From Candidatus Multivorans sp. (lineage in GTDB: Bacteria; Acidobacteriota; Thermoanaerobaculia; Multivoradales; Multivoraceae), in NCBI GenBank assembly GCA_965220845.1, contig CBDCRA010000005.1, positions 294,290 to 358,289 of the forward strand: DNA of 64,000 nucleotides, read 5' to 3'. Position 1 is the first letter of the stretch, and the number at the start of each line of letters is the position of its first letter. The notes beneath the pieces were generated by a model. That model had not been told where the DNA came from. It was given only the letters and a program-made list of their open reading frames with translations, and ran no database searches. The position numbers were made by a program, and so were the translations under genes. Shown one piece after another: positions 1-64,000 of this stretch.

Positions 1-554
1 CTCCAGGCGTGGGTGTCGAGACCCACCTGTGCGATCTCGGGCTGGTCGACCACGAAGGCCACGGCCCCGGCGCCCTGGGTCGGTTCTCCCGGGTCACCCT
101 GTTCGTAGAGCGCGATGTCGGCGGCGACCACCAGGGCAGCCTTGTCCCGGGCCGCGCCCGACATGCGCCACTCGCAGGCCTGGCGCAGGGCCAGGGTGCC
201 GCCGTAGCAGGCATGCTTGACTTCGTAGGAGCGGATGTTCCCGACCAGGCCGAGCTCGTCGGCCACGAAGGCGGAGAGGGGCCGGCTCATGTCGACCGCG
301 GTCTCCGTGCCGACGGCGATCATGCCAATGTCCTCCAGGCCGCCGTCCCATCGGGAAAGGGCGCGCCGGGCGGCCTCGGAGGCCAGGTCGACGATGCTGA
401 ACTCCGGCGGGCAGAGGGAGATCTCGGAGCAACCCAGCCCGATGCGGTACTTGTCCGGGTCGACGCCGCGGAGCGACGCGAGTTCTTCCACCGGCATGGC
501 CAGTGGCGGCAGGTGGAGTCCTATGGAGGCGATGCCCGTGTCGATCTTGGTCAT
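1..554 (-). CDS. mvaS: Hydroxymethylglutaryl-CoA synthase family protein (3' end outside window)
   Basis: Not in the ORF track because it runs off the window. Manual translation from ATG 554: MTKIDTGIASIGLHLP...VGTETAVDMSRP...YEVKHACYGGT...GEPTQGAGAVA, which are HMGS catalytic Glu/Cys motifs. Confidence 0.85.
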   Translation of the reverse strand, partial: MTKIDTGIASIGLHLPPLAMPVEELASLRGVDPDKYRIGLGCSEISLCPPEFSIVDLASEAARRALSRWDGGLEDIGMIAVGTETAVDMSRPLSAFVADELGLVGNIRSYEVKHACYGGTLALRQACEWRMSGAARDKAALVVAADIALYEQGDPGEPTQGAGAVAFVVDQPEIAQVGLDTHAW

Positions 555-771
555 TTCGTCCTTCCTCGCTGAACCTTTGGGGGTGGCTTCCGGGCGCGCT
601 GGCAACGGGTTCAAAGTGTCGCCGGTCCGGCCGGTACGAAAAGAAGAGAAAAGGACGGTAGCACGGAAATGTGCCGCGCTGGAGATTTTTCTTTTCGAAA
701 TATGACTGAACTATTGGAACTTTCAGGAATCCGTGAAAGCTCCCGCGCGGGCGCACTCGTGCGCCGATCGT

Positions 772-821
772 CGCCGCTTCGCGGCGCGTGGTTTTCCGCG
801 GGTCAGAGGACCCGCGGCTAC
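772..821 (-). repeat. REP-like palindrome GTAG-CCGCGGGTC-CTCT-GACCCGCGG plus GCGAAGC hairpin
   Basis: 9-bp perfect stem, near-identical to the copy at 16403-16450. Its GTAG supplies the TAG stop of the FGE gene. Confidence 0.75.
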
Positions 822-1762
822 ATGGCGCAGCGGAAGCCGGTGTTGTCGAGACCGGAGTCGGGCGCCGACTGGTTCCGGTTCGCGTTCCGGTAGCCCTCGC
901 AGTAGCTGGCGGCGCAGAGCCAGGAACCGCCCTTCAGGACCTTCTCGCCGCCCGCGCCGCCGGGCCGGTACCAGTCGTCGACCCACTCCCAGACGTTGCC
1001 GCCGAGGTCGAAGACGCCCAGCGCGTTCGGCGGGTAGGAGCCGACCGGCGCCAGGTAGGTGTGGCCGTCGGCCGCGTCGTCCCGGCGGGGAAAGTCGCCC
1101 TGCCAGACGTTCGCTACCCATTCGCCTTCCGGGGCCGGCTCGTCGCCCCAGGGATAGTGGGCCCGGCCTTCGCCGTCGTTGCCGGCGCCGGCGGCGAGGT
1201 CCCATTCGGCCTCGGTCGGCAGGCGCTTGCCGCGCCAGTCGCAGTACGCCCTGGCGTCTCCCCAGCTCACGTGCACGACCGGGAGGTCGGCTTCCGCCGC
1301 GGAATCGGGTCCGCGGGGATGACGCCAGTAGGCGCCTTCGACGGCCAGCCACCAGGGAGTCCCCGCTACGCGCTGTTCGAGATCCGGGGTCGCGGTGTCC
1401 TCGGGGTGAAAGACGAGGGACCAACCCCAGCGCTCGGCTTCCGTCTCGAAGCCGGTCGCGTCGACGAATGCGGCGAAGTCGCGGTTCGTCACTTCGTGGG
1501 TGTCCAGGTCGAAGGCCGCGACCTGTTGATCTTCATCGGAGCGGGGAACGGTTCCCGCTGGCACGCGGACCATCCCTTCGGGCGGAAGCTCCGGGGCCGT
1601 GCAGGCGACGGTTGCGAGCAGACAGGCCGCCACGAGCACCAGAGCGGAGCCGGCCTGACGGCCGGCGCGTTGTCTTCCACGGGTCAGAAGACCCGTGGTC
1701 ACACGCCTCCGGCGGCAGCGGGTCAGAAGACCCGCGCACCCGGCCAGAGCGGAGACGGTCAT
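818..1762 (-). CDS. Formylglycine-generating enzyme (SUMF1/FGE) family, predicted lipoprotein
   Basis: RLPTEAEW, GNVWEW and GGSWLCAASYC (CxxxxC) motifs; lipobox-like TVAC. ATG 1762 overlaps the ATL stop (ATGA). Confidence 0.9.
   Translation of the reverse strand: MTVSALAGCAGLLTRCRRRRVTTGLLTRGRQRAGRQAGSALVLVAACLLATVACTAPELPPEGMVRVPAGTVPRSDEDQQVAAFDLDTHEVTNRDFAAFVDATGFETEAERWGWSLVFHPEDTATPDLEQRVAGTPWWLAVEGAYWRHPRGPDSAAEADLPVVHVSWGDARAYCDWRGKRLPTEAEWDLAAGAGNDGEGRAHYPWGDEPAPEGEWVANVWQGDFPRRDDAADGHTYLAPVGSYPPNALGVFDLGGNVWEWVDDWYRPGGAGGEKVLKGGSWLCAASYCEGYRNANRNQSAPDSGLDNTGFRCAM
1677..1741 (-). repeat. Two tandem REP-like palindromes (GGGTC-TTCT-GACCC core) inside the FGE 5' coding region
   Basis: Units at 1677-1702 and 1718-1741. 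Reverse complement of 1704-1741 matches 17883-17920 at 37/38 nt. Confidence 0.8.
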
Positions 1763-2091
1763 GGTCTCCACCCGAAGCGATCCAGGTCGATGCGGCCCCG
1801 GCGGTCGAAGACGACGCCTTCCTCCTGGAGCAGAAAGCGCTGGAGCTCCACGCTCTCGAGCGGGTCGAGTCCGCGTTCGCTGATCGAGCCCCTGACGTTG
1901 ACGACGCGGTGCCAGGGCACGTCGTGGCCGTTCAGTCGGGCCAGCGCGTAACCCACCTGCCGGGCGTTGCGCGGGCGGTTCGCCAGCGCGGCGATCTGGC
2001 CGTAGGTCGCCACCCGGCCCTCTGGAATCAGCCGGACGATGCGACGGAAGGTCTCCTGCAAACCGTCAGGGCTCTGATCCGGGAGCGTCAT
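1759..2091 (-). CDS. Alkyltransferase-like protein (ATL/YbaZ, MGMT family)
   Basis: IPEGRVATYGQIA...ARQVG...PWHRVV, with Trp replacing the catalytic Cys. Start uncertain (2091 or 2127). Confidence 0.9.
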   Translation of the reverse strand: MTLPDQSPDGLQETFRRIVRLIPEGRVATYGQIAALANRPRNARQVGYALARLNGHDVPWHRVVNVRGSISERGLDPLESVELQRFLLQEEGVVFDRRGRIDLDRFGWRP

Positions 2092-2125
2092 CGTCGTCTG
2101 GCTGCGTGTTACCTTGGGGTCAGGC

Positions 2126-3385
2126 ATGTCCTCCGCCGACCGAGGTCGCAGCCGCCTCGACCGGCGGCGCAACTACGCTGCCCTCCTGGCCCACGGCCTG
2201 CTCGGGATGACGGGGTTCCGGCTGCTCCAGGCCCCGACCTTCCTGCCAACCTACATCAACCTCCTGACCGGCGCCAATGCGGCGGTGGGCCTGGCTTCCG
2301 CCTGTCAGAGCCTGGGCATGTTCGTGTCGCCGCTGTTGAGTGCCGCGTTCGTCGAGCACCGCAGCCACGTCAAGTGGGTGGCGCTGCTGTTCGGCGGCCT
2401 GATGCGGTTCCAGGTGTTACTGCTGGCCCTGCTCGCGCTTTTCGCTCCGGTGGAGGTCGCGGTGTTCCTGGTCTGGCCCGTGCTGCTGATGTGGGGTCTC
2501 TCGAGCGGCATGCAGATGGTCGCGTTCAACCTGCTGTTCGCGAAGTCCGTACCGGTCGGTCGTCGCGGGCGGCTCCAGGGAACCCGAAACCTGGCCGCGG
2601 GGACTTCGGTGATTCTGCTCTCGGTGGCCGCGGGCTGGGTGCTCGACGAGTACGGTTTTCCACGCGGCTACGGCCTGACCTTCCTGGGCGCCGCGCTGCT
2701 GGCGGCGACCGGGCTGGCGTTCATGGGTTTCATTCGCGAGCCCGCGGCCCTCGACGTCCACGACGCGGGGCTCGACCTGCGCGCCCGGCTCGGCAAGTTG
2801 CCGGATCTCCTGCGCTCCGACCCCCACTACGCCCGCTTCCTTTCGGCGCGTCTGCTGACGGGCGCCGCCCGGGGCGCCCTGCCGTTCTACGTCCTGCTGG
2901 TCGGCGAACGGTTCGGTGTCAGCGGGGCGCGTCTGGCCGGCCTGACCGTCACCTTCGCGGCGGCGCAGTCCGTGGGCGCGCTGATGTGGGGCCTGCTGGG
3001 CGACCGCTCGGGGTATCGCGCCGTCTACGTGCTGGCGCTCGGTTCCTGGATTCTCGGCAGCCTGACCGTGCTCTGGGCGCCGGCCTTTTCGATCGCGTAC
3101 GCGGTCTTCCTGCTGGTGGGGGCGGGGTTCTCCGGCGTGATGCTGGCGTCCCAGAACCTCGTCCTGGAGTTCGGCCGCGAGCGGGACCGTCCCATGCGGA
3201 TCGCCGCCACCCACTCGCTGGCCGAGGCGAGCGGCGTAGCGGGGTTCCTGACCGCCGGCGTGGTCAGCCAGGTAGCCCCGATCGAGAGCGTCTTCCTGAT
3301 CGCAATCGTCCTGCATCTGCTGGCCCTGCGGAAGTTGATCCGTATCGAGGATCCGCGGCGGGCGACGCACGAGCGCGCTGTTTAG
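2126..3385 (+). CDS. MFS transporter
   Basis: About 12 hydrophobic segments; GLLGDRSGYR motif A-like. Confidence 0.85.
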   Translation: MSSADRGRSRLDRRRNYAALLAHGLLGMTGFRLLQAPTFLPTYINLLTGANAAVGLASACQSLGMFVSPLLSAAFVEHRSHVKWVALLFGGLMRFQVLLLALLALFAPVEVAVFLVWPVLLMWGLSSGMQMVAFNLLFAKSVPVGRRGRLQGTRNLAAGTSVILLSVAAGWVLDEYGFPRGYGLTFLGAALLAATGLAFMGFIREPAALDVHDAGLDLRARLGKLPDLLRSDPHYARFLSARLLTGAARGALPFYVLLVGERFGVSGARLAGLTVTFAAAQSVGALMWGLLGDRSGYRAVYVLALGSWILGSLTVLWAPAFSIAYAVFLLVGAGFSGVMLASQNLVLEFGRERDRPMRIAATHSLAEASGVAGFLTAGVVSQVAPIESVFLIAIVLHLLALRKLIRIEDPRRATHERAV

Positions 3386-3391
3386 CGGGCC

Positions 3392-3407
3392 TGGCACGGA
3401 CCTTGCT
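3392..3407 (+). promoter_or_regulatory. Sigma54 (-24/-12) promoter
   Basis: TGGCAC-GGACC-TTGCT matches the TGGCAC-N5-TTGC consensus exactly and lies in an intergenic region. Confidence 0.7.
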
Positions 3408-3417
3408 TCCTCCCTGT

Positions 3418-3717
3418 GTGTCGGGATTGCAAGCGTCATCCCGAAGATGTGGAAATCATCGGAGGAGGTCCCCCTCAATCAGATTCCTTCCCCAACAGCG
3501 AGCCAACCGGCGGCACGGCCGCGTACTCGACACGCTTGGTCAGCCGTTTGCCAGTGCCCATATGCCGGTAGAGCCTCCTGCTCGGAACCTCCGACTCGCG
3601 CGTCCAGAACGCTGCGAGCCCTTCCAGAATCCCTCCAACCGGACCTCCTCCGCGCCACTTCCTCAGTTTGTTCTCCTGGTCGCCGTTGCCGACATTCACT
3701 TGTCGGCGGCGGCGACC
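3418..3717 (+). ncRNA. Candidate sigma54-dependent small RNA
   Basis: Lies downstream of the sigma54 motif with no credible ORF. Has a 5' hairpin (3421-3445), repeated CCTCC motifs and a 17-bp 3' stem fully paired only on the + strand (U-G wobbles). Confidence 0.45.
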
Positions 3718-3739
3718 GACCGCGCCAGAATGGCACGAC

Positions 3740-5263
3740 TCAGAGGCTGAGGCGTTCGTCCAGGTAGCGTGACACGGCGTCGACCGACAGCCGTTCCTGG
3801 GCGCCCGTGTCGCGGTCGCGCACGGTGACCGTCCGGTCCTCCAGCGTCTGGCCGTCGACGGTGAAGCAGTACGGGGTCCCGGCCTCGTCCATCCGCGCGT
3901 AACGCTTGCCGATCGACTGCTTCGCGTCGTACTGGATGCGGTAGCGGCGGCGCAGCTCGAGGTAGAGGGACTCGGCGATCTCCGGCATGCCGCCCTTGTT
4001 GACCAGGGGGAAGACGCCGGCGTGGATCGGCGCCAGGCGGTGAGGGAAGCGCATCAGCTCGGAGGAAGGCCGGCTCTCGTCGACGGAGTAGGCCTCGCAG
4101 AGCAGGGCCAGCACGCCTCGGGTGAGTCCGGCAGCGGGCTCGATCACGTGCGGGGTGAAGCGTTCCCGCGTCTGCGGGTCGAAGGTCTCGAGCTTGACGC
4201 CGCTCCACTGCTGGTGCTGCTCCAGGTCGAAGCTGCCGCGGTGGGCGACACCTTCCAACTCGCCGTAGCCAGGCTCGCTGAACGGGTACTGGTACTCGAC
4301 GTCGAACGTGCCCTCGCCCGTCTGGGCGTAGTGGGCGAGTTCGGATGCCTCGTGGCGGCGCAGGCGCAGCCGGTCGCCGGCGAGACCGAGATCGCTCCAC
4401 CAGTCCATGCGTTGCTGCGTCCAGAACTCGAACCAGACCTTCGCTTCGGACGGATGGCAGAAGAACTCCATCTCCATCTGCTCGAACTCGCGGGTGCGGA
4501 AGGTGTAGTTCCTGGGAGTGACCTCGTTGCGAAAGGCCTTGCCGATCTGCGCGATGCCGAACGGCAGCCGCACTCGTGAAGTATCCAGCACGCCCTTGTA
4601 GTTGAGGAAGATGCCCTGGGCCGTCTCGGGCCGCAGGTAGGCCGTGTTCTCTTCGCCGGAGGCGGCGCCGACGAAGGTCTTGAACATCAGGTTGAAGTCG
4701 CGCGCGTCGGTCAGCGTGCCCGCCTCCGAGGCGCCCGGGGCCCAGACGTGGCCCCGCTCGGCGTCGTCGAGTTCAGCAAGCGGCAGCGACTCGAAGTCGT
4801 CGAGGCTCGGCCGCCCGCGCATCGCCTTGCGGGCGGTTCTGAGTGCCGGATCCGGTTCGCCCTCCAGGTAGGCGAAGTAGGCAGACTCCTCCAGCGCCCG
4901 CTTCGGCCGCAGGACGTGCAGGTGGTCCGCCCGGAAGCGGGCCTTCGTCTCGCGGCAGTCGACCATCGGGTCGGAAAAGCCGCCGACGTGGCCGCTCGCC
5001 TCCCAGGCCCTCGGGTTCTGGATGATCGAGGAGTCGATGCCGACGATCGACAGGGGCGAGCCGTCGGGGCCCAGCGGCGGGCACTCGACCATGTCGCGCC
5101 ACCAGGCGTCGCGGAGGTTGTTCTTGAGCTGGACGCCGAGCGGGCCGTAGTCCCAGAACCCGTTGATCCCGCCGTAGATCTCGGAGGCCGGGAACACGAA
5201 CCCGCGGCGCTTCGCGAGCGCCACGATCCGTTCCATCCGTTCGTTGCCTGTGGGCTGTGACAT
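3740..5263 (-). CDS. glyS: Glycine--tRNA ligase (homodimeric GlyQS type)
   Basis: KRRGF, YLRPETAQGIF, GKAFRNE, EFEQME, VIEP and SIGKRYAR motifs; AAGGAG SD before ATG 5263. Confidence 0.97.
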   Translation of the reverse strand: MSQPTGNERMERIVALAKRRGFVFPASEIYGGINGFWDYGPLGVQLKNNLRDAWWRDMVECPPLGPDGSPLSIVGIDSSIIQNPRAWEASGHVGGFSDPMVDCRETKARFRADHLHVLRPKRALEESAYFAYLEGEPDPALRTARKAMRGRPSLDDFESLPLAELDDAERGHVWAPGASEAGTLTDARDFNLMFKTFVGAASGEENTAYLRPETAQGIFLNYKGVLDTSRVRLPFGIAQIGKAFRNEVTPRNYTFRTREFEQMEMEFFCHPSEAKVWFEFWTQQRMDWWSDLGLAGDRLRLRRHEASELAHYAQTGEGTFDVEYQYPFSEPGYGELEGVAHRGSFDLEQHQQWSGVKLETFDPQTRERFTPHVIEPAAGLTRGVLALLCEAYSVDESRPSSELMRFPHRLAPIHAGVFPLVNKGGMPEIAESLYLELRRRYRIQYDAKQSIGKRYARMDEAGTPYCFTVDGQTLEDRTVTVRDRDTGAQERLSVDAVSRYLDERLSL

Positions 5264-5347
5264 CCGATGCTCCTTTCGCCGGTCGGGCGGCACGGTAACA
5301 GCTTGCTACGATGCCTCCCTTCCTCTTCCCAATCTGGAGCAGAATCG

Positions 5348-6742
5348 ATGGCTACAGCCCCCGCAACCGTGCCGGAAACCCACCCGCTGTCTCGCCCTCT
5401 CCGCCCCGATGGCGACTGGCGCCATGTCTTCTCGTATCACCCGATGGACGTCGAGATCGAGCGCGCCGAAGGCGTGTACATCTACGACCGGGAAGGCAAG
5501 CGCTACTTCGACGTCTCGGGCGGTCCGATGGCGGTCAACCTGCCGCACAACCATCCGAGGATGAAGCGGGCGATCGCGGCGCAGCTCGAGGACTACGCCT
5601 ACACCCATCCCTCATTCGCCAGCCCGAAGCGGGCCGAGTTCTGCCGGTTGCTCGCGGAGATCACACCGGCCGACCTCGATCACACCTACCTGGTCTCGGG
5701 CGGGTCCGAAGCGGTGGAGACGGCAATCAAGCTGGCTCGCCAGGCGCAGATCGCGATGGGGAACCCGGCGAAGTACAAGATCGTCAGCCACCGCGACTCG
5801 TACCACGGCATGACGCTCGCCACCCTCGGCGTCTCGCACAACCCCGCCAGCCAGTCGCGGTTCGAGCCGATGCTGCCGAAGTGGCCGGGCATCCGGCAGT
5901 ACTCGGACTTCGACCGGCCGGAGGGGACGAGCCGCGAAGAGTGGGGCGTTCAGTGCGCCCAGGCGCTCGAGACCGCGATCCACTACGCCGGCCCCAAGAC
6001 CGTGGCCGCCTTCCTCGCGACGCCCCACGGTTGCGGCGCGGACTACGCCTGTGTCCCGCCGGACAGCTACTGGCGCGCGATCCGGGAGATCTGCGACCGC
6101 CACGAGGTGCTGATCATCGCCGACGAGGTCGTCACCGGATTCGGCCGCACCGGGAAGTGGTTCGCGATGGATCACTTCAGCGTCGATCCCGACATCATCA
6201 CGATGGCCAAGGGCATCTCGAGCTGCTACGTGCCGTTCGGCGCGGTGTCGGTGTCCAACAGGCTCAACGAGCCCTTCGAGAAGGGCTACTCCTTCGTGCA
6301 TGGCTTCACCTTCGGCGGTCACCCCCTGGGCTGCGCGGCGGCTTGCGAGGCGATCCACATCATCCGCGACGAGAAGCTGATCGAGAACTGCAACGAGCAG
6401 AGCCCCCGGCTCTTCTCCTACCGCGACGAGCTGCTCTCCCATCCGACGGTCGCCGACGTCCGTGGTTGGGGCCTGATGATGGCGATCGAGCTCGTCGCGG
6501 ACAAGGAGACGATGGCGTTCTTCGACAAGAGCGTCGATGCGCAGACGCTCTTCCAGTCCCTGGCGCTCAAGAACGGTCTGGCGATGTACAGCTCGCTCTA
6601 CGGCGCCGCCCGCCATCCCGCGATGGCCCGCGGCCTGCCGATCTGGGTGGCGCCGCCCCTCTCCATCGACTCCGGCGAGATCGACGAGATGATGGGCAGG
6701 CTGCTGACGATGCTCTCCGAGTGGGAGAGCGCCGTCCTCTAG
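5348..6742 (+). CDS. Class III PLP-dependent aminotransferase
   Basis: SGGSEAVE, SYHG, ADEVVTGFGRTG and DIITMAKG (PLP Lys). Confidence 0.93.
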   Translation: MATAPATVPETHPLSRPLRPDGDWRHVFSYHPMDVEIERAEGVYIYDREGKRYFDVSGGPMAVNLPHNHPRMKRAIAAQLEDYAYTHPSFASPKRAEFCRLLAEITPADLDHTYLVSGGSEAVETAIKLARQAQIAMGNPAKYKIVSHRDSYHGMTLATLGVSHNPASQSRFEPMLPKWPGIRQYSDFDRPEGTSREEWGVQCAQALETAIHYAGPKTVAAFLATPHGCGADYACVPPDSYWRAIREICDRHEVLIIADEVVTGFGRTGKWFAMDHFSVDPDIITMAKGISSCYVPFGAVSVSNRLNEPFEKGYSFVHGFTFGGHPLGCAAACEAIHIIRDEKLIENCNEQSPRLFSYRDELLSHPTVADVRGWGLMMAIELVADKETMAFFDKSVDAQTLFQSLALKNGLAMYSSLYGAARHPAMARGLPIWVAPPLSIDSGEIDEMMGRLLTMLSEWESAVL

Positions 6743-7578
6743 TTCTCTTCGGCTCTCTCTTCCAGGCGGCGCTCCAGCGCTTCCAGCTGCTCCTTCAGGG
6801 TCGCCAGGCGTTCCTCCAACGCCTGCATGTCGGGGCGCCGCTCGTGGAGGAGCCGCTGCATGCGTTCGTGCCGCTCCTTCCATTCGTCACCGTCGAAGTA
6901 CTCCTGGATCTTCTCCTGCAGACCATCGAGGTTGTCTGGGCCAATGAGGAGGTCGACGTCGCCGTCGCCGTCCAGATCTTCGCTCCCGCGCAGGAAGGAG
7001 AAGTAGTTCGCCTGGAGGTCGGGTCGGGGCCGTTCGTCCAGGGTCGTGCTGACCGTTTCGACCTTGCCGTCGCGCCAGATCTCGAGGTCGGCCGGATCGC
7101 CGGCCTCCGCCTTCCGAACCATGGTCGTCAGCTTCCGTGAACTCGTTACATCCTCGCCGTCGAAGCGAGTGATGATGTCGCCGACCTGGACACCGGCGCG
7201 GGCCGCCGGGCTGTCGTCGACGACGTTCGAGACCAGGACTCCGCTGCCCTCGGGGACACCGAAGTGGGCTCGCAGCGGCTCGTTCAGGCTGACGAGCTCG
7301 ACGCCGAGGTAGGCGCCGCCCCAGTGCAGGGCGAGTGTCGGCCAGCCTCGATCGACCAGCTCGCGGAACTGGACGAGCGGCATGTGGGCGTTGTGGTCAT
7401 CCTCGACGACCTCGACCTGTCCGTCGCCGAGCACCATGACCCGGACGACACGCTTCTGCTCTTCAGGTTCCTGGGCGAAGGCGGCGGCGCTCGCGCCCGT
7501 CGCCGCGACCGCGGCCAGGCTCGTGACAAGAGTGAGTCGGGAGAGAAGACGGGACGCGAGGAAACTGCTCGTGGTCAT
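6739..7578 (-). CDS. Secreted PDZ-domain protein with C-terminal coiled coil, no protease domain seen
   Basis: Signal peptide; YLGVEL...GVLVSNVVDDSPAARAGVQVGDII PDZ signature. Confidence 0.85.
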   Translation of the reverse strand: MTTSSFLASRLLSRLTLVTSLAAVAATGASAAAFAQEPEEQKRVVRVMVLGDGQVEVVEDDHNAHMPLVQFRELVDRGWPTLALHWGGAYLGVELVSLNEPLRAHFGVPEGSGVLVSNVVDDSPAARAGVQVGDIITRFDGEDVTSSRKLTTMVRKAEAGDPADLEIWRDGKVETVSTTLDERPRPDLQANYFSFLRGSEDLDGDGDVDLLIGPDNLDGLQEKIQEYFDGDEWKERHERMQRLLHERRPDMQALEERLATLKEQLEALERRLEERAEEN

Positions 7579-7590
7579 GACGGAATGCTC

Positions 7591-8004
7591 CTATTGGATT
7601 CGGCGGCTCCCCGTCGACGCAAGGCTGACGGGAAGCGCTTCGATGTCGCGGAGGTCGAAGAGGACCTCGGTCTGGGGATCGATGGAAACCGGTACGAAGG
7701 GCTGCGTGTCCTCGGCGAGTCTGTGGAGGGCTTCCAGTTCCCGGCTCAGTTCCTGGTACTCCGATCTCAGTTGTTCAAGGCTCTCCGCGGTGACCGTCGC
7801 CGGTTCGGCGGGCGTGGACTGCCGCGTCCACCAGGCGCCGGCCGCCGCGGAGACGACGACGACGGCGACGGCCGCGACGGCCAGTCGCAGGCGTGGCGCC
7901 GGCCGGCCTTCCTCGCCGGCGCGGACGCGGCGCAACACGTCTTCAGTGAAGCCGTCGGAGGCGTCGACGCGGGGCAGGCGTTTCAGGTCGAGTTCGTCGG
8001 TCAC
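7591..8004 (-). CDS. Probable membrane-anchored anti-sigma factor
   Basis: GTG start overlaps the sigma stop; single TM segment followed by a coiled coil; lies directly after an ECF sigma gene. Confidence 0.7.
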   Translation of the reverse strand: MTDELDLKRLPRVDASDGFTEDVLRRVRAGEEGRPAPRLRLAVAAVAVVVVSAAAGAWWTRQSTPAEPATVTAESLEQLRSEYQELSRELEALHRLAEDTQPFVPVSIDPQTEVLFDLRDIEALPVSLASTGSRRIQ

Positions 8005-8666
8005 TTCGATCCTCCGTTCCAGTAGTCGTGGAGGTCTTCTCGCAGCAAATCCTTGGCGCGGTGGACCCGGGACTTGACGGTTCCCTCGCGACAGCCGAGC
8101 GCCTCGGCGATCCGGGCGTAGGGCCAGCCCTCGATCTCGCGGAGCACCACGGGTGCCCGGTAGTGGAGGGGGAGGCGGCCGATCGCCGTGGTGACGGCGT
8201 CGACCGCCTCGTCGCACAACGCCGCGCCCTGCGGCGATGGCGCCGGCGGCCTGAGCCGCTGCTCGGCCACGAGCGACGGCAGCAACCCCCGCCAGCGGGC
8301 GGCGCGGCGCTCCTCGCTGCGCAGTTGATTCGTGGCAATCCGGAACAGGAACGCCTGGAACTGACCCCGTTCGCGGTACCGGTCCGCCGAGCGGTAAACC
8401 CGCACGAACGCTTCCTGCGCCAGGTCCTCGGCGCGCTCGCGGCTGCGGGTCATCCGGGTCAGGTAGTTCACGAGGAGGTCCTTGTAGCGATTGACCAGGT
8501 CGGCGAAGGCCTGCTCGTCGCCCTCCTTGACGCGGGCCATGAGCGCTCCGTCCTCCAGCGCGCGGTCCGCCCGTACCGCCTCCGGCGTGGCGGTCATCTG
8601 CGCCGGGGCGCGTCGGGGTCTCCTCGGCGCCGCCAGCGGATCGGGCCTCAGCGCGGCCACCGGCAT
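8001..8666 (-). CDS. ECF sigma-70 family RNA polymerase sigma factor
   Basis: AEDLAQEAFVRVY, FLFRIATN and YARIAEALGCREGTVKSRVHRAK. Alternative start at 8597. Confidence 0.93.
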   Translation of the reverse strand: MPVAALRPDPLAAPRRPRRAPAQMTATPEAVRADRALEDGALMARVKEGDEQAFADLVNRYKDLLVNYLTRMTRSRERAEDLAQEAFVRVYRSADRYRERGQFQAFLFRIATNQLRSEERRAARWRGLLPSLVAEQRLRPPAPSPQGAALCDEAVDAVTTAIGRLPLHYRAPVVLREIEGWPYARIAEALGCREGTVKSRVHRAKDLLREDLHDYWNGGSK

Positions 8667-8675
8667 CTCAGTTGT

Positions 8676-8703
8676 TGTAACGCGCGAAAGCGCGAAGTGT
8701 TCC
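8676..8703 (-). promoter_or_regulatory. Putative ECF autoregulatory promoter GGAAC-N17-GTT
   Basis: Minus strand GGAAC-ACTTCGCGCTTTCGCGC-GTTACAAC immediately upstream of the ECF ATG at 8666. Confidence 0.55.
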
Positions 8704-8712
8704 GTCAGTGTC

Positions 8713-8759
8713 GGTGCGCCGGCCTTCTGGCCGGCATCAGGTGCCGCCGCGAAGCGGCG
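8713..8759 (+). repeat. REP-like palindrome GGTGC-GCCGGCC-TTCT-GGCCGGC plus CGCCGC-GAA-GCGGCG hairpin
   Basis: First 26 nt are identical to 29324-29349. Confidence 0.75.
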
Positions 8760-8826
8760 TGCGCGAGAAGGTCTCGGGCTAGACTCCGGCCCTTCCCTCG
8801 AAAGTCAGCAACCAGGAGGAGCCCGA

Positions 8827-9645
8827 ATGACCGTAGCCGAGATGAAGACCACGCCGGAGCCCGAGTTCAAGGTCGATGTCCAGGACCGCGTCGCCCTGCT
8901 GACGTTCAACCGTCCCAAGAAGCTGAACGCGCTGTCCGCCGAGATCACCGCCGGTCTCCAGGAAGAAGTGCCGCGGTTGGCGGCCGACCCCGATGTCGGC
9001 GTGATCGTTCTCACCGGCGAGGGCCGCGCCTTCTGCGCCGGCGGCGACGTTTCGGGCATGGGCGGGTCGAGCGGCGCGCCGACCACCCTCGAGGAACGCA
9101 TCGACAGTCTGCGGCGCGGCCAGGAAGCCGCCTGGCTCGTTCACTCGGTGCCCAAGGTGACGATCGCCATGGTCAACGGCTTCGCGATGGGCGCCGGCCT
9201 CGGCCTGGCGGCAAGCTGCGACCTTCGCCTGGCTTCCAGCGCGGCGAAGTTCGGAACCGCCTACTCCAAGGTCGGATTCGGCGGCGACTGGGGGACGACC
9301 TGGCAACTGACCCGGCTGGTCGGCCCGGCGGTGGCCAAGGAGCTCTTCTTCACCGCCGACATCATCGACGCCGAGGAGGCGCGCCGGATCGGTCTGGTCA
9401 ACCGCGTCTACGACGCGGAGACCTTCCGGGACGAGGCGATGGAGTTCGCCTCACGGCTCGCTCACGGTCCGATGGTGAGCTACCGCTGGATGAAGGAGAA
9501 CGTGAACCTCGCGGTCACCTCGGACTTCCGGTCCATCCTCGACCGCGAGGCCATCTCTCACATCCGCTGCGGCCAGACGGACGACCACAAGGAAGGCGTC
9601 ACCGCGTTCATGGAGAAGCGGGCGCCGAAGTTCACGGGCCGCTGA
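8827..9645 (+). CDS. Enoyl-CoA hydratase/isomerase (crotonase) family
   Basis: NRPKKLNAL, AFCAGGD and VNGFAMGAG motifs; AGGAGG SD. Confidence 0.93.
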   Translation: MTVAEMKTTPEPEFKVDVQDRVALLTFNRPKKLNALSAEITAGLQEEVPRLAADPDVGVIVLTGEGRAFCAGGDVSGMGGSSGAPTTLEERIDSLRRGQEAAWLVHSVPKVTIAMVNGFAMGAGLGLAASCDLRLASSAAKFGTAYSKVGFGGDWGTTWQLTRLVGPAVAKELFFTADIIDAEEARRIGLVNRVYDAETFRDEAMEFASRLAHGPMVSYRWMKENVNLAVTSDFRSILDREAISHIRCGQTDDHKEGVTAFMEKRAPKFTGR

Positions 9646-9653
9646 CGCGGAAA

Positions 9654-9681
9654 CGCCCGAAGCTCAGAGGAGCTTCGGGCG
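9654..9681. terminator. Hairpin between convergent genes, probable terminator
   Basis: CGCCCGAAGCTC-AGAG-GAGCTTCGGGCG, a 12-bp perfect stem with only a short T run on the minus strand. Confidence 0.65.
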
Positions 9682-9694
9682 CCGTGGGATCTGT

Positions 9695-10390
9695 CTAGAA
9701 CGAGAAGCCGATGCCGGCGAGGAAGTCGACCGGCTGCTCGGGCAGCGCGTCGTCGTCCAGTGCGTCGACGTAGCTGACGAACGCCGACCAGGCGCCGCCG
9801 GAGAGACCGAACGTCACGTTGCCGTCGTACATGCCTCCTGAGACTCCGCCGTAGGCGGCGGCGAAGTCGTCGCCGGCGAAGCCGGCCGAGACGTCGACGC
9901 TCCAGGCCAGGGCGTCGCTCACGTCGCCGCCGAACGAGACGCCGACGTTGGCGTAGAAGTCCTGGACCTCGTCGATGTCGTAGTACACGGAAACGCTGGG
10001 CGACGCGGCCACGTCGAAGCCCAGGCTCAGGTAGAGCTCGCGGGTGCCGGCGAAGGCCGTGTTCGGGAACAGGTACTCGATGAAGCCGACCTCGGCCGAG
10101 ACGGCGTCCGAGCCGAAGCCGTACGAGGCGGTGAGGTCGATCTCGTTGAACTCGCCGCTCATGTCGTTCGCGTCGTCGATGTCGAGGTTGCCCCAGACGT
10201 TGATCGCGAAGCCGCTGTCGTTCGAGGCGGTGACCGAAGGCTGCCACACGGCCCCGTCAGTGAAGGTGATGCCGCGCCAGACATAGGCGGACGCGAAATC
10301 GAGAGCGTAGTCGGCGTCGGCGGAAGCCGGTGCGGCCGCCAGACTGAGAAGGGCAAAGGTGGTCAGGACAATCGTTGACTTGCGGAACAT
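9695..10390 (-). CDS. TorF-family putative outer-membrane porin
   Basis: Signal peptide, ASAYVWRG, EIDLTASY, EYLFP and a C-terminal Phe. Confidence 0.8.
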   Translation of the reverse strand: MFRKSTIVLTTFALLSLAAAPASADADYALDFASAYVWRGITFTDGAVWQPSVTASNDSGFAINVWGNLDIDDANDMSGEFNEIDLTASYGFGSDAVSAEVGFIEYLFPNTAFAGTRELYLSLGFDVAASPSVSVYYDIDEVQDFYANVGVSFGGDVSDALAWSVDVSAGFAGDDFAAAYGGVSGGMYDGNVTFGLSGGAWSAFVSYVDALDDDALPEQPVDFLAGIGFSF

Positions 10391-10441
10391 TGGGGGAGAA
10401 CCTCCTTGAAAAGGGCAAATTGCCGGTTACGCGGCTTGAGT

Positions 10442-10458
10442 AGCAACACAGGTGCCAA
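10442..10458 (-). promoter_or_regulatory. Sigma54 promoter of the TorF gene
   Basis: TTGGCAC-CTGTG-TTGCT on the minus strand, about 50 bp upstream of the ATG. Confidence 0.85.
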
Positions 10459-10558
10459 CGAAGGGGCTTACACGCTCGCCCCCATGTCAAGTGGTTGCCG
10501 GTAAGGCCATTGCACCCACTCTCCCGCTCGCTGGAAGACAATCAGATCAGGCCCCATC

Positions 10559-10572
10559 CTACAATTCTGTAG
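10559..10572. promoter_or_regulatory. Candidate enhancer (UAS) palindrome CTACA-N4-TGTAG
   Basis: AT-rich palindrome about 100 bp upstream of the sigma54 motif, next to an activator gene. Confidence 0.45.
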
Positions 10573-10719
10573 CAAATCAGGGTACTGAGGAACAAACATG
10601 ACGCGGGCGGATCATGCCCGAACCGACGGCTCCGGGTGACGTTCTTCTGGACCGTGCGCCGGCCCGCCCGAGGCACCAGCTGTTCTCATTCTCGCGTTTC
10701 GCCGTCCGAAAACGGTCCA

Positions 10720-10896
10720 GTCGGCGAAGGCGCCCGGGGGGAGGGTCCCAGGGGGTCGGAGGCAAGCGATTGTCGAGGTCCTCTCAGCAACCGAGGACCG
10801 ACCGGAGCGCAGCCGACAACAGCGAGCCCATACTCCCCATCCAATCCGAGAGGGCGAGCGTCCCCTGGGACCCTCCCCCCGGGCGCCTTCGCCGAC
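10720..10896. mobile_element. MITE-like element with perfect 35-bp terminal inverted repeats
   Basis: 10720-10754 is the exact reverse complement of 10862-10896; 107-bp core; no target-site duplication seen. Confidence 0.55.
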
Positions 10897-10909
10897 GGCT
10901 ACGCGGCCG

Positions 10910-12481
10910 CTAGTTCGCGTAGCGGCTGGGGTCGATGCCGTACTTCTTGATCTTGTAGCCGGTGATCCGGGGCGTCGTGCGCAGCTTGCGCGAGGCGGCG
11001 GCGATGTTGCCGCGAGCGCTCTTCAGCGCGTCGCGCAACAGATCCCGCTCGTAGTTCTCGACCAGGTACTGAAAGCTCCCGGCGGGTTCGGTGCCCGAAC
11101 TCTCCGCGGTCTGGAGGGTCGGCGGCAGGTGGTGGGGGTGGATGACGTCGTCCCGCGCCACGAGAACGGCGCGCTCGATGCAGCTCTCCAGCTCGCGGAC
11201 GTTGCCGGGCCAGTGGTAGCTCATCAGCATGTCGATCACGGCGCTCGACAGCCGGCGCACGTTGCCGCCGTTCACGCGGGCATAGCGCTCCAGAAAGAAG
11301 TCGGCCAGCTGGACGATGTCCGACTTGCGCTTGCGCAGCGGCGGCACGTGGATCGGGAAGACGTTCAGGCGGTAGAACAGGTCCTCGCGGAACGCGCCGT
11401 TCGCGGTCATCGCGGACAGGTCCTTGTTGGTGGCGGCGATGATCCGCACGTCCGCCCGCAGCGTCCGCGTGCCGCCGACCCGCTCGAACTCGCGTTCCTG
11501 CAGCACACGCAGCATCTTGATCTGGATCAGGAGCGGCACGTCGCCGACCTCGTCGAGGAAGATCGTGCCGGTGTGGGCGAGTTCGAAGCGGCCCTTGCGC
11601 TGCTGGATCGCGCCGGTGAAGGCGCCGCGTTCGTGCCCGAACAGCTCGCTCTCGATCACGCTCTCGGGCAGCGCGGCGCAGTGGACCTTGACGAAGGGGC
11701 GGTCGGAACGGGCGCTGTTGTAGTGGATGGCCTGGGCGACGAGTTCCTTGCCGGTGCCGGTCTCGCCGGTGATCAGGACGCTCGTGTTGCTGCTCGAGAC
11801 GGTCGCGATCTGGTCGTAGACCTCCTGCATCTCGTGCGAGTTGCCGACGATGTTGGCGGGCCGGAAGCGGTCGCGGAGCTGTGCCCGCAGACGCTCGTTC
11901 TCCTCCTCGAGCTGTTCCCGCTCCTCCTCGGCGGTGCGGCGGAGCTTGACCGCCTGGGCGATCAGGGAACCGGCGATCAGGAGCAGACGGACATCGTCGT
12001 TCAGGTCGTGGTCCGGATCGTAGGTCCGGTCGACGCTCAGCGCGCCGTAGGTCTCGTTGCCGGTGCGGATGGGCACGCAGAGGAAGGAGACTTCCGCGCT
12101 CTTGCCGCGCCGGGTGCGGTCGAGGAACGTCTCGGACTCGCTCGTCTTCGGGATCACCCGGGCCTCGCCCGTCTCGATCACCTGGCCGGTCACGCCTTCG
12201 CCGAGACGGTACCGGGCCTCCGCGATCTGCTCGCCGCTCAGTCCGTGCGCGACCTCGACCGTGATCTCGCCGGTCTTCCGGTTGAGCAGGGTGATCGTGC
12301 CGTGCTTGAGCTTGAGGTGTTCGGCGAGGGTCTCGAGCGCGGGCCGCGTGACATCGCGCAACTCGAGGCTCTCGCCGAGGGTCTGACTCAGGCGGTAGAG
12401 GAGTTCGAGTTCCCTGGGTTCGCGTGAGTTCACAACGGGCCAGCCGAGGGATCCTGTCACAGCCCACGTCCGGTCGGTCAT
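10910..12481 (-). CDS. NifA-like sigma54 enhancer-binding protein (GAF-AAA+-HTH)
   Basis: GAF domain (YRLGEGVTG), GETGTGKE, ESELFGHERGAFTGA, FLDEVG and WPGNVREL. Start 12481 or GTG 12433. Confidence 0.93.
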   Translation of the reverse strand: MTDRTWAVTGSLGWPVVNSREPRELELLYRLSQTLGESLELRDVTRPALETLAEHLKLKHGTITLLNRKTGEITVEVAHGLSGEQIAEARYRLGEGVTGQVIETGEARVIPKTSESETFLDRTRRGKSAEVSFLCVPIRTGNETYGALSVDRTYDPDHDLNDDVRLLLIAGSLIAQAVKLRRTAEEEREQLEEENERLRAQLRDRFRPANIVGNSHEMQEVYDQIATVSSSNTSVLITGETGTGKELVAQAIHYNSARSDRPFVKVHCAALPESVIESELFGHERGAFTGAIQQRKGRFELAHTGTIFLDEVGDVPLLIQIKMLRVLQEREFERVGGTRTLRADVRIIAATNKDLSAMTANGAFREDLFYRLNVFPIHVPPLRKRKSDIVQLADFFLERYARVNGGNVRRLSSAVIDMLMSYHWPGNVRELESCIERAVLVARDDVIHPHHLPPTLQTAESSGTEPAGSFQYLVENYERDLLRDALKSARGNIAAASRKLRTTPRITGYKIKKYGIDPSRYAN

Positions 12482-12560
12482 GAAGGCTGGTCGCAGCAAG
12501 AATCGAGCCGGACCGTGGCGGCATGCGTCCCGCCTGCCGCGATAGCTTGGGGCTGGCCAC

Positions 12561-13670
12561 ATGAACGAACGACCCCCCAGGCCTCCGGGCGAAGCGCGGC
12601 GCGCGACGGAGTTCAGCGACGGAGAGGGACTGGAGCCGCTCGCACCGCTCGATCTGAGTGCCGTCGGTTCCTTCTCGGACCTGCTCGCGGCGATGAAGTC
12701 GACCTCCTTCGGGGGCCGTCAGCTGGGCGAGGCGGCGGACGTACTCCAGGAGATGGCGGTCGATCCGGACTGCCTGGTCGTCGGCACGTTCACCGGCGCC
12801 ATGACCGCGGCCAAACAGGGGCTGGTCCTGTGCGACATGATCGACCACGGGTTGCTCGACGCGATCGTCTGCACCGGGGCACTGATGGTCCATGGCTTCG
12901 TCGAGTCCGCCGGCATGGTCCACTTCAAGGCGCCGGCGGGCAAGCTCGACGATCGCAGCGCGTACTACTCCGGCTACGACCGGATCTACGACACGCTGGA
13001 GCTGGAGAGCAACCTGGACCGCGTCGAGTTGATCGTCCACTCGGTCCTGGAGCAATGGCCCGAAGGCGAGGTCGCCTGCTCGCGCCTGCTGAACGAGGCG
13101 TTCGGGCGGTGGCTGACCGAAGCCGAGGGAGCTTCGGCGCTGGCGGGCCCGGAGGGAGATGTCACGCCGGTCCGCGGCGTGCTGTCCTCCGCCTGGCGGC
13201 GCGGCGTTCCGGTCTACGTGCCCGCGTTCACGGACTCGGAGATCGGGCTCGACTTTGCGCTGTTCAACCGGGCCCGGCGCCGGCGCGAAGAGGCGCCGGT
13301 CCGGTTCGATCCGTTCCTCGACCTGGAGCACTACACGGAACTCGTCGCCGGGGCGAAACGGCTCGGCATCTTCACCGTCGGCGGCGGCGTGCCGCGGAAC
13401 TGGGCGCAGCAAGTGGCGCCGTACCTGGAGGCGGCGGCGCGCCGGGAGGGCGAAGACGCGCCGCCCAGGCGCTTCCGCTACGGCGTACGAATCTGCCCCG
13501 AGCCGGAGCACTGGGGCGGTCTCTCCGGCTGCGGCTACAGCGAAGGGGTGTCCTGGGGCAAGTTCGTCCCGGTCGAAGAAGGCGGCCGCTTCGCGGAGGT
13601 CCCGGCGGACGCGACGCTGGTGTGGCCGCTGCTCGTCGCGGGAGTACTGGAGCGGATGGGCTTGCGCTAG
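12561..13670 (+). CDS. Deoxyhypusine synthase-like protein (possible homospermidine synthesis)
   Basis: YDRIYD, PAFTDSEIG, GGGVPRNW and GGLSGCGYSEGVSWGK with the catalytic Lys. Confidence 0.88.
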   Translation: MNERPPRPPGEARRATEFSDGEGLEPLAPLDLSAVGSFSDLLAAMKSTSFGGRQLGEAADVLQEMAVDPDCLVVGTFTGAMTAAKQGLVLCDMIDHGLLDAIVCTGALMVHGFVESAGMVHFKAPAGKLDDRSAYYSGYDRIYDTLELESNLDRVELIVHSVLEQWPEGEVACSRLLNEAFGRWLTEAEGASALAGPEGDVTPVRGVLSSAWRRGVPVYVPAFTDSEIGLDFALFNRARRRREEAPVRFDPFLDLEHYTELVAGAKRLGIFTVGGGVPRNWAQQVAPYLEAAARREGEDAPPRRFRYGVRICPEPEHWGGLSGCGYSEGVSWGKFVPVEEGGRFAEVPADATLVWPLLVAGVLERMGLR

Positions 13671-13991
13671 CTAGCGCCGCTGGAGCTTGACTGCGGTCCC
13701 CACCGCCAGCAGCTCCGCGGCGCCGCTGGTGATCACGGACGTCGTGAAGCGCACGGCGACGACGGCGTCGGCGCCCAGGCTCTCCGCCTCCGCGACCATG
13801 CGGTCGAGCGCCTGCTCGCGGCTCTCGGCGACCATCTTCGTGTACTCCGTGACCTCGCCGCCGACGAGATTTCGGAGCGCTGCCGTGATGTCCCTGCCGA
13901 CGTGACGGGCGCGGATCGTGTTGCCGCGTACCAGCCCCAGCGTCTGCGTGATGTCGTGTCCGGCGATCGTCTCGGTGGTTGCAATCAGCAT
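13671..13991 (-). CDS. YbjQ/UPF0145 family protein
   Basis: TTETIAG...LGLVRG...GGEVTEYT...GADAVVAVRF...GTAV. Confidence 0.9.
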   Translation of the reverse strand: MLIATTETIAGHDITQTLGLVRGNTIRARHVGRDITAALRNLVGGEVTEYTKMVAESREQALDRMVAEAESLGADAVVAVRFTTSVITSGAAELLAVGTAVKLQRR

Positions 13992-14001
13992 TCAGGGGCC
14001 C

Positions 14002-14238
14002 TCATCGCTGTACGTCCTTGTACTTGTCCGTCTTCCGGGCGATCAACTGCTGCCGGAGCACCGACAGCAGCAGTAGCGCCAGGCCGCCGTAGAGCGCGCC
14101 GACGCCCAGCTTGATGTAGAGGGGCGCTCCGTCGTCGACGGCCAGGGCGTAGATCGCGACGCCGCCCAGAGCGAGCACACCGCCGACGAAGAGCAGCCAG
14201 CCGAGGCCGCGGGTGATTCCGACCGTGGTGTCCGCCAC
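14002..14238 (-). CDS. Small two-TM membrane protein
   Basis: AGGAGG SD before GTG, two hydrophobic segments, C-terminus DKYKDVQR; lies between msrA and ybjQ. Confidence 0.7.
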   Translation of the reverse strand: MADTTVGITRGLGWLLFVGGVLALGGVAIYALAVDDGAPLYIKLGVGALYGGLALLLLSVLRQQLIARKTDKYKDVQR

Positions 14239-14260
14239 GTCTGCCTCCTGTGTGTTGCTT

Positions 14261-14926
14261 TCAGACCGCCTGCCGCGCCGGCATCTCGAGACCGGTCTGG
14301 CAGGCCACCCCGGTGCCGCCCAGGCCGCAGTAGCCGCCGGGGTTCTTTGCCAGGTACTGCTGGTGGTAGTCCTCGGCGAAGTAGAAGTCGGGCGCGTCGA
14401 GGATCTCCGTCGTGATCGGGCCGTAGCCGGCGGCGATGAGCCGCTGCTGGTAGGCCGCGAGGGAGGCCTTCGCCGCCCGTCGCTGCGCTTTGGAGCAGGC
14501 GTAGATCCCGGAGCGGTACTGGGTGCCGACGTCGTTCCCCTGGCGCATGCCCTGGGTCGGGTCGTGGCTTTCCCAGAAGATGCGGAGCAGGTCGTCATAG
14601 GAGATGCGCTCCGCGTCGAAGACGACCCGGACCACCTCGTTGTGGCCGGTCAGCCCGCTGCAGACCTCCTGGTAGGTCGGGTTCGATGTGGCGCCCGCGG
14701 CGTAGCCGACCGCGGTCGTGATGACTCCAGGGGCTTCCCAGAACTTGCGCTCGGCGCCCCAGAAGCAGCCGAGGCCGAACATCGCCAGCTCGCTCCCTTC
14801 CGGGTAGGGCGGCGCGATCGGTGCGTCGAGGACGTAGTGGCGCGGAGCGACCGGCATCGCTTCGGCGCGGCCGGGAAGCGCCTCGCCCGGCTCCGGCATG
14901 CGGGCCTTGTTGAAGAACCAACTCAT
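14261..14926 (-). CDS. msrA: Peptide methionine (S)-sulfoxide reductase
   Basis: [26 protein letters not shown] and AEDYHQQYL; ATG overlaps the sulfatase stop. Confidence 0.97.
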
Positions 14927-16356
14927 GGAACGGATTGTATCGCCGCTCCGCCGACCGCCTGGCGGTGGCGCTCGATCGCACTCTCGATCCGTTGGACGAT
15001 CTCCGGGTGTTCGCCGGCGATGTCGAAGCGTTCTCCCAGGTCGGTGCTGAGGTCGAACAGCAGCGGCGGATCGTGGACCTGCTCGTTGTCGAAGCCCCGC
15101 CAGGCGAGTTCGCCTTCCCCGCCCAGGGACTCCCAGGACTCGAGCACCAGTTTGTGGTCGCCGACCCGGTAGGCCCACAGCCGGCCGCGTGTGCCGTAGT
15201 AGGACCACTCGTTCCGCGGACTGGGCTCGCCGCGAAGCACGGTGCCGGAGAGGTCCATCGAGTCGAGGTCGCGGTTCGGCGGTTCGGCGCCGGTGATCGC
15301 GGCGAGGGTCGCCATCAGGTCGACCTGGACCCCGATGCCGTCGATGGTCGCCGGCTTGATCGTGCCCGGCCACCAGAAGACGCCCGGGACCCGGAAGCCG
15401 CCTTCCCAGGCGGTGTGCTTGCCGTCCCGGAAGGGGCCGGGCGAGCCGCCGAGGTCGTAGTAGGTGAGCCAGGGGCCGTTGTCGCTCGAGAAGATGACCA
15501 GGGTGTCGCCGGCGACGCCGCCTTGCTCCAGCGCGGCGACGACTTCGCCGACTGACCAGTCCAGTTCCTCGATCACGTCGCCGTAGAGCCCCGCCTTGCT
15601 GTGGCCCTCGAACTCGGGCGAGCGGAAGATCGGCACGTGGGGCATCGTGTGGCCGAGGTAGAGAAAGAACGGTGAGCCGGCCTCGATCTGCCGTCCCAGC
15701 CACGCCACGGACTCCTCCGTGTAGCGGCGGGTCAGGGTCGGCTGGTGGGTCGGCGTCTCGATCGCTTCCTCCTGCCGGAACAGCGAGAAGACGAAGTCCT
15801 CGCTGCTCGCGTTCTTGATCCCTTCGTAGGTGTGAGGCACCTCCGGCCGCCGCCCGCCGTCGTTGAACTCCTCCACGCCATAGAAGTAGTCGAAGCCCGC
15901 GTCGTTGGGGTGGACGCCTCCGGCCTCGAAACGGCCCGACATGCCCCACTTGCCGATGTAGGCGGTCGCGTAGCCCGCGGCCTGGAACATGTCGCCCAAA
16001 GTCGTCTCGTCGGCGGGCAGGTTGGACCAGCGGTTCAACTCCCCGCCCTGGATGCGGATCGGCATCCGGCCAGTCGCGAGCGCGATGCGGCTCGGGTTGC
16101 ACAGAGGGCTCGAGGCGTAGAACGAGGTCCAGCGCTGGCCTTCGGCCGCCAGCCGGTCGACGTGGGGCGTGCGGATGAGCGGATGGCCGTAGGAGGACAG
16201 GTCGCCGTAGCCCATGTCGTCGGTCAGGATGATGACGACGTTGGGTGGAGCAGGCGACGACGGTCCGGCTGGCTCCGCGTCCGGCCCGCACGCGCCGCAT
16301 ACGAGGAGCAACACGGCCGCGGCGGCTGGGGTTCGGTTGCGCTTTTCGGTCGTCAT
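14923..16356 (-). CDS. Cys-type sulfatase, predicted lipoprotein
   Basis: DDMGYGD, CNPSR (CxPxR), GKW, SDNG and WEGG motifs. Confidence 0.93.
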
Positions 16357-16375
16357 TCCCTGACCTGTCTGCCTA

Positions 16376-16450
16376 CTGGGTGCGCCGGCGCCCTCGCCGG
16401 CTGTAGCCGCGGGTCTTCTGACCCGCGGAAGACCCGGCGCGAAGCGGCGA
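16376..16450 (+). repeat. Composite REP-like element: GGTG-type unit, GTAG-type unit and GCGAAGC hairpin
   Basis: CTGGGTGCGCCGGCG-CCCT-CGCCGGC (16376-16401) matches the reverse complement of 42368-42393; GTAGCCGCGGGTC-TTCT-GACCCGCGG at 16403-16428. Confidence 0.8.
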
Positions 16451-16551
16451 GCCCGAGTTCAGGTTGCTGCGCCGAGAGTAGCGAAGTCAAGAACTCTCCA
16501 GCCGGCGGACTGGTAGCGTTCAGGTGCGTTGCAGCCAAGGGGGAGGTCAGG

Positions 16552-17850
16552 ATGAGAGGACGGATGCGGGGCATTCACGAGGTCTTCGCCGCCGACCCGG
16601 AGCGGGCCGACTGGGAAGTCTGGGGCCGGCAGGCCGATCCCCGCACGCGGCGGGGCTTCCTTCAGGGCCTCGGCGCGATGTCGGCCCTGGTCGGCGCGAA
16701 GATCGTCTTCTCCGACTTCATGCCGGCCGGGCTGATTCCGGCTGCGTACGCGAACCAGGCCGAGCCGTTCACGATCGAAGGCAAGGAAGGCCTGACCGTG
16801 CTGAACGACCGGCCGCTCTGCGCCGAAACTCCCGCGCACCTCTTGAACGACGACGTCACGCCGGCAAGCCGGCTGTTCGTCCGCAACAACGGCATACCGC
16901 CCGCGGACGTGGACGCCATGAACTGGACCCTGGTGATCGACGGCGAGTCGGCGGCCGGCGCGAAGACGTACACGCTCGCCGATCTGAAGCAGCGCTTCGA
17001 GAACGTCAGCCGGCAACTCGTCATGGAGTGCGGCGGCAACGGCCGCTCGGAGTACGACCCGCCGGCCTCCGGCAACCAGTGGACCGTGGGCGCCGTGGGC
17101 TGTCCGCGCTGGGACGGCATCCGCTTGCGGGATGTTCTCGAGGACTGCGGTTACAGGGACGACGCGGTGTACGTGGCCTACTACGGCGCGGACACGACGG
17201 CGGGCGGCGGGGGAGTTCCCATTTCGCGGGGCGTGCCGATCGCCAAGGCCCTGGAAGCCGAGTCGATGATCGCCTGGGGCATGAACGGTGAGCCGCTTCA
17301 CCCGATGAACGGCCATCCGCTGCGCCTTGTGTTCGGCGGCTGGCCGGGCTCCACTTCGGGCAAGTGGCTGCGGCGGATCGCGATTCGCAACGTCGTCCAC
17401 GACGGCCCGAAGATGACCGGGATGTCCTACAAGGTGCCGCGTGAACCGGTCGCGCCGGGCACCGAAGTCGATCCCGAGGAGATGCGCATCATTGAGGCGA
17501 TGCCGGTCAAGTCCTTGATTACCAATCCGCAAAGCGGCTTCCAGCATCCTGCGGGCGAGGCGCTACCGCTTCACGGCCACGCCTGGACCGGCGACAACCG
17601 CGTCGAGCGGCTTGACGTCTCGATCGACTTCGGCCGGACCTGGATCCGCGCCGACCTGCAGCCGCCGGCGAACCGCCTCGCCTGGCAGAACTGGGATCTG
17701 GACCTCATGTTCCCCGAAGCGGGCTACTACGAGGTGTGGGCACGGGCCGCCGACGCGAACGGCGACGTGCAGCCGGTGGTCCTGCCCGGCTGGAACCCGC
17801 GGGGATACCTGAACAACGCCTGCCACCGGGTCGCCGTGTATGTCGCGTAG
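16552..17850 (+). CDS. Tat-exported molybdopterin sulfite oxidase/dehydrogenase (SorA/SorT/SoxC-like)
   Basis: TRRGFL Tat motif, FVRNNG, ECGGNGR (Mo-Cys), GHPLRL and WNPRGY. Confidence 0.9.
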   Translation: MRGRMRGIHEVFAADPERADWEVWGRQADPRTRRGFLQGLGAMSALVGAKIVFSDFMPAGLIPAAYANQAEPFTIEGKEGLTVLNDRPLCAETPAHLLNDDVTPASRLFVRNNGIPPADVDAMNWTLVIDGESAAGAKTYTLADLKQRFENVSRQLVMECGGNGRSEYDPPASGNQWTVGAVGCPRWDGIRLRDVLEDCGYRDDAVYVAYYGADTTAGGGGVPISRGVPIAKALEAESMIAWGMNGEPLHPMNGHPLRLVFGGWPGSTSGKWLRRIAIRNVVHDGPKMTGMSYKVPREPVAPGTEVDPEEMRIIEAMPVKSLITNPQSGFQHPAGEALPLHGHAWTGDNRVERLDVSIDFGRTWIRADLQPPANRLAWQNWDLDLMFPEAGYYEVWARAADANGDVQPVVLPGWNPRGYLNNACHRVAVYVA

Positions 17851-17880
17851 GAGAGCACGAAGGGAGCCGCACACTCTCCG

Positions 17881-17920
17881 CTGGGTGCGCGGGTCTTCTG
17901 ACCCGCTGCCGCCGCAGGCG
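17881..17920 (+). repeat. REP-like palindrome GGTGC-GCGGGTC-TTCT-GACCCGC
   Basis: 17883-17920 matches the reverse complement of 1704-1741 at 37/38 nt. Confidence 0.8.
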
Positions 17921-17926
17921 GCCAGA

Positions 17927-18331
17927 ATGAAACGCCGGCCGCCAGGCCGGACCCGCTTTGGCGGCCTGTTCCAAGCAGGCGTACTGAGCCTGGTCCTGGC
18001 CACCGGCGGGGTGGACGCCCAGAAGCCGCCCCAGCCACTGGACACCGAAACCGGCCTGATCAAGGACGTAGCCGGCGTCTGGCAAACAGCCCGCGACCAC
18101 TGCACCGAATGCCACTCGGCGACGCTGCTGCAGCAGAACCGCACCAGCCGCGACGGCTGGATCCGCACGATTCGCCGCATGGAGAAGGACGAAGGACTCG
18201 AGCCGCTCGGCGACCTGGAGAACTCGATCCTCGACTACCTCGCCGCGAACTACGGAGTGCAGGTCAAGGCGACCGAACTGCGGCGAAGGCGGGCGCCGCT
18301 GCGACAACCCCCGGTCGCTAACGGAGAGTAG
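17927..18331 (+). CDS. Monoheme cytochrome c, partner of the sulfite dehydrogenase
   Basis: CTECH heme motif, distal Met (WIRTIRRM), signal peptide. Alternative start at 17840. Confidence 0.85.
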   Translation: MKRRPPGRTRFGGLFQAGVLSLVLATGGVDAQKPPQPLDTETGLIKDVAGVWQTARDHCTECHSATLLQQNRTSRDGWIRTIRRMEKDEGLEPLGDLENSILDYLAANYGVQVKATELRRRRAPLRQPPVANGE

Positions 18332-18338
18332 CCAGCGC

Positions 18339-20120
18339 GTGCCGGAGTCTCTCGATCGGCGGGTGCAAGCGCTCGAAGCGCGAGTCCGCGAGCTGCAGGA
18401 GGAGGTCGCCACCCTCCGAGGCAAGGCGGAAGATGAGCAAGCTGCGGCGCCGTCCGGCGCGGAAGCGCCCGAGTCCCCGCCTGCTTCGATCGAGCCGAAC
18501 TCTCAGCCCGTCGCGACCGCCAGGGCGGCCCGCAAACCCAGGCGCGCCGCCTGGCGCGACATCGACTTCGAGTCGCTGATCGGCGGCCGCTGGCTGAACC
18601 GGATCGGCATCCTCACGCTCCTGATCGCGGCCGCGTTCTTCCTGCGCTACGCGTTCGAGAACGAGTGGATCGGGCCGACAGGACGCGTCCTGATCGGGCT
18701 CGTGAGCGGCCTCGCGCTCGCCGGTTACGGCGAGTGGCTCGCGGCACGGAAGATGCGCTACTTCGCCGAGGGGATGTCGGCGCTCGGCGCCGGCGTCGTC
18801 TACCTCTCGGGCTACGCGGCGTGGGACTTCTACGCCCTCGTGCCGCAACCGGCGGCGTTCGCGTTCCTCGCCCTCGTCACCGCGGCGGTCATCGGCCTGT
18901 CCGTACGGCGCGACTCGCAGCGGCTGGCGGCCCTGGCGCTCGCCGGCGGCTACCTGACGCCGGCGTTGCTCAGCACCGGGACGGACGCCCAGGTCGTCCT
19001 CTTCAGCTACCTCGCCCTGCTCAGCGCCAGCCTGCTCGCGCTGGCCCTGTTGCGCGGTTTCCGCGTCCTGGCGCCGGCCGCCCTGGTCGCGACCGCCGTC
19101 TACTTCATTGCCTGGTACGTGGAGTTCTACGAGGGCGAGCGGCTCCTCTCGACGGCTCTCTTCGGCACGCTCTTCTACGCCATCTACTTCGCTCTTCCTC
19201 TGGCCCGGGTGCGCCAGGCGCGGCGGCTGCGCCCGACCGAGCTCGGTGTGCTGGTTCTGGCGCTCGGCTTCTTCGTTCTGCTGCTGCAGCAACTCCTCTA
19301 CGAGGAACACCGGTGGTGGCTGACGGGCGCCGTTCTCGCCCTGGCGGCCGTCCACCTGGCCGTTTCCCGCGCGCTCGGGAGCTGGAGCCCCGGCGAAGAG
19401 CGGCGAAGCCGGCAACTCCAGGACCTGTTCGCCGTCCTCGCCGCGCTGCTGGCCACGATCGCGTTCCCGATCCGGCTCGAGGGCGACTGGATCACCCTTG
19501 CGTGGACCGCGGAGGCCGTTGCGCTGGCGATTGCCGGAACGCGGCTGCCGGCGATCTGGATGCGGGCCTTCTCCGTCGCGCTGTTCGCGGTCGTCCTGTT
19601 GATGACGCCGTCGGCCTTCGGCGGCGAGCGCGACCTCCTCTTCGCCAACCTGCGCTTCCTGACGCTCGCCGGAGTAGCGGCCGGCCTCGTCGTCGCCGCC
19701 CTTTATGTGCGCAGCCGGCTGAAGACGAAGGTGCGGATGGAGACGCCCGTCTGGGCCGTCGCGCTCGTCGTCGCCAACGTCGTCGCGCTCGTCGCCGTGT
19801 CGACCGAGTCGTGGGATCTCGTCCAGGCGTTGGACGTCGACCTCGACCTCGATCTGGCCGCCCAGGTCGTCCTGTCGGCCGTCTGGCTCCTGTGGGCAGC
19901 CGCCCTGATCGCCGCCGGCATCCGCCGGAGCGCCCCCGGCCTGCGCTGGCAGGGCCTGGCGCTGCTGCTCGTCGTAGTGGGCAAGACCTTCCTCATCGAC
20001 CTGTCCTTCCTGGAGCAGGGCTACCGGATCCTGGCCTTCCTGATCGTCGGGGCGCTGCTGGTGGCGGTGTCGTTCCTGTACCAGCGAAGTCGCCGCGAGG
20101 GTTCGGAGGCGGAGGAGTAG
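18339..20120 (+). CDS. DUF2339-like polytopic membrane protein
   Basis: N-terminal coiled coil, FESLIGGRWLNRIG, many TM segments and KTFLIDL...RILAF C-terminus. Confidence 0.85.
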   Translation: MPESLDRRVQALEARVRELQEEVATLRGKAEDEQAAAPSGAEAPESPPASIEPNSQPVATARAARKPRRAAWRDIDFESLIGGRWLNRIGILTLLIAAAFFLRYAFENEWIGPTGRVLIGLVSGLALAGYGEWLAARKMRYFAEGMSALGAGVVYLSGYAAWDFYALVPQPAAFAFLALVTAAVIGLSVRRDSQRLAALALAGGYLTPALLSTGTDAQVVLFSYLALLSASLLALALLRGFRVLAPAALVATAVYFIAWYVEFYEGERLLSTALFGTLFYAIYFALPLARVRQARRLRPTELGVLVLALGFFVLLLQQLLYEEHRWWLTGAVLALAAVHLAVSRALGSWSPGEERRSRQLQDLFAVLAALLATIAFPIRLEGDWITLAWTAEAVALAIAGTRLPAIWMRAFSVALFAVVLLMTPSAFGGERDLLFANLRFLTLAGVAAGLVVAALYVRSRLKTKVRMETPVWAVALVVANVVALVAVSTESWDLVQALDVDLDLDLAAQVVLSAVWLLWAAALIAAGIRRSAPGLRWQGLALLLVVVGKTFLIDLSFLEQGYRILAFLIVGALLVAVSFLYQRSRREGSEAEE

Positions 20121-20123
20121 GTC

Positions 20124-21548
20124 TTAGGGCCTCACATTCCGCGCTGCCTCCAGATCACCGAAGTCCGTACCGAGCAGACGGTCCGCCAGGCGGAAGGCCC
20201 GCGCGGCCTGGGGAGCCGAGGGTGGGCCGGGCTCGTTGCGCTCAGCATTGAGCGTGAAGCGGAGGAACCCGCCGATCGGGCCGGGTCCGAAGAGAAGCGT
20301 CGCTTCGGGCTCTTCGCCGCCGGCCGCTTCGCGGTAGTCATCGCCGTCGCGGACCAGATCGAACGTGCCGGTGTCGGTGAGCGTCCGTTCCGTCGTCCTG
20401 CCACCGCCGCAGACGCGGTGGGCGTCGGCGGCCTGGACGACGGCGCGTTCGAGGAGTTCCGGCCGGTAGTCGAGCCGCTCGCCTTCCGCGATGGCCAGGC
20501 AGAGGAGGATGAGCGGGAAGTCGCCGAGCGCTCCGGCGAGAGTGCTCACTCCAGCGCCGAGTCGCGGGTTGAGTTCCGTGGGCAGGAAGCCCTCCTCGGT
20601 CAGGATGCCGTCGATGCCGAACGACCCGCGGAAACCGACCTGTTCGCGCAGCGCGGCGCCGACGCGGCGGGCGAGTTCGCGCATCGTCTCGCGATCGTCC
20701 GGTCTTGGATCGAACCAGGTGGAGCAGCCGGCGTAGAAGATGCGGTCGCCCGTCGCCGGCCGGAGGACCAGCATCTCGACTGGGCGGAAGGCGACGACAG
20801 CGTTTGGGAACACGACGCCGTGGATGCTCGCCGGAATCCCCTCCAGGAAGGGCATGACGCGAACGCGGTCGGCGATTCGCGCCAGGTCCGCCGCGGCCTG
20901 CCGTCCGTCGTCGCCGGGTCGTACCCAGCGCAGCGCGACGGCGCCAGCGTTGGCGCCTTCGCGGGCGTCCGGCGCCCAGACGGTGCCGTGGCCTCGGTCC
21001 AACGCGTTGGCGGCGGTTCGGAGAGCCTCGTGTTCGGCCGGAACCACCTGAGCCGGCGCGCGCAGCACGCCGACCGTGTCCCAGAAGGCGTCGATGACGA
21101 CCTTGTCTTCCAGGTCGATCCACTCCCTGGGCCGTGCGGCGTAGGCGCTTCGCCTCGCCACCGGCCGGGGCTCGGCCAGCGGGTCCGTGTGCAGTGTCCG
21201 CGCCGTTCCCTCGGGATCCCAGGCGTCGACCGCTTCCTGCACCGCGGAAGGAAGGTGGGCCAGTGCGCGCTGGACGTTGCGGTTGTGCTCCAGCGGATCC
21301 GTTCCGCGAACGTCGAGCACGCGCAGCTCCGCATCTTCCCGGGGCGGCAGCGGTCCCGTTCCGTGGCTCCCGGCGACCACGAAGGGCCGCGCCGCGCCGA
21401 GTCCGCGGAGTTCGAGGGCCACGTTGCCGAGCCCCACCGCGATGTTGCCGGGCAGCACGAACCCGCGGCCCTCGAAGACGGGCCGCAAGAGGGCGCTTTA
21501 GTAGGCCCTCGCTTCTTCCAGAAGCGCTGAAATCGGAACGTCGCTCAC
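20124..21548 (-). pseudogene. ATP-grasp-like protein with in-frame TAA at codon 17 (or true start at TTG 21488)
   Basis: VRVMPFLEG, FRGSFGIDG and ELNPR ATP-grasp-like motifs. The upstream GTG at 21548 is in frame but interrupted by TAA at 21498-21500. Confidence 0.55.
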
Positions 21549-21563
21549 GATGATGCTCTACGG

Positions 21564-22973
21564 CTACGGGGCGCCGACGTCCTCGCGCCAGCGTTCGAGC
21601 GCCGCCATCATCTCTTCCACCCGCTGCGGCTCATCGGCGGCAAGGTCGGTCGTCTCGCCGAGATCAGCCTCCAGGTCGAAGAGCATGGGCACCGGATCGG
21701 CGATCTCCTCGCCTTCCGCCGCGGCGGCTTGCTGTGTCCGGCGGTCGATGACCAGCTTGTAGCGGCCGTCCCGTACCGCGGCGCCGCGCCAGAACTGGGC
21801 GGGGCTGCTCCAGAAGAGTCGGCGGGGCGGCGCATCTTCGCCATCGAACAGGACCGGGCCGATGTCGATGCCGTCGAACGGCAGGTCGGGATGCGCGGTG
21901 CCGCCGGCCATCAAGAGGACGGTCGGCATCACGTCGAGCGTCGAAGTGATCGTGGCGGACGTCGACCCGGCATCGATGCGGCCTGGCATCGACGCGATCG
22001 AGGGAACGCGGTGGCCGCCCTCCCAGTAGCTGGCCTTGTGGCCGCGCAGCGGTCCGTTGGAACCCAACCGGGTGGCGCCGTTGTCCGAGAAGAACCAGAC
22101 CAGCGTGTTCTCAGAAAGGCCCTGCTCCTCCAAGGCGTCGAGGACGCGGCCGATACTTGCGTCCATCGACTCGACCATCTCGCGGTAGGCGCGCTTCCGA
22201 TCGGTCACCGCGCCGACGCCCGGAAACGTGTCTTCGCCTGCGTAGCGCTCAGCCGGGTCGCCCGGACCCTGGTACGGGTAGTGCGGAGCGTGGTGGGCCA
22301 GGTAGAGGAAGAACGGTTCGTCCCGGTGCTCTGCGATGAACCGCTCGGCGTGGTCTCCGATCAGGTCGGTCAGGTAGCCGTCCTCGGACTCGAGCGTCTC
22401 GTCGTTCCACCAGTCGGGCCGACCCATGCGGTCGACGTGGGACTGGTAGTCGATGTTGCCGCTGACGAAGCCACGGAACTCGTCGAAGCCGTGAAGGGGC
22501 GGCTTGAACTGCGGGAGATAGCCGAGGTGCCACTTGCCGAACACGGCCGTCGCGTAGCCGAGCTGTTGGAAGGCTTCGCCGAGCGTGTGCGCCTCGGCGT
22601 CGATGCCTTGGTGGTACAGCGGACTGTCCGAGTTAGCGACCAGGACGGCGGGAACGCCAGCCCGGTGCTGGTACCTGCCGGTGACCAGGCCGGCGCGGGT
22701 TGGCGAGCACACCGCGCCGCTGGTGTGGAAGTCGGTCAGCATCACCCCGGCCGCGGCCAACCGGTCCAGGTGCGGCGTCTCGATCCAGCCGTCGTACGGG
22801 CTGATGTCCCCGTAACCGAGGTCGTCGGCCATGATGAGGATGATGTTCGGCGGTTGACCGTCCTCGCCGTGCCCGGCCGAATCGACTTCGCCTGGCGGCG
22901 TGCCGCAGCCGACCGCGGCGGCGGCCACGGCGCAGGCAAGTGCAGCGGAGCGGGTGCCGTGGTGTTCGTTCAC
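21564..22973 (-). CDS. Cys-type sulfatase, predicted lipoprotein
   Basis: DDLGYGD, CSPTR, GKWHLG, SDNG and WEGGHRVP; AVGC lipobox. Confidence 0.93.
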   Translation of the reverse strand: MNEHHGTRSAALACAVAAAAVGCGTPPGEVDSAGHGEDGQPPNIILIMADDLGYGDISPYDGWIETPHLDRLAAAGVMLTDFHTSGAVCSPTRAGLVTGRYQHRAGVPAVLVANSDSPLYHQGIDAEAHTLGEAFQQLGYATAVFGKWHLGYLPQFKPPLHGFDEFRGFVSGNIDYQSHVDRMGRPDWWNDETLESEDGYLTDLIGDHAERFIAEHRDEPFFLYLAHHAPHYPYQGPGDPAERYAGEDTFPGVGAVTDRKRAYREMVESMDASIGRVLDALEEQGLSENTLVWFFSDNGATRLGSNGPLRGHKASYWEGGHRVPSIASMPGRIDAGSTSATITSTLDVMPTVLLMAGGTAHPDLPFDGIDIGPVLFDGEDAPPRRLFWSSPAQFWRGAAVRDGRYKLVIDRRTQQAAAAEGEEIADPVPMLFDLEADLGETTDLAADEPQRVEEMMAALERWREDVGAP

Positions 22974-23076
22974 TGCCGGTAACCCCTTTTGTTGCGGTTA
23001 CTTCGATGCCCGATCGTATACTCGGCCCACAGCACACTCACATGCGCAAGCCGCCAATGGCGCATTGCTGACCAGC

Positions 23077-23781
23077 GTGCGCGAACAGACGCTCTACCCG
23101 CCGGTCAAGGCGTTCCTCGAGGGACAGGGCTACGCCGTCAAGGGAGAGGTCAACGGTTGCGACCTCGTCGCGGTCCGGGGTGAGGAGCCGCCCCTGATCG
23201 TCGAGCTGAAGACGAGTTTCTCCCTGCCCCTGGTGTTCCAGGGAATCGCACGGCAGGCTCTCTCCGATCACGTTTACCTCGCGGTTCCACCGTTCTCGGG
23301 CCGAACGACCCGCAAGAAGGATGCCCTCGGGCTGTGCCGCCGCCTCGGGCTCGGTCTGCTGACGGTGAGACTCGAGCCGACGCCCTTCGTGGAGGCGCTG
23401 GCCGACCCGGGGCCGTACCGGCCGCGCCAGCGGAAGCACGCGATCGGACGGTTGCTGCGGGAGTTCCAGCGGCGGGTGGGCGATCCGAACCAGGGTGGCT
23501 CGACCGGCCGCCCGATCATGACCGCCTACCGGCAGGACGCCCTGCGCTGCGCCGTCCATCTCCGTCTGCACGGTCCGACGAAGGCTGCCTTGGTCGCCAG
23601 GGGAACGGGAGTCGCCCGGGCCAGGGCGATCATGTACGCGGACCACTACGGCTGGTTCGAACGCGCCGCCGATGTACCTCCCGGCGTCTACCGGTTGACG
23701 CCGAAGGGCCACGCGGCGCTCGAGCAGTACGCCGACGCGGTGGCGGCGCTGGAGCGGAGCGACAGTAGCCTAGGAGTGTGA
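23077..23781 (+). CDS. DUF2161 putative PD-(D/E)XK protein
   Basis: LYPPVKAFLEGQGYAVKGEV...CDLVA...IVELK...MTAYRQDAL...YGWF. Confidence 0.85.
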   Translation: MREQTLYPPVKAFLEGQGYAVKGEVNGCDLVAVRGEEPPLIVELKTSFSLPLVFQGIARQALSDHVYLAVPPFSGRTTRKKDALGLCRRLGLGLLTVRLEPTPFVEALADPGPYRPRQRKHAIGRLLREFQRRVGDPNQGGSTGRPIMTAYRQDALRCAVHLRLHGPTKAALVARGTGVARARAIMYADHYGWFERAADVPPGVYRLTPKGHAALEQYADAVAALERSDSSLGV

Positions 23782-25124
23782 CCCGTAAGCCGACGACCGC
23801 CGGCCTGTTCGAGGACGCCGCGGAGCCTGTCTCCGGGGCGTCCGCGCCGCTCGCCGAACGGATGCGCCCGGCCACGTTCGACGAGTTCGTCGGCCAGCAG
23901 CACATCCTCGCCGAGGACAGGGTGCTGCGCCGTTCCATCGAGGCGGACCGGGTGCCGTCGCTCCTGTTCTGGGGTCCGCCCGGCTCCGGCAAGACGACCC
24001 TGGCGCGGCTGATCGCGACGACGACCCAGGCCCACTTCGAGCCCGTGAGCGCCGTGTCGGCCGGTGTCGCCGACCTGCGCCGGGCGGTCAAGGGAGCGCA
24101 GGACCTCCGATCCCTCTACGGCCGGCCGACGATCCTGTTCGTCGACGAGATCCACCGCTTCAACAAAGGTCAGCAGGACGTGATCCTGCCTCACGTCGAG
24201 GACGGCACGATCACCTTCATCGGCGCGACGACGGAGAACCCGTCCTTCGAGGTCAACGCGCCGCTGCTGTCGCGCTGCCGGGTGTTCACGCTGCACGCGT
24301 TGGACGAAGACGCGATGACCGGGATCGTCCAGCGCGCGCTGGCGGACGAGGACCGCGGTCTGGGCCTGCTGGCCCCGGAACTGGAACCGGACGCGGTGGC
24401 GCATCTCGTCAACATCGCGAACGGCGACGCCCGGGTGGCGCTGAACGCCCTGGAAATGGCGGTCGTCGCCGCCGAGCCGGGAGAGGGCGGCGTGCGGTGC
24501 ATCGACATGGAGGCCATCTCGGACGCCCTGCAGCGGCGAACACCGCAGTACGACAAGGCCGGCGACAGCCACTACGACACGATCTCGGCCTTCATCAAGT
24601 CCGTGCGCGGCTCTTCGCCCGATGGCGCCCTGTACTGGCTGGCCCGGATGCTGGAAGCCGGCGAGGATCCGCTGTTCATCGCCCGCCGACTCGTCATCCT
24701 GGCCGCCGAGGACATCGGGCTGGCGAACCCCGGCGCGTTGCCGGTCGCCGTCGCCGCCCAGCAGGCCGTCCACTTCATCGGCCTGCCCGAAGGCCGCATC
24801 CCCTTGGCCGAGGCGACGGTCTACCTGGCGACCTCGCCCAAGAGCAACGCCGCCTACGTGGCCCTCGGCCGCGCGATGGCGGACGTGCGGGATTCACCGC
24901 ACGAACCAGTACCCTTGCATCTACGCAACGCGGTCACGGGCCTCATGCGCGGCATGGGCTACGGCAAGGACTACAAGTACAGCCACGACTTCGAGGGCAA
25001 CTTCGAGGAGCAGGAGTACCTGCCGCCCGGTCTGTCCGGCCGCCGCTACTACGAGCCCTCTGACCAGGGCTCCGAGGCCGCGATCGCCGAACGGCTACGC
25101 CGCTGGTGGGGCGAGGAAGACTGA
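23778..25124 (+). CDS. rarA: Replication-associated recombination protein A
   Basis: PLAERMRP, GPPGSGKTT, DEIHRFNK, ATTENPSF, SAFIKSVRGS and KSN. Confidence 0.96.
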   Translation: MTRKPTTAGLFEDAAEPVSGASAPLAERMRPATFDEFVGQQHILAEDRVLRRSIEADRVPSLLFWGPPGSGKTTLARLIATTTQAHFEPVSAVSAGVADLRRAVKGAQDLRSLYGRPTILFVDEIHRFNKGQQDVILPHVEDGTITFIGATTENPSFEVNAPLLSRCRVFTLHALDEDAMTGIVQRALADEDRGLGLLAPELEPDAVAHLVNIANGDARVALNALEMAVVAAEPGEGGVRCIDMEAISDALQRRTPQYDKAGDSHYDTISAFIKSVRGSSPDGALYWLARMLEAGEDPLFIARRLVILAAEDIGLANPGALPVAVAAQQAVHFIGLPEGRIPLAEATVYLATSPKSNAAYVALGRAMADVRDSPHEPVPLHLRNAVTGLMRGMGYGKDYKYSHDFEGNFEEQEYLPPGLSGRRYYEPSDQGSEAAIAERLRRWWGEED

Positions 25125-25215
25125 CCGAAGTCACCGCTCCGCGGCCAACGTGATGGGGCATATGATTCATCCTGGCCCGGGTCGCCTTGACCTCTCATAA
25201 AGGAGCCCCAGAGAA

Positions 25216-25836
25216 ATGCGCGCGAACTGCCCCAGGACCACGACTCTTCTTCGCGCGGCCTTCGCCCTGCTGTTGCTGGGCGCCGCCGCGACGACATCAG
25301 CCCAGGACCTTGAAGAGGACTTCGCCGCCGCGACCGCAGGTGCGCCGGCTGCGGGACGGGCGGTCCTCTACAGTTGCGACATTCCGACGAACCGCGTGGG
25401 CTTCGGCTATCTACAGGAACGGCCTTCGGAAGAGGGCGTCAAGGCGGTCGACATCTATCTCCGCCTGTACGCCAACACCGGGATCACGCGAGGCAAGCAC
25501 GCAGTTCACATTCACGAGACGGCGTCCTGCAATCCATGCGGCACCGCTGGCGGGCACTTCGATCCCGGCCCCGACTCGAACACAAGCCCGGACGGCAACC
25601 ACCCCTTTCACGCTGGCGACCTCACGAACATCACGCTGGATCGCCAGGGCCGCGGCTACCACATGATGACGACGACGCGGGTGACGCTCTCCGACGGCCC
25701 TCTTTCCGTGTTCGACGAAGACGGCAGCGCGTTCATCATCCACACCAACCCCGACACCTACTGCCCCGAAGGCGAGGCCGCCGGCTGCGCCGGTGGTTCC
25801 AGGGCCGCCTGCGGCGTGATTACGCCATACCCGTAG
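25216..25836 (+). CDS. sodC: Periplasmic Cu/Zn superoxide dismutase
   Basis: Signal peptide, HAVHIHE, AGGHFDP, HAGDL, FIIH and GSRAACGVI. Confidence 0.88.
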   Translation: MRANCPRTTTLLRAAFALLLLGAAATTSAQDLEEDFAAATAGAPAAGRAVLYSCDIPTNRVGFGYLQERPSEEGVKAVDIYLRLYANTGITRGKHAVHIHETASCNPCGTAGGHFDPGPDSNTSPDGNHPFHAGDLTNITLDRQGRGYHMMTTTRVTLSDGPLSVFDEDGSAFIIHTNPDTYCPEGEAAGCAGGSRAACGVITPYP

Positions 25837-25885
25837 ATTCCTGGGGGCACTCCGGTGCCCGCGGGTGCCACCACTCGCCGGCGGG

Positions 25886-27226
25886 TCACCGAATCACGAG
25901 CACCCGCGCCTGCGGCGGATGGAGCCACTCGATGCCGCGCTCCGTGATCAACGCGTTTTCCTCGACGTTGATCGGGATCTTGTTGCCGTCCCACTCCTCG
26001 GCCGGCATGAAGACGATGTACTCGAGCGAGATGATCGAGTTGGGGCGGACGACGTACTTGGTCCTCTCCGGGAAGATCTCGAACAGGCTGGCGGCCATGT
26101 CGTGGCCGATGTTGCCGGCGGCGTGCATGCCGACGTTGACCTCGACGCCGGGCGCGTCCTGGGCGGCCTCCTCGAGTTCGGTGTAGACATAGCCGGCGTC
26201 CCGGATGAGCTGCTTCAGCTCGTCGAGCTGTTCGCGGCCGGTGCGGCCGGAGCGGACGTGCTTGCGGATGATCTCCTGCACCTTCTTCGATTCGGCGAAG
26301 GTCCTCAGCACGCCGGGGGGCGGCTCGGTCTCGCCCTCCCGCAGGACGTAGGCGAAGCGCTTCATGTCGGTCGAGAAGTTGTTCCGGCCGGCGCCCCAGT
26401 CGATCTGGAGCACGTCGCCGCGCTGGATGACGCGCTCGGTGCCGCCGATCTCGCTGCCGTCCGGGCGGTGGCTGTACACGGTCGGGTACCAGGCGCGCAG
26501 CAGATCGTAGTCGTGCAGCTTCTGCTCCAGCCAGCGCGCGACGTCGTTGTGGGTCGTCTTGCCCGGGGTGATGACCTCGTTGGACAGCGCCCGCTCCAGG
26601 AGCCGGCGGGTGAGGTCGGCGACCTTCGAGAACTCGACGATCTCGCCGGCAACCCGCTCGCCGTGGAAGTCGGCGATCAGGTGCTGGGCCGAGGTGAACC
26701 GCGCCGCGTACTTCTCGCCCAGTTCGCTCGTCAGGAACTTGAAGTCGGAGTGGGTGAGTCCGTCGGCGACGTGGAGTCCCTCGCTCTCGTACGGCACGGC
26801 GAGGTAGTTCAGGCCGATGGTTTCGGGATCGCGCTCCTCGACGATCGAACGCAGTTCGTCGAAGTCGCCGAACCGGTCGTAGGCGCCGCACTCTCTGGCC
26901 AGGTCGGTCTCGGGACCGAGCTGGATCCGTTCGATGCGGTCGCCGCCGCGGTCGGTGAAGATGAAGAACCCCTGGCCGTTCACCGTGGAGATGGCGAAGT
27001 CGAGCGTCATCGGCTGGGTGCCGCGGCCCCGGTCGATCACGATCCACATGTCGATCCCGCTGCGGCGCATGGCGCCCGGCAGGACGTAGTCGAACTTGTC
27101 GTGCCGGATCATGCAGGAGGTTTCCCACCTGGAGCGCACGTCGTCGGGTTCGGCGCTCGAAGCGGGCGCGGCGATGGCGGTGAAGGCCAGGGCAGCGGCG
27201 AGAACGGTCGGCAGCGAAGGCTTCAT
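25886..27226 (-). CDS. Secreted M24 (Xaa-Pro aminopeptidase-like) metallopeptidase
   Basis: Signal peptide; pita-bread fold ligands in IDWG, TDMKR, MHAAG, SLEY and VEEN. Confidence 0.8.
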   Translation of the reverse strand: MKPSLPTVLAAALAFTAIAAPASSAEPDDVRSRWETSCMIRHDKFDYVLPGAMRRSGIDMWIVIDRGRGTQPMTLDFAISTVNGQGFFIFTDRGGDRIERIQLGPETDLARECGAYDRFGDFDELRSIVEERDPETIGLNYLAVPYESEGLHVADGLTHSDFKFLTSELGEKYAARFTSAQHLIADFHGERVAGEIVEFSKVADLTRRLLERALSNEVITPGKTTHNDVARWLEQKLHDYDLLRAWYPTVYSHRPDGSEIGGTERVIQRGDVLQIDWGAGRNNFSTDMKRFAYVLREGETEPPPGVLRTFAESKKVQEIIRKHVRSGRTGREQLDELKQLIRDAGYVYTELEEAAQDAPGVEVNVGMHAAGNIGHDMAASLFEIFPERTKYVVRPNSIISLEYIVFMPAEEWDGNKIPINVEENALITERGIEWLHPPQARVLVIR

Positions 27227-27284
27227 CTTCGTTCTCCTTCTGGAAGTGAGTTGAAGTCACTATAGAGGGCGATAGCGTCGGCCC

Positions 27285-29294
27285 ATGAGATCCAAGCCGA
27301 TTCGCCTCCTGCTGCCGCTTCTCGTGCTCGCCGCGCCCGCCTGGGCGACGCCGGGCGACGAGGGGGCCACCGACGGCGCCGTTCCAGGCGGTACCGTCTC
27401 GCGCACCGAAGACCGGCCCGCCTGCCTCGACGCCACGCCGCTCCGCCAGGCGCTGTTCGGCGACCTGCACGTGCACACCAGCTTCTCCTTCGACGCGGCG
27501 GCTAACAGCACCGGCGCGACGCCGGCGGACGCCTACCGCTTCGCGAAGGGCGAAGCGATCCCGTTCTGGCCCATCGGAGAGGACGGCACGCCCGAGGGGA
27601 GCATCACGATCGACCGGCCGCTCGACTTCGTCGCGGTCACCGACCACGGCGAGTTCTTGGGCGAGCGCCGCCTGTGCCGGGATCCCGAATCGCCGCGTTA
27701 CGGCTCGGAGTTCTGCACCACGTTCCGCTCGAACCAGCGGTTGGGGATGCAGATGCTCGGCGCCGTGATCACCACCGAGACGCCGAGCCGGGTCGAGGAA
27801 GTCTGCGGCGCGGACGGGTCGCTGTGCCTGGAGTGGGCGATGAGCCCCTGGCAGGAGATCATCGAAGCGGCGGAGGACGCCTACGACCGGACGGCGGCAT
27901 GCCGTTTCACCAGCTTCGTGGGCTACGAGTACACCGGCACGCCGGGGATCTCGAACTACCACCGGAACGTCGTCTTCCGGGGCTCGGAGGTGCCGGAGCT
28001 GCCGGTTTCCTACGTCGACGCGCCCACCGACAGCCTGCTCTGGCAGGGGCTCGACGCGGTCTGCGGCGACGGGTCGGCGCGGCCGGGTTGCGACTACTTG
28101 ACTATCCCGCACAACAGCAATCTCGCGAACGGCCGGATGGCGCCGTACCGGGGCCTGGAGGGAACCCTCGAGGCCCGCCGCGCCTACGCGCAGAAGAGGC
28201 TGGAGCGGGAACCGATCATCGAGATCTTCCAGCACAAGGGCGGCTCCGAGTGCATCAACGGGCTGTCGACCGTCTTCGCGGAGCCGGACGAACTCTGCGA
28301 CGTGGAGGCGGTGCGGGTGATGGGCCGCGAGGAGACGGTCCAGTCCCTGCTCTCGAGCGAGACCACGTTGCGGACCGAGGAATGCCCGGAGGGTGAGAAC
28401 GGCAACCAGGGCATGCTCGGCGCCGGCTGCGTCGACCGGACGGACTTCGTTCGCTCGGCGCTCGTCGTCGGCCTGGAGGAGGAGATGGAGACCGGGCTCA
28501 ATCCGGTCAAGCTCGGCATCATCGCCTCGACCGACACGCACACGGCGACGCCGGGGGCGGTGGCTGAAGGGAATTGGGGCGGCGCGGTGTCCGTGGAGCA
28601 GACGCCCGAGGAGCGCCTTCAGCCGGGTCTCCTGACCAGCGGCATCGACGGCAACCCAGGTGGCCTCGCCGGCGTCTGGGCGGTCGAGAACTCACGCGAC
28701 GCGATCTTCGAGGCGATGGAGCGCCGCGAGGTGTTCGGCACCTCGGGTCCGCGGATCCGGCCCCGGTTCTTCGGCGGCTGGGACTACGACGCGAGCCTCT
28801 GCGACCAGACGGATCTGGTCGAACAGGCCTATGCCGGCGGCGTGCCGATGGGCGGCGACCTGACGGAAGCGTCCGCCGGCGCGGCGCCGACCTTCCTCGC
28901 CTTCGCCGCCCGCGATCCGGCGGACGGCGCCGGACTCCTGCAGCAACTCCAGCTCGTCAAGGGCTGGGTCGACGCCGACGGGACGGGCCGCACCCAGGTC
29001 ATCCCGATCGCCGGGTCGCCGGACAACGGAGCCAGCGTCGATCCGGCGACCGGCGAGCGAAGCGGCGACGGCCACGACACCCTCTGCACGGTCTACCGTG
29101 ACGAGGCCTTCGAAGCCGGCCTGCACGCCTACTACTATCTGCGGGTGGTCGAGAACCCCAGCCTGCGCTGGAGCTGGTACGACTGCCGGCGCCTCGCCCC
29201 GGAAGACCGACCCGCCGTCTGCTCGGACGGCTCCTATCCCGAGACGATCCAGGAGATGGCCTGGACGTCGCCGATCTGGTACCGGCCGGAGTAA
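27285..29294 (+). CDS. DUF3604 (PHP-like metallohydrolase) secreted protein
   Basis: FGDLHVHTSFSFDA, LDFVAVTDH, IPHNSN, STDTH, TSGPRI and AWTSPIW. Confidence 0.9.
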   Translation: MRSKPIRLLLPLLVLAAPAWATPGDEGATDGAVPGGTVSRTEDRPACLDATPLRQALFGDLHVHTSFSFDAAANSTGATPADAYRFAKGEAIPFWPIGEDGTPEGSITIDRPLDFVAVTDHGEFLGERRLCRDPESPRYGSEFCTTFRSNQRLGMQMLGAVITTETPSRVEEVCGADGSLCLEWAMSPWQEIIEAAEDAYDRTAACRFTSFVGYEYTGTPGISNYHRNVVFRGSEVPELPVSYVDAPTDSLLWQGLDAVCGDGSARPGCDYLTIPHNSNLANGRMAPYRGLEGTLEARRAYAQKRLEREPIIEIFQHKGGSECINGLSTVFAEPDELCDVEAVRVMGREETVQSLLSSETTLRTEECPEGENGNQGMLGAGCVDRTDFVRSALVVGLEEEMETGLNPVKLGIIASTDTHTATPGAVAEGNWGGAVSVEQTPEERLQPGLLTSGIDGNPGGLAGVWAVENSRDAIFEAMERREVFGTSGPRIRPRFFGGWDYDASLCDQTDLVEQAYAGGVPMGGDLTEASAGAAPTFLAFAARDPADGAGLLQQLQLVKGWVDADGTGRTQVIPIAGSPDNGASVDPATGERSGDGHDTLCTVYRDEAFEAGLHAYYYLRVVENPSLRWSWYDCRRLAPEDRPAVCSDGSYPETIQEMAWTSPIWYRPE

Positions 29295-29320
29295 GGGACG
29301 GCGTGGCGGCAACTCCGGAA

Positions 29321-29365
29321 CTGGGTGCGCCGGCCTTCTGGCCGGCATCCGGCGCGGAGCGCCGG
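29321..29365 (+). repeat. REP-like palindrome plus CCGGCGC-GGA-GCGCCGG hairpin
   Basis: Shares its first unit with 8713-8738 and its second hairpin with 42349-42365. Confidence 0.8.
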
Positions 29366-29371
29366 TCTGGA

Positions 29372-30901
29372 ATGCGAGCAGGTCCTGCTTTCCTCGCGGC
29401 GGCTCTGCTCGCGGGCTGCGTCGACAACGGCGGCAGCCCGGCACCGGCCGCCGGTCAGGAACCGCCGCTGGGCGAGAGCCTGGTCGCCCGCGGTCAGGAA
29501 CACGAACTCGACACCGTCCGCGTGCCGACGCCGGGCGACTTCATCGAGCACGAAGCCGCCGGCTTCGCCAAGGTCCTGTGCTCGGCGGTCTTCCTGACCG
29601 GGCTCGACTTCGAGGACGCCTGGACGCAGATCGGCGGGTTCACGTCGCGCCACCAGTACCGGGACCGGCTGCCGGGACGCGTCCTCGACCGAGAGAAGGG
29701 GCAGGTCCACATCACGACGGACACGGGCGTGACGCGGACCGCGGTGCTGCACGGCGACCAGGGCTGCGTCACCCTGCCGAAGGGAGAGGACGCGCCGTTC
29801 TACGAGACGGTTCCGGTCACCAGCACGCTCGATGAGAGCGCACTCTGGCCGATGGGCGACCGGCTGCCGGACGAGCCCTTCCCGGACGACATCGACTCCG
29901 AGAAGCTGGCCGCAGCCGTTGAGGCCGCCTTCGACCCGGAGGCGATGACGCTCGCCTTCGTCGTGTTGCACCGCGGCCGGCTCATCGCCGAGCGCTACCG
30001 CGAGGGCATCGACAAGGACACGCCGCTCGAGAGCTGGTCGATGAACAAGAGCCTGTCGGCGACCCTGATGGGTGTGCTGATCGACCAGGGCGCCTACACC
30101 CTGGACCAGTTGGCGCCGGTCGATTCCTGGCAGGAGGACCCGGACGACGTCCGCGGCACGATCCGCATCCAGGACATCCTCCGTATGTCGAGCGGCCTGC
30201 GCTGCGTGAACGCCGGCGATCCGGAGTACGACGAGGCGGCGATGGGCTATCCGGACCACCTCTACCTCTACACCGGCACGGTGAACTCCCACCACTGGGC
30301 CACCGAACGGCCGCCGCAATGGCCGCCGAACACGATCGGCCGCTACCGGAACTGCGACCCGATCCTGACCAACCACCTGGTGCGGCTCGCGGTTGAGGGC
30401 CGCGGCGAGAACTACCACCAGTTCCCGCAGAAGCACCTCTTCGACCGGATCGGCGTCCGGCGCTTCGTGGCAGAGGCGGACCCCTACGGCAACTTCCTGC
30501 TGAACGGCTACGGCTTCGGCTCCGGCCGCACCTGGGCGCGTCTCGGTCAGCTCTACCTGGACGACGGCGTGTCGCCAACCGGCGAGCGGGTGCTGCCCGA
30601 GGGCTTCGTCGAGTTCGTCAGCACCCCGGCGCCGGCCTGGGTAGCCGACGGCCGGCCGATCTACGGCGGCTTCTTCTGGATCAACCAGCCGCCACGCGGC
30701 GGCCAGCGGCGTTATCCGTCGCTACCCGAGAGCGCGTTCAGCATGCAGGGCGCCGGCGGCCAGAGCACGATCATCGTGCCGTCGCACGAGATGGTGGTCG
30801 TCCGGCTCGGCCTCTACGAGGGGTCGTTCGGCGGCCATGCCGATGCGGCGTTGCAGAGGGCGCTGGCGCTGCTGGTGGAGGCAGTGCCGGAGACGCCTTA
30901 G
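29372..30901 (+). CDS. Serine hydrolase, beta-lactamase/AmpC-like lipoprotein
   Basis: LAGC lipobox, SMNK (SxxK), YRN and QGAGGQ. Alternative GTG start at 29303. Confidence 0.88.
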   Translation: MRAGPAFLAAALLAGCVDNGGSPAPAAGQEPPLGESLVARGQEHELDTVRVPTPGDFIEHEAAGFAKVLCSAVFLTGLDFEDAWTQIGGFTSRHQYRDRLPGRVLDREKGQVHITTDTGVTRTAVLHGDQGCVTLPKGEDAPFYETVPVTSTLDESALWPMGDRLPDEPFPDDIDSEKLAAAVEAAFDPEAMTLAFVVLHRGRLIAERYREGIDKDTPLESWSMNKSLSATLMGVLIDQGAYTLDQLAPVDSWQEDPDDVRGTIRIQDILRMSSGLRCVNAGDPEYDEAAMGYPDHLYLYTGTVNSHHWATERPPQWPPNTIGRYRNCDPILTNHLVRLAVEGRGENYHQFPQKHLFDRIGVRRFVAEADPYGNFLLNGYGFGSGRTWARLGQLYLDDGVSPTGERVLPEGFVEFVSTPAPAWVADGRPIYGGFFWINQPPRGGQRRYPSLPESAFSMQGAGGQSTIIVPSHEMVVVRLGLYEGSFGGHADAALQRALALLVEAVPETP

Positions 30902-30912
30902 GCCGCCCGTTC

Positions 30913-31350
30913 TCAGGGCGCCAAGGCCTTGGGGAGCCGCTGCATGGCCGCGTCGAAGGTGTAGACACCGTTCAACGGCTCGCCGTCGTTCGCCGCGGTC
31001 CGGAGTGCCTTGAACACGATCAGCGCGTCGGCGAATCCTGCGTGCCCGCTGCTCGCCCCCGCCTCGTCCGCCTTCCCCTCGTCGCGGTAGGCATGGAGAG
31101 CGCGCCACACGACCTGGTCGTCCTCGAAGCGGACGCCCGGTTCACTGAACAGCCGTTCGACTACCGCCACGAGTTGAGCCTTCGCTAGTCCGTACTTCTT
31201 TCCGGCGAGCGTCCAGATCGTCTCCACCAGGACGACGTCGGTCACCAGGACCGCCTCACCGGCTGCGAAGATCCGGTCCGCGCGGGCCGCCTGGACCTCG
31301 TCGTCTCGTAGCAGGTAGCGGAGCAGGACGCTCGTGTCGACTGCGATCAA
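30913..31350 (-). CDS. vapC: VapC PIN-domain toxin
   Basis: IAVDTSVLLRYL, VLVETIW, FADALI and TFD; TTG start overlaps the antitoxin stop. Confidence 0.9.
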   Translation of the reverse strand: MIAVDTSVLLRYLLRDDEVQAARADRIFAAGEAVLVTDVVLVETIWTLAGKKYGLAKAQLVAVVERLFSEPGVRFEDDQVVWRALHAYRDEGKADEAGASSGHAGFADALIVFKALRTAANDGEPLNGVYTFDAAMQRLPKALAP

Positions 31351-31574
31351 GGCCTCGACGCGTCGAGCGCGCTGCCGAGCGACTCGTCGTCGCTCATCGC
31401 CTGGTCGCCGGCGACGTGCCTGAGAAAGCCCCTGGCCGCGCCGGGCTCCTTTCGCACGATGGTGATGCGGCCATCGGCAACGAAGCAGCGGTACTCGTCG
31501 CCGGGTTCGATTCCGGCCTCCCGGCACTGAGCGATGGGGAGCGTGATCTGGCGCTTGGCGCTGACTCGCGGCAT
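31347..31574 (-). CDS. AbrB/MazE-type antitoxin
   Basis: RVSAKRQITLP...GIEPGD swapped-hairpin signature upstream of vapC. Confidence 0.88.
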   Translation of the reverse strand: MPRVSAKRQITLPIAQCREAGIEPGDEYRCFVADGRITIVRKEPGAARGFLRHVAGDQAMSDDESLGSALDASRP

Positions 31575-31798
31575 GGTGTCTCCTTATCCTGCTGGCCGGT
31601 CCGAGCCAACGCTAGCTCGGCCTTTGCTCGAAGTCAACGGGTAAAGAAGTGTAGTCCAGCGACGCCGTCTAACGAGGCCTCTGTTCTCGTGTACGTCCCC
31701 GCGCTCAACCATGGCGAGGCGAGTTAGGGCTCGACGATTGGCGAGGCTTCTGAACTCGCCTCCCAGCCATTAGGATCCCCGGGTCCAGAGGAGAGGCT

Positions 31799-32011
31799 AT
31801 GGTGCATCATCGGTGGCACCCAATCGTCGACTACGAGAGCGATCCAGGAGAGCTCGCGGATGCCGAGCTGGCGGCTCTGTCGGCCGTCTGGAAGGAGCAG
31901 AAGTCGAGGCTCGAGGGTCTGGACCAGTTCACCGAACGGCTGAAGCGCGAATGGGCGGTCGAGACGGGGCTGATCGAGCGCGGACTGGCCTTGTGGGAGT
32001 CGACCCTTTGA
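31799..32011 (+). pseudogene. Truncated N-terminus of a probable Fic-family protein
   Basis: RWHPIVD...LSAVWKEQK...FTERLKREWAVETGLIE resembles Fic N-termini from recall; stops at 70 aa with no HPFxxGNGR motif. Confidence 0.6.
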
Positions 32012-32586
32012 GCGAAACAAACGGGACGGTCCGAGCCCCCAGATCGCGAAGGTTGTTGCGGCCATGCGGCCGATCGGTTCCGCCGAGCCTCTCGTCTCCG
32101 AACGGGAACTCGTTGTGGTAGCGGCGGCGCTGGTGAACGGCGACGGGACTTCGGCTGCAGCACAGGCCAAGCCGACTGTCACACGAGCGTTCCGGGACAG
32201 GATCCTGGCCGGCGGCGACTCGCTCGGAGAGGGCCTTCTGAGGAATCCGGACGCCGCAGGAACGGCGCAGCGAGGGACCGACCTACACGCCACCGGCGAT
32301 CGTCGACCACATGCTCAGGTGGGCCGCGACGCACAAGACGCCATCGCGCGGCAGGTCGACGACTCGGCGCAGGTGCTCCGCGGAGGACAAGTCCGGCGTC
32401 CCGCGTCGGCCGAGCTCCTCGCGGTGCACTAGACGCCTCACCCCGATCTCGAGCCGGGCTGCTCGCCACTGAGTGTAGGCTCAGCAGCGTCCAGACCGCC
32501 CGTCACCTTGGTGGCGGTGACGTTGAGGCCGTCCCGGTCTCCTGCTCGTCCAAGCCACACACGCGAAGCTCCGTACAGCACTACGA

Positions 32587-33402
32587 ATGTCTGACTTGGC
32601 CTACATGGAGCGGAATCGTCTGGAGCGCTACTTGGGCATGGAGAGCGGCCACGTCTTGGACTTCACGCATCGGACGCTGAGTGAGTTTGTCGAGGAGAGC
32701 GTGGGTCTCGACATCCATGACAGCAAGTACGACTACGACAGCGGTTCCAAGGCGAATCGACTTCGTGCGTTCTGGAGGAGAGAGCCGAATCATGTCGTAG
32801 GGAAGCTGGTTGCGGACATTCTCGACTACTGCCGCCCGTCCGATGACGAGCGTGAGTTGCACGACGACTGCCGGCGGATTGCAGAGAGGCTTCAGGCAGC
32901 TCCTCCGGTCCTCGATCTGAGCGCGCTTACGCCCACCAGCGGAGGCCGCGACTTCGATGTGCTGGCGAAAAGCGTTCGGGAGTCCATAGAGAAGAACGAA
33001 CCGGAAGCTGGTCTCGATCGGCTGCACACCTTCGTGGTCAAGTACATCCGGGTTCTTTGCGAAAAGCGATCGATCGGCACGGACAGATCCAAACCGCTGC
33101 ACGGTCTCTTCGGGCAGTACGTGAAGACGCTGCGTCAGGAGGGCCTGATCGAATCCCAGATGGCAGAGAGGATTCTGAAGTCCTCTATATCCACTCTTGA
33201 GGCCTTCAACAAGGTGCGAAACGAGCGCAGCTTGGCGCACGACAATCCGGTCCTGAGCCATGGCGAGAGCGTGCTCATCCTCAACCACGTGGCGAGCACG
33301 ATCCGGTTCATTGCGGACCTGGAAGTAGCCGAGCCAGCCGCTCGCGAATCCGGTGGGGAGGCTGGGAGCTTCCTCGCCTTGGATGACGAACTTCCCTTCT
33401 AG
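32587..33402 (+). CDS. Abortive infection family protein (AbiJ-like N-terminus plus Abi_C HEPN-like domain)
   Basis: MESGHVLDF...SKANRLRAFW, GLDRLHTF and FNKVRNERSLAHDN (R...H). Confidence 0.8.
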   Translation: MSDLAYMERNRLERYLGMESGHVLDFTHRTLSEFVEESVGLDIHDSKYDYDSGSKANRLRAFWRREPNHVVGKLVADILDYCRPSDDERELHDDCRRIAERLQAAPPVLDLSALTPTSGGRDFDVLAKSVRESIEKNEPEAGLDRLHTFVVKYIRVLCEKRSIGTDRSKPLHGLFGQYVKTLRQEGLIESQMAERILKSSISTLEAFNKVRNERSLAHDNPVLSHGESVLILNHVASTIRFIADLEVAEPAARESGGEAGSFLALDDELPF

Positions 33403-33414
33403 GAAGAGAGTGAG

Positions 33415-34956
33415 ATGCCGACCCTGACGTGGCTTGGGCGAGACGAGGTCATACGGGAAGCGGAGCGTGTCCCCTATCGCCTGCTTGAGGAGGCGCCGGA
33501 ACTCTCGGCTGGTGACCGCGACAGCGGCAATCTGTTGATTCAGGGCGACAACCTGGAGGCGCTCAAGGCGCTGCTGCCTTTCTACGCCGGCCGAGTCAAG
33601 TGCATCTACATCGATCCGCCCTACAACACCCGCTCGGCGTTCGAACACTACGACGACAACCTGGAGCACAGCCAGTGGCTGGCGATGATGTGGCCGCGGC
33701 TTGAGCTCCTGCGGGACCTGTTGGCTGAAGACGGGTCGATCTGGGTGTCGATCGACGACAACGAGGCACACTATCTGAAGGTCGTCATGGACGAGGTGTT
33801 CGGGCGGTCGACGTTCATCGACACAGTCGTTTGGCGGAAGAACTACTCGCCGAAGTCCAGTGCCCGGCACTTTTCGTCCGACCACGACTACATCGTTGTG
33901 TTCTCTCGCGATCCGGACTCCTTCAAGCCGAATCTCATGCCCCGAACGGAGAAGCAGGACAGAGCCTACCGAAACCCAGACGATGATCCGCGGGGTCCGT
34001 GGAAGACCAGCGATTTGTCAGCCAGGAACTACTACGGACTCGGTAGGTACCGGATCCGCACTCCGAGTGGTCGCGAGATTGGCGGCCCGCCGGGAGGTAA
34101 CTATTGGCGCGTTTCGGAAGACCGGTTTTGGGCGCTAGACGCGGACGACAGAATTTGGTGGGGCAAGAAAGGCGATGCCATTCCGCAGATTAAGAGGTTC
34201 CTTTCGGAAGTGAAACAGGGTGTGACACCACAGACTATCTGGCCCTATGACGAGGTCGGCCATACACAGCAGGCGAAGAAGGAGATCTTGGCACTCTTCG
34301 GACAGGATGTCTTCCTGACACCCAAGCCCGAGCGCTTGATTGAGCGGGTTCTCCACATCGCCACCAAGCCCGGCGATCTCGTTCTCGACTCCTTCCTTGG
34401 CTCAGGCACGACCGCGGCGGTCGCGCACAAGATGGGGCGGCGTTGGCTAGGTATCGAGTTGGGAGAGCACGCCGTGACGCACTGTGCGCCACGGTTGAAG
34501 AAGGTCATCGATGGCGAGCAGGGCGGGATCTCGAAGAGTGTCGCCTGGGAAGGTGGCGGCGGCTTCCGCTTCTATCGTCTCGGCCCTCCCGCGTTCGACG
34601 CGCAGGGCCGAATCCGGCCCGACATCCCGTTCCCAGTGCTCGCGGCGCATGTTTGGTTCTCGGATACCGGTCTCCCGTGGGGTGGCGGTGGTCAGTCGCC
34701 CTTCTTGGGCATTCACGACGGCGAAGGTTGGGCGCTGCTCTACAACGGAGTTCTGGGCGACCGACGGCCCGGCGGAGGCAATGTGCTGACCCGAGCCACC
34801 TTGGCGCTCATCAGGGAGGAGGTCGGTCGAGCTTCGCCGGGATTTGACGGACCTCTTACTGTCTACGGAGAGAGGAATCGACTGTCGGCCCGGACCCTGG
34901 AGTGCGAGCGAATCGTGTTCAAACAGACCCCCTACGACCTGCAGGCGCGGCGATAG
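33415..34956 (+). CDS. mod: Type III R-M methyltransferase subunit (beta class)
   Basis: LIQGDNL, IYIDPPYNT, TPKPE and DSFLGSGTT. Confidence 0.92.
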   Translation: MPTLTWLGRDEVIREAERVPYRLLEEAPELSAGDRDSGNLLIQGDNLEALKALLPFYAGRVKCIYIDPPYNTRSAFEHYDDNLEHSQWLAMMWPRLELLRDLLAEDGSIWVSIDDNEAHYLKVVMDEVFGRSTFIDTVVWRKNYSPKSSARHFSSDHDYIVVFSRDPDSFKPNLMPRTEKQDRAYRNPDDDPRGPWKTSDLSARNYYGLGRYRIRTPSGREIGGPPGGNYWRVSEDRFWALDADDRIWWGKKGDAIPQIKRFLSEVKQGVTPQTIWPYDEVGHTQQAKKEILALFGQDVFLTPKPERLIERVLHIATKPGDLVLDSFLGSGTTAAVAHKMGRRWLGIELGEHAVTHCAPRLKKVIDGEQGGISKSVAWEGGGGFRFYRLGPPAFDAQGRIRPDIPFPVLAAHVWFSDTGLPWGGGGQSPFLGIHDGEGWALLYNGVLGDRRPGGGNVLTRATLALIREEVGRASPGFDGPLTVYGERNRLSARTLECERIVFKQTPYDLQARR

Positions 34957-34979
34957 GCCCAGGACCACCGCGCAATGCC

Positions 34980-37610
34980 GTGAAGCTCAAGCGGTATCAG
35001 ACCGAAACCCGTGCCGTCCTTCGTCGCTTCCTTGAGGAGGCGCGCGTAGCAGGCCCCGCCGCGGCGTATGAGGAGGTTGTTCGCGAGCCGGAACAGGCCG
35101 CCCGGCTTGCCGGCTATCTCGGCGCGTACCGGCCTCTGGCGGGGTTGCCGGACGTGCCGTACGCCTGCCTGAGGCTGCCAACAGGCGGCGGCAAGACGAT
35201 CCTTGCATCTCACGCGGTGGCTGTCGCGCGAGATGCCTGGATCGAGAAGGACTGGCCAATGACCCTCTGGCTGGTCCCGACGAACACGATACGGCGACAG
35301 ACGGCTGAGGCGCTGAAGGACCCACGGCACCCCTACCGGAAGGTGCTGGACGACGCCTTCGACGGTCGTGTCCGCGTTTTCGACATCGCTGACTTCACCC
35401 ACATCCGCCCCCGCGACATCGGCGCCAACTGCTGCATCGTCGTCGGGACCATCCAGACGCTGCGCGTCAGGAGCACTCAGGGCCGCAAGGTGTACGCCCA
35501 CAACGAGAACTTGGAGCCGCACTTCAGTCGGGTTGCGGGAACGCCTGCGGGCCTCGAAACCTCGCCTGACGGTACTCTTAAGTTCTCCTTCGCCAACCTG
35601 ATGCACGTGCACCGGCCACTGATGGTCGTGGACGAGGCCCACAACGCGGTGACGGGACTAACCAGGGAGATGCAGGCGCGGGTGAACCCCAGCGCGATCG
35701 TCGAGTTCACGGCGACGCCTCACAAGAGATCGAACATCCTGCACAGCGTGACCGCAGGCGAACTGAAGGCCGAGGAGATGATCAAGCTGCCGGTCATGCT
35801 CGCGGAGCATGACTCCTGGCAGAACGCGGTGAACGGAGCAGTTCAGATGCGGGCGTCGCTGGCCGAGAAGGCGCAGGACGATGCTGAGTTCATCCGACCC
35901 ATCGCCCTGTTCCAGGCGCAGCCGAGGAACCAGGACGTGACGGTGGCGGTACTGAAGCAGCACTTGATCGGCGTCGAACGGGTGCCGGAACGGAAAATCG
36001 CGGTGGCCACCGGGAATCAGCGGGAGCTGGACGGAATCGACCTGTTCGACCCCGCCTGCCAGATCGAGCACGTGATCACGGTCGAGGCACTCAAGGAAGG
36101 CTGGGACTGTTCCTTCGCCTACGCGTTCTGTTCGGTCTGCCGCATCCGAAGCGCGAAGGACGTCGAGCAGCTTCTGGGGCGGGTCTTGCGGATGCCCTAT
36201 GCGCGAAGCCGTTCAGCGGACTCGCTCAACCGGGCCTACGCCTTCTTCTCGGAACCGGTGGCCGGGGAGGCCGCGCGGGGGCTGGTCGACAAACTCGTGG
36301 CCATGGGCTTCGACGAAGAAGAAGCAAGGGACAGTATTGAACCCGTACAACGGGAGTTCGATACGGCTCCCGGTCAGCTCCCGCTGTCGTCATCGGCGCC
36401 GACCTTCAATCACATCGTCGCGGTCTCCGACGAGGAACTTTCCGGACTGATGGGTGCGCGCAACGGGTTCTCGGTCCATCAGGCGACACCGGGGAAGGCC
36501 GAGATTGAGATCAACGGCGCTCTCAGCTTCGAGGTGCAGGAGCGGGTTCTTGCGGCCGCGCCAAGAGCCGAACGACCGGCACTCGCTCGCGCAATCGAAG
36601 AGCACCGGTTGCGATTCCAGGACATCTTGTCACCAGCTCAGCGAGGCGGGGTGCTGGCGGTCCCGCGCCTGATGTCCGTTGTGCAAGGCAGCCTCGAGTT
36701 CGCCGACACGGAGCGGTTCCTGGAGGATCATGACTGGAGCCTCCTCGATCATTCGCCGAGGCTGGGTGAGAACGAGTTCGCCATCCGGGAGACCACCCGG
36801 AGCTTCGAGATCGACCTCGACGGAGAACGGCTGACGTACCGCTTCGCGTCCGAGGCCGAGCAGTTGGCCCTGAACGTCCAGGTCGAGGGCTGGACCACTG
36901 AGGCGCTGGTGCTGTGGCTGGACCGGCAAGTTCGTCAGAAGGACATCGGCCAAGGCGAGTTGCTCCGGTGGTTGAGCGAGCTCGTGAACCACCTGACTGT
37001 CGTCCGCGAAGTACCCATCGCAGACCTGATGCGGTGCAAGTTCATCCTGGCGCGGAAAGTACGCAGGAAGATCGCGGCGATTCGTCTGGCCGAGCGGAAG
37101 AAAGTCCACCGGCGCTACCTGTTCGACCCTGGTGCCAAGGTCGAGGTCTCCTTCGAGCACTCATTCACGTTTCGGGACGGAATGTACGAGGCTCAACGGC
37201 TCTACCGCGGCCGGTGGAGACCCAATCGCCACTTCCTCGGCCCCGACCAGGTTCCCGCTTTCGACGGCGCGCCGGACGGAGAGGAGTTCCAGTGTGCTCA
37301 GGTCATCGACAATCAGCCGGGTGTCCGCTTCTGGGTCCGCAACGTGGCGAACCACCCGGGGTCGTTATGGTTGCCCACAGCGACGGGCAGGTTCTACCCT
37401 GACTTCGTGGCGCAACTGGAGGACGACCGGCTCTTGGTCGTCGAGTACAAGGGCGCTCACTTAGCGGAGGGCGCAGATACGGCTGAGAAGCGGGCCGTCG
37501 GCGAGCTTTGGGAGCGGTCGAGCGGCGGCAAGGGCTTGTTCCTTGTGGCCGAGAAGTCCGTCCAAGGAAAGGGTGTGGCGGCCCAGATTCGCGAGAGGAC
37601 GGGACCGTGA
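34980..37610 (+). CDS. res: Type III R-M restriction helicase-nuclease subunit
   Basis: PTGGGKT, DEAH, EGWD, QLLGRVLR and C-terminal YPDF...VEYKG nuclease motif. Confidence 0.92.
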   Translation: MKLKRYQTETRAVLRRFLEEARVAGPAAAYEEVVREPEQAARLAGYLGAYRPLAGLPDVPYACLRLPTGGGKTILASHAVAVARDAWIEKDWPMTLWLVPTNTIRRQTAEALKDPRHPYRKVLDDAFDGRVRVFDIADFTHIRPRDIGANCCIVVGTIQTLRVRSTQGRKVYAHNENLEPHFSRVAGTPAGLETSPDGTLKFSFANLMHVHRPLMVVDEAHNAVTGLTREMQARVNPSAIVEFTATPHKRSNILHSVTAGELKAEEMIKLPVMLAEHDSWQNAVNGAVQMRASLAEKAQDDAEFIRPIALFQAQPRNQDVTVAVLKQHLIGVERVPERKIAVATGNQRELDGIDLFDPACQIEHVITVEALKEGWDCSFAYAFCSVCRIRSAKDVEQLLGRVLRMPYARSRSADSLNRAYAFFSEPVAGEAARGLVDKLVAMGFDEEEARDSIEPVQREFDTAPGQLPLSSSAPTFNHIVAVSDEELSGLMGARNGFSVHQATPGKAEIEINGALSFEVQERVLAAAPRAERPALARAIEEHRLRFQDILSPAQRGGVLAVPRLMSVVQGSLEFADTERFLEDHDWSLLDHSPRLGENEFAIRETTRSFEIDLDGERLTYRFASEAEQLALNVQVEGWTTEALVLWLDRQVRQKDIGQGELLRWLSELVNHLTVVREVPIADLMRCKFILARKVRRKIAAIRLAERKKVHRRYLFDPGAKVEVSFEHSFTFRDGMYEAQRLYRGRWRPNRHFLGPDQVPAFDGAPDGEEFQCAQVIDNQPGVRFWVRNVANHPGSLWLPTATGRFYPDFVAQLEDDRLLVVEYKGAHLAEGADTAEKRAVGELWERSSGGKGLFLVAEKSVQGKGVAAQIRERTGP

Positions 37611-37838
37611 CAGAGTTCGAGAAGGTCGTGACCGGCCCTTGCCAGCACTCGCCGGCAGATCCCGACACTCCCCGAAGTCCCTTACACGTTTCCGCATCTG
37701 CACTGTGACGATTGCCTGCTGGAGATGTGAGCCTAGCCGGCTGTTGCAAACTCAACCCTTGCCACGGCCCGCCAAGGGCCAGACTCTCGTCGAGGAATGT
37801 GAGGTCCTGCTGGAGCCAGAGTTATCGAACGAGCTCGC

Positions 37839-38630
37839 CTACTCTCGATGCCTCTCCGATTTCGTGGGTCCTTCGCCGAGCACCGCCACGATCCGGTTAC
37901 GGAGTTTCTCGCGCAGATCAGCGGCGTTCCTCCAAACGACATGGGAGAACTGCCGGGTATCGAAATGCAGATGATCGACCATATCGAAGCGGCAAGTGTA
38001 GAAGACTGGAATCCGCATGCCTCGTGCGAAACCTGCTTCATAGTAGACCCCACCTCGCACCCCACTGCAGCCGTGCGTGAAGTCCGCCACCAAGAACCTG
38101 GACCTACGGATCTCGGCGATGATCTCGTCGTCGATCTTGTTGATGTGTTCAACGCGGTCAATCCTCACAGGAAGAAACCCTGCCTCTCGAACAGCAGGTT
38201 CGAGGCCTTCATTGAAGACCTCGTCCATACTCTCGTGAAACCACATCGCTATGAACGCTTGGGACGTGTCGGTGTTGACCGCACGGTCGTCAACGTGTCT
38301 GAAGCCTGTGACGGTGACCGAGCAAGAGAAGGGTCGATAGAATCCCTCGGCCTCGATCCACTCCTTCCGTGCGAGGTGCCGTAGCAGGAACCAGAGCTCC
38401 TTTTCGGATTCAATGCCGACATGGCTTAGAGCAGCGTCGATTGTGGGCGAGGGATCGGGCATCCACTGCCCAGAGCTGGCCTCGTGACCTTCTCTGCCGA
38501 TCGCGATCTTGTCCCCTGCGTAGATCGATTTTTGAACGAGATACTCCAGCAGCCTCTCGGCCTTCTCATAGGCTGGTATGACATCCGCTCGGCGTCCAGT
38601 CTCCAACCGTGGTTGTAGCGCGTTCACCAT
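37839..38630 (-). CDS. Protein with C-terminal nucleoside 2-deoxyribosyltransferase/TIR-like domain, defence candidate
   Basis: AFIAMWF...RIDRVEHINKIDDEIIAEIRRSRFLVADFT...GVYYEAGFA...LHFDTRQ. Confidence 0.7.
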   Translation of the reverse strand: MVNALQPRLETGRRADVIPAYEKAERLLEYLVQKSIYAGDKIAIGREGHEASSGQWMPDPSPTIDAALSHVGIESEKELWFLLRHLARKEWIEAEGFYRPFSCSVTVTGFRHVDDRAVNTDTSQAFIAMWFHESMDEVFNEGLEPAVREAGFLPVRIDRVEHINKIDDEIIAEIRRSRFLVADFTHGCSGVRGGVYYEAGFARGMRIPVFYTCRFDMVDHLHFDTRQFSHVVWRNAADLREKLRNRIVAVLGEGPTKSERHRE

Positions 38631-38759
38631 TCTCGTCTAGGGGCAACGTAAAGGGTTCAGTCGGGTACAAAGCCGAGCGAAGCGAGAGTCTATCTGACTC
38701 CGCTGAGGGTTGTAGCGGTGATTGGAGCCTTGGAAGGCGTCTTTACTCCCTCGGCGGTG

Positions 38760-40889
38760 CTACGGGTCGGGCTGCTCGGTGATCAGGATGCTGCCGAGCG
38801 CGGCGGGATCGCCATCGAGCTCGGTGTCACCCGCCGGGAACTCATTCGTCTTCAGCATGAAGGTCAGGATGTCGAGATACGTCTCACGCGGCAGGCTGGC
38901 CGGGTTGTCGGTCGGCATGGTCGTCCGCATCGCCTCGTACAGTTCGTGCAGGGTCTTGTCGCCCCACAGGAACTGGAAGCTGACGCCGACCAGGCCCGGC
39001 GAGTTGCTGCCGCCGCCGAGATCGTCGCCGTGGCAGGTGGCGCAGGTCTCCCGGTATGCGACGGCGCCGCGCTCTGCCTGCTCGGCGGTGTAGACGCCGT
39101 CCCAGACCGTCGAAGTCGCCCCGACTGCCGCCGCCTCGCGGTCGGCCCCGGCGATCCGGGCGGCGGTCCCCGCGGCCGCCGGCAGGTCGGCCGGCAGCGC
39201 GAAGACGTGGATCGAGTTGCCGTTGCTCGGGCGCCGGATGTGAGGGATCAGGTCGCGCGGCACCATCCCGGCCCAACTGGCGCCGCCGGTTCCCACCGGG
39301 ATGGCGACGTACTGCCGGCCGCCGGCGAGGTAGGTCACCGGGAAGCCCTGGGCCGAGGTGGGCAGCCTCGTCTGCCAGAGGATCTGACCGGTGCGTGCGT
39401 CGTAGGCGTAGACGTAGCGGTCGTAGTCGCCCGCGAAGACGACTCCGCCTCCGGTCGCGAGCGCGGCGGTGTTGATCGGCGACAGCGTGCGGTGCCGCCA
39501 CATGATGTCGCCCTCCCGGACGTCGATGACCAGCAGTTCGCCGAGGTTCCCGCCCGAATAGGGGTGGAGCGTGTTGATCCGCTTGACCGGACCCGCGCCG
39601 CCGCCGCCGAGGACGCGCTCGACGGGGCCGAAGGTCGCCAGCTCGCAGTTCATCGTCATCGGGATGTAGAGGGCGCCGGTGTTTGGGTCGTACGACATGG
39701 CGCGCCAGCCCTTGAAGCCGGACGTGCTCGGGCACATGTTGATTTCGACCCCGATTTCCGGGATCAGTTCCGGCCGGTAGGTCACCTCGCCCGTCTCCCG
39801 GTCCACGTCGACGAGGTTCTGGTAGCCGACGTCGATCGCGTCCAGGAACTCGCCCGTCTCCCGATCGAGTTCCCAGAGGATGCCGAGCTTGCCCATCTTG
39901 TAGAGCTTCTTCCGGCCATCGACGTCGATGAGGAGCGACTCGAACACCTCGTCCATGTCGTGGGTCTCGCCGGGCAGGTACTGGTAGTACCAGAGCAGTT
40001 CGCCGGTGTCGGGATCGAGCGCCAGGCTCGAGTTCGTGTACAGCGCGTCGCCGTCCGTGCCGCGGACGGAGCGGGCCCAGGGCTTGGCCTGGGACGTGGC
40101 CCAGTAGACGATCTTCAGCTCCGGGTCGTAGCTGCCGGCGATCCAGGCGTCGCTGCCGGCGCGGAAGCGGAGCGGCAGGTCGCCCCAGGTGTCGCCGCCG
40201 GGCTCGCCAGGCCGCGCGATCGTCGATGTGCGCCAGATCTCTTCACCGGTGTCCGGATCGTGGCCGGTGATGAAGCAGACGTCGTCCTTGTAGCGGCCGC
40301 AGCCGGTGATGCCGGTGACCAGCTTGCCGTTGGCGACGATTGGGCCCGCGGTGTAGCGGTAACCGAGGCTCGTGTCCGCGGTCTGCGTCTCCCAGATCAG
40401 CTTCCCGCTCCTGGCGTCGAGCGCGAAGATCGTCGCCCGCGAACTGGCGCCGAAGATCCGGTCGCCGAAGATCGCGATGTTCTTCTGGACTCCGCGGCCG
40501 AAGGCGCCCGTTCCGTCACCCACCGGCTCCGGCCGGTACTCCCAGAGCAGGTCGCCGTTGGCGGCGTCGAGCGCCTGGACGACGTTGCCCGGATTCGGCA
40601 CGTACATGACCCCGTTGTGGATCAGAGGCGCGGCTTCCTGCGGGCCGGTGTCGTCCATCGCCCACGCCCAGACCAGTCGTAGCTGGCCGACGTTCGCGGG
40701 CGTGATCTGGTCGAGCGGGCTGTGGCCCCAGGCGTTCTGCGTTCCGCGCCAGTGCAGCCACTGGCCCGGTTCCGGGTCGTTCAGCATCTCCTGTGTGACC
40801 GGCACGAACTCGGTCTCCTGGGCGGAGAGGCCGGTGCCCAGGAACGAAACAGCGGCCAGCGAGCAGGCGAGGCGCGTCAACGACTTCAT
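38760..40889 (-). CDS. PQQ-dependent dehydrogenase with C-terminal cytochrome c (quinohemoprotein-like)
   Basis: SPLDQIT, repeated Trp-docking motifs, GRQYVA, Ala-rich linker and CATCH. Confidence 0.9.
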   Translation of the reverse strand: MKSLTRLACSLAAVSFLGTGLSAQETEFVPVTQEMLNDPEPGQWLHWRGTQNAWGHSPLDQITPANVGQLRLVWAWAMDDTGPQEAAPLIHNGVMYVPNPGNVVQALDAANGDLLWEYRPEPVGDGTGAFGRGVQKNIAIFGDRIFGASSRATIFALDARSGKLIWETQTADTSLGYRYTAGPIVANGKLVTGITGCGRYKDDVCFITGHDPDTGEEIWRTSTIARPGEPGGDTWGDLPLRFRAGSDAWIAGSYDPELKIVYWATSQAKPWARSVRGTDGDALYTNSSLALDPDTGELLWYYQYLPGETHDMDEVFESLLIDVDGRKKLYKMGKLGILWELDRETGEFLDAIDVGYQNLVDVDRETGEVTYRPELIPEIGVEINMCPSTSGFKGWRAMSYDPNTGALYIPMTMNCELATFGPVERVLGGGGAGPVKRINTLHPYSGGNLGELLVIDVREGDIMWRHRTLSPINTAALATGGGVVFAGDYDRYVYAYDARTGQILWQTRLPTSAQGFPVTYLAGGRQYVAIPVGTGGASWAGMVPRDLIPHIRRPSNGNSIHVFALPADLPAAAGTAARIAGADREAAAVGATSTVWDGVYTAEQAERGAVAYRETCATCHGDDLGGGSNSPGLVGVSFQFLWGDKTLHELYEAMRTTMPTDNPASLPRETYLDILTFMLKTNEFPAGDTELDGDPAALGSILITEQPDP

Positions 40890-40909
40890 GCGGAACGCGC
40901 GATGCTACT

Positions 40910-42205
40910 TCACCGCGTGAGACGGTGGTCGAGAACCATCTCCTCGGTGAGCCCGGTGCCGAAACCGGTTTCCGTGGGCGCCAGGAAGTCGCCGTCCTCG
41001 AACGGCGCCTGCATCGCGTCGAGGATCGCCGAACCGGTGGCGAAGCTCTCCGCCATCGTGCAGCTTGGAGCGGTCAGCGAGATCGGCAGTCCCCAGAGAC
41101 TCCCGCCGCGGTGGGGGATCAGTTCGAGGCCGGCCGCTTCGACCAGGTCGGCGATGCGCTTGGCGGCCGTGAGTCCGCCGCACCAGGTGATGTCCGGCTG
41201 GAGCACCTCGGCTGATCCGATCCGCACGAGCACCTCGAAGCCGTGCTCCGTGTACTCGTGCTCGCCGCAGGCCACCTTCGTCCAGCCGGGACCGCCGCCG
41301 CCGATCTTCTCGACCAGTTCGGCATAGCCGAAGACGTTGTCGGGCGACAGCAGCTCCTCCATGAAGTAGAGGTTCGCCGGACGCAGGCGCTCGGCAACGC
41401 CGACCGCCCAGTCGACGGTGCCGTTGCGCGAGACGCAGTCCGTCATCAGGTTGCCTTCCGGGCCCATCGTCTCGCGGGCGGCGAACACGTCGTCGATCCA
41501 GTGGTCGGTTTCGTCCTCGGAGCTGTGCGGGCCGATCGGCAGGATGCGCTTGAAGTGGCGAATGCCGAGGGCCTTGCCGGCCGCGATGTCGCCGCCGGTC
41601 TGGTAGACGGCGACGCGGTCGTCGGGCTGTCCGCCCAGCAGAGCATGGACCGACTCGCCGGCGTGCTTGCCCTTGATGTCCCAGAGCGCGGTGTCGACGG
41701 CGGAGAGCGCCATGGCGAAGATGCCGCGCCGGCCGTAGAGCACTGCCGAGCTGTACATCTGGTCCCAGAGCTGGTCGACGTTGAGCGGGTTCGTGCCGAC
41801 CAGGAGGTGCTTGAGATGGCCGTCGATGATCTCGACGGCGGCGCTGCCGCCGGCGCCCATGCCGAAACCGGTGATCCCGGCGTTCGTCTTGATGATCGCG
41901 ATGATCGCGGACGGCAGCTGCTCGAAGGGACCGCCGTAGCGCCAGCGGCGCGGATCGTCGTCGCCGGAGAACACCGGCGGATCGAGCAGGCCCTCGGAGC
42001 GCTGGTTGATGTAGACGGGGTAGGCGTCGACCGAGCGGATCGTGAGTCGGTCCGAATCGCCGTCTTCGGGCTGAGGCCCTGAGCAGGCGCCAGTTGCGGT
42101 GCCGGCGATTCCCGCCGATGCCGCGACGGCGGCCAGACCGGCGCTCCGGCTCAGGAAGTCACGTCGGCTCGATCGTCCACGCGCGGAGTGGTCGCGTTGT
42201 CTCAT
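40910..42205 (-). CDS. Tat-exported mandelate racemase/sugar-acid dehydratase family enzyme
   Basis: SRRDFL Tat motif, SAVDTALWDIKGK, D/E/E metal ligands (MTDC, FMEE, CGEHE), QPDITWCGG and IPH. Confidence 0.88.
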   Translation of the reverse strand: MRQRDHSARGRSSRRDFLSRSAGLAAVAASAGIAGTATGACSGPQPEDGDSDRLTIRSVDAYPVYINQRSEGLLDPPVFSGDDDPRRWRYGGPFEQLPSAIIAIIKTNAGITGFGMGAGGSAAVEIIDGHLKHLLVGTNPLNVDQLWDQMYSSAVLYGRRGIFAMALSAVDTALWDIKGKHAGESVHALLGGQPDDRVAVYQTGGDIAAGKALGIRHFKRILPIGPHSSEDETDHWIDDVFAARETMGPEGNLMTDCVSRNGTVDWAVGVAERLRPANLYFMEELLSPDNVFGYAELVEKIGGGGPGWTKVACGEHEYTEHGFEVLVRIGSAEVLQPDITWCGGLTAAKRIADLVEAAGLELIPHRGGSLWGLPISLTAPSCTMAESFATGSAILDAMQAPFEDGDFLAPTETGFGTGLTEEMVLDHRLTR

Positions 42206-42314
42206 GTTGCTCCGATGTGTGGGTGGCGATGGTCGATGATGTCACTTGCCGGTCGTCGTCGTGGGCTAGAGTCCGCGTCTTGTCGTTGGAACAGCGAGGA
42301 AACGGAGGCGCTGC

Positions 42315-44165
42315 ATGAAGAGCGCTAGCGCGGCGGAGTGCCCGGATGCCGGCGCTCCGCGCCGGAGGCCGGCGAGGGCGCCGGCGCACCCAGTCCGGAT
42401 GGTGGTTGCGACGCTTGTCCTGGGCTTCGCGTTCGGCGCCGCATTGGCGGCCCAGGACGCGGCATCGACGTTCGTGCCGGTCACGGACGAGATGCTGGAG
42501 AACCCGCCCGATTCGGAGTGGCTCATGTTCCGCCGCACGCACGACAGTTGGGGCTACAGCCCGCTGGACCAGATCGACCGGGAGAACGTGGGCAGCCTGA
42601 GCCTGGTCTGGGCTCGGGAGGTGGAGGTGGGGACGTCGGAGATCACCCCCCTGGCGTACAACGGCGTGCTCTACATCCCGTCGTTCGAGGACACGATCGA
42701 GGCGGTGGACTCGACGACCGGCGAGTTCATCTGGCGTTACACGCGGGAACAGCCCGAGGGTCTCTACGCGCAGGTCGGCTTCAACGCGAAGAACAACCGG
42801 AACATCGCGATCTACGACCGGCTGATCCTGAACAACAGCGACGACAACCACGCCTTCGCGCTGGACGCCGAGACGGGAGAGCTGGTCTGGGAGACGCGGA
42901 TCCTGGACTGGGAGGTCAACCCCGCCACCCACAGCTCGGGCCCGATCGTCGCGGATGGCCGCGTCGTCTCCGGACGCAGTTGCCGGCCCTGGGGCGGACC
43001 GGAGTCCTGCATCATGATCGCGCTCGACGCGCTGACCGGGGAGGAACTCTGGCGGACCCGGACGATGCCGGCGCCCGGCGAGCCCGGGGACGAAACCTGG
43101 GGCGACGTGCCGTTCGAGAAGCGCCACCACGTCGGTACCTGGATGGTTCCCAGCTACGACCCGGAACTCGAACTCATCTACTTCGGCACGGCTGTCACCT
43201 CGCCGGCGCCGAAGTTCATGCTCGGCGGCACCGATCTGACGCACCTCTACCACAACTCGACCCTGGCGCTCGAGGCGGAGAGCGGCGAGATTCGCTGGTA
43301 CTTCCAGCACCTGAACGACCACTGGGACCTCGACCATCCGTTCGAGCGGATCCTCGTCGACCTCCCCGTGTCACCCGATCCGGAGGCGGTGCGCTGGATC
43401 CGGGAGGGTCTCGAACCGGGCGAGACGCGCAAGGTGATGACCGGCATCCCGGGCAAGACCGGTTTCGTCTACACGCTGGACCGCGAAACCGGAGAGTTCC
43501 TCTGGGCGCGGCCGACCGTGCCGCAGAACGTGGTCGTCGACATCGACGAGACGACTGGCCGCGCCGTCGAGAACACGGAGATCATCTTCACCGAGCTGGA
43601 CCAGGAGATGCTGGTGTGCCCGACGTGGATCGGGGGCAAGGACTGGGAGGCCGGTTCGTACAGCCCGCTGACCCGGACGATGTACTACCCGCTGCGCAAC
43701 ATGTGCGCCCGGATGCTCGTGACCGCCGACACGAACAGCCCGCGGGCGCAGGCGTTCGAACAGCAGGTCGCGATCTACAACCTGGCCGCCGACCACATCA
43801 AGGCGCCCGGCGAGGAGTATCTCGGCACCGTGTACGCGATCTCCGCCGTGACGGGCGAGACGAAGTGGCTGTTCGAGACGGAAGGCTCGACGTACTCAGT
43901 CGTAGCCACGGGCGGCGGCCTGATTTTCGGCGGCGACGCGCTCGGACACTTCCGCGCCTTCGACCACGAGACCGGCGAGGTCTTGTGGGAGGTCAACGTC
44001 GGCGCCCCGGCTATGGGCTACCCGATCTCCTACGCCGTCGACGGCCGCCAGTACGTGGCCATCTCGACCGGGCCGGGGAGTCTCCGCCACACCCCCGAAG
44101 GCGCCGCCCGCGCCCGGGGCGGGAGTCTGTTCGTGTTCGCACTGCCGGAGGGCCGCCAGGACTGA
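42315..44165 (+). CDS. PQQ-dependent dehydrogenase (alcohol/sugar dehydrogenase-like)
   Basis: GGAGG SD, YSPLDQID, SYDPEL, DHWDLD and DGRQYVA. Confidence 0.9.
   Translation: MKSASAAECPDAGAPRRRPARAPAHPVRMVVATLVLGFAFGAALAAQDAASTFVPVTDEMLENPPDSEWLMFRRTHDSWGYSPLDQIDRENVGSLSLVWAREVEVGTSEITPLAYNGVLYIPSFEDTIEAVDSTTGEFIWRYTREQPEGLYAQVGFNAKNNRNIAIYDRLILNNSDDNHAFALDAETGELVWETRILDWEVNPATHSSGPIVADGRVVSGRSCRPWGGPESCIMIALDALTGEELWRTRTMPAPGEPGDETWGDVPFEKRHHVGTWMVPSYDPELELIYFGTAVTSPAPKFMLGGTDLTHLYHNSTLALEAESGEIRWYFQHLNDHWDLDHPFERILVDLPVSPDPEAVRWIREGLEPGETRKVMTGIPGKTGFVYTLDRETGEFLWARPTVPQNVVVDIDETTGRAVENTEIIFTELDQEMLVCPTWIGGKDWEAGSYSPLTRTMYYPLRNMCARMLVTADTNSPRAQAFEQQVAIYNLAADHIKAPGEEYLGTVYAISAVTGETKWLFETEGSTYSVVATGGGLIFGGDALGHFRAFDHETGEVLWEVNVGAPAMGYPISYAVDGRQYVAISTGPGSLRHTPEGAARARGGSLFVFALPEGRQD
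42349..42393 (-). repeat. REP-like double hairpin inside the PQQ gene 5' region
   Basis: Reverse complement matches 16376-16401 and 29349-29365. Confidence 0.8.
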
Positions 44166-44276
44166 ATCTTCCAACAAGGTTGTAGGGGCTGCTAGGATCC
44201 AGGAATCCGAATCAATCCCGGCGCGGCTGAGCGTGTCGCGTGACGGCCGGCGTCCGGTCCTTGACGGAGGTTCCTG

Positions 44277-45059
44277 GTGGCAGAGCGTCCCACCTACGCC
44301 TTCGGGCCGTTTCTTCTCGATGCCGCGGAGCGCCGGTTGCTCCGCCGCGGGCGGGTCGTGCCAGTGCGGCCGAAGATCTTCCAGACGCTGAAGGTGCTCG
44401 TCGAGAACCGCGACCGTCTGGTCCACAAGGACGAGTTGATGGCGATGGTGTGGCCCGATACCAACGTCGCCGACAGCAACCTCACGCACAACCTGTCCGT
44501 GCTACGGAAGATCCTGGGCCAGGATGGGGAGACGCAGTACGTCGTCACGGTTCCCGGCCGCGGCTACCGCTTCACGGCCCCGGTCAGGACGCCGGTCGGG
44601 GGATCGATCGCGGTGCGGCCCTTCGCCAACATGACGCCCGATCCGGAACAGGACTTCTTCTGTGAGGGGTTGGTGGAGGAGGTCGTCGAGGCGCTGGTAC
44701 GGGTCGATGGACTTCGGGTCTTGTCCCGGACCTCCTCGTTCGACCGAGGGCTGGCCCGCCTGAGCGCACCGCGGTTCGGCCGGAAGCTGGGCGTGGCGGC
44801 GATCCTCGAAGGCAGCGCACGAAGGTCGGGCGACCGGGTGCGGATCTCGGTCCAGCTCATCCGGGTCGCCGACGGCATTCATCTCTGGTCTCGCCACTAC
44901 GACCGGGTCCTCGGCACGATCTCCGAGATCCAGATTCAGGAGGATGTCGCCCGGGCGATCGCGCGTCGGGTGAAGGTCGAACTCCGGACTCCCAATGCTC
45001 GCCGGCCGAGGCGGCTCCCGGCGGACAACCAGGAAGTGTGGCGGGCGGAGTGGGGCTGA
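44277..45059 (+). CDS. OmpR/CadC-type winged-helix regulator with TolB_N-like domain, no TPR tail
   Basis: YAFGPF...KDELMAMVWP...LRKILG...YVVTVPGRGYRF; SIAVRPFANM, RTSSF and ILEGSARRSGDRVRI. Confidence 0.85.
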   Translation: MAERPTYAFGPFLLDAAERRLLRRGRVVPVRPKIFQTLKVLVENRDRLVHKDELMAMVWPDTNVADSNLTHNLSVLRKILGQDGETQYVVTVPGRGYRFTAPVRTPVGGSIAVRPFANMTPDPEQDFFCEGLVEEVVEALVRVDGLRVLSRTSSFDRGLARLSAPRFGRKLGVAAILEGSARRSGDRVRISVQLIRVADGIHLWSRHYDRVLGTISEIQIQEDVARAIARRVKVELRTPNARRPRRLPADNQEVWRAEWG

Positions 45060-45160
45060 TCCCCTAGCCGGTCCTCGTCGTCGGAGTCCCCGTCCTGTCC
45101 AGGAGACAGCGGGGAGGCCGAGGCGCTGCGGTGGAGGGTGCGCGCCCTCTCCCGAGGAGC

Positions 45161-45204
45161 TTGTTGACAATGTCAACAAAGCTGTGTATGTTGACGCAGT
45201 CAAC
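45161..45204 (+). promoter_or_regulatory. Sigma70 promoter overlapped by two GTTGAC-N3-GTCAAC operators
   Basis: TTGACA(45164)-N17-TATGTT(45187); palindromes at 45161-45179 and 45190-45204. Confidence 0.85.
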
Positions 45205-45228
45205 TTCTGGTTGGAGGGACAGAGAGCC

Positions 45229-46830
45229 ATGAGAAAGCGATCGACGCGGGGCCGAGCCAGGCACCATCGGCGAGGCCGATTCGCCATACTCACGCTCAGG
45301 GTGTGCCTGTACGGATGCGTCGGACCTGCCGCCACGCTTCCCGGCGCCCAGCTGGCGGAGCGGTTCGCCTTCGAGCGGTACGACGTGGTCACCGGCGCCC
45401 GCGAGCGCCAGACCGTCCTGACGGGCTTTCTCTTGGGAAGCTCGATGGCGGACCTCGCGGTCGTGGACAGCGACAAGAACGATGACCGGCGCCTGCGGAT
45501 CCTCACGTTCAGGGGCGGTGAATGGGTGCCGGAAGTCGAAACCGCGCTACGGCCCGGAACTTCCTTCGTTGACGTGGCCGCCATCGACGGCCGGGACCGG
45601 CTCGTGATCTACGGCGCCGGCCGGCTGACCTGGTTCGATCCCGAGTCGGAGACGGAGCGGGAACTCGCTGCGGTGGAGTCCGACTTCAGATCGCCGCGGA
45701 GGGGTGAGGTTGTCCATGTGGACATCACGCGTGACCTGAACGGCGACGACCGCGACGAGCTGGTCGTGCCGCAAGACCACGCCTTCCATGTGCTCGTCCA
45801 GAGGAGCGGCGGGACGTTTGCCGAACCGGTGACCATCGGCCCCTCGAGCGGGCCGGACCGGGTCTACCGCGGCGATGGCTCCAGGTACCGTCCCTGGGAC
45901 GAGGGCGGCCGCGTCCACGAGATGGACTACGACCTGGACGGACGCGGCGACCTGGTGTTCTGGAACCAGGACCACTTCGAGGTGCATCTGCAGGACCAGC
46001 GGGGTCTGTTCGCCGCCGAGGCCAGCACGACCTTCACGACCGAGGTTGCGTTCGACTCGGACGATCCCGCGTCGCTTGCCGCTCCGCAGGAGGTTCGCCA
46101 CCGGCGTATTGACGACACCCTGACCGGAGCCCCGGCCGGGAGGGTGCTGCATTCACTGACCGACCTGACCGGCGACGGCGTCGGCGACCTCGTGATCTTC
46201 TCGCTGGACATCAGGAGCATGTGGAGCGTGCGCTTCATGTACGAGGTCCATCCGGGCGCGCCCACAGCCGAGGGCGGCACCACGTTCGCGCCCGCTGCCG
46301 CTGCCTCGATTCGCTCGGACGGCCTCCCGTACGAGATCGGGCGGTACGACTTCGACAACGACGGTCAGGTCGACGTGCTGTACAGAACGATGAGGTTCGG
46401 CGCCTTCAGGACGGTCCGCATGATCGGCGCCGGGATCCTGACTCGTTCCGTGCCGATGCGTCTCGACTTCTACCGCATGGAAGGTGGCATCTACTCCGGC
46501 AGACCGAGTGCCGTCCGCAAGTTCAGAGGCCGCGCTCCCGGCGTTTCAGGAGAAAAAGGCATCTTCCATCCCTCGGTTCTGGTCGGGGATGTGAACGGCG
46601 ACAGCCGCCTGGATCTGCTCGTGCAGAAGGGCCGGAAGGGTCTGAACGTCTTTCTTGGCGTGCCGGGGCCCCAGCTGTTCGCCGGAAAGCCTGAGGAAGT
46701 CGCGATCGCCATGCCGAACGAGGAGTACACCTGGCTGGTGGACCTCAACAGGGACGGCAAGCAGGATGTTCTGATGCACCACGCGTTCACTGACGAGCCG
46801 CATCGGGTCACGGTGCTGGTCGCCCGATGA
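45229..46830 (+). CDS. Secreted FG-GAP/VCBS-repeat protein, paralog 1
   Basis: Repeated Ca-binding DxxxDGxxD motifs (DLNGDDRDEL, DYDLDGRGDL, DFDNDGQVDV, DVNGDSRLDL, DLNRDGKQDV). Confidence 0.88.
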   Translation: MRKRSTRGRARHHRRGRFAILTLRVCLYGCVGPAATLPGAQLAERFAFERYDVVTGARERQTVLTGFLLGSSMADLAVVDSDKNDDRRLRILTFRGGEWVPEVETALRPGTSFVDVAAIDGRDRLVIYGAGRLTWFDPESETERELAAVESDFRSPRRGEVVHVDITRDLNGDDRDELVVPQDHAFHVLVQRSGGTFAEPVTIGPSSGPDRVYRGDGSRYRPWDEGGRVHEMDYDLDGRGDLVFWNQDHFEVHLQDQRGLFAAEASTTFTTEVAFDSDDPASLAAPQEVRHRRIDDTLTGAPAGRVLHSLTDLTGDGVGDLVIFSLDIRSMWSVRFMYEVHPGAPTAEGGTTFAPAAAASIRSDGLPYEIGRYDFDNDGQVDVLYRTMRFGAFRTVRMIGAGILTRSVPMRLDFYRMEGGIYSGRPSAVRKFRGRAPGVSGEKGIFHPSVLVGDVNGDSRLDLLVQKGRKGLNVFLGVPGPQLFAGKPEEVAIAMPNEEYTWLVDLNRDGKQDVLMHHAFTDEPHRVTVLVAR

Positions 46831-48464
46831 ACGAAGTCGGCACTTCGGCCTCCGGCCGCGCGATGCAGTATCGACGGAGCTCGGCCTCCATCCTGCTTCT
46901 TGGAGTGCTCGTGTCGGGGGGCAGCGAGCCTGTCCTCGCGCAGTCGACTTCCGGGCCAGCCGCGGAGTTCGCTTTCACGCGGTACGAGGTCGTCACCGGC
47001 TCCGCGAAACGTCAGACCGTTCTGACGGGGTTCCTTCTCGGGGGCCCAAGCGCGGAGCTTGCAGTCGTGGACATCGACGACCGTGGCGAACGCCGCCTGC
47101 GTATCTACGAGTTCGGAGACAGCGCCTGGGCGCCGCGAGCCGACCCGACACTCGGTCGCGACGTGCGATTCGTTGACGTGGCCAGCATCGGCGGACGTGA
47201 CCGGCTGGTCACCTACGATCCCGGTCGCCTGAACTGGTTCGATCCTGAATCGGCGACAGAACGCCCGCTGGTCGCGGTCAACGCCAGTTTCAACCCGCCT
47301 CGCGGCGGTGAGATCCCCCATGTCGACGTCAGTCGGGACGTGAACGGCGACGGCCGCGACGACCTGGTCGTGCCGGGCGTCGATGGCTTCCGGGTGTTCA
47401 TCCAGACGAGCGCCGGCGAGTTCGCGGATGCGGTGGAAATTGGCCGGTCCGCTGACTTGAGCAGGATCTACGGGGCCGATGGCTACCGGTACAACCCCTG
47501 GGATGAAAGCCGTGTCCACGAGATGGACTACGACCTGGACGGACGCCGCGACCTGGTGTTCTGGAACGAGGACCACTTCAAGGTTCACCTCCAGGATGAA
47601 GACGGGTTGTTCTCCCAGACCGAGACCTTCCCGACCGATGTCACATTCGCCTCTGACGAACTCTCCTCGCTCGCCACCGGAGACATGACGGGGAGAGTGC
47701 TTCACTCGATAGCCGACCTGAACGGCGACGGCGTCGGGGACCTCGTGGTTTTCTCGCTGGAAGGGGCGAGCATCTCGCGCAAGCGTTCAACCTACGAGGT
47801 GCATCTCGGCGCGCCGGCACCCGACCGCGGAACCCGGTTCGCGCCGGGCGTCGACTTCGCCTTCCAGTCGGACGGCAGGATTCAGCTCGGGATGAACCGG
47901 CGCGACTTCGATGGCGACGGCGACCTCGATCTGATGTTCACGACGATCGAGGTCGCGTACCTCGAGAGCAGTCTCTGGAAGAGGCTCAAGGGGTTCATGG
48001 GCGATGACATCTGGCTGGATCTCGAGTTCTATCCCATGAAGGAGGGCCTCCATTCCGACGAACCCAGCGCCACCCGCAGAATGCAACTGGATGGCCACCC
48101 CAGTGTCAGGGAGTTCGGGTGGGTGCCGCTGGACATCGTGCTTCGAGGGGCCATGCACCAGGAACGGAAGAGGCAGAAGCGTCACTTGCGCGCGTTCAAC
48201 ACAACCTTGCTGATCGGGGATGTGACCGGCGACGGCCGCTCGGACCTGTTGATAGAGGAAACCCATCGGCAACTGCTCGTCTTCGCCGGTGTGCCGGGAC
48301 CGGAGCTCTTCGCCCGGCAGCCTCAGAGGGTTGCGGTCGCTATCCCCAACGACGAGGAGTACACCTGGCTCGTGGACCTCAACAAGGACGGCAGGCAGGA
48401 CCTCCTGCTGCATCACCCGTCCACGACGGAACCTCATCGGGTGACGATGCTGATCGTCCGGTGA
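46827..48464 (+). CDS. Secreted FG-GAP/VCBS-repeat protein, paralog 2
   Basis: Colinear with paralog 1 and shares its motifs; ATGA overlap with the paralog 1 stop. Confidence 0.88.
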   Translation: MNEVGTSASGRAMQYRRSSASILLLGVLVSGGSEPVLAQSTSGPAAEFAFTRYEVVTGSAKRQTVLTGFLLGGPSAELAVVDIDDRGERRLRIYEFGDSAWAPRADPTLGRDVRFVDVASIGGRDRLVTYDPGRLNWFDPESATERPLVAVNASFNPPRGGEIPHVDVSRDVNGDGRDDLVVPGVDGFRVFIQTSAGEFADAVEIGRSADLSRIYGADGYRYNPWDESRVHEMDYDLDGRRDLVFWNEDHFKVHLQDEDGLFSQTETFPTDVTFASDELSSLATGDMTGRVLHSIADLNGDGVGDLVVFSLEGASISRKRSTYEVHLGAPAPDRGTRFAPGVDFAFQSDGRIQLGMNRRDFDGDGDLDLMFTTIEVAYLESSLWKRLKGFMGDDIWLDLEFYPMKEGLHSDEPSATRRMQLDGHPSVREFGWVPLDIVLRGAMHQERKRQKRHLRAFNTTLLIGDVTGDGRSDLLIEETHRQLLVFAGVPGPELFARQPQRVAVAIPNDEEYTWLVDLNKDGRQDLLLHHPSTTEPHRVTMLIVR

Positions 48465-48479
48465 ACCGGCCGGAGGTCT

Positions 48480-49094
48480 CTAGTCCGGACTGCGATCTCG
48501 CATACCGTCCAGGATCGTCCGGGTGGTTTGCCGGATCAGGTCGTCCACGTCGACGTTCGGGTCGATCTGCCTCTCGATCAGGAGCGACGCCAGGCCGTGG
48601 ACCGCGCTCCATGCGACGTAGGCCTGTGCCCGCGGATCCGCTGTCTCGATCTCGCCGCTCTGCTGGTGGACCCGAATCACATCGACCAAGTTCTCGAGCA
48701 GAGATCCGGCTGCCGTTCGCAGTTCCGGTTGATCCTGGCGCTCAAGGGCCTCCTTGCCGTACATCAGGCGATAGTGAGCCGGATGCTCCAGGGCGAAGCG
48801 CACGTACTGCTCGCCCATGCGCCGTAGTCGCTCAACGCTGGTTGAAGGGGCTCCGGTGTCGCCGGACCCCAGGCGCCGGTTGAGACGCTCGAATCCCGCG
48901 ACCGCGACCGCGACCAGGAGGGCCGTCTTGTCGGGGAAATGGCGGTAGGGCGCTCCCCGCGATACACCGAGGCGGCTGCCTATCGCCCTCATCGTTACGC
49001 TGGCGGCGCCACCCTCCGAGATCATGGCGGCGGCTTCTTCGACGAGGGCGGTTCGGAGATCTCCGTGATGGTAGGCGTGTACTCGCTCGGCCAT
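48480..49094 (-). CDS. TetR/AcrR family regulator (WHG-type C-terminal domain)
   Basis: YHHGDLR, GVSRGAPYRHFPDK and AWSAVHG. Confidence 0.93.
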   Translation of the reverse strand: MAERVHAYHHGDLRTALVEEAAAMISEGGAASVTMRAIGSRLGVSRGAPYRHFPDKTALLVAVAVAGFERLNRRLGSGDTGAPSTSVERLRRMGEQYVRFALEHPAHYRLMYGKEALERQDQPELRTAAGSLLENLVDVIRVHQQSGEIETADPRAQAYVAWSAVHGLASLLIERQIDPNVDVDDLIRQTTRTILDGMRDRSPD

Positions 49095-49116
49095 GGCCGA
49101 TTATGGCCAAGACGGA

Positions 49117-49161
49117 TGTTGACATTGTCAACAGAGCGGTGTATGTTGACCCAGTCAACAT
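49117..49161 (+). promoter_or_regulatory. Second copy of the sigma70 promoter with two GTTGAC-N3-GTCAAC operators
   Basis: TTGACA(49119)-N17-TATGTT(49142); palindromes at 49117-49133 and 49143-49161, in the tetR/paralog 3 divergent gap. Confidence 0.88.
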
Positions 49162-49182
49162 TCTCCAGGGAAGGAGAGCATC

Positions 49183-50796
49183 GTGAAGAAGAGACCGAAT
49201 AGCGGCGGCGGCAGGCACTGGCGATCGAGCCGGATTTCGTGGCTGGCATTGAGGATCTGCCTTGCGGGATGCGTGATGCCTGCCCTCGGGCATGCGGGTT
49301 CGGAGCCGGTGCCGGCATTCGTCCCGGAGCGTCACGAGGTCGTCGTCGGCGCTGCCGAACACCTGACCGTGCTGACCGGGTTCCTCCTGGACGGCCCGGT
49401 TTCAAACTTGGCTGCCGTGCACATCGACGGCGACGGCGACCGCCGGCTGCGCATCTTCAGCTTTCAGGACGGCGACTGGTCGCCAGCGCTTGAGGCGTCG
49501 CTGCGCCGCGACGTGTCGTTCATGGACATCGCGAACATCGACGGTCGAGACCGCCTGATTGCCTACGGCGGCGGCCGGCTGACCTGGTTCGATCCGGCTT
49601 CCGGGAAGGAACGGGAACTCGTCGCCGTGACCTCCGACTTCAAGGCGTCGCCGAGGCGCGAGGTCCTCCACGTGGACATCACCCGCGACCTGAACGGGGA
49701 CGGCCGCGACGACCTGGCGGTGCCGCACGGGCATGGCTTCCAGGTCCTCGTTCAGGGCAGCGGCGGCCAGACGAATGGGGCCACGTTCTCGGAGCCGCTG
49801 CGAATCGGGCCTGCCGCCGGCCTGGAGCGCGTCTACGGCGCCGACGGATACCGCTACACGCCCTGGGACGAGGGCGGTCGCATCCACGAGATGGACTACG
49901 ACCTGGATGGCCGAAGCGACCTCGTGTTCTGGAAGAACGGCCACTTCGAGGTGCATCTCCAGACCGAAGACGGACTCTTCTCCCCCGAGGCCAGCACGTT
50001 CACGACCGGGATCGCGTTCGACTCCGACCAGATCGCTTCGCTCGCCGCACCGGCGGGGATACGCAGCCGGCGTCACGACCACATGCCCGAGGGCGAGAGC
50101 AGGGGCAGAGTGCCGCACTCGCTGACCGACATGGACGGAGACGGTGTCACCGACCTGGTGGTGTTCGAACTGAAGGGCGCGAGTTTGTGGAAGATGCACT
50201 CCTCCTACGAGGCGTACTTCGGCGCTCCCGGCCCGGGTGGAAGCGTGGAGTTCTCACCGGAACCGGGCGCGGTGGTCGAGTCCGAGGGCATCATCTCTGG
50301 AATCGACCGGCACGATTTCGATCGGGACGGCCAGGTCGATGTGGTCGTGACGGCCTTCGAGCCGACGGTCTTCTCGGCGATCAGGGTGCTCGTCATGTCG
50401 ATTCTGACCGGTGCCGGATCGTTCGATCTCGAGATGTTCCGCATGGAGGACGGCCGCTACGGCGACCGTCCGAACGCGGTACGCCAGATCAGGCCCAGGA
50501 CCCCCAGGAAGAGCGGCGAGAGGGCGTTCTGGCCGGCGGTCCGCATGGGAGACGTGAACGGCGACGGACGCTCGGACGTCCTGATTGCGAGGAACCGGAA
50601 GATGCTGCACGTCCATCTCGGCGTGCCGGGGCCGGGGTTGCTCGCCAGGAAGCCTCAGCGGTTCGCGATCCCGGTGCCCGAAGACGAGGAGTACACCTGG
50701 CTGACCGACCTGAACCGGGATGGCAAGCAGGACGTTCTGATGCACCACACATCGACGACGGCGCCTCATCGCCTGACGGTGCTGATGTCGCGGTAG
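49183..50796 (+). CDS. Secreted FG-GAP/VCBS-repeat protein, paralog 3
   Basis: Colinear with paralogs 1 and 2; AAGGAG SD; possible LAGC lipobox. Confidence 0.88.
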   Translation: MKKRPNSGGGRHWRSSRISWLALRICLAGCVMPALGHAGSEPVPAFVPERHEVVVGAAEHLTVLTGFLLDGPVSNLAAVHIDGDGDRRLRIFSFQDGDWSPALEASLRRDVSFMDIANIDGRDRLIAYGGGRLTWFDPASGKERELVAVTSDFKASPRREVLHVDITRDLNGDGRDDLAVPHGHGFQVLVQGSGGQTNGATFSEPLRIGPAAGLERVYGADGYRYTPWDEGGRIHEMDYDLDGRSDLVFWKNGHFEVHLQTEDGLFSPEASTFTTGIAFDSDQIASLAAPAGIRSRRHDHMPEGESRGRVPHSLTDMDGDGVTDLVVFELKGASLWKMHSSYEAYFGAPGPGGSVEFSPEPGAVVESEGIISGIDRHDFDRDGQVDVVVTAFEPTVFSAIRVLVMSILTGAGSFDLEMFRMEDGRYGDRPNAVRQIRPRTPRKSGERAFWPAVRMGDVNGDGRSDVLIARNRKMLHVHLGVPGPGLLARKPQRFAIPVPEDEEYTWLTDLNRDGKQDVLMHHTSTTAPHRLTVLMSR

Positions 50797-50807
50797 AGGG
50801 CCTGCGC

Positions 50808-53153
50808 TTACAGTTGGAACAGCCGCGTGACCTTGACGATCAGGGCGCGGTTGTTGAGCCCCGGAAAGCCCTGCGTCAATGTGTCGCGCTGTTCGTTGTA
50901 GACGACGAACAGCTCGCTGCCCGGTTGGTACTCCCAGCGCAGCCGCACGTTCGCCGCCAGTCCGCGGCTCTCGGAGTCGTACTGGAACAGGGCGCTCACG
51001 AACATCCGTGGGGTCATCGTGTAGATCGCCCGCAGGTCGACGAGTTCCACGTCGAACTCGCCTGCCGGCAACTCGACGCGGTTGAACGAGATGCCCGGCT
51101 CGAGGAGTAACTTCGGGCTCAGGCTCACCCGCCCCCAGCCCCAGCCGAGGGACGTCTTGCGGCCGCTGTAGAAGTCGCCGACCTCGAGGAAGAATCCGCC
51201 CGAGATCCGCCGCTGCTGGCCCAGTTGCAACTGGACCTGGACGTAGTCGAAGTCGTAACCGCCGACGCCGAGCGTGATGTCCGAGGCGATGGGGAACGGA
51301 AACGGCAGGAACTCGTAGGCCTGCACGTACGTCAGTTCGAGCTCATCCCCGCTGTGGAACTCGATGCCGAACTCGGCCTCGGCCTCCCGCGTTTCGACCA
51401 GACCGGCGCCGTTCTCGATATAGGACATCGACCCGGTCCACGAGTACTTGCGCACCAGCCTGCTTCCGGCCGGCCGCGGGCTGAACCGGAACTCGCCGTA
51501 GGAACTGCGCATGTCCGGGCGGCGGACGAATCCGATGCCGGGATTGAAGTTGCCGCCGACCCGCAGGCGTTCCAGGCGGACGCCGTAGCGGTCGCCGTCG
51601 TAGTCCATCCGCAGGCGGTAGCTGGCGTCGTCGTCAGCGAGTCCGGGCGTGCTCGTTTCGGCCCAGTAGGTGTTGAACGTCAGGTTGTCGAAGAAGGCGA
51701 AGGTCCCGTCGACGCCGTAGGCCTCGTTGCGTCCCGTGCCGGTCTGGTCGATCGAGCGCCGCGTGTAGATGACGCCGACGCTGCTCCGGCGCAGGATGTC
51801 CCGCTTGACTCGCATCACGCCGAAGTTCGTCGCGATGGTGCCGGACAGCGGTTCGTCGTCCGACTGGATGTTCAGCAGGCCGAGCGTGTAGCGGCCCGTT
51901 CGTCCGGTCAGGCGGGCGCCGGCCTCGATCGGTACCGCCCGGCCCCTGTGCAGGCCGATCCGCCGGCTGTAGAAGAGCGCCGGCGTGTCGCCACTCCCTC
52001 CGAATCCACCTGCCCGGCGCCCCCCGAAGCCGAAGGTTCCCTGGTTCTCGAGGAAGAAGTCGCGCTTCTCGGGGAAGAAGAGGCTGAAGCGGGTCAGGTC
52101 GACCTGCTGCTGGTCGTTCTCCACCTGGGCGAAGTCGGTGTTGTAGGTGAAATCGGCGGTGAGGTTCTGGCTGACGCCGTACTTGATGTCGATGCCGAGA
52201 TCGGCGTCGACCTCGTCCGAGATCTCCGGGGTCGCCAGCCGGTCGGTGACCATGTCGGCGACCAGGTAGGGCTTGAACTCCAGGTTCCTCGAGGCCGGTG
52301 GGGATTCGAGACCGACCAGGGTTGCCGCCAGCGACATCTGCATGATGCCCATCGTGCTCCGCGCTTCCGGGATCCGGTTCAGAGTCGAACTCTCGTTCTT
52401 CCACTGCGTGTAGCGCTGCAGATTGATGCCCCAGATCTGCGAGCTGCCGGGGCGATACCGGAGCGATCGGAACGGGATCTCGGCTTCCGCCGTCCAGCCG
52501 CCCTCGAACCTGCCCGTCCGGAGATCCCAGACCGGATTCCAGTCGACGTTCATCTCGCGTTCGTCGGTGATCTGGGCATCGAAGCGGCCGCCTGAGGCGT
52601 AGACGGTGAAGATGACGGCGTTCCGCCGGTCGAAGAAGGTGTCGAGAACGATGTCGACGTAGTCGTCCTCGGCGAAGCCGTCGCGCCGCATGTCGTTGGC
52701 GGCGATCCGGTCGGGGTCCTGCCAGCAGCGGAGGGAAACGAAGACCGTGGTTTCGTCGAACGTGATCCAGACGTCCGTCCTGTCGGTGGCCGGCTCTCCC
52801 GGCTGGGGTTCGACCTGAATGAAGTCGGAGATCGGGGGCACCGTGTCGTAGAGAGGTTCGTCGAGCCGGCCATCGATTCGAAGCGGCGCGGCGAGGGGCA
52901 CCGCCCGGACGGTGGCCCGGCCGGAGTCGTCCCGGCTCACCACGGCCGGCGGCACGGGGGGCGGCGGCCCGTCGAAGGTGAAAGGGAGCTCCAGCGGTCC
53001 CGTCAGCGGCGCCGGCGAGCCGGCTTGCGAGCCCGTTTCCTCGGCAAGAACGGCGCCGGCGCCGGCGCCGGCGGCGGTGGCGATCAGCATTGCGACCGCC
53101 AGGGTGAACGATCGGCGGTGACGGTTCTCCATGACGAGGTTCTCTTGCTTCAT
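50808..53153 (-). CDS. DUF5916 / CBM9-like outer-membrane beta-barrel protein
   Basis: IDGRLDE, AEIPFRSLRY, NTDFAQVE, FPEKRDFFLE, FYSRRIG and RWEYQPGSELFVVY. Confidence 0.88.
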   Translation of the reverse strand: MKQENLVMENRHRRSFTLAVAMLIATAAGAGAGAVLAEETGSQAGSPAPLTGPLELPFTFDGPPPPVPPAVVSRDDSGRATVRAVPLAAPLRIDGRLDEPLYDTVPPISDFIQVEPQPGEPATDRTDVWITFDETTVFVSLRCWQDPDRIAANDMRRDGFAEDDYVDIVLDTFFDRRNAVIFTVYASGGRFDAQITDEREMNVDWNPVWDLRTGRFEGGWTAEAEIPFRSLRYRPGSSQIWGINLQRYTQWKNESSTLNRIPEARSTMGIMQMSLAATLVGLESPPASRNLEFKPYLVADMVTDRLATPEISDEVDADLGIDIKYGVSQNLTADFTYNTDFAQVENDQQQVDLTRFSLFFPEKRDFFLENQGTFGFGGRRAGGFGGSGDTPALFYSRRIGLHRGRAVPIEAGARLTGRTGRYTLGLLNIQSDDEPLSGTIATNFGVMRVKRDILRRSSVGVIYTRRSIDQTGTGRNEAYGVDGTFAFFDNLTFNTYWAETSTPGLADDDASYRLRMDYDGDRYGVRLERLRVGGNFNPGIGFVRRPDMRSSYGEFRFSPRPAGSRLVRKYSWTGSMSYIENGAGLVETREAEAEFGIEFHSGDELELTYVQAYEFLPFPFPIASDITLGVGGYDFDYVQVQLQLGQQRRISGGFFLEVGDFYSGRKTSLGWGWGRVSLSPKLLLEPGISFNRVELPAGEFDVELVDLRAIYTMTPRMFVSALFQYDSESRGLAANVRLRWEYQPGSELFVVYNEQRDTLTQGFPGLNNRALIVKVTRLFQL

Positions 53154-53240
53154 GTGAGCCGTGGGGCAATGCCGCCTTGCGGCCCTGCTCGTAGGACGTT
53201 GACCGCGTGGCGATGTTTCATGGGGCGCCGCCTGGCGGGG

Positions 53241-55634
53241 CTAGCCGATGCGATTGTCGCCCGCGTTCTCGGCCTGGTGCAGGGTGACCGGCCAGCCGGG
53301 GAACTGGCCGTCGTCGCGGTCGTCGGCCGTGCTCAGGAAACGGAACGCCTCGATCCGGTAGGTCCTCGCCGCCTTGTCGACGGTGACCAGGCCGAAGCCG
53401 CTGCTCTTCTGCTGCGCTCGCTCGTAGGGGTCGGGCGCGGTGCCGACGTCCGGGTTGCCGATGGCGTAGACGTAGACCCGGTTGCCCAGGGGATCGCGGA
53501 ACTCGCCGGTGTGCGGCAGGCCGTGGCGGGGCCGGTTCCGGTGAGGCGTTCCGACTTCGTCCGGCCGCCACCAGCGCGGGTAGCCGGCGCTGATCGCCGG
53601 CGTGCAGAAGGCCCAGGATCCGTCGCGCTGCGCGTCCGCGCCGTACTGGACGAGCGAAGGCAGGTGCTGGTCTCCACAGACGTGCAGGCACTTCGCCCTG
53701 CGAAGAATGCGGACGAGCCGGTCGCGCGGCGCCTGCGGCCAGCCGCCGCAGTCGAGATCGGCGATCAGGTAGTCGTCGTAGCCGCCGTGATGCGTCGCGA
53801 CACCCGCGAACACGGTCTGGCTGAGCAGCACCTTCATCGTGTGGCCGCGCCAGTCGCCGGCCCAGTGCTCCAGGAACTCCTCCTGCCGGTCGCCGAGCAG
53901 GGCAAGACCGGGCGCATCGAGCGCTGCTGTGTCCAGTTCCGGGTCGAGCACATGGTCGGCACGGCCGGAGCCGGTGTCCACGTGCTCGGGGCCGCTCTTG
54001 AACTGCCGGTCGGCGAGGATCGCGAAGCCGACGCCGCCATAGACCATGTCGCCGTAGTAGACGCTGATGTCCTGATCGACCGGCGCCGGGTCGAAGGGGT
54101 CGGGATGGTGCGACGCGTTCGTGCGATGGACCACGTTGACCATCCGCGCCGGCTCCCGGTAGCCGCCGAGCGAGGAGGTGCCCCGCCCCGTGTCCATCGG
54201 CTTGCCGCCCTCGCCCCAGATGTTGCCCTGGAACACGTCGTGGTCGTCCGGGATGCAGAGCGTCGGCCGGTCGCGCATCGCCTCGCGGAACGCCCAGCCG
54301 AACTCGTAGTACTTCCGCAGGTAGTTCAGGATCGCCGGCTCCGCCGGCTCCCGGATCAGGCCGTAGCCGCCGTGGTTCTCGTAGAGCTGGTCGCCCGAGA
54401 AGAAGAGCAGATCAGGATCCCGCGCCAGAACATGGTCGGCGACCGGGGCATAGGGGAACGAGTAGTCGTTCTGGCAGGTGAGGCCCGCCAGCCGTAGTGC
54501 CCGGCCGGAGGGGTCTGCGCGGATCGTGCCCTGCCAGGCGTGCTCCGTCTCGCCGCCGTCGGTGTGGCGCTCCCGGTACACGAGCCGGAACGGCGCCGCG
54601 ACCCGTTCGTTCCAGTTGGGCAGGCGGAACGTCGCCGTCCAGGCGTCCGGGTCGAGCTCGGCGAAGCCGTGGGATCGCCACTCTCCGTTGTGCTCGGTCA
54701 GCAGCTCGACGCGCCAGTCGTCGTCGGTGCCCAGCGGGGGCAGGAGCGCCGTGAGCTTGACGACGAAGCCCTCGTCGCCGCGGGAATCGCTCATCGAGTA
54801 CATCGACCACAGGATCGGCCCGAACTTGCGGTCCTCGTGGACCTCGAAGGCGTCTCCGTCCGCCGTCCACTCGCTGAACCGATACCGGGCGCCTTCGCCC
54901 TTCGGGATCTCCCGGTCGAAGTTGCAGACGATCGCGACGTTCCCGGCGATCCCGGCTGCAGGGATCGTGTGGTGGACACTGCCGAGTTCGTCGCCGGCAG
55001 CGTCTCGGGCTGCCAGCGTGAGTTCGCAGTCTCCTCCTTCCGCGCGACCCTGCAGAATCAGCTCAACTCCGTCGGCCGCAACCGAGTCCCCGCCAGCCAG
55101 CTCCCCGCTCGCATCACCCAGCACCAGCCGCCCGTCGACCATCCCTGCGTCTACCCCGACGCCGCGCGCGAAGCAGTTGCTGCGATGGTCGTCGATCAGG
55201 TTGCGGATGCCGATACGGAACCCCGCGCCACCGTCGCGTTCACCGGTCTCCACCCGCCGGCAACGGACGGACATCCGAAACCGTCCTTCTTCGCCGGTCA
55301 ACCGATGCGTGATCAGGTGGACGTTGCGATCGCCGCCGCTCGTCTGCACTTCCGCGGCTCCGTCCACAACCCGCCAGTCCTCCATCGGATTGGCCCAGAA
55401 CCGCTCACCGAGCCAGACCCGGTCGTGCGTCCTGTGCCACCGGTCGACCCGAGTTCCACCGGCCGGTCCCTGGGACTCCTGAGGAGCTGCGTGGGCCTGT
55501 TCGCTCCGCCGCGGCAAGGACGCCACCGCGGCCAGCCAGGCAAGGAGGCCTCGGCGTGTGAACCCCGGCTTGGGAGTGCTCTTGCCGTTGGTCACTCGAA
55601 TAGCTCGGCGTGCGTTCCGGACCGAGCGGGGCAT
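53241..55634 (-). CDS. Tat-exported alkaline phosphatase D (PhoD-like) metallophosphoesterase
   Basis: TRRGLL, GDQLYE, PDDHDV and GDQH. Start uncertain (55634 or GTG 55595). Confidence 0.85.
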
Positions 55635-55916
55635 CTACTCGTCGCCGGCTTCTTCAAGCTTCGCAAACACCTCGTCCGCGCTGGCGAACCGCACGCTGCG
55701 CTCCTTCACCATCTCATCCACCTCGGCCATGGCCTCTCGGGTCCGAGCGTTCGGCACCTTGAGCTCGAGTAGGAATGCCTGATCGACGGCGATGCGGTGG
55801 AACAGCAGCCGCACGGCCTGCGAAGCCGTCAATCCCGTCGCCGCGAGCGCGGCTGTTGCCGCTCGTTTCGTCTCGGCGTCAATCCGGACGTGCAGGATCG
55901 AAGTCCGCGTCATCAT
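55635..55916 (-). CDS. RelB/DinJ-family antitoxin with no adjacent toxin
   Basis: LHVRIDAETK...GLTASQAVRLL...LKVPNARTREAMAE...F. Confidence 0.88.
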   Translation of the reverse strand: MMTRTSILHVRIDAETKRAATAALAATGLTASQAVRLLFHRIAVDQAFLLELKVPNARTREAMAEVDEMVKERSVRFASADEVFAKLEEAGDE

Positions 55917-55958
55917 CAGAGTATTCCGTGTCTCTTCTGCGAGATGAAGGAAGTGCCG

Positions 55959-56939
55959 CTATCTCGTTCGTGTGATGCTGGGCCGCAGGCCAGCCGAGCG
56001 CTCTTCAAACCAGGTCTGCATCGGAGGCGGAGTTCCAGCGTCTTCGAGTGTCACCGCCAGATCGTTTGGGTGCTTGGCGACCAACGTCTCGTGAGCGCGG
56101 CTCGCTATCCAGGCGTTGAGGCTGGCCACCAGCTCCTCGGTTGCCGTTTCCGGCGTGAACTTCTTCTTCCAAGGCGGTACGACCAGCGCGCGAGAGGGAG
56201 AAAGCGGGAAGTACACGGCGTACTCGTCGTCTTCGGGCATCCGGTCCTCCTGCGGAGCAAGGATGTTCACGACCGGGTGGTCGCTGGTAACGAAGCGGCG
56301 CTGCGTCTCGTTCCTCAGAACAGTCGGTGGGTGCCCGAGCCGGTCCAGGAAGTGAACGCAGGTCATGTTGGCGCCTACGAGTCTCGCCAGAACCGCAGCA
56401 CCACCCTCGGACAAGAAGCCCAACCCGCTGATATGCGCTCGGACACCGTGTCCGCGAAACGCCATGTCACCAAGAAACTCGAAGAAGTCCAGCCCCGACC
56501 GGGAGTCGACCAGGACATCTGCGTCTCCCTCTAGGAGCCGGTCCACGATGGCCTTTGCCCTGTCCTCCGACTTGGTCAGGCGCCGCTCTTCATTGTCTCT
56601 GAGAGCACCGGACAGCAGTTCCTTCTCCTCCTCCGACAGGTGCGGCGAAGGCAGGACGAGGGTCTTCAGCGTCGAGTGGAACAGCGCGCCCTCCAGGATC
56701 GTTTCTGCCATGGGGCGAGCGTTCTCGGACGTGACGTTCTGCGAGACGAACGTGGACAGGAGGCAGATGTCCTGCATGGTCAGGACCGGAGCCTCGTAGA
56801 AGTCGCGCCTGCCGAGGATGTTCCTCGGATTGGTCGGTCCCAGGGTCTGGCCGTTCCTCGAGAAGACCACGCGGCCCTTCTCGTCCCCCCAGTTCGCCAT
56901 GTACCACCGAGGGACATAGTGCTGATGCCTTGCCGCCAT
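55959..56939 (-). CDS. DUF4238-like protein
   Basis: N-terminal HQHYVPRWY, FVTSDHPV and YFPLSP motifs. Confidence 0.75.
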   Translation of the reverse strand: MAARHQHYVPRWYMANWGDEKGRVVFSRNGQTLGPTNPRNILGRRDFYEAPVLTMQDICLLSTFVSQNVTSENARPMAETILEGALFHSTLKTLVLPSPHLSEEEKELLSGALRDNEERRLTKSEDRAKAIVDRLLEGDADVLVDSRSGLDFFEFLGDMAFRGHGVRAHISGLGFLSEGGAAVLARLVGANMTCVHFLDRLGHPPTVLRNETQRRFVTSDHPVVNILAPQEDRMPEDDEYAVYFPLSPSRALVVPPWKKKFTPETATEELVASLNAWIASRAHETLVAKHPNDLAVTLEDAGTPPPMQTWFEERSAGLRPSITRTR

Positions 56940-57155
56940 CACAGCTTCCTCCAGACGCGAGCCCCTGGACGGCCCTGCCTGAACCTCGGTAGCCCAGGCG
57001 GCCGGCGCTCTTGGCTGCCCTGGCCACCACCACCGAGCCGGAACGGAGCGGCGGAGCAGCTTTCTCGATACTAGCCGCCGCTTGCGTTGTGGGGCTACGA
57101 TGGCCGCTCCGAGAGATCGTCCTGACTGACGGGATCGACAATCACACCGACGACG

Positions 57156-58736
57156 ATGGCTAGCAGGCGAACCGGCAGCAGCGCAACGACCGGCTACGAG
57201 GCCGAACTGTGGGCGATGGCCGATGCGCTTCGCGGCTCGATGGACGCGGCCGAGTACAAGCACGTCGTGCTCGGCCTCATCTTCCTGAAGTACATCTCGG
57301 ACGCCTTCGAGGAGCGCCGGGCGGCCGTGCTGGCCGAGTGGGGCGAACAGGCGGCGGAGGACCGCGACGAGTACGTCGCGGAGAACATCTTCTGGGTGCC
57401 GCGGGAGTCCCGCTGGGCGCGCCTGAAGGCGCGGGCGCGGCAGCCGACGATCGGCCGGACCGTCGATGAGGCCATGACCGCGGTCGAGCGCGACAACCCG
57501 GCGCTGAAGGACGTGCTCCCCAAGGACTACGCGCGGCCCGCCTTGGACAAGCAGCGCCTCGGCCAGCTCATCGACATGGTCGGCAACATCCGCGTCGGCG
57601 ATGCCGAGGCCCGTTCCCGGGATGTGCTGGGCCGGGTCTACGAGTACTTCCTCTCGCAGTTCGCCAGCGCCGAGGGCAAGAGGGGCGGCGAGTTCTACAC
57701 ACTGCGTTGCGTCGTCAGGCTTCTCGTCGAGATGCTGGAGCCGTACCGGGGCCGGGTCTACGATCCCTGCTGCGGCTCATCGGGCATGTTCGTGCAGTCG
57801 GTCGAGTTCATCCGCGCCCACGCCAGCGGCACGGCAACGGCAACGGCAACGGCAACGGTGCCCGCCGACATCTCCATCTACGGCCAGGAGTCCGCCTACA
57901 CGACGTGGCGGCTCGCCCGGATGAACCTAGCCATCCGCGGAATCGGAGGGCAGATCGCCCACGGCGACAGCTTCCACGACGACCGCCATCCGGACCTGAA
58001 GGCGGACTTCATCCTCGCCAATCCTCCGTTCAACGTTTCGGACTGGGGCGGCGAACGGCTTGCCGAAGACAGGCGCTGGCGGTATGGAGTCCCGCCGAAG
58101 GGCAATGCGAACTTCGGCTGGGTGCAGCACATGGTGCACCACCTGGCGCCGGAGGGCGTGGCGGGGTTTGTTCTCGCCAACGGATCGATGTCGTCGAGCC
58201 AATCCGGCGAAGGTGAAATCCGTCGCAGGCTGATCGAGGAGGGGAACCTGGTGGACTGCATGGTCGCTCTGCCGGGGCAACTCTTCTACTCGACGCAGAT
58301 CCCGGTCTGCCTGTGGTTCCTCGCGCGGGATCGAAAGGCCGGAGTGTCGCACGCCCGCGCCGGCGAGATTCTGTTCATCGACGGCCGCGACCTGGGCCGG
58401 ATGGTGGACCGCACGCACCGGGAACTGACGTCCGAGGACATTGCCGAGATCGCCGCCACTTATCAGGCATGGCGCGGCGGGGAAGGGGTCGTCGAGTACG
58501 AGGACAAGCCCGGCTTCTGCAAGAGCGCGACGCTTGAAGAGATCGGCGGACACGACCATGTGCTGACGCCGGGGCGCTACGTCGGCATGAAGCCGCGGGA
58601 GGACGACGGCGAGCCGTTCGAGGAGAAGATGGCCCGGCTCGCCGCGCAGTGGCGGGAGCAGCAGGGCGAGGCGCGCCGGCTGGACGCGGTGATCGAGAAG
58701 AACCTGATGTCGCTGGGCTTCGGAGTGGAGAAGTGA
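57156..58736 (+). CDS. hsdM: Type I R-M methyltransferase subunit
   Basis: [36 protein letters not shown] and LTPGRYV. Confidence 0.95.
57833..57856 (+). repeat. (GGCAAC)4 simple sequence repeat within hsdM
   Basis: Four perfect hexamers; read as TATATATAT in the gene frame and GNGNGNGNG in an alternative frame. Confidence 0.9.
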
Positions 58737-58802
58737 TCGTGGACCAGGCCGTATCGCGGGACGCGGGTGCGGCCGTGCGCCGCGGGGCAGTCTTCACGAC
58801 CG

Positions 58803-58994
58803 ATGCCTAAGGTCCGTGAAGCGATTCGCGCTGTCGAGCGGGACGGTTGGCGGCGCATCACGACACGGGGTAGCCATCGCCAGTACCGGCATCCGGTGAA
58901 GCCGGGGAAGGTCACGATCGCAGGTAAGCTCAGCGTGGACGTGCCGCCGGGTACGTGGAACAGCATCATGAAGCAGGCTGGCCTCAGGAAGTGA
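58803..58994 (+). CDS. hicA: HicA toxin
   Basis: DGW...RGSHRQYRHPVKPGKVTI...GTWNSIMKQAGL. Confidence 0.92.
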   Translation: MPKVREAIRAVERDGWRRITTRGSHRQYRHPVKPGKVTIAGKLSVDVPPGTWNSIMKQAGLRK

Positions 58995-59001
58995 GAAGCT
59001 C

Positions 59002-59226
59002 GTGAAGTACATGATCGTGATCGAGAAGACGCCGACAAGCTATGGCGCATACGCGCCCGACGTGCCGGGCTGCGTTGCCGCTGCCGAGACGCGTTCCGAG
59101 GTCATCCAACTCATGCGCGAGGCGCTAGCCCTTCACCTCGAGGGTCTCCGGGAGGACGGCGATCCGATTCCGCCGCCGTTGGCATCATCCGTGGAAGTGG
59201 AGATCGGATTGGCCGCTACCGCGTAG
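59002..59226 (+). CDS. hicB: HicB antitoxin (short form, no DNA-binding domain)
   Basis: YMIVIEK...YGAYAPDVPGC...EALALHLEGLREDGDPIP. Confidence 0.92.
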   Translation: MKYMIVIEKTPTSYGAYAPDVPGCVAAAETRSEVIQLMREALALHLEGLREDGDPIPPPLASSVEVEIGLAATA

Positions 59227-59251
59227 AAGAAGGCTTGACGCGCGTCAGTCC

Positions 59252-59677
59252 GTGGGCATCGACACCACGTTCTTCAAGGAGTGCCTCGACCGGCTGGAGG
59301 TCTACTGTCAACTCCTGGACCGCGACCGTGAGGACGAAACGGCTCGCCGGCTCGGGCGAGAGCTCTGCATCGAGCGGTTCGAGGTGGCTCTCGAACAGAG
59401 CGGCAAGCTGTTGAGGAAGACGTTGCGCCCGTGGTTCGCAAGCAACCGGGCAGCGGACCGCCTGACGTTCCGGGACCTGTTTCGGCACGCGGCCAAGCAC
59501 GGCCTGATCGACATGGAAACCGCAGAGCGCTGGCTGACCTACCGGGACAGCCTGAACGGCAGCGGCGAGCCGGACGGTGCCGACCCCGCCGTCGTGGCGG
59601 CGGTGGAGGGCCTGCCTGCCTTCGTCGCCGACGCCCGGGCGCTGGTCGCGGTGGTCGAGCGGGCGCGCGATGACTGA
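59252..59677 (+). CDS. HI0074-like HEPN (nucleotidyltransferase substrate-binding) protein with degenerate RX4HXY motif
   Basis: FEVALEQSGKLLRK and FRDLFRHAAKHGLI, followed by WLTYRDSLNGSGEPD where an RNxxxHxY motif is expected. Confidence 0.8.
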   Translation: MGIDTTFFKECLDRLEVYCQLLDRDREDETARRLGRELCIERFEVALEQSGKLLRKTLRPWFASNRAADRLTFRDLFRHAAKHGLIDMETAERWLTYRDSLNGSGEPDGADPAVVAAVEGLPAFVADARALVAVVERARDD

Positions 59678-61382
59678 ACGCCTCCACCTACTGCCGCGCC
59701 ATCGAGTGCAGCTCGAAGCCCTGCTGCGCGCACACCTCCCCGAAGTGGAGGTCTGGGCCTACGGCAGCCGCGTGAACGGCCAGAGCCACGACGGCAGCGA
59801 CCTGGATCTCGTGCTGCGAGGTCCAGGATTGGAGGAGATCGACGTTTTGGCCCTCGACGACTTCACCCAGGCGCTTCACGATTCGACCATCCCGTTCCTG
59901 GTCGAAGCCCGCGACTGGGCGCGCTTGCCGGAGCGTTTTCATCGGGAGATTAGGGGAGGCTACGTCGTTCTCATCGGGAAGCCAAGACGCGGCGAGTGGC
60001 CTAGGGTCCGAGTCGAGGAGATCGCCGAGAAGGTGGCGATGGGACCCTTCGGTTCTTCGATCAAGGTGGAGACTTATGTGGCCCAAGGCGTTCCCGTCAT
60101 CAACGGGAAGCACCTGCACCGTTGCCGATTGGACGAGGGCGCTGGCTTCAACTACATCAGCGAAGAGCACGCGGATCGTCTCGTGAACGCCAACGTCGGG
60201 CCCGGAGACATCGTGTTCACTCATCGTGGCACGATCGGTCAAGTGTCCATCATTCCTCGCAGTGCTCAACACGACCGCTATGTCGTCTCACAGAGCCAGA
60301 TGTACGTCAGATGTGACGAATCGAGGGTGTTGCCGGAGTTCGCGGCTCAGTGGTTCGCTTCGCCGGAAGGAAGGCATGCGCTCCTTGCAAACACGTCCCA
60401 GGTCGGCGTCCCATCGATCGCACAGCCGGCGAGCTACGTGAAGACAATCCTGATTCCGCTCCCTCCGATTGACGAACAACGAGCCATCGCCCGCATCCTC
60501 AGTACGCTGGACGACAAGATCGAGCTGAACCGGCGAATGAACGAGACGCTGGAGGCGATGGCGCGGGCGCTGTTCAAGTCCTGGTTCGTCGATTTCGACC
60601 CGGTCCGCGCCAGGATGAAAGGCCGGGACACGGGCCTGCCGGAGGACCTCGCCGCTCTGTTTCCCGATCGACTGGTGGACTCCGAGATGGGTGACATACC
60701 GGAGGGGTGGACTTCAGCACCACTGAGAGAGTTGATCGACGTCAATCCCAAGCGACCCCTGCGCCGGGGAGAAGTCGTTCCGTATCTCCCAATGGCTGGC
60801 ATGCCGACACGGGGACACGTCCCGACCGCAGTTGGCACTCGAGCCTTCGGCTCTGGCATGCGGTACGTCAACGGCGATACGCTCGTCGCCCGCATCACAC
60901 CGTGTCTGGAGAACGGAAAGACGGCCTTCGTCGATTTCTTGCGCGAGGGCGAGGTTGGCTGGGGCTCCACGGAGTACATTGTGTTGAAGCCCAAGCCTCC
61001 TCTCCCCGACCAGTTTGCTTACTGCCTTGCACGCAGTGCGACCTTTCGGGAGTTCGCGATTCAGAGTATGAGTGGTACGAGTGGGCGCCAGCGCGTACCG
61101 GCAGCTGCAGTGAAGGAGTTCCTGATCGCTGCTCCTTCCAGACTGATTGCGGAACTGTTCGGGGAGGTCGTTGGGGCACTCTTCGAGCGAGCGAATGGAG
61201 CGGGTCTTGAGTCCCGCACCCTCGCCGCCCTCCGCGACACCCTCCTCCCAAAGCTCGTCTCGGGCGAACTCCGCGTTCGCGACGCCGAGGAGCTCGTCGA
61301 ATCGTCCGCCTCCGCGCCGCAGGCCCCAACTACCGACACCGGTACGCCTCACGAACTGACAGGGCCCGGGCAATGGCGTTAG
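59670..61382 (+). CDS. hsdS: MNT nucleotidyltransferase fused to a type I R-M specificity subunit
   Basis: N-terminal GS-X10-DLD, then two TRDs with PLPPIDEQRAIA...LDDKIELN and LRDTLLPKLVSGELRV, in one uninterrupted ORF. Confidence 0.9.
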   Translation: MTERLHLLPRHRVQLEALLRAHLPEVEVWAYGSRVNGQSHDGSDLDLVLRGPGLEEIDVLALDDFTQALHDSTIPFLVEARDWARLPERFHREIRGGYVVLIGKPRRGEWPRVRVEEIAEKVAMGPFGSSIKVETYVAQGVPVINGKHLHRCRLDEGAGFNYISEEHADRLVNANVGPGDIVFTHRGTIGQVSIIPRSAQHDRYVVSQSQMYVRCDESRVLPEFAAQWFASPEGRHALLANTSQVGVPSIAQPASYVKTILIPLPPIDEQRAIARILSTLDDKIELNRRMNETLEAMARALFKSWFVDFDPVRARMKGRDTGLPEDLAALFPDRLVDSEMGDIPEGWTSAPLRELIDVNPKRPLRRGEVVPYLPMAGMPTRGHVPTAVGTRAFGSGMRYVNGDTLVARITPCLENGKTAFVDFLREGEVGWGSTEYIVLKPKPPLPDQFAYCLARSATFREFAIQSMSGTSGRQRVPAAAVKEFLIAAPSRLIAELFGEVVGALFERANGAGLESRTLAALRDTLLPKLVSGELRVRDAEELVESSASAPQAPTTDTGTPHELTGPGQWR

Positions 61383-63124
61383 ATCCAGCGCAGCTCTGGC
61401 GGCACATCGCCCTTGGCGAGGACACCGAACTGGAGCTCAAGGGCGTTGCCTTCCGGGGTGAAAAGGTCTCCGCGCCCCGCCGGGATGCGCTCGCCGACGA
61501 GCTGGCCGCGTTCGGCAACGGGCGCGGTGGACGCCTGGTCTTGGGCGTGTCGGACGACCGGCGGCCACAGGACCTCGACTCCAGCCAACTCGACGTGCTC
61601 GTGAGCTTCGTTGGGGAGATCTGCACGGACAGCGTCAAGCCGCCTCTCGACTACGGCGTCTACCGCGTGCCGGCCGAGAGCGCGGCCGGCGGCGTCCTGG
61701 TCGTCGAGATCCCGGCGTCCGCGGCCGTGCATCGATCCCCCGGGGGCTACTTCCGCCGCCGGGGCGATCGCAAACAGCAAATGGATGCGGCCGAGATCCG
61801 CCGGCTGTCGCACGCGCGCGGCCAGTCGGACGCCGCTTCGACCGACACGCGGGTGGTTCGGGGTACCGGCGTCAACAGTCTCGCGCGGGACCTTTGGCGG
61901 CGCTACGTCAGCTCCCGGATCGACGATCCGCCCGAGACCTCCCTGAGCAAGCTGAAGTTCGTCAAGACGGATGCCGGCGGCAGCCTGCGGGCGACGATCG
62001 GAGGCGTGCTGCTCGCGTCGGAGGACCCCCGCGAGTGGCTGCCGAACGCCTGGATTCAGGCCGTCGCCTATCGCGGAGACCGGCCGGACGCCGGGCGCCA
62101 GATCGATGCGAGGGAGATCTCCGGCCCTCTCGACCGGCAGATTCGCGAGGCGCTCCGCTTCGTAGCGGCCAACCAGCGCGTGGCGGCGTACAAGGACCCG
62201 GCCCGCACCGACGTGCCGCAGTTCAGCGAGCGAGCCGTCTTTGAGGCTGTCGTCAACGCGGTGGTGCATCGCGACTACGCGGTGTCCGGATCGCGCATCC
62301 GGCTGTTCCTCTTCGAGGACCGGCTCGAGCTGTACTCGCCGGGCGGCCTGTGCAACTCGATGACCCCGGAGGATCTGCGCACAAGCCAGTTCACGCGCAA
62401 CGAACTGCTTGCGTCGCGGCTGGGCCAATGCGCCGTGGGCGACGTGCCCGGGGCGGGCGGCCGGGCGTACTTCATCGAACGCCGCGGCGAGGGAGTGGCC
62501 GTCATCGAGGACGAGACCTTCGCTCTGGCGGGGCGGCGGCCTGTCTTCGAATTGATCGGGGAGCGGGAACTGAAGGTCGTTCTGCCGGCCGCGCGCCCCC
62601 CGGTGGCGGACGGCGTCGCGGCGCGCGTGGCCGCCGCCCGCCGCGACACGGGCGAGCCGTTGCCGGGCGTGCATGTGCTGATGGCGTACCCGAACCGGAC
62701 TTACCGGGAGGCGCGGACGGATGCCTTCGGGAGCGTCGAGTTCCTGCTTCACGAGAGGCTGCCGATGACCGTGCTCTGCGCGGCGGAGGGGTTCGGGGCG
62801 CATGTGGAGCGAAACTGGGCGCCCGACGGACCGCTCGAAGTCCTCATGCGGCCGGCGCCGGACGGGGGTTCGTTGATCATCGCCGACCGCTCGGGAAACC
62901 TCCCCGGCATCCAGGGACGCCTGAACCCGATACTGGACAGGCTTGACCGCACATACCTCTACGCGGACAACGTCGCGATCAACGACGGGCAGACCCAGCC
63001 GGTGCACTTCTCGCTCAACGAGCCGGTGCGCCTCACGGACGCCCTCGGCGCCGCCGCCACGCTCTGGTTCCGCGAGATGATCGGTGCCTCCTGCGTCTTC
63101 GATTTCCGCCGCGAACGGCCGTGA
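61373..63124 (+). CDS. AlbA_2 (Schlafen-like) plus HATPase_c_4 protein with extra C-terminal beta-rich domain
   Basis: GEDTELELK, AAFGNGRGGRLVLGVSD, EAVVNAVVHRDY, DRLELYSPGGL and IERRGEG. Confidence 0.85.
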   Translation: MALDPAQLWRHIALGEDTELELKGVAFRGEKVSAPRRDALADELAAFGNGRGGRLVLGVSDDRRPQDLDSSQLDVLVSFVGEICTDSVKPPLDYGVYRVPAESAAGGVLVVEIPASAAVHRSPGGYFRRRGDRKQQMDAAEIRRLSHARGQSDAASTDTRVVRGTGVNSLARDLWRRYVSSRIDDPPETSLSKLKFVKTDAGGSLRATIGGVLLASEDPREWLPNAWIQAVAYRGDRPDAGRQIDAREISGPLDRQIREALRFVAANQRVAAYKDPARTDVPQFSERAVFEAVVNAVVHRDYAVSGSRIRLFLFEDRLELYSPGGLCNSMTPEDLRTSQFTRNELLASRLGQCAVGDVPGAGGRAYFIERRGEGVAVIEDETFALAGRRPVFELIGERELKVVLPAARPPVADGVAARVAAARRDTGEPLPGVHVLMAYPNRTYREARTDAFGSVEFLLHERLPMTVLCAAEGFGAHVERNWAPDGPLEVLMRPAPDGGSLIIADRSGNLPGIQGRLNPILDRLDRTYLYADNVAINDGQTQPVHFSLNEPVRLTDALGAAATLWFREMIGASCVFDFRRERP

Positions 63125-63157
63125 CGCGCCGTTCGCCATGACCAGGTTCGACCTGAG

Positions 63158-64000
63158 ATGATCGGCGGCGTCGGCGCCTTCTTCACCGAGTCGGAAGTCG
63201 AGGAAGCAGCGCTCGAATGGCTCGACGGCCTGGGCTGGCGGGTGGCCCACGGCCCCAACGTGGCTCCGGGCCGGGTGGCCGCGGAGCGGACCGACTACAG
63301 CGAGGTCATCCTGGAGCAACGGGTGCGCGAAGGCTTGTCGCGGCTGAATCCCGGCTTACCCGCGGAGGCGCTGGATGACGCGTTTCGCAAGCTGGCCCAA
63401 GTCGAGGGCTCGACGCTGGAAGGCCGCAATCGGGCTTTCCACCGCATGATGGTGGACGGCGTGACCGTCGAGTACCGGACCGCTGGAGGCTCGCTTCGGG
63501 GCGCGCAAGTGGCCGTCCTCGACTACGAGTATCCCATCAACAACGACTGGCTGGCGGTCAACCAGTTCACCGTCGTAGACGGCGAGCACGAACGGCGGCC
63601 GGACATCGTGCTGTTCGTCAACGGTCTTCCGCTGGCTGTGATCGAACTCAAGAACCCGGCGGACGAGAAGGCGACTGTATGGACGGCCTGGAACCAGATC
63701 CAGACCTACAAGACCGAGCTTCCGAGCTTGTTCGCCTTCAACGCCGCAGTCATCGTTTCGGATGGCGTCGAGGCGCGAATGGGCACTCTCACCGCGGGGC
63801 GGGAGTGGTTCAAGCCATGGCGCACGATCGGTGGGGAGACCCTCGCCGACCCGGCTCTGCCTCAGTTGCAGGTGATGCTAGAGGGGGTTTGCCAGTGGGA
63901 CCGGTTCCTGGAGTTTGGTTCGCGACTTCGTCGTGTTCGAGGACGACGGCAGTGGCGAGCTGTCCAAGAAGATGGCCGGCTATCACCAGTTCCACGCTGT
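63158..64000 (+). CDS. hsdR: Type I R-M restriction subunit (5' part; apparent frameshift near 63915)
   Basis: Manual translation: [14 protein letters not shown]...NDWLAVNQF...[31 protein letters not shown] continues in the +1 frame; the gene runs off the window. Confidence 0.9.

Follow-up and report, generated by a model that had tools for sequence, protein, structure and literature searches.

A lineage of HEPN proteins lacking the RX4HXY motif is conserved with its MNT partner, here fused to HsdS in a type I restriction-modification operon

The window, a stretch of 64,000 nucleotides, ends within a type I restriction-modification (R-M) operon on the forward strand, where an HI0074-type HEPN gene overlaps a frame that joins an MNT nucleotidyltransferase domain to HsdS. 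The features are as follows.

57156..58736, + strand: hsdM, type I methyltransferase of 526 aa, open frame (PF02384 and PF12161; PADLOC MTase_I, E 1e-213)
58803..58994, + strand: HicA toxin, inside the operon (PF07927, E 2.5e-17)
59002..59226, + strand: HicB-like antitoxin (PF15919, E 7e-12)
59252..59677, + strand: HI0074-type HEPN of 141 aa, without RX4HXY (PF08780, 35.9 bits, cut-off 31.8)
59372..59383, + strand: E41-R-F-E44 in the dimer helix of the HEPN (placed by alignment to Q44/E47 of a Legionella HEPN)
59546..59578, + strand: degenerate HEPN motif loop, D99-G109 (R to L101, H to E106, no Tyr)
59670..59978, + strand: MNT domain (HI0073/MntA type), N-terminal part of the fusion (1NO5, HI0073, E 1.7e-16)
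59763..59807, + strand: GSX10DXD catalytic motif, G32-D46 of the MNT
59979..61382, + strand: linker and full HsdS with two TRDs (PADLOC PDLC03089)
61373..63124, + strand: Schlafen/AlbA_2 plus HATPase_c_4 gene, between hsdS and hsdR (PF04326, PF13749)
63158..64000, + strand: 5′ part of hsdR, extending past the window end, with a frameshift near 63915

The hsdM and two-TRD hsdS frames of this R-M set are open, and hsdR is frameshifted in the window strain. At the frameshift, Logan contigs of X1 and X4 match the window, and that of X6 has one base fewer at this place and is in frame. At a second locus of the window genome, hsdM is broken. A promoter scan returned 0 sites.

The fusion is encoded by one open reading frame of 570 aa (ATG at 59670 to 61382) that contains no internal stop and whose first 8 nt coincide with the end of the HEPN gene; homologues do not begin at the GTG at 59577, which would give a longer frame. 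The MNT domain was matched to PF01909 at aa 17–56 with 20.5 bits, slightly below the 21-bit cut-off. Its motif (G32-S33-X10-D44-L-D46) is intact, and E79 aligns with the likely third carboxylate. The HsdS part was matched to PDLC03089 over aa 108–545, covering profile positions 3–444 of 446 (E 1e-133). An earlier note on this DNA had described a single frame joining an MNT with intact motif to a full two-TRD HsdS, and that description stands. Logan contigs X1 (possibly the source of the window), X4, X6, and X7 extend across both the motif region of the HEPN and the point where MNT joins HsdS, and the matches listed show no indel at either place; the contigs bridging the junction come from three studies. 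On the basis of contigs from several studies, an assembly artefact was rejected as the source of either the fusion or the motif loss.

The window HEPN was modelled with a fold like that of HI0074 (1JOG, TM 0.77). Where relatives read DNRNDTAH-DYG it reads DSLNGSGEPDG, with one extra residue and no loop Tyr. No alternative RX4H is present anywhere in the window HEPN, and a compensated frameshift hiding the motif was ruled out, the in-frame degenerate loop being common to 19 close homologues. The earlier note's claim that the RX4H residues and the acceptor Tyr were lost while the MNT motif stayed intact was borne out for a whole lineage. In an alignment of 188 HEPN rows (108 motif-intact), the motif-less clades A (26 rows) and B (23 rows) formed a single clade of 49 rows (SH-aLRT 100), which kept a support of 100/100 when the motif columns were removed from a 44-row subsample. 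A loop Tyr occurs in 1 of the 49 rows, the mean loop charge is about −3 in the motif-less clade vs −1.3, and D13, R14, V45, and A46 are conserved residues particular to the clade. Across this HEPN family, RX4HXY has been lost about 13–15 times. At 16 of the 17 clade A/B loci examined the HEPN frame is intact (140–141 aa), and all 17 are situated within R-M operons or what is left of them, unlike several motif-intact pairs that are free-standing. Motif-intact HEPNs were found at 6 of the 24 listed congener loci, within the same genus (one of the six is apparently 5′-damaged). Elsewhere in the window genome, neither a PF08780 RX4HXY toxin nor an orphan PF08780 toxin was found; that genome holds one PF01934 match next to an MNT match that is interrupted by a stop, as well as four PF05168 matches.

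Selection was estimated as dN/dS under the GY model for 11 clade A and 5 clade B loci. Values were 0.123 (clade A) and 0.177 (clade B) for the HEPN and 0.137 and 0.074, respectively, for the MNT. Every 2dlnL against omega = 1 exceeded 100, with 204 for the HEPN at a dN/dS of 0.12. Motif-intact control clades, calculated without the degenerate locus L049, gave 0.088 and 0.099 for the HEPN and 0.124 and 0.145 for the MNT. The most constrained HEPN region was aa 43–66 of the dimer helix, with 4 amino-acid vs 16 synonymous changes in clade A and 5 vs 17 in clade B; the former motif loop accumulated 12 vs 9 and 17 vs 8. Loss of the motif is lineage-wide, and HEPN and MNT are both under purifying selection.

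The GSX10DXD motif is invariant among 61 aligned MNTs, and over 15 loci the codons for G32, S33, D44, D46, and E79 have undergone 1 amino-acid change against 10 synonymous ones. With 54 of 99 MNT sites invariant in the lineage, this conservation is clear against neutrality and unremarkable against the rest of the protein. Catalytic residues are broken in 2 of 36 distinct MNT sequences of the motif-less clade (both in clade B, at DxD) and in 5 of 149 MNTs outside it, after removal of two pattern misses. The MNTs of the motif-less clade form a clade of their own (14 rows, SH 99), with one clade A MNT falling outside, which argues that they were not resupplied from intact pairs. A 2:2 HEPN-MNT complex was predicted with a score of 0.62, where the best of three controls scored 0.01 and the threshold applied was attained by 116 of 157 solved pairs and 2 of 215 mismatched pairs. 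The runs agreed on at least 52% of contacts, and partner pLDDT was at least 88. The predicted interface comprises HEPN aa 72–99, with a mean conservation of 0.87 vs 0.76 elsewhere. Within it lies R74, the counterpart of R73, which binds the MNT in the Legionella HEPN. The HEPN-facing surface residues of the MNT are identical in motif-intact and motif-less pairs. The window HEPN is thus predicted to bind its MNT still, by a score that may echo likeness to the solved complexes 8XEH and 5YEP. This docking face, like the E41/E44 carboxylates, had been overlooked by the earlier note.

The MNT-HsdS architecture is widespread, with 1,231 and 145 long matches returned from two seeds. The corresponding records label these proteins plainly as "subunit S". 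A cultured example lies on plasmid pZMOB01 of Zymomonas mobilis ATCC 10988 (WP_014466388/WP_014466389), where an HI0074 gene overlaps an MNT-HsdS fusion that is followed by hsdR. HsdSp of Z. mobilis ZM4 (PMC8432527) was set aside as an example, together with its deletion phenotype, the ZM4 plasmid being absent among the matches listed. A JGI metagenome scan yielded 598 pattern matches, of which 0 were confirmed, and a phylum sample contained a match at E ≤ 1e-15 in 5 of 301 genomes.

A GTDB census was based on 80 loci picked by MNT similarity. The fusion adjoins an intact RX4HXY HEPN at 20 of these loci and a motif-less HEPN at 14. With L128 and L130 counted as reclassified, fused and unfused loci numbered 20 and 24 with an intact HEPN vs 14 and 8 with a motif-less one, so that covariation of fusion with motif loss was not found (p = 0.20, loci not independent). 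The same motif-less HEPN stands with an unfused MNT in four close sister loci with intact hsdS, and in unfused loci MNT and hsdS overlap by 4 nt. The MNT tree requires 22 changes of fusion state, and this state is uniform within 9 of 10 TRD1 clusters. The junction and TRD1 of the window are 83–91% identical in DNA to two loci whose HEPNs are only about 63–80% identical. By-eye comparison indicated that a contig of run X4 departs from the second locus of the window genome at the MNT 3′ end and enters a window-type TRD1 junction. The HsdS fusion is labile and travels with TRD1 cassettes. Of the 54 loci where hsdS comes next, 41 have a fused MNT, and fusion may therefore be favoured beyond mere tolerance. 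The HEPN has been deleted with the MNT retained at 4 of the 80 loci, 2 of which carry an MNT-HsdS fusion. The proposal that a tether to the R-M complex gave the MNT a new target found no support, because fusion showed no covariation with motif loss, is commonest beside an intact HEPN, and is absent in close sisters.

Taken together, the locus holds a class I HepT-MntA (HI0074/HI0073-type) cassette within a type I R-M operon, and RX4HXY has disappeared from its HEPN throughout the lineage. We tentatively favour, at somewhat less than even likelihood, the reading that this disarmed pair is retained as a non-toxic HEPN-MNT complex, an antidote to sister HEPN toxins that are still active. The window HEPN would no longer be an RNase; it would stabilise the MNT and could poison dimers of incoming toxins. 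The target of the MNT would be the Tyr of related RX4HXY toxins circulating among sponge symbionts, which it would AMPylate; this would be a form of anti-addiction, which is established for chromosomal toxin-antitoxin pairs in the portion of PMC7167474 seen. The HsdS fusion would likely be tolerated read-through of translationally coupled genes that does not aim the MNT at R-M subunits. Consistent with an antidote are the majority of motif-intact HEPNs among sisters (108 of 188 rows), their presence in the same genus, and the combination of a conserved dimer helix and MNT-facing surface, a relaxed motif loop, and retained catalytic MNT residues. Against it, an incoming cassette carries its own MNT, so that benefit would come only upon cassette loss, and classical anti-addiction requires the antitoxin alone, which leaves HEPN retention unexplained. 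The window genome has no PF08780 RX4HXY toxin elsewhere, the MNT persists after HEPN deletion, and by alignment E41/E44 could form a Mg site of the kind reported as catalytic in a same-family toxin.

That last point leads to a rather doubtful explanation, in which the HEPN would still be an RNase through a dimer-helix Mg2+ site (E41/E44 of both protomers) replacing RX4H, and MNT binding would restrain it without AMPylation. In the available text of PMC11586414, a Legionella HEPN kept activity and toxicity as R98A or H103A, and Q44A and E47A lowered both; this protein belongs to the same HI0074 family, and its Q44/E47 (QxxE) align with E41/E44 of the window HEPN. Position 41 is acidic (E or D) in 44 of 49 motif-less clade rows vs K in 106 of 108 motif-intact rows, E44 is present in 48 of 49, and the surrounding helix is the most constrained part of the HEPN. 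E41 is found in all 26 clade A rows and in 9 of 9 rows of a Rhodothermales motif-less clade. Convergence of K41E in these two clades was not supported, however, since a single origin was not rejected (AU p = 0.37). Also, 5 of the 23 clade B rows have no acidic residue at position 41 (18 do), R36 is replaced in 23 of 23, and the more acidic loop should disfavour RNA binding. The explanation draws on a single paper at odds with the usual RX4H model (PMC7641770 and PMC3710099, as far as their available passages go), and it does not account for the conservation of catalytic residues in the MNT. A domesticated two-subunit nucleotidyltransferase is a somewhat unlikely explanation, in which the motif-less HEPN would act as a substrate-binding or regulatory subunit (KNTase/GlnE-like) and the MNT would modify a new substrate. 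It fits catalytic residues kept without a cognate Tyr and seldom broken, purifying selection on both proteins, the confinement of clade A/B loci to R-M operons or remnants, the four clade-specific residues, and the domestication route that passages of PMC3710099 describe for motif-less HEPN domains. It is opposed by the fusion, which neither covaries with motif loss nor occurs in the four sister loci, by the unchanged HEPN-facing MNT residues, by a replacement loop that is fast-evolving and differs between clades A and B, and by the frameshifted hsdR of the window strain. In its narrower form, the earlier note's idea that the substrate is an R-M subunit or an anti-restriction protein, it is improbable.

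Structural retention by itself is another doubtful candidate: an open HEPN frame would be kept for coupling to hsdS, and a dead dimer would do no more than cap and stabilise the MNT domain that HsdS bears or relies on, with MNT catalysis irrelevant. The gene overlaps of 8 nt (HEPN/MNT) and 4 nt (MNT/hsdS), the focus of constraint on core and binding surfaces, the two clade B MNTs with a broken DxD, and the protease lability of unstabilised MNT domains (in the part of PMC13000451 seen) all favour it. Catalytic breaks are no commoner in the clade than outside, however, MNT dN/dS is in line with that of motif-intact clades, HEPN-deleted MNT-HsdS fusions exist, and coupling by itself would not keep dN/dS near 0.12. 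A further suggestion is that the pair is a neutral relic of a PrrC-like guard module, which formerly freed a toxin when R-M was attacked. HEPN toxins encoded within type I R-M operons do serve a back-up function (PrrC/EcoprrI, in passages of PMC3710099 and bioRxiv 10.1101/2024.01.29.577857), RX4HXY has been lost repeatedly in the family, and hsdR and the second-locus hsdM are broken in the window strain. With dN/dS at 0.12–0.18, neutrality strongly rejected, and nearly all HEPN frames intact, the neutral part of this suggestion is largely refuted and the whole is very improbable.

In the openly available literature searched, no paper describing an MNT-HsdS fusion was found among the top matches listed; the fusion and the conserved motif-less HEPN lineage appear undescribed there. 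The "subunit S" label conceals a widespread fusion of a type VII antitoxin to HsdS, for which cultured Z. mobilis supplies a testable example. An old HEPN lineage without catalytic and acceptor residues, conserved with a catalytic MNT, offers a natural intermediate for the question of toxin-antitoxin domestication. It also provides a natural test of whether HI0074-family HEPNs cleave RNA at a Mg site instead of RX4H, as has been claimed and disputed. It is rather unlikely that in these sponge symbionts a pseudo-RNase HEPN dimer serves an active HsdS-borne nucleotidyltransferase with a new target (an R-M subunit or anti-restriction protein); were that true, it would add a covalent layer of control to type I R-M enzymes.

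Among known systems, the window pair shares its HEPN fold, HEPN and MNT pairing, and GSX10DXD with class I HepT/MntA (type VII toxin-antitoxin; S. oneidensis SO_3166/SO_3165), which the passages of PMC7641770 seen define by PF08780 or PF01934 with PF01909. It has the adjacent PF08780 HEPN, and most of its sister loci carry the class I RX4HXY. In contrast to class I, that motif, with its Arg, His, and acceptor Tyr, is missing from the window HEPN, the HEPN gene is upstream of the MNT, and the MNT is fused to HsdS in a type I R-M operon; class I AMPylation neutralises HEPN toxicity through the Tyr that is absent here. The nearest solved relatives by sequence and fold are HI0074/HI0073 of H. influenzae (1JOG/1NO5) and the Legionella HEPN-MNT pair (8XDJ/8XEH; PMC11586414). 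Both share the MNT-docking Arg and helix-2 Glu with the window. Their HEPNs keep RX4HXY, the Q44 position is E41 in the window, and the source passages report an HsdS fusion for neither. Class II HEPN/MNT pairs (PF05168) likewise set a HEPN without RX4H beside a GSX10DXD MNT but, in the same portions of PMC7641770, keep a conserved acceptor-type Tyr; the window clade has no conserved loop Tyr and is class I-derived, and the window HEPN matches PF08780 only. Domesticated MNT-HEPN enzymes (KNTase, GlnD/GlnE; PMC3710099, in part) combine a catalytic nucleotidyltransferase with a non-catalytic HEPN, as the window pair may do, although in those enzymes HEPN and transferase form one protein with a known substrate, whereas the window HEPN is a separate gene. 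PrrC/EcoprrI and other defence genes of type I R-M operons (PMC3710099 and bioRxiv 10.1101/2024.01.29.577857, passages of each) similarly place a co-oriented HEPN among hsd genes, and the window operon, like those operons, bears further cargo (HicAB, Schlafen). A PrrC-type guard consists of an ABC-ATPase fused to an active HEPN that the R-M complex inhibits; the window HEPN is a 141-aa stand-alone protein with no ATPase match and no RX4H, and its link to R-M runs instead through the antitoxin fused to HsdS. The pZMOB01 pair, annotated merely as subunit S and with no characterisation in the paper passages found, differs from the window in its intact RX4HXY.

The genes form a co-oriented operon at the window's right end, listed here with the divergent genes beside it.

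55635-57263, minus strand: DUF4238 gene and RelB-type antitoxin, divergent from hsdM
57156-58736, plus strand: hsdM, first gene of the operon
Between hsdM and the HEPN gene, plus strand: hicA, then hicB
59252-59677, plus strand: HI0074-type HEPN gene, passing the PF08780 cut-off
59670 (ATG) to 61382, plus strand: MNT-HsdS, single frame of 570 aa; GSX10DXD at aa 32-46; PADLOC HsdS at aa 108-545 (E 1e-133)
61373-63124, plus strand: Schlafen/AlbA_2-HATPase_c_4 gene whose product is extended at the C-terminus; lies between hsdS and hsdR
3' of the Schlafen-HATPase gene, plus strand: hsdR, last gene of the operon in the window

No counterpart of the Schlafen-HATPase gene was found in the other congener loci compared. 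Within hsdM, a short (ACGGCA)n repeat encoding a TATATA tract was observed at 57830-57858, where sequencing run X7 carries an 8-nt insertion.

The MNT-HsdS fusion and the motif-less HEPN of the window are both real. As the earlier note had claimed, one frame encodes an MNT with its catalytic motif and a full HsdS, and alignment with relatives placed L101 and E106 at the sites of the HEPN Arg and His, with the Tyr absent. The HEPN motif region and the MNT/HsdS junction were spanned by contigs from runs X1, X4, X6, and X7 (the last three from three studies, X1 possibly the source), and no indel was listed there. The HEPN fold was HI0074-like (model pLDDT 89; TM 0.77 to 1JOG). Runs with a readable label were sponge or marine metagenomes, and the nearest MNT relatives were assigned to Ca. 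Multivorans or Thermoanaerobaculia, so that an acidobacterium of this kind, living with sponges, is the probable host.

The motif-less HEPN represents an old, conserved lineage. Among 188 HEPN sequences, a set skewed to relatives of the window HEPN, 108 carried RX4HXY (the RNase motif with the AMPylated Tyr), 72 lacked RX4H, 7 lacked the Tyr only, and 1 was unclassified. Sub-clades A (26 sequences) and B (23) formed one 49-member clade (SH-aLRT 100), with support of 100/100 after motif columns were removed (44 sequences); about 13-15 changes of motif state were needed across the family. A match was present in 23/40 congeners vs 0/15 genomes from other genera of the family. HEPN dN/dS was 0.123 (A) and 0.177 (B) and MNT dN/dS 0.137 and 0.074, with 2dlnL of 105-204 when compared with 1. 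The HEPN values are far from neutral, which makes the relic proposed in the earlier note highly improbable as a neutral one. Motif-intact clades gave 0.09-0.10 (HEPN) and 0.12-0.15 (MNT), so that constraint on the motif-less HEPN was somewhat relaxed but still strong. It peaked at aa 43-66 and was lowest at the C-terminus and where the motif loop had been; positions conserved in intact relatives but altered in the clade included Y32, D33, A37, K41, R101, H106, and the Tyr. MNT catalytic positions were broken in 2/36 distinct sequences within the clade vs 5/149 outside it (after two pattern misses were dropped). In a Rhodothermales motif-less clade, dN/dS was 0.19 (HEPN) and 0.14 (MNT). The HEPNs of that clade (L068, L070, L071, L072, L088) lacked His and Tyr, kept the Arg, and had E41, and MNT-HsdS was fused in 5/5 loci.

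MNT-HsdS fusion is common. Using the window MNT region as query against proteins of 313-998 aa, 1,231 matches were obtained among 3,252 candidates; the HsdS central motif occurred in 117 of the 119 best non-self matches. Among 120 matches listed, 117 had [YF]GSX10DXD and 17 had two MNT motifs. Such tandem MNT-MNT-HsdS proteins, and MNT-HsdS with a DUF559/MTES_1575-type domain (PF04480, PF18741), were observed (proteins P0008, P0013, P0022, P0034; loci L084, L126), and the upstream HEPN at L084 and L126 is another HI0074 type, degenerate too. A Zymomonas mobilis ATCC 10988 plasmid (NC_017180.1:3-5154) encodes a motif-intact HEPN, MNT-HsdS, and hsdR, offering a tractable model of the ancestral architecture in a cultured host. 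Its fusion as query returned 145 matches among 212 candidates (e.g., Xanthomonas, Ferrovum, Methylobacter), with the MNT motif intact in all 120 listed.

The fusion is also labile and does not follow HEPN motif state. Eighty GTDB loci chosen by MNT similarity (the best 80 of at least 250 confirmed) comprised 41 fused, 13 with separate hsdS, and 26 without hsdS nearby. Across them, 20 loci were fused and 24 not with an RX4HXY HEPN, vs 14 and 8 without RX4H (p=0.20). The remaining 14 had a HEPN lacking the Tyr only (6), frameshifted (2), deleted (4), or of another type with tandem MNTs (2). At L083, L092, L094, and L103 the MNT was intact and the HEPN deleted to its last codons; at L103, hsdM runs into the HEPN C-terminal remnant, still coupled to MNT-HsdS. 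Of 11 clade-A congener loci, 4 were fused, 4 had an intact hsdS with its GTG overlapped by the stop of a 122-aa MNT, 2 were split with truncated hsdS, and 1 had a truncated MNT. Fusion state required 22 changes on the MNT tree (87 sequences) and was uniform within 9/10 clusters of TRD1, the first HsdS target-recognition domain (45 loci, only 7 split). Two clade-B loci matched the window junction and TRD1 at 83-91% DNA identity, with HEPNs that were just 63-80% identical. A comparison by eye showed one X4 contig matching another locus of this genome, on contig C3, as far as the MNT 3' end; past that point it reads into a junction with TRD1 of the window type. These patterns suggest exchange of TRD1 and junction as one unit, with crossovers falling in the HsdS central region and in the 3' half of the MNT, which is conserved.

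That C3 locus holds a second MNT-HsdS fusion, also with a motif-less HEPN. Its type I system is 78% (M) and about 80% (R) identical to that of the window, and each has one broken subunit gene. The window hsdR has a frameshift near 63915, present in X1 and X4 contigs and absent in X6, and is about five codons short ahead of the helicase motif relative to C3 hsdR; C3 hsdM has an in-frame stop (about 108720), with an unbroken form in run X4. The two systems might complement each other.

HEPN and MNT modelled as a 2:2 complex gave a score of 0.62 (0.01 for the best of 3 controls), a mark reached by 116/157 solved pairs and 2/215 mismatched pairs; similar complexes are already solved, so this score indicates likeness, not binding. 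Runs shared at least 52% of contacts, with partner pLDDT of at least 88. Conserved residues coincide with the predicted interface (HEPN aa 72-99 with MNT 40-44 and 70-77); among them is the counterpart of R73, which binds MNT in a Legionella HEPN.

In class I HepT/MntA, MNT AMPylates the RX4HXY Tyr (PMC7641770). A loop Tyr is present in only 1/49 clade sequences, so that reaction cannot take place here. The best reading, which we favor tentatively, is that of a disarmed HEPN-MNT pair retained as an antidote: MNT would neutralize motif-intact sister HEPN toxins, common both in co-occurring symbionts and within the same genus, while the dead HEPN would stabilize MNT and might poison mixed toxin dimers. 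HEPN RNases act as dimers (PMC13000451; PMC11586414), and anti-addiction has been described (PMC7167474). A transferase domesticated for a new substrate, which is compatible with these selection data too and has a precedent (PMC3710099), is rather unlikely; no evidence here points toward R-M subunits. That the HEPN is still an active RNase is a real if small possibility: activity of a Legionella relative needed Q44/E47, not R98/H103 (PMC11586414); these map to E41/E44 of the window HEPN, and K41 is replaced by an acidic residue in 44/49 clade sequences. Retention of the HEPN for structure only is given a similarly low chance.

Our literature search, with supplements partly covered, found no description of MNT-HsdS fusions or the motif-less clade. 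HEPN cargo within type I R-M operons is already known (PMC3710099; bioRxiv 10.1101/2024.01.29.577857), and the former records 17% of HEPN-M proteins without the motif. The window HEPN lacks the RX4HXY of class I HepT/MntA and falls outside the class II HEPN/MNT family, and the ATPase of PrrC is absent; the system is therefore classed as a variant derived from class I.
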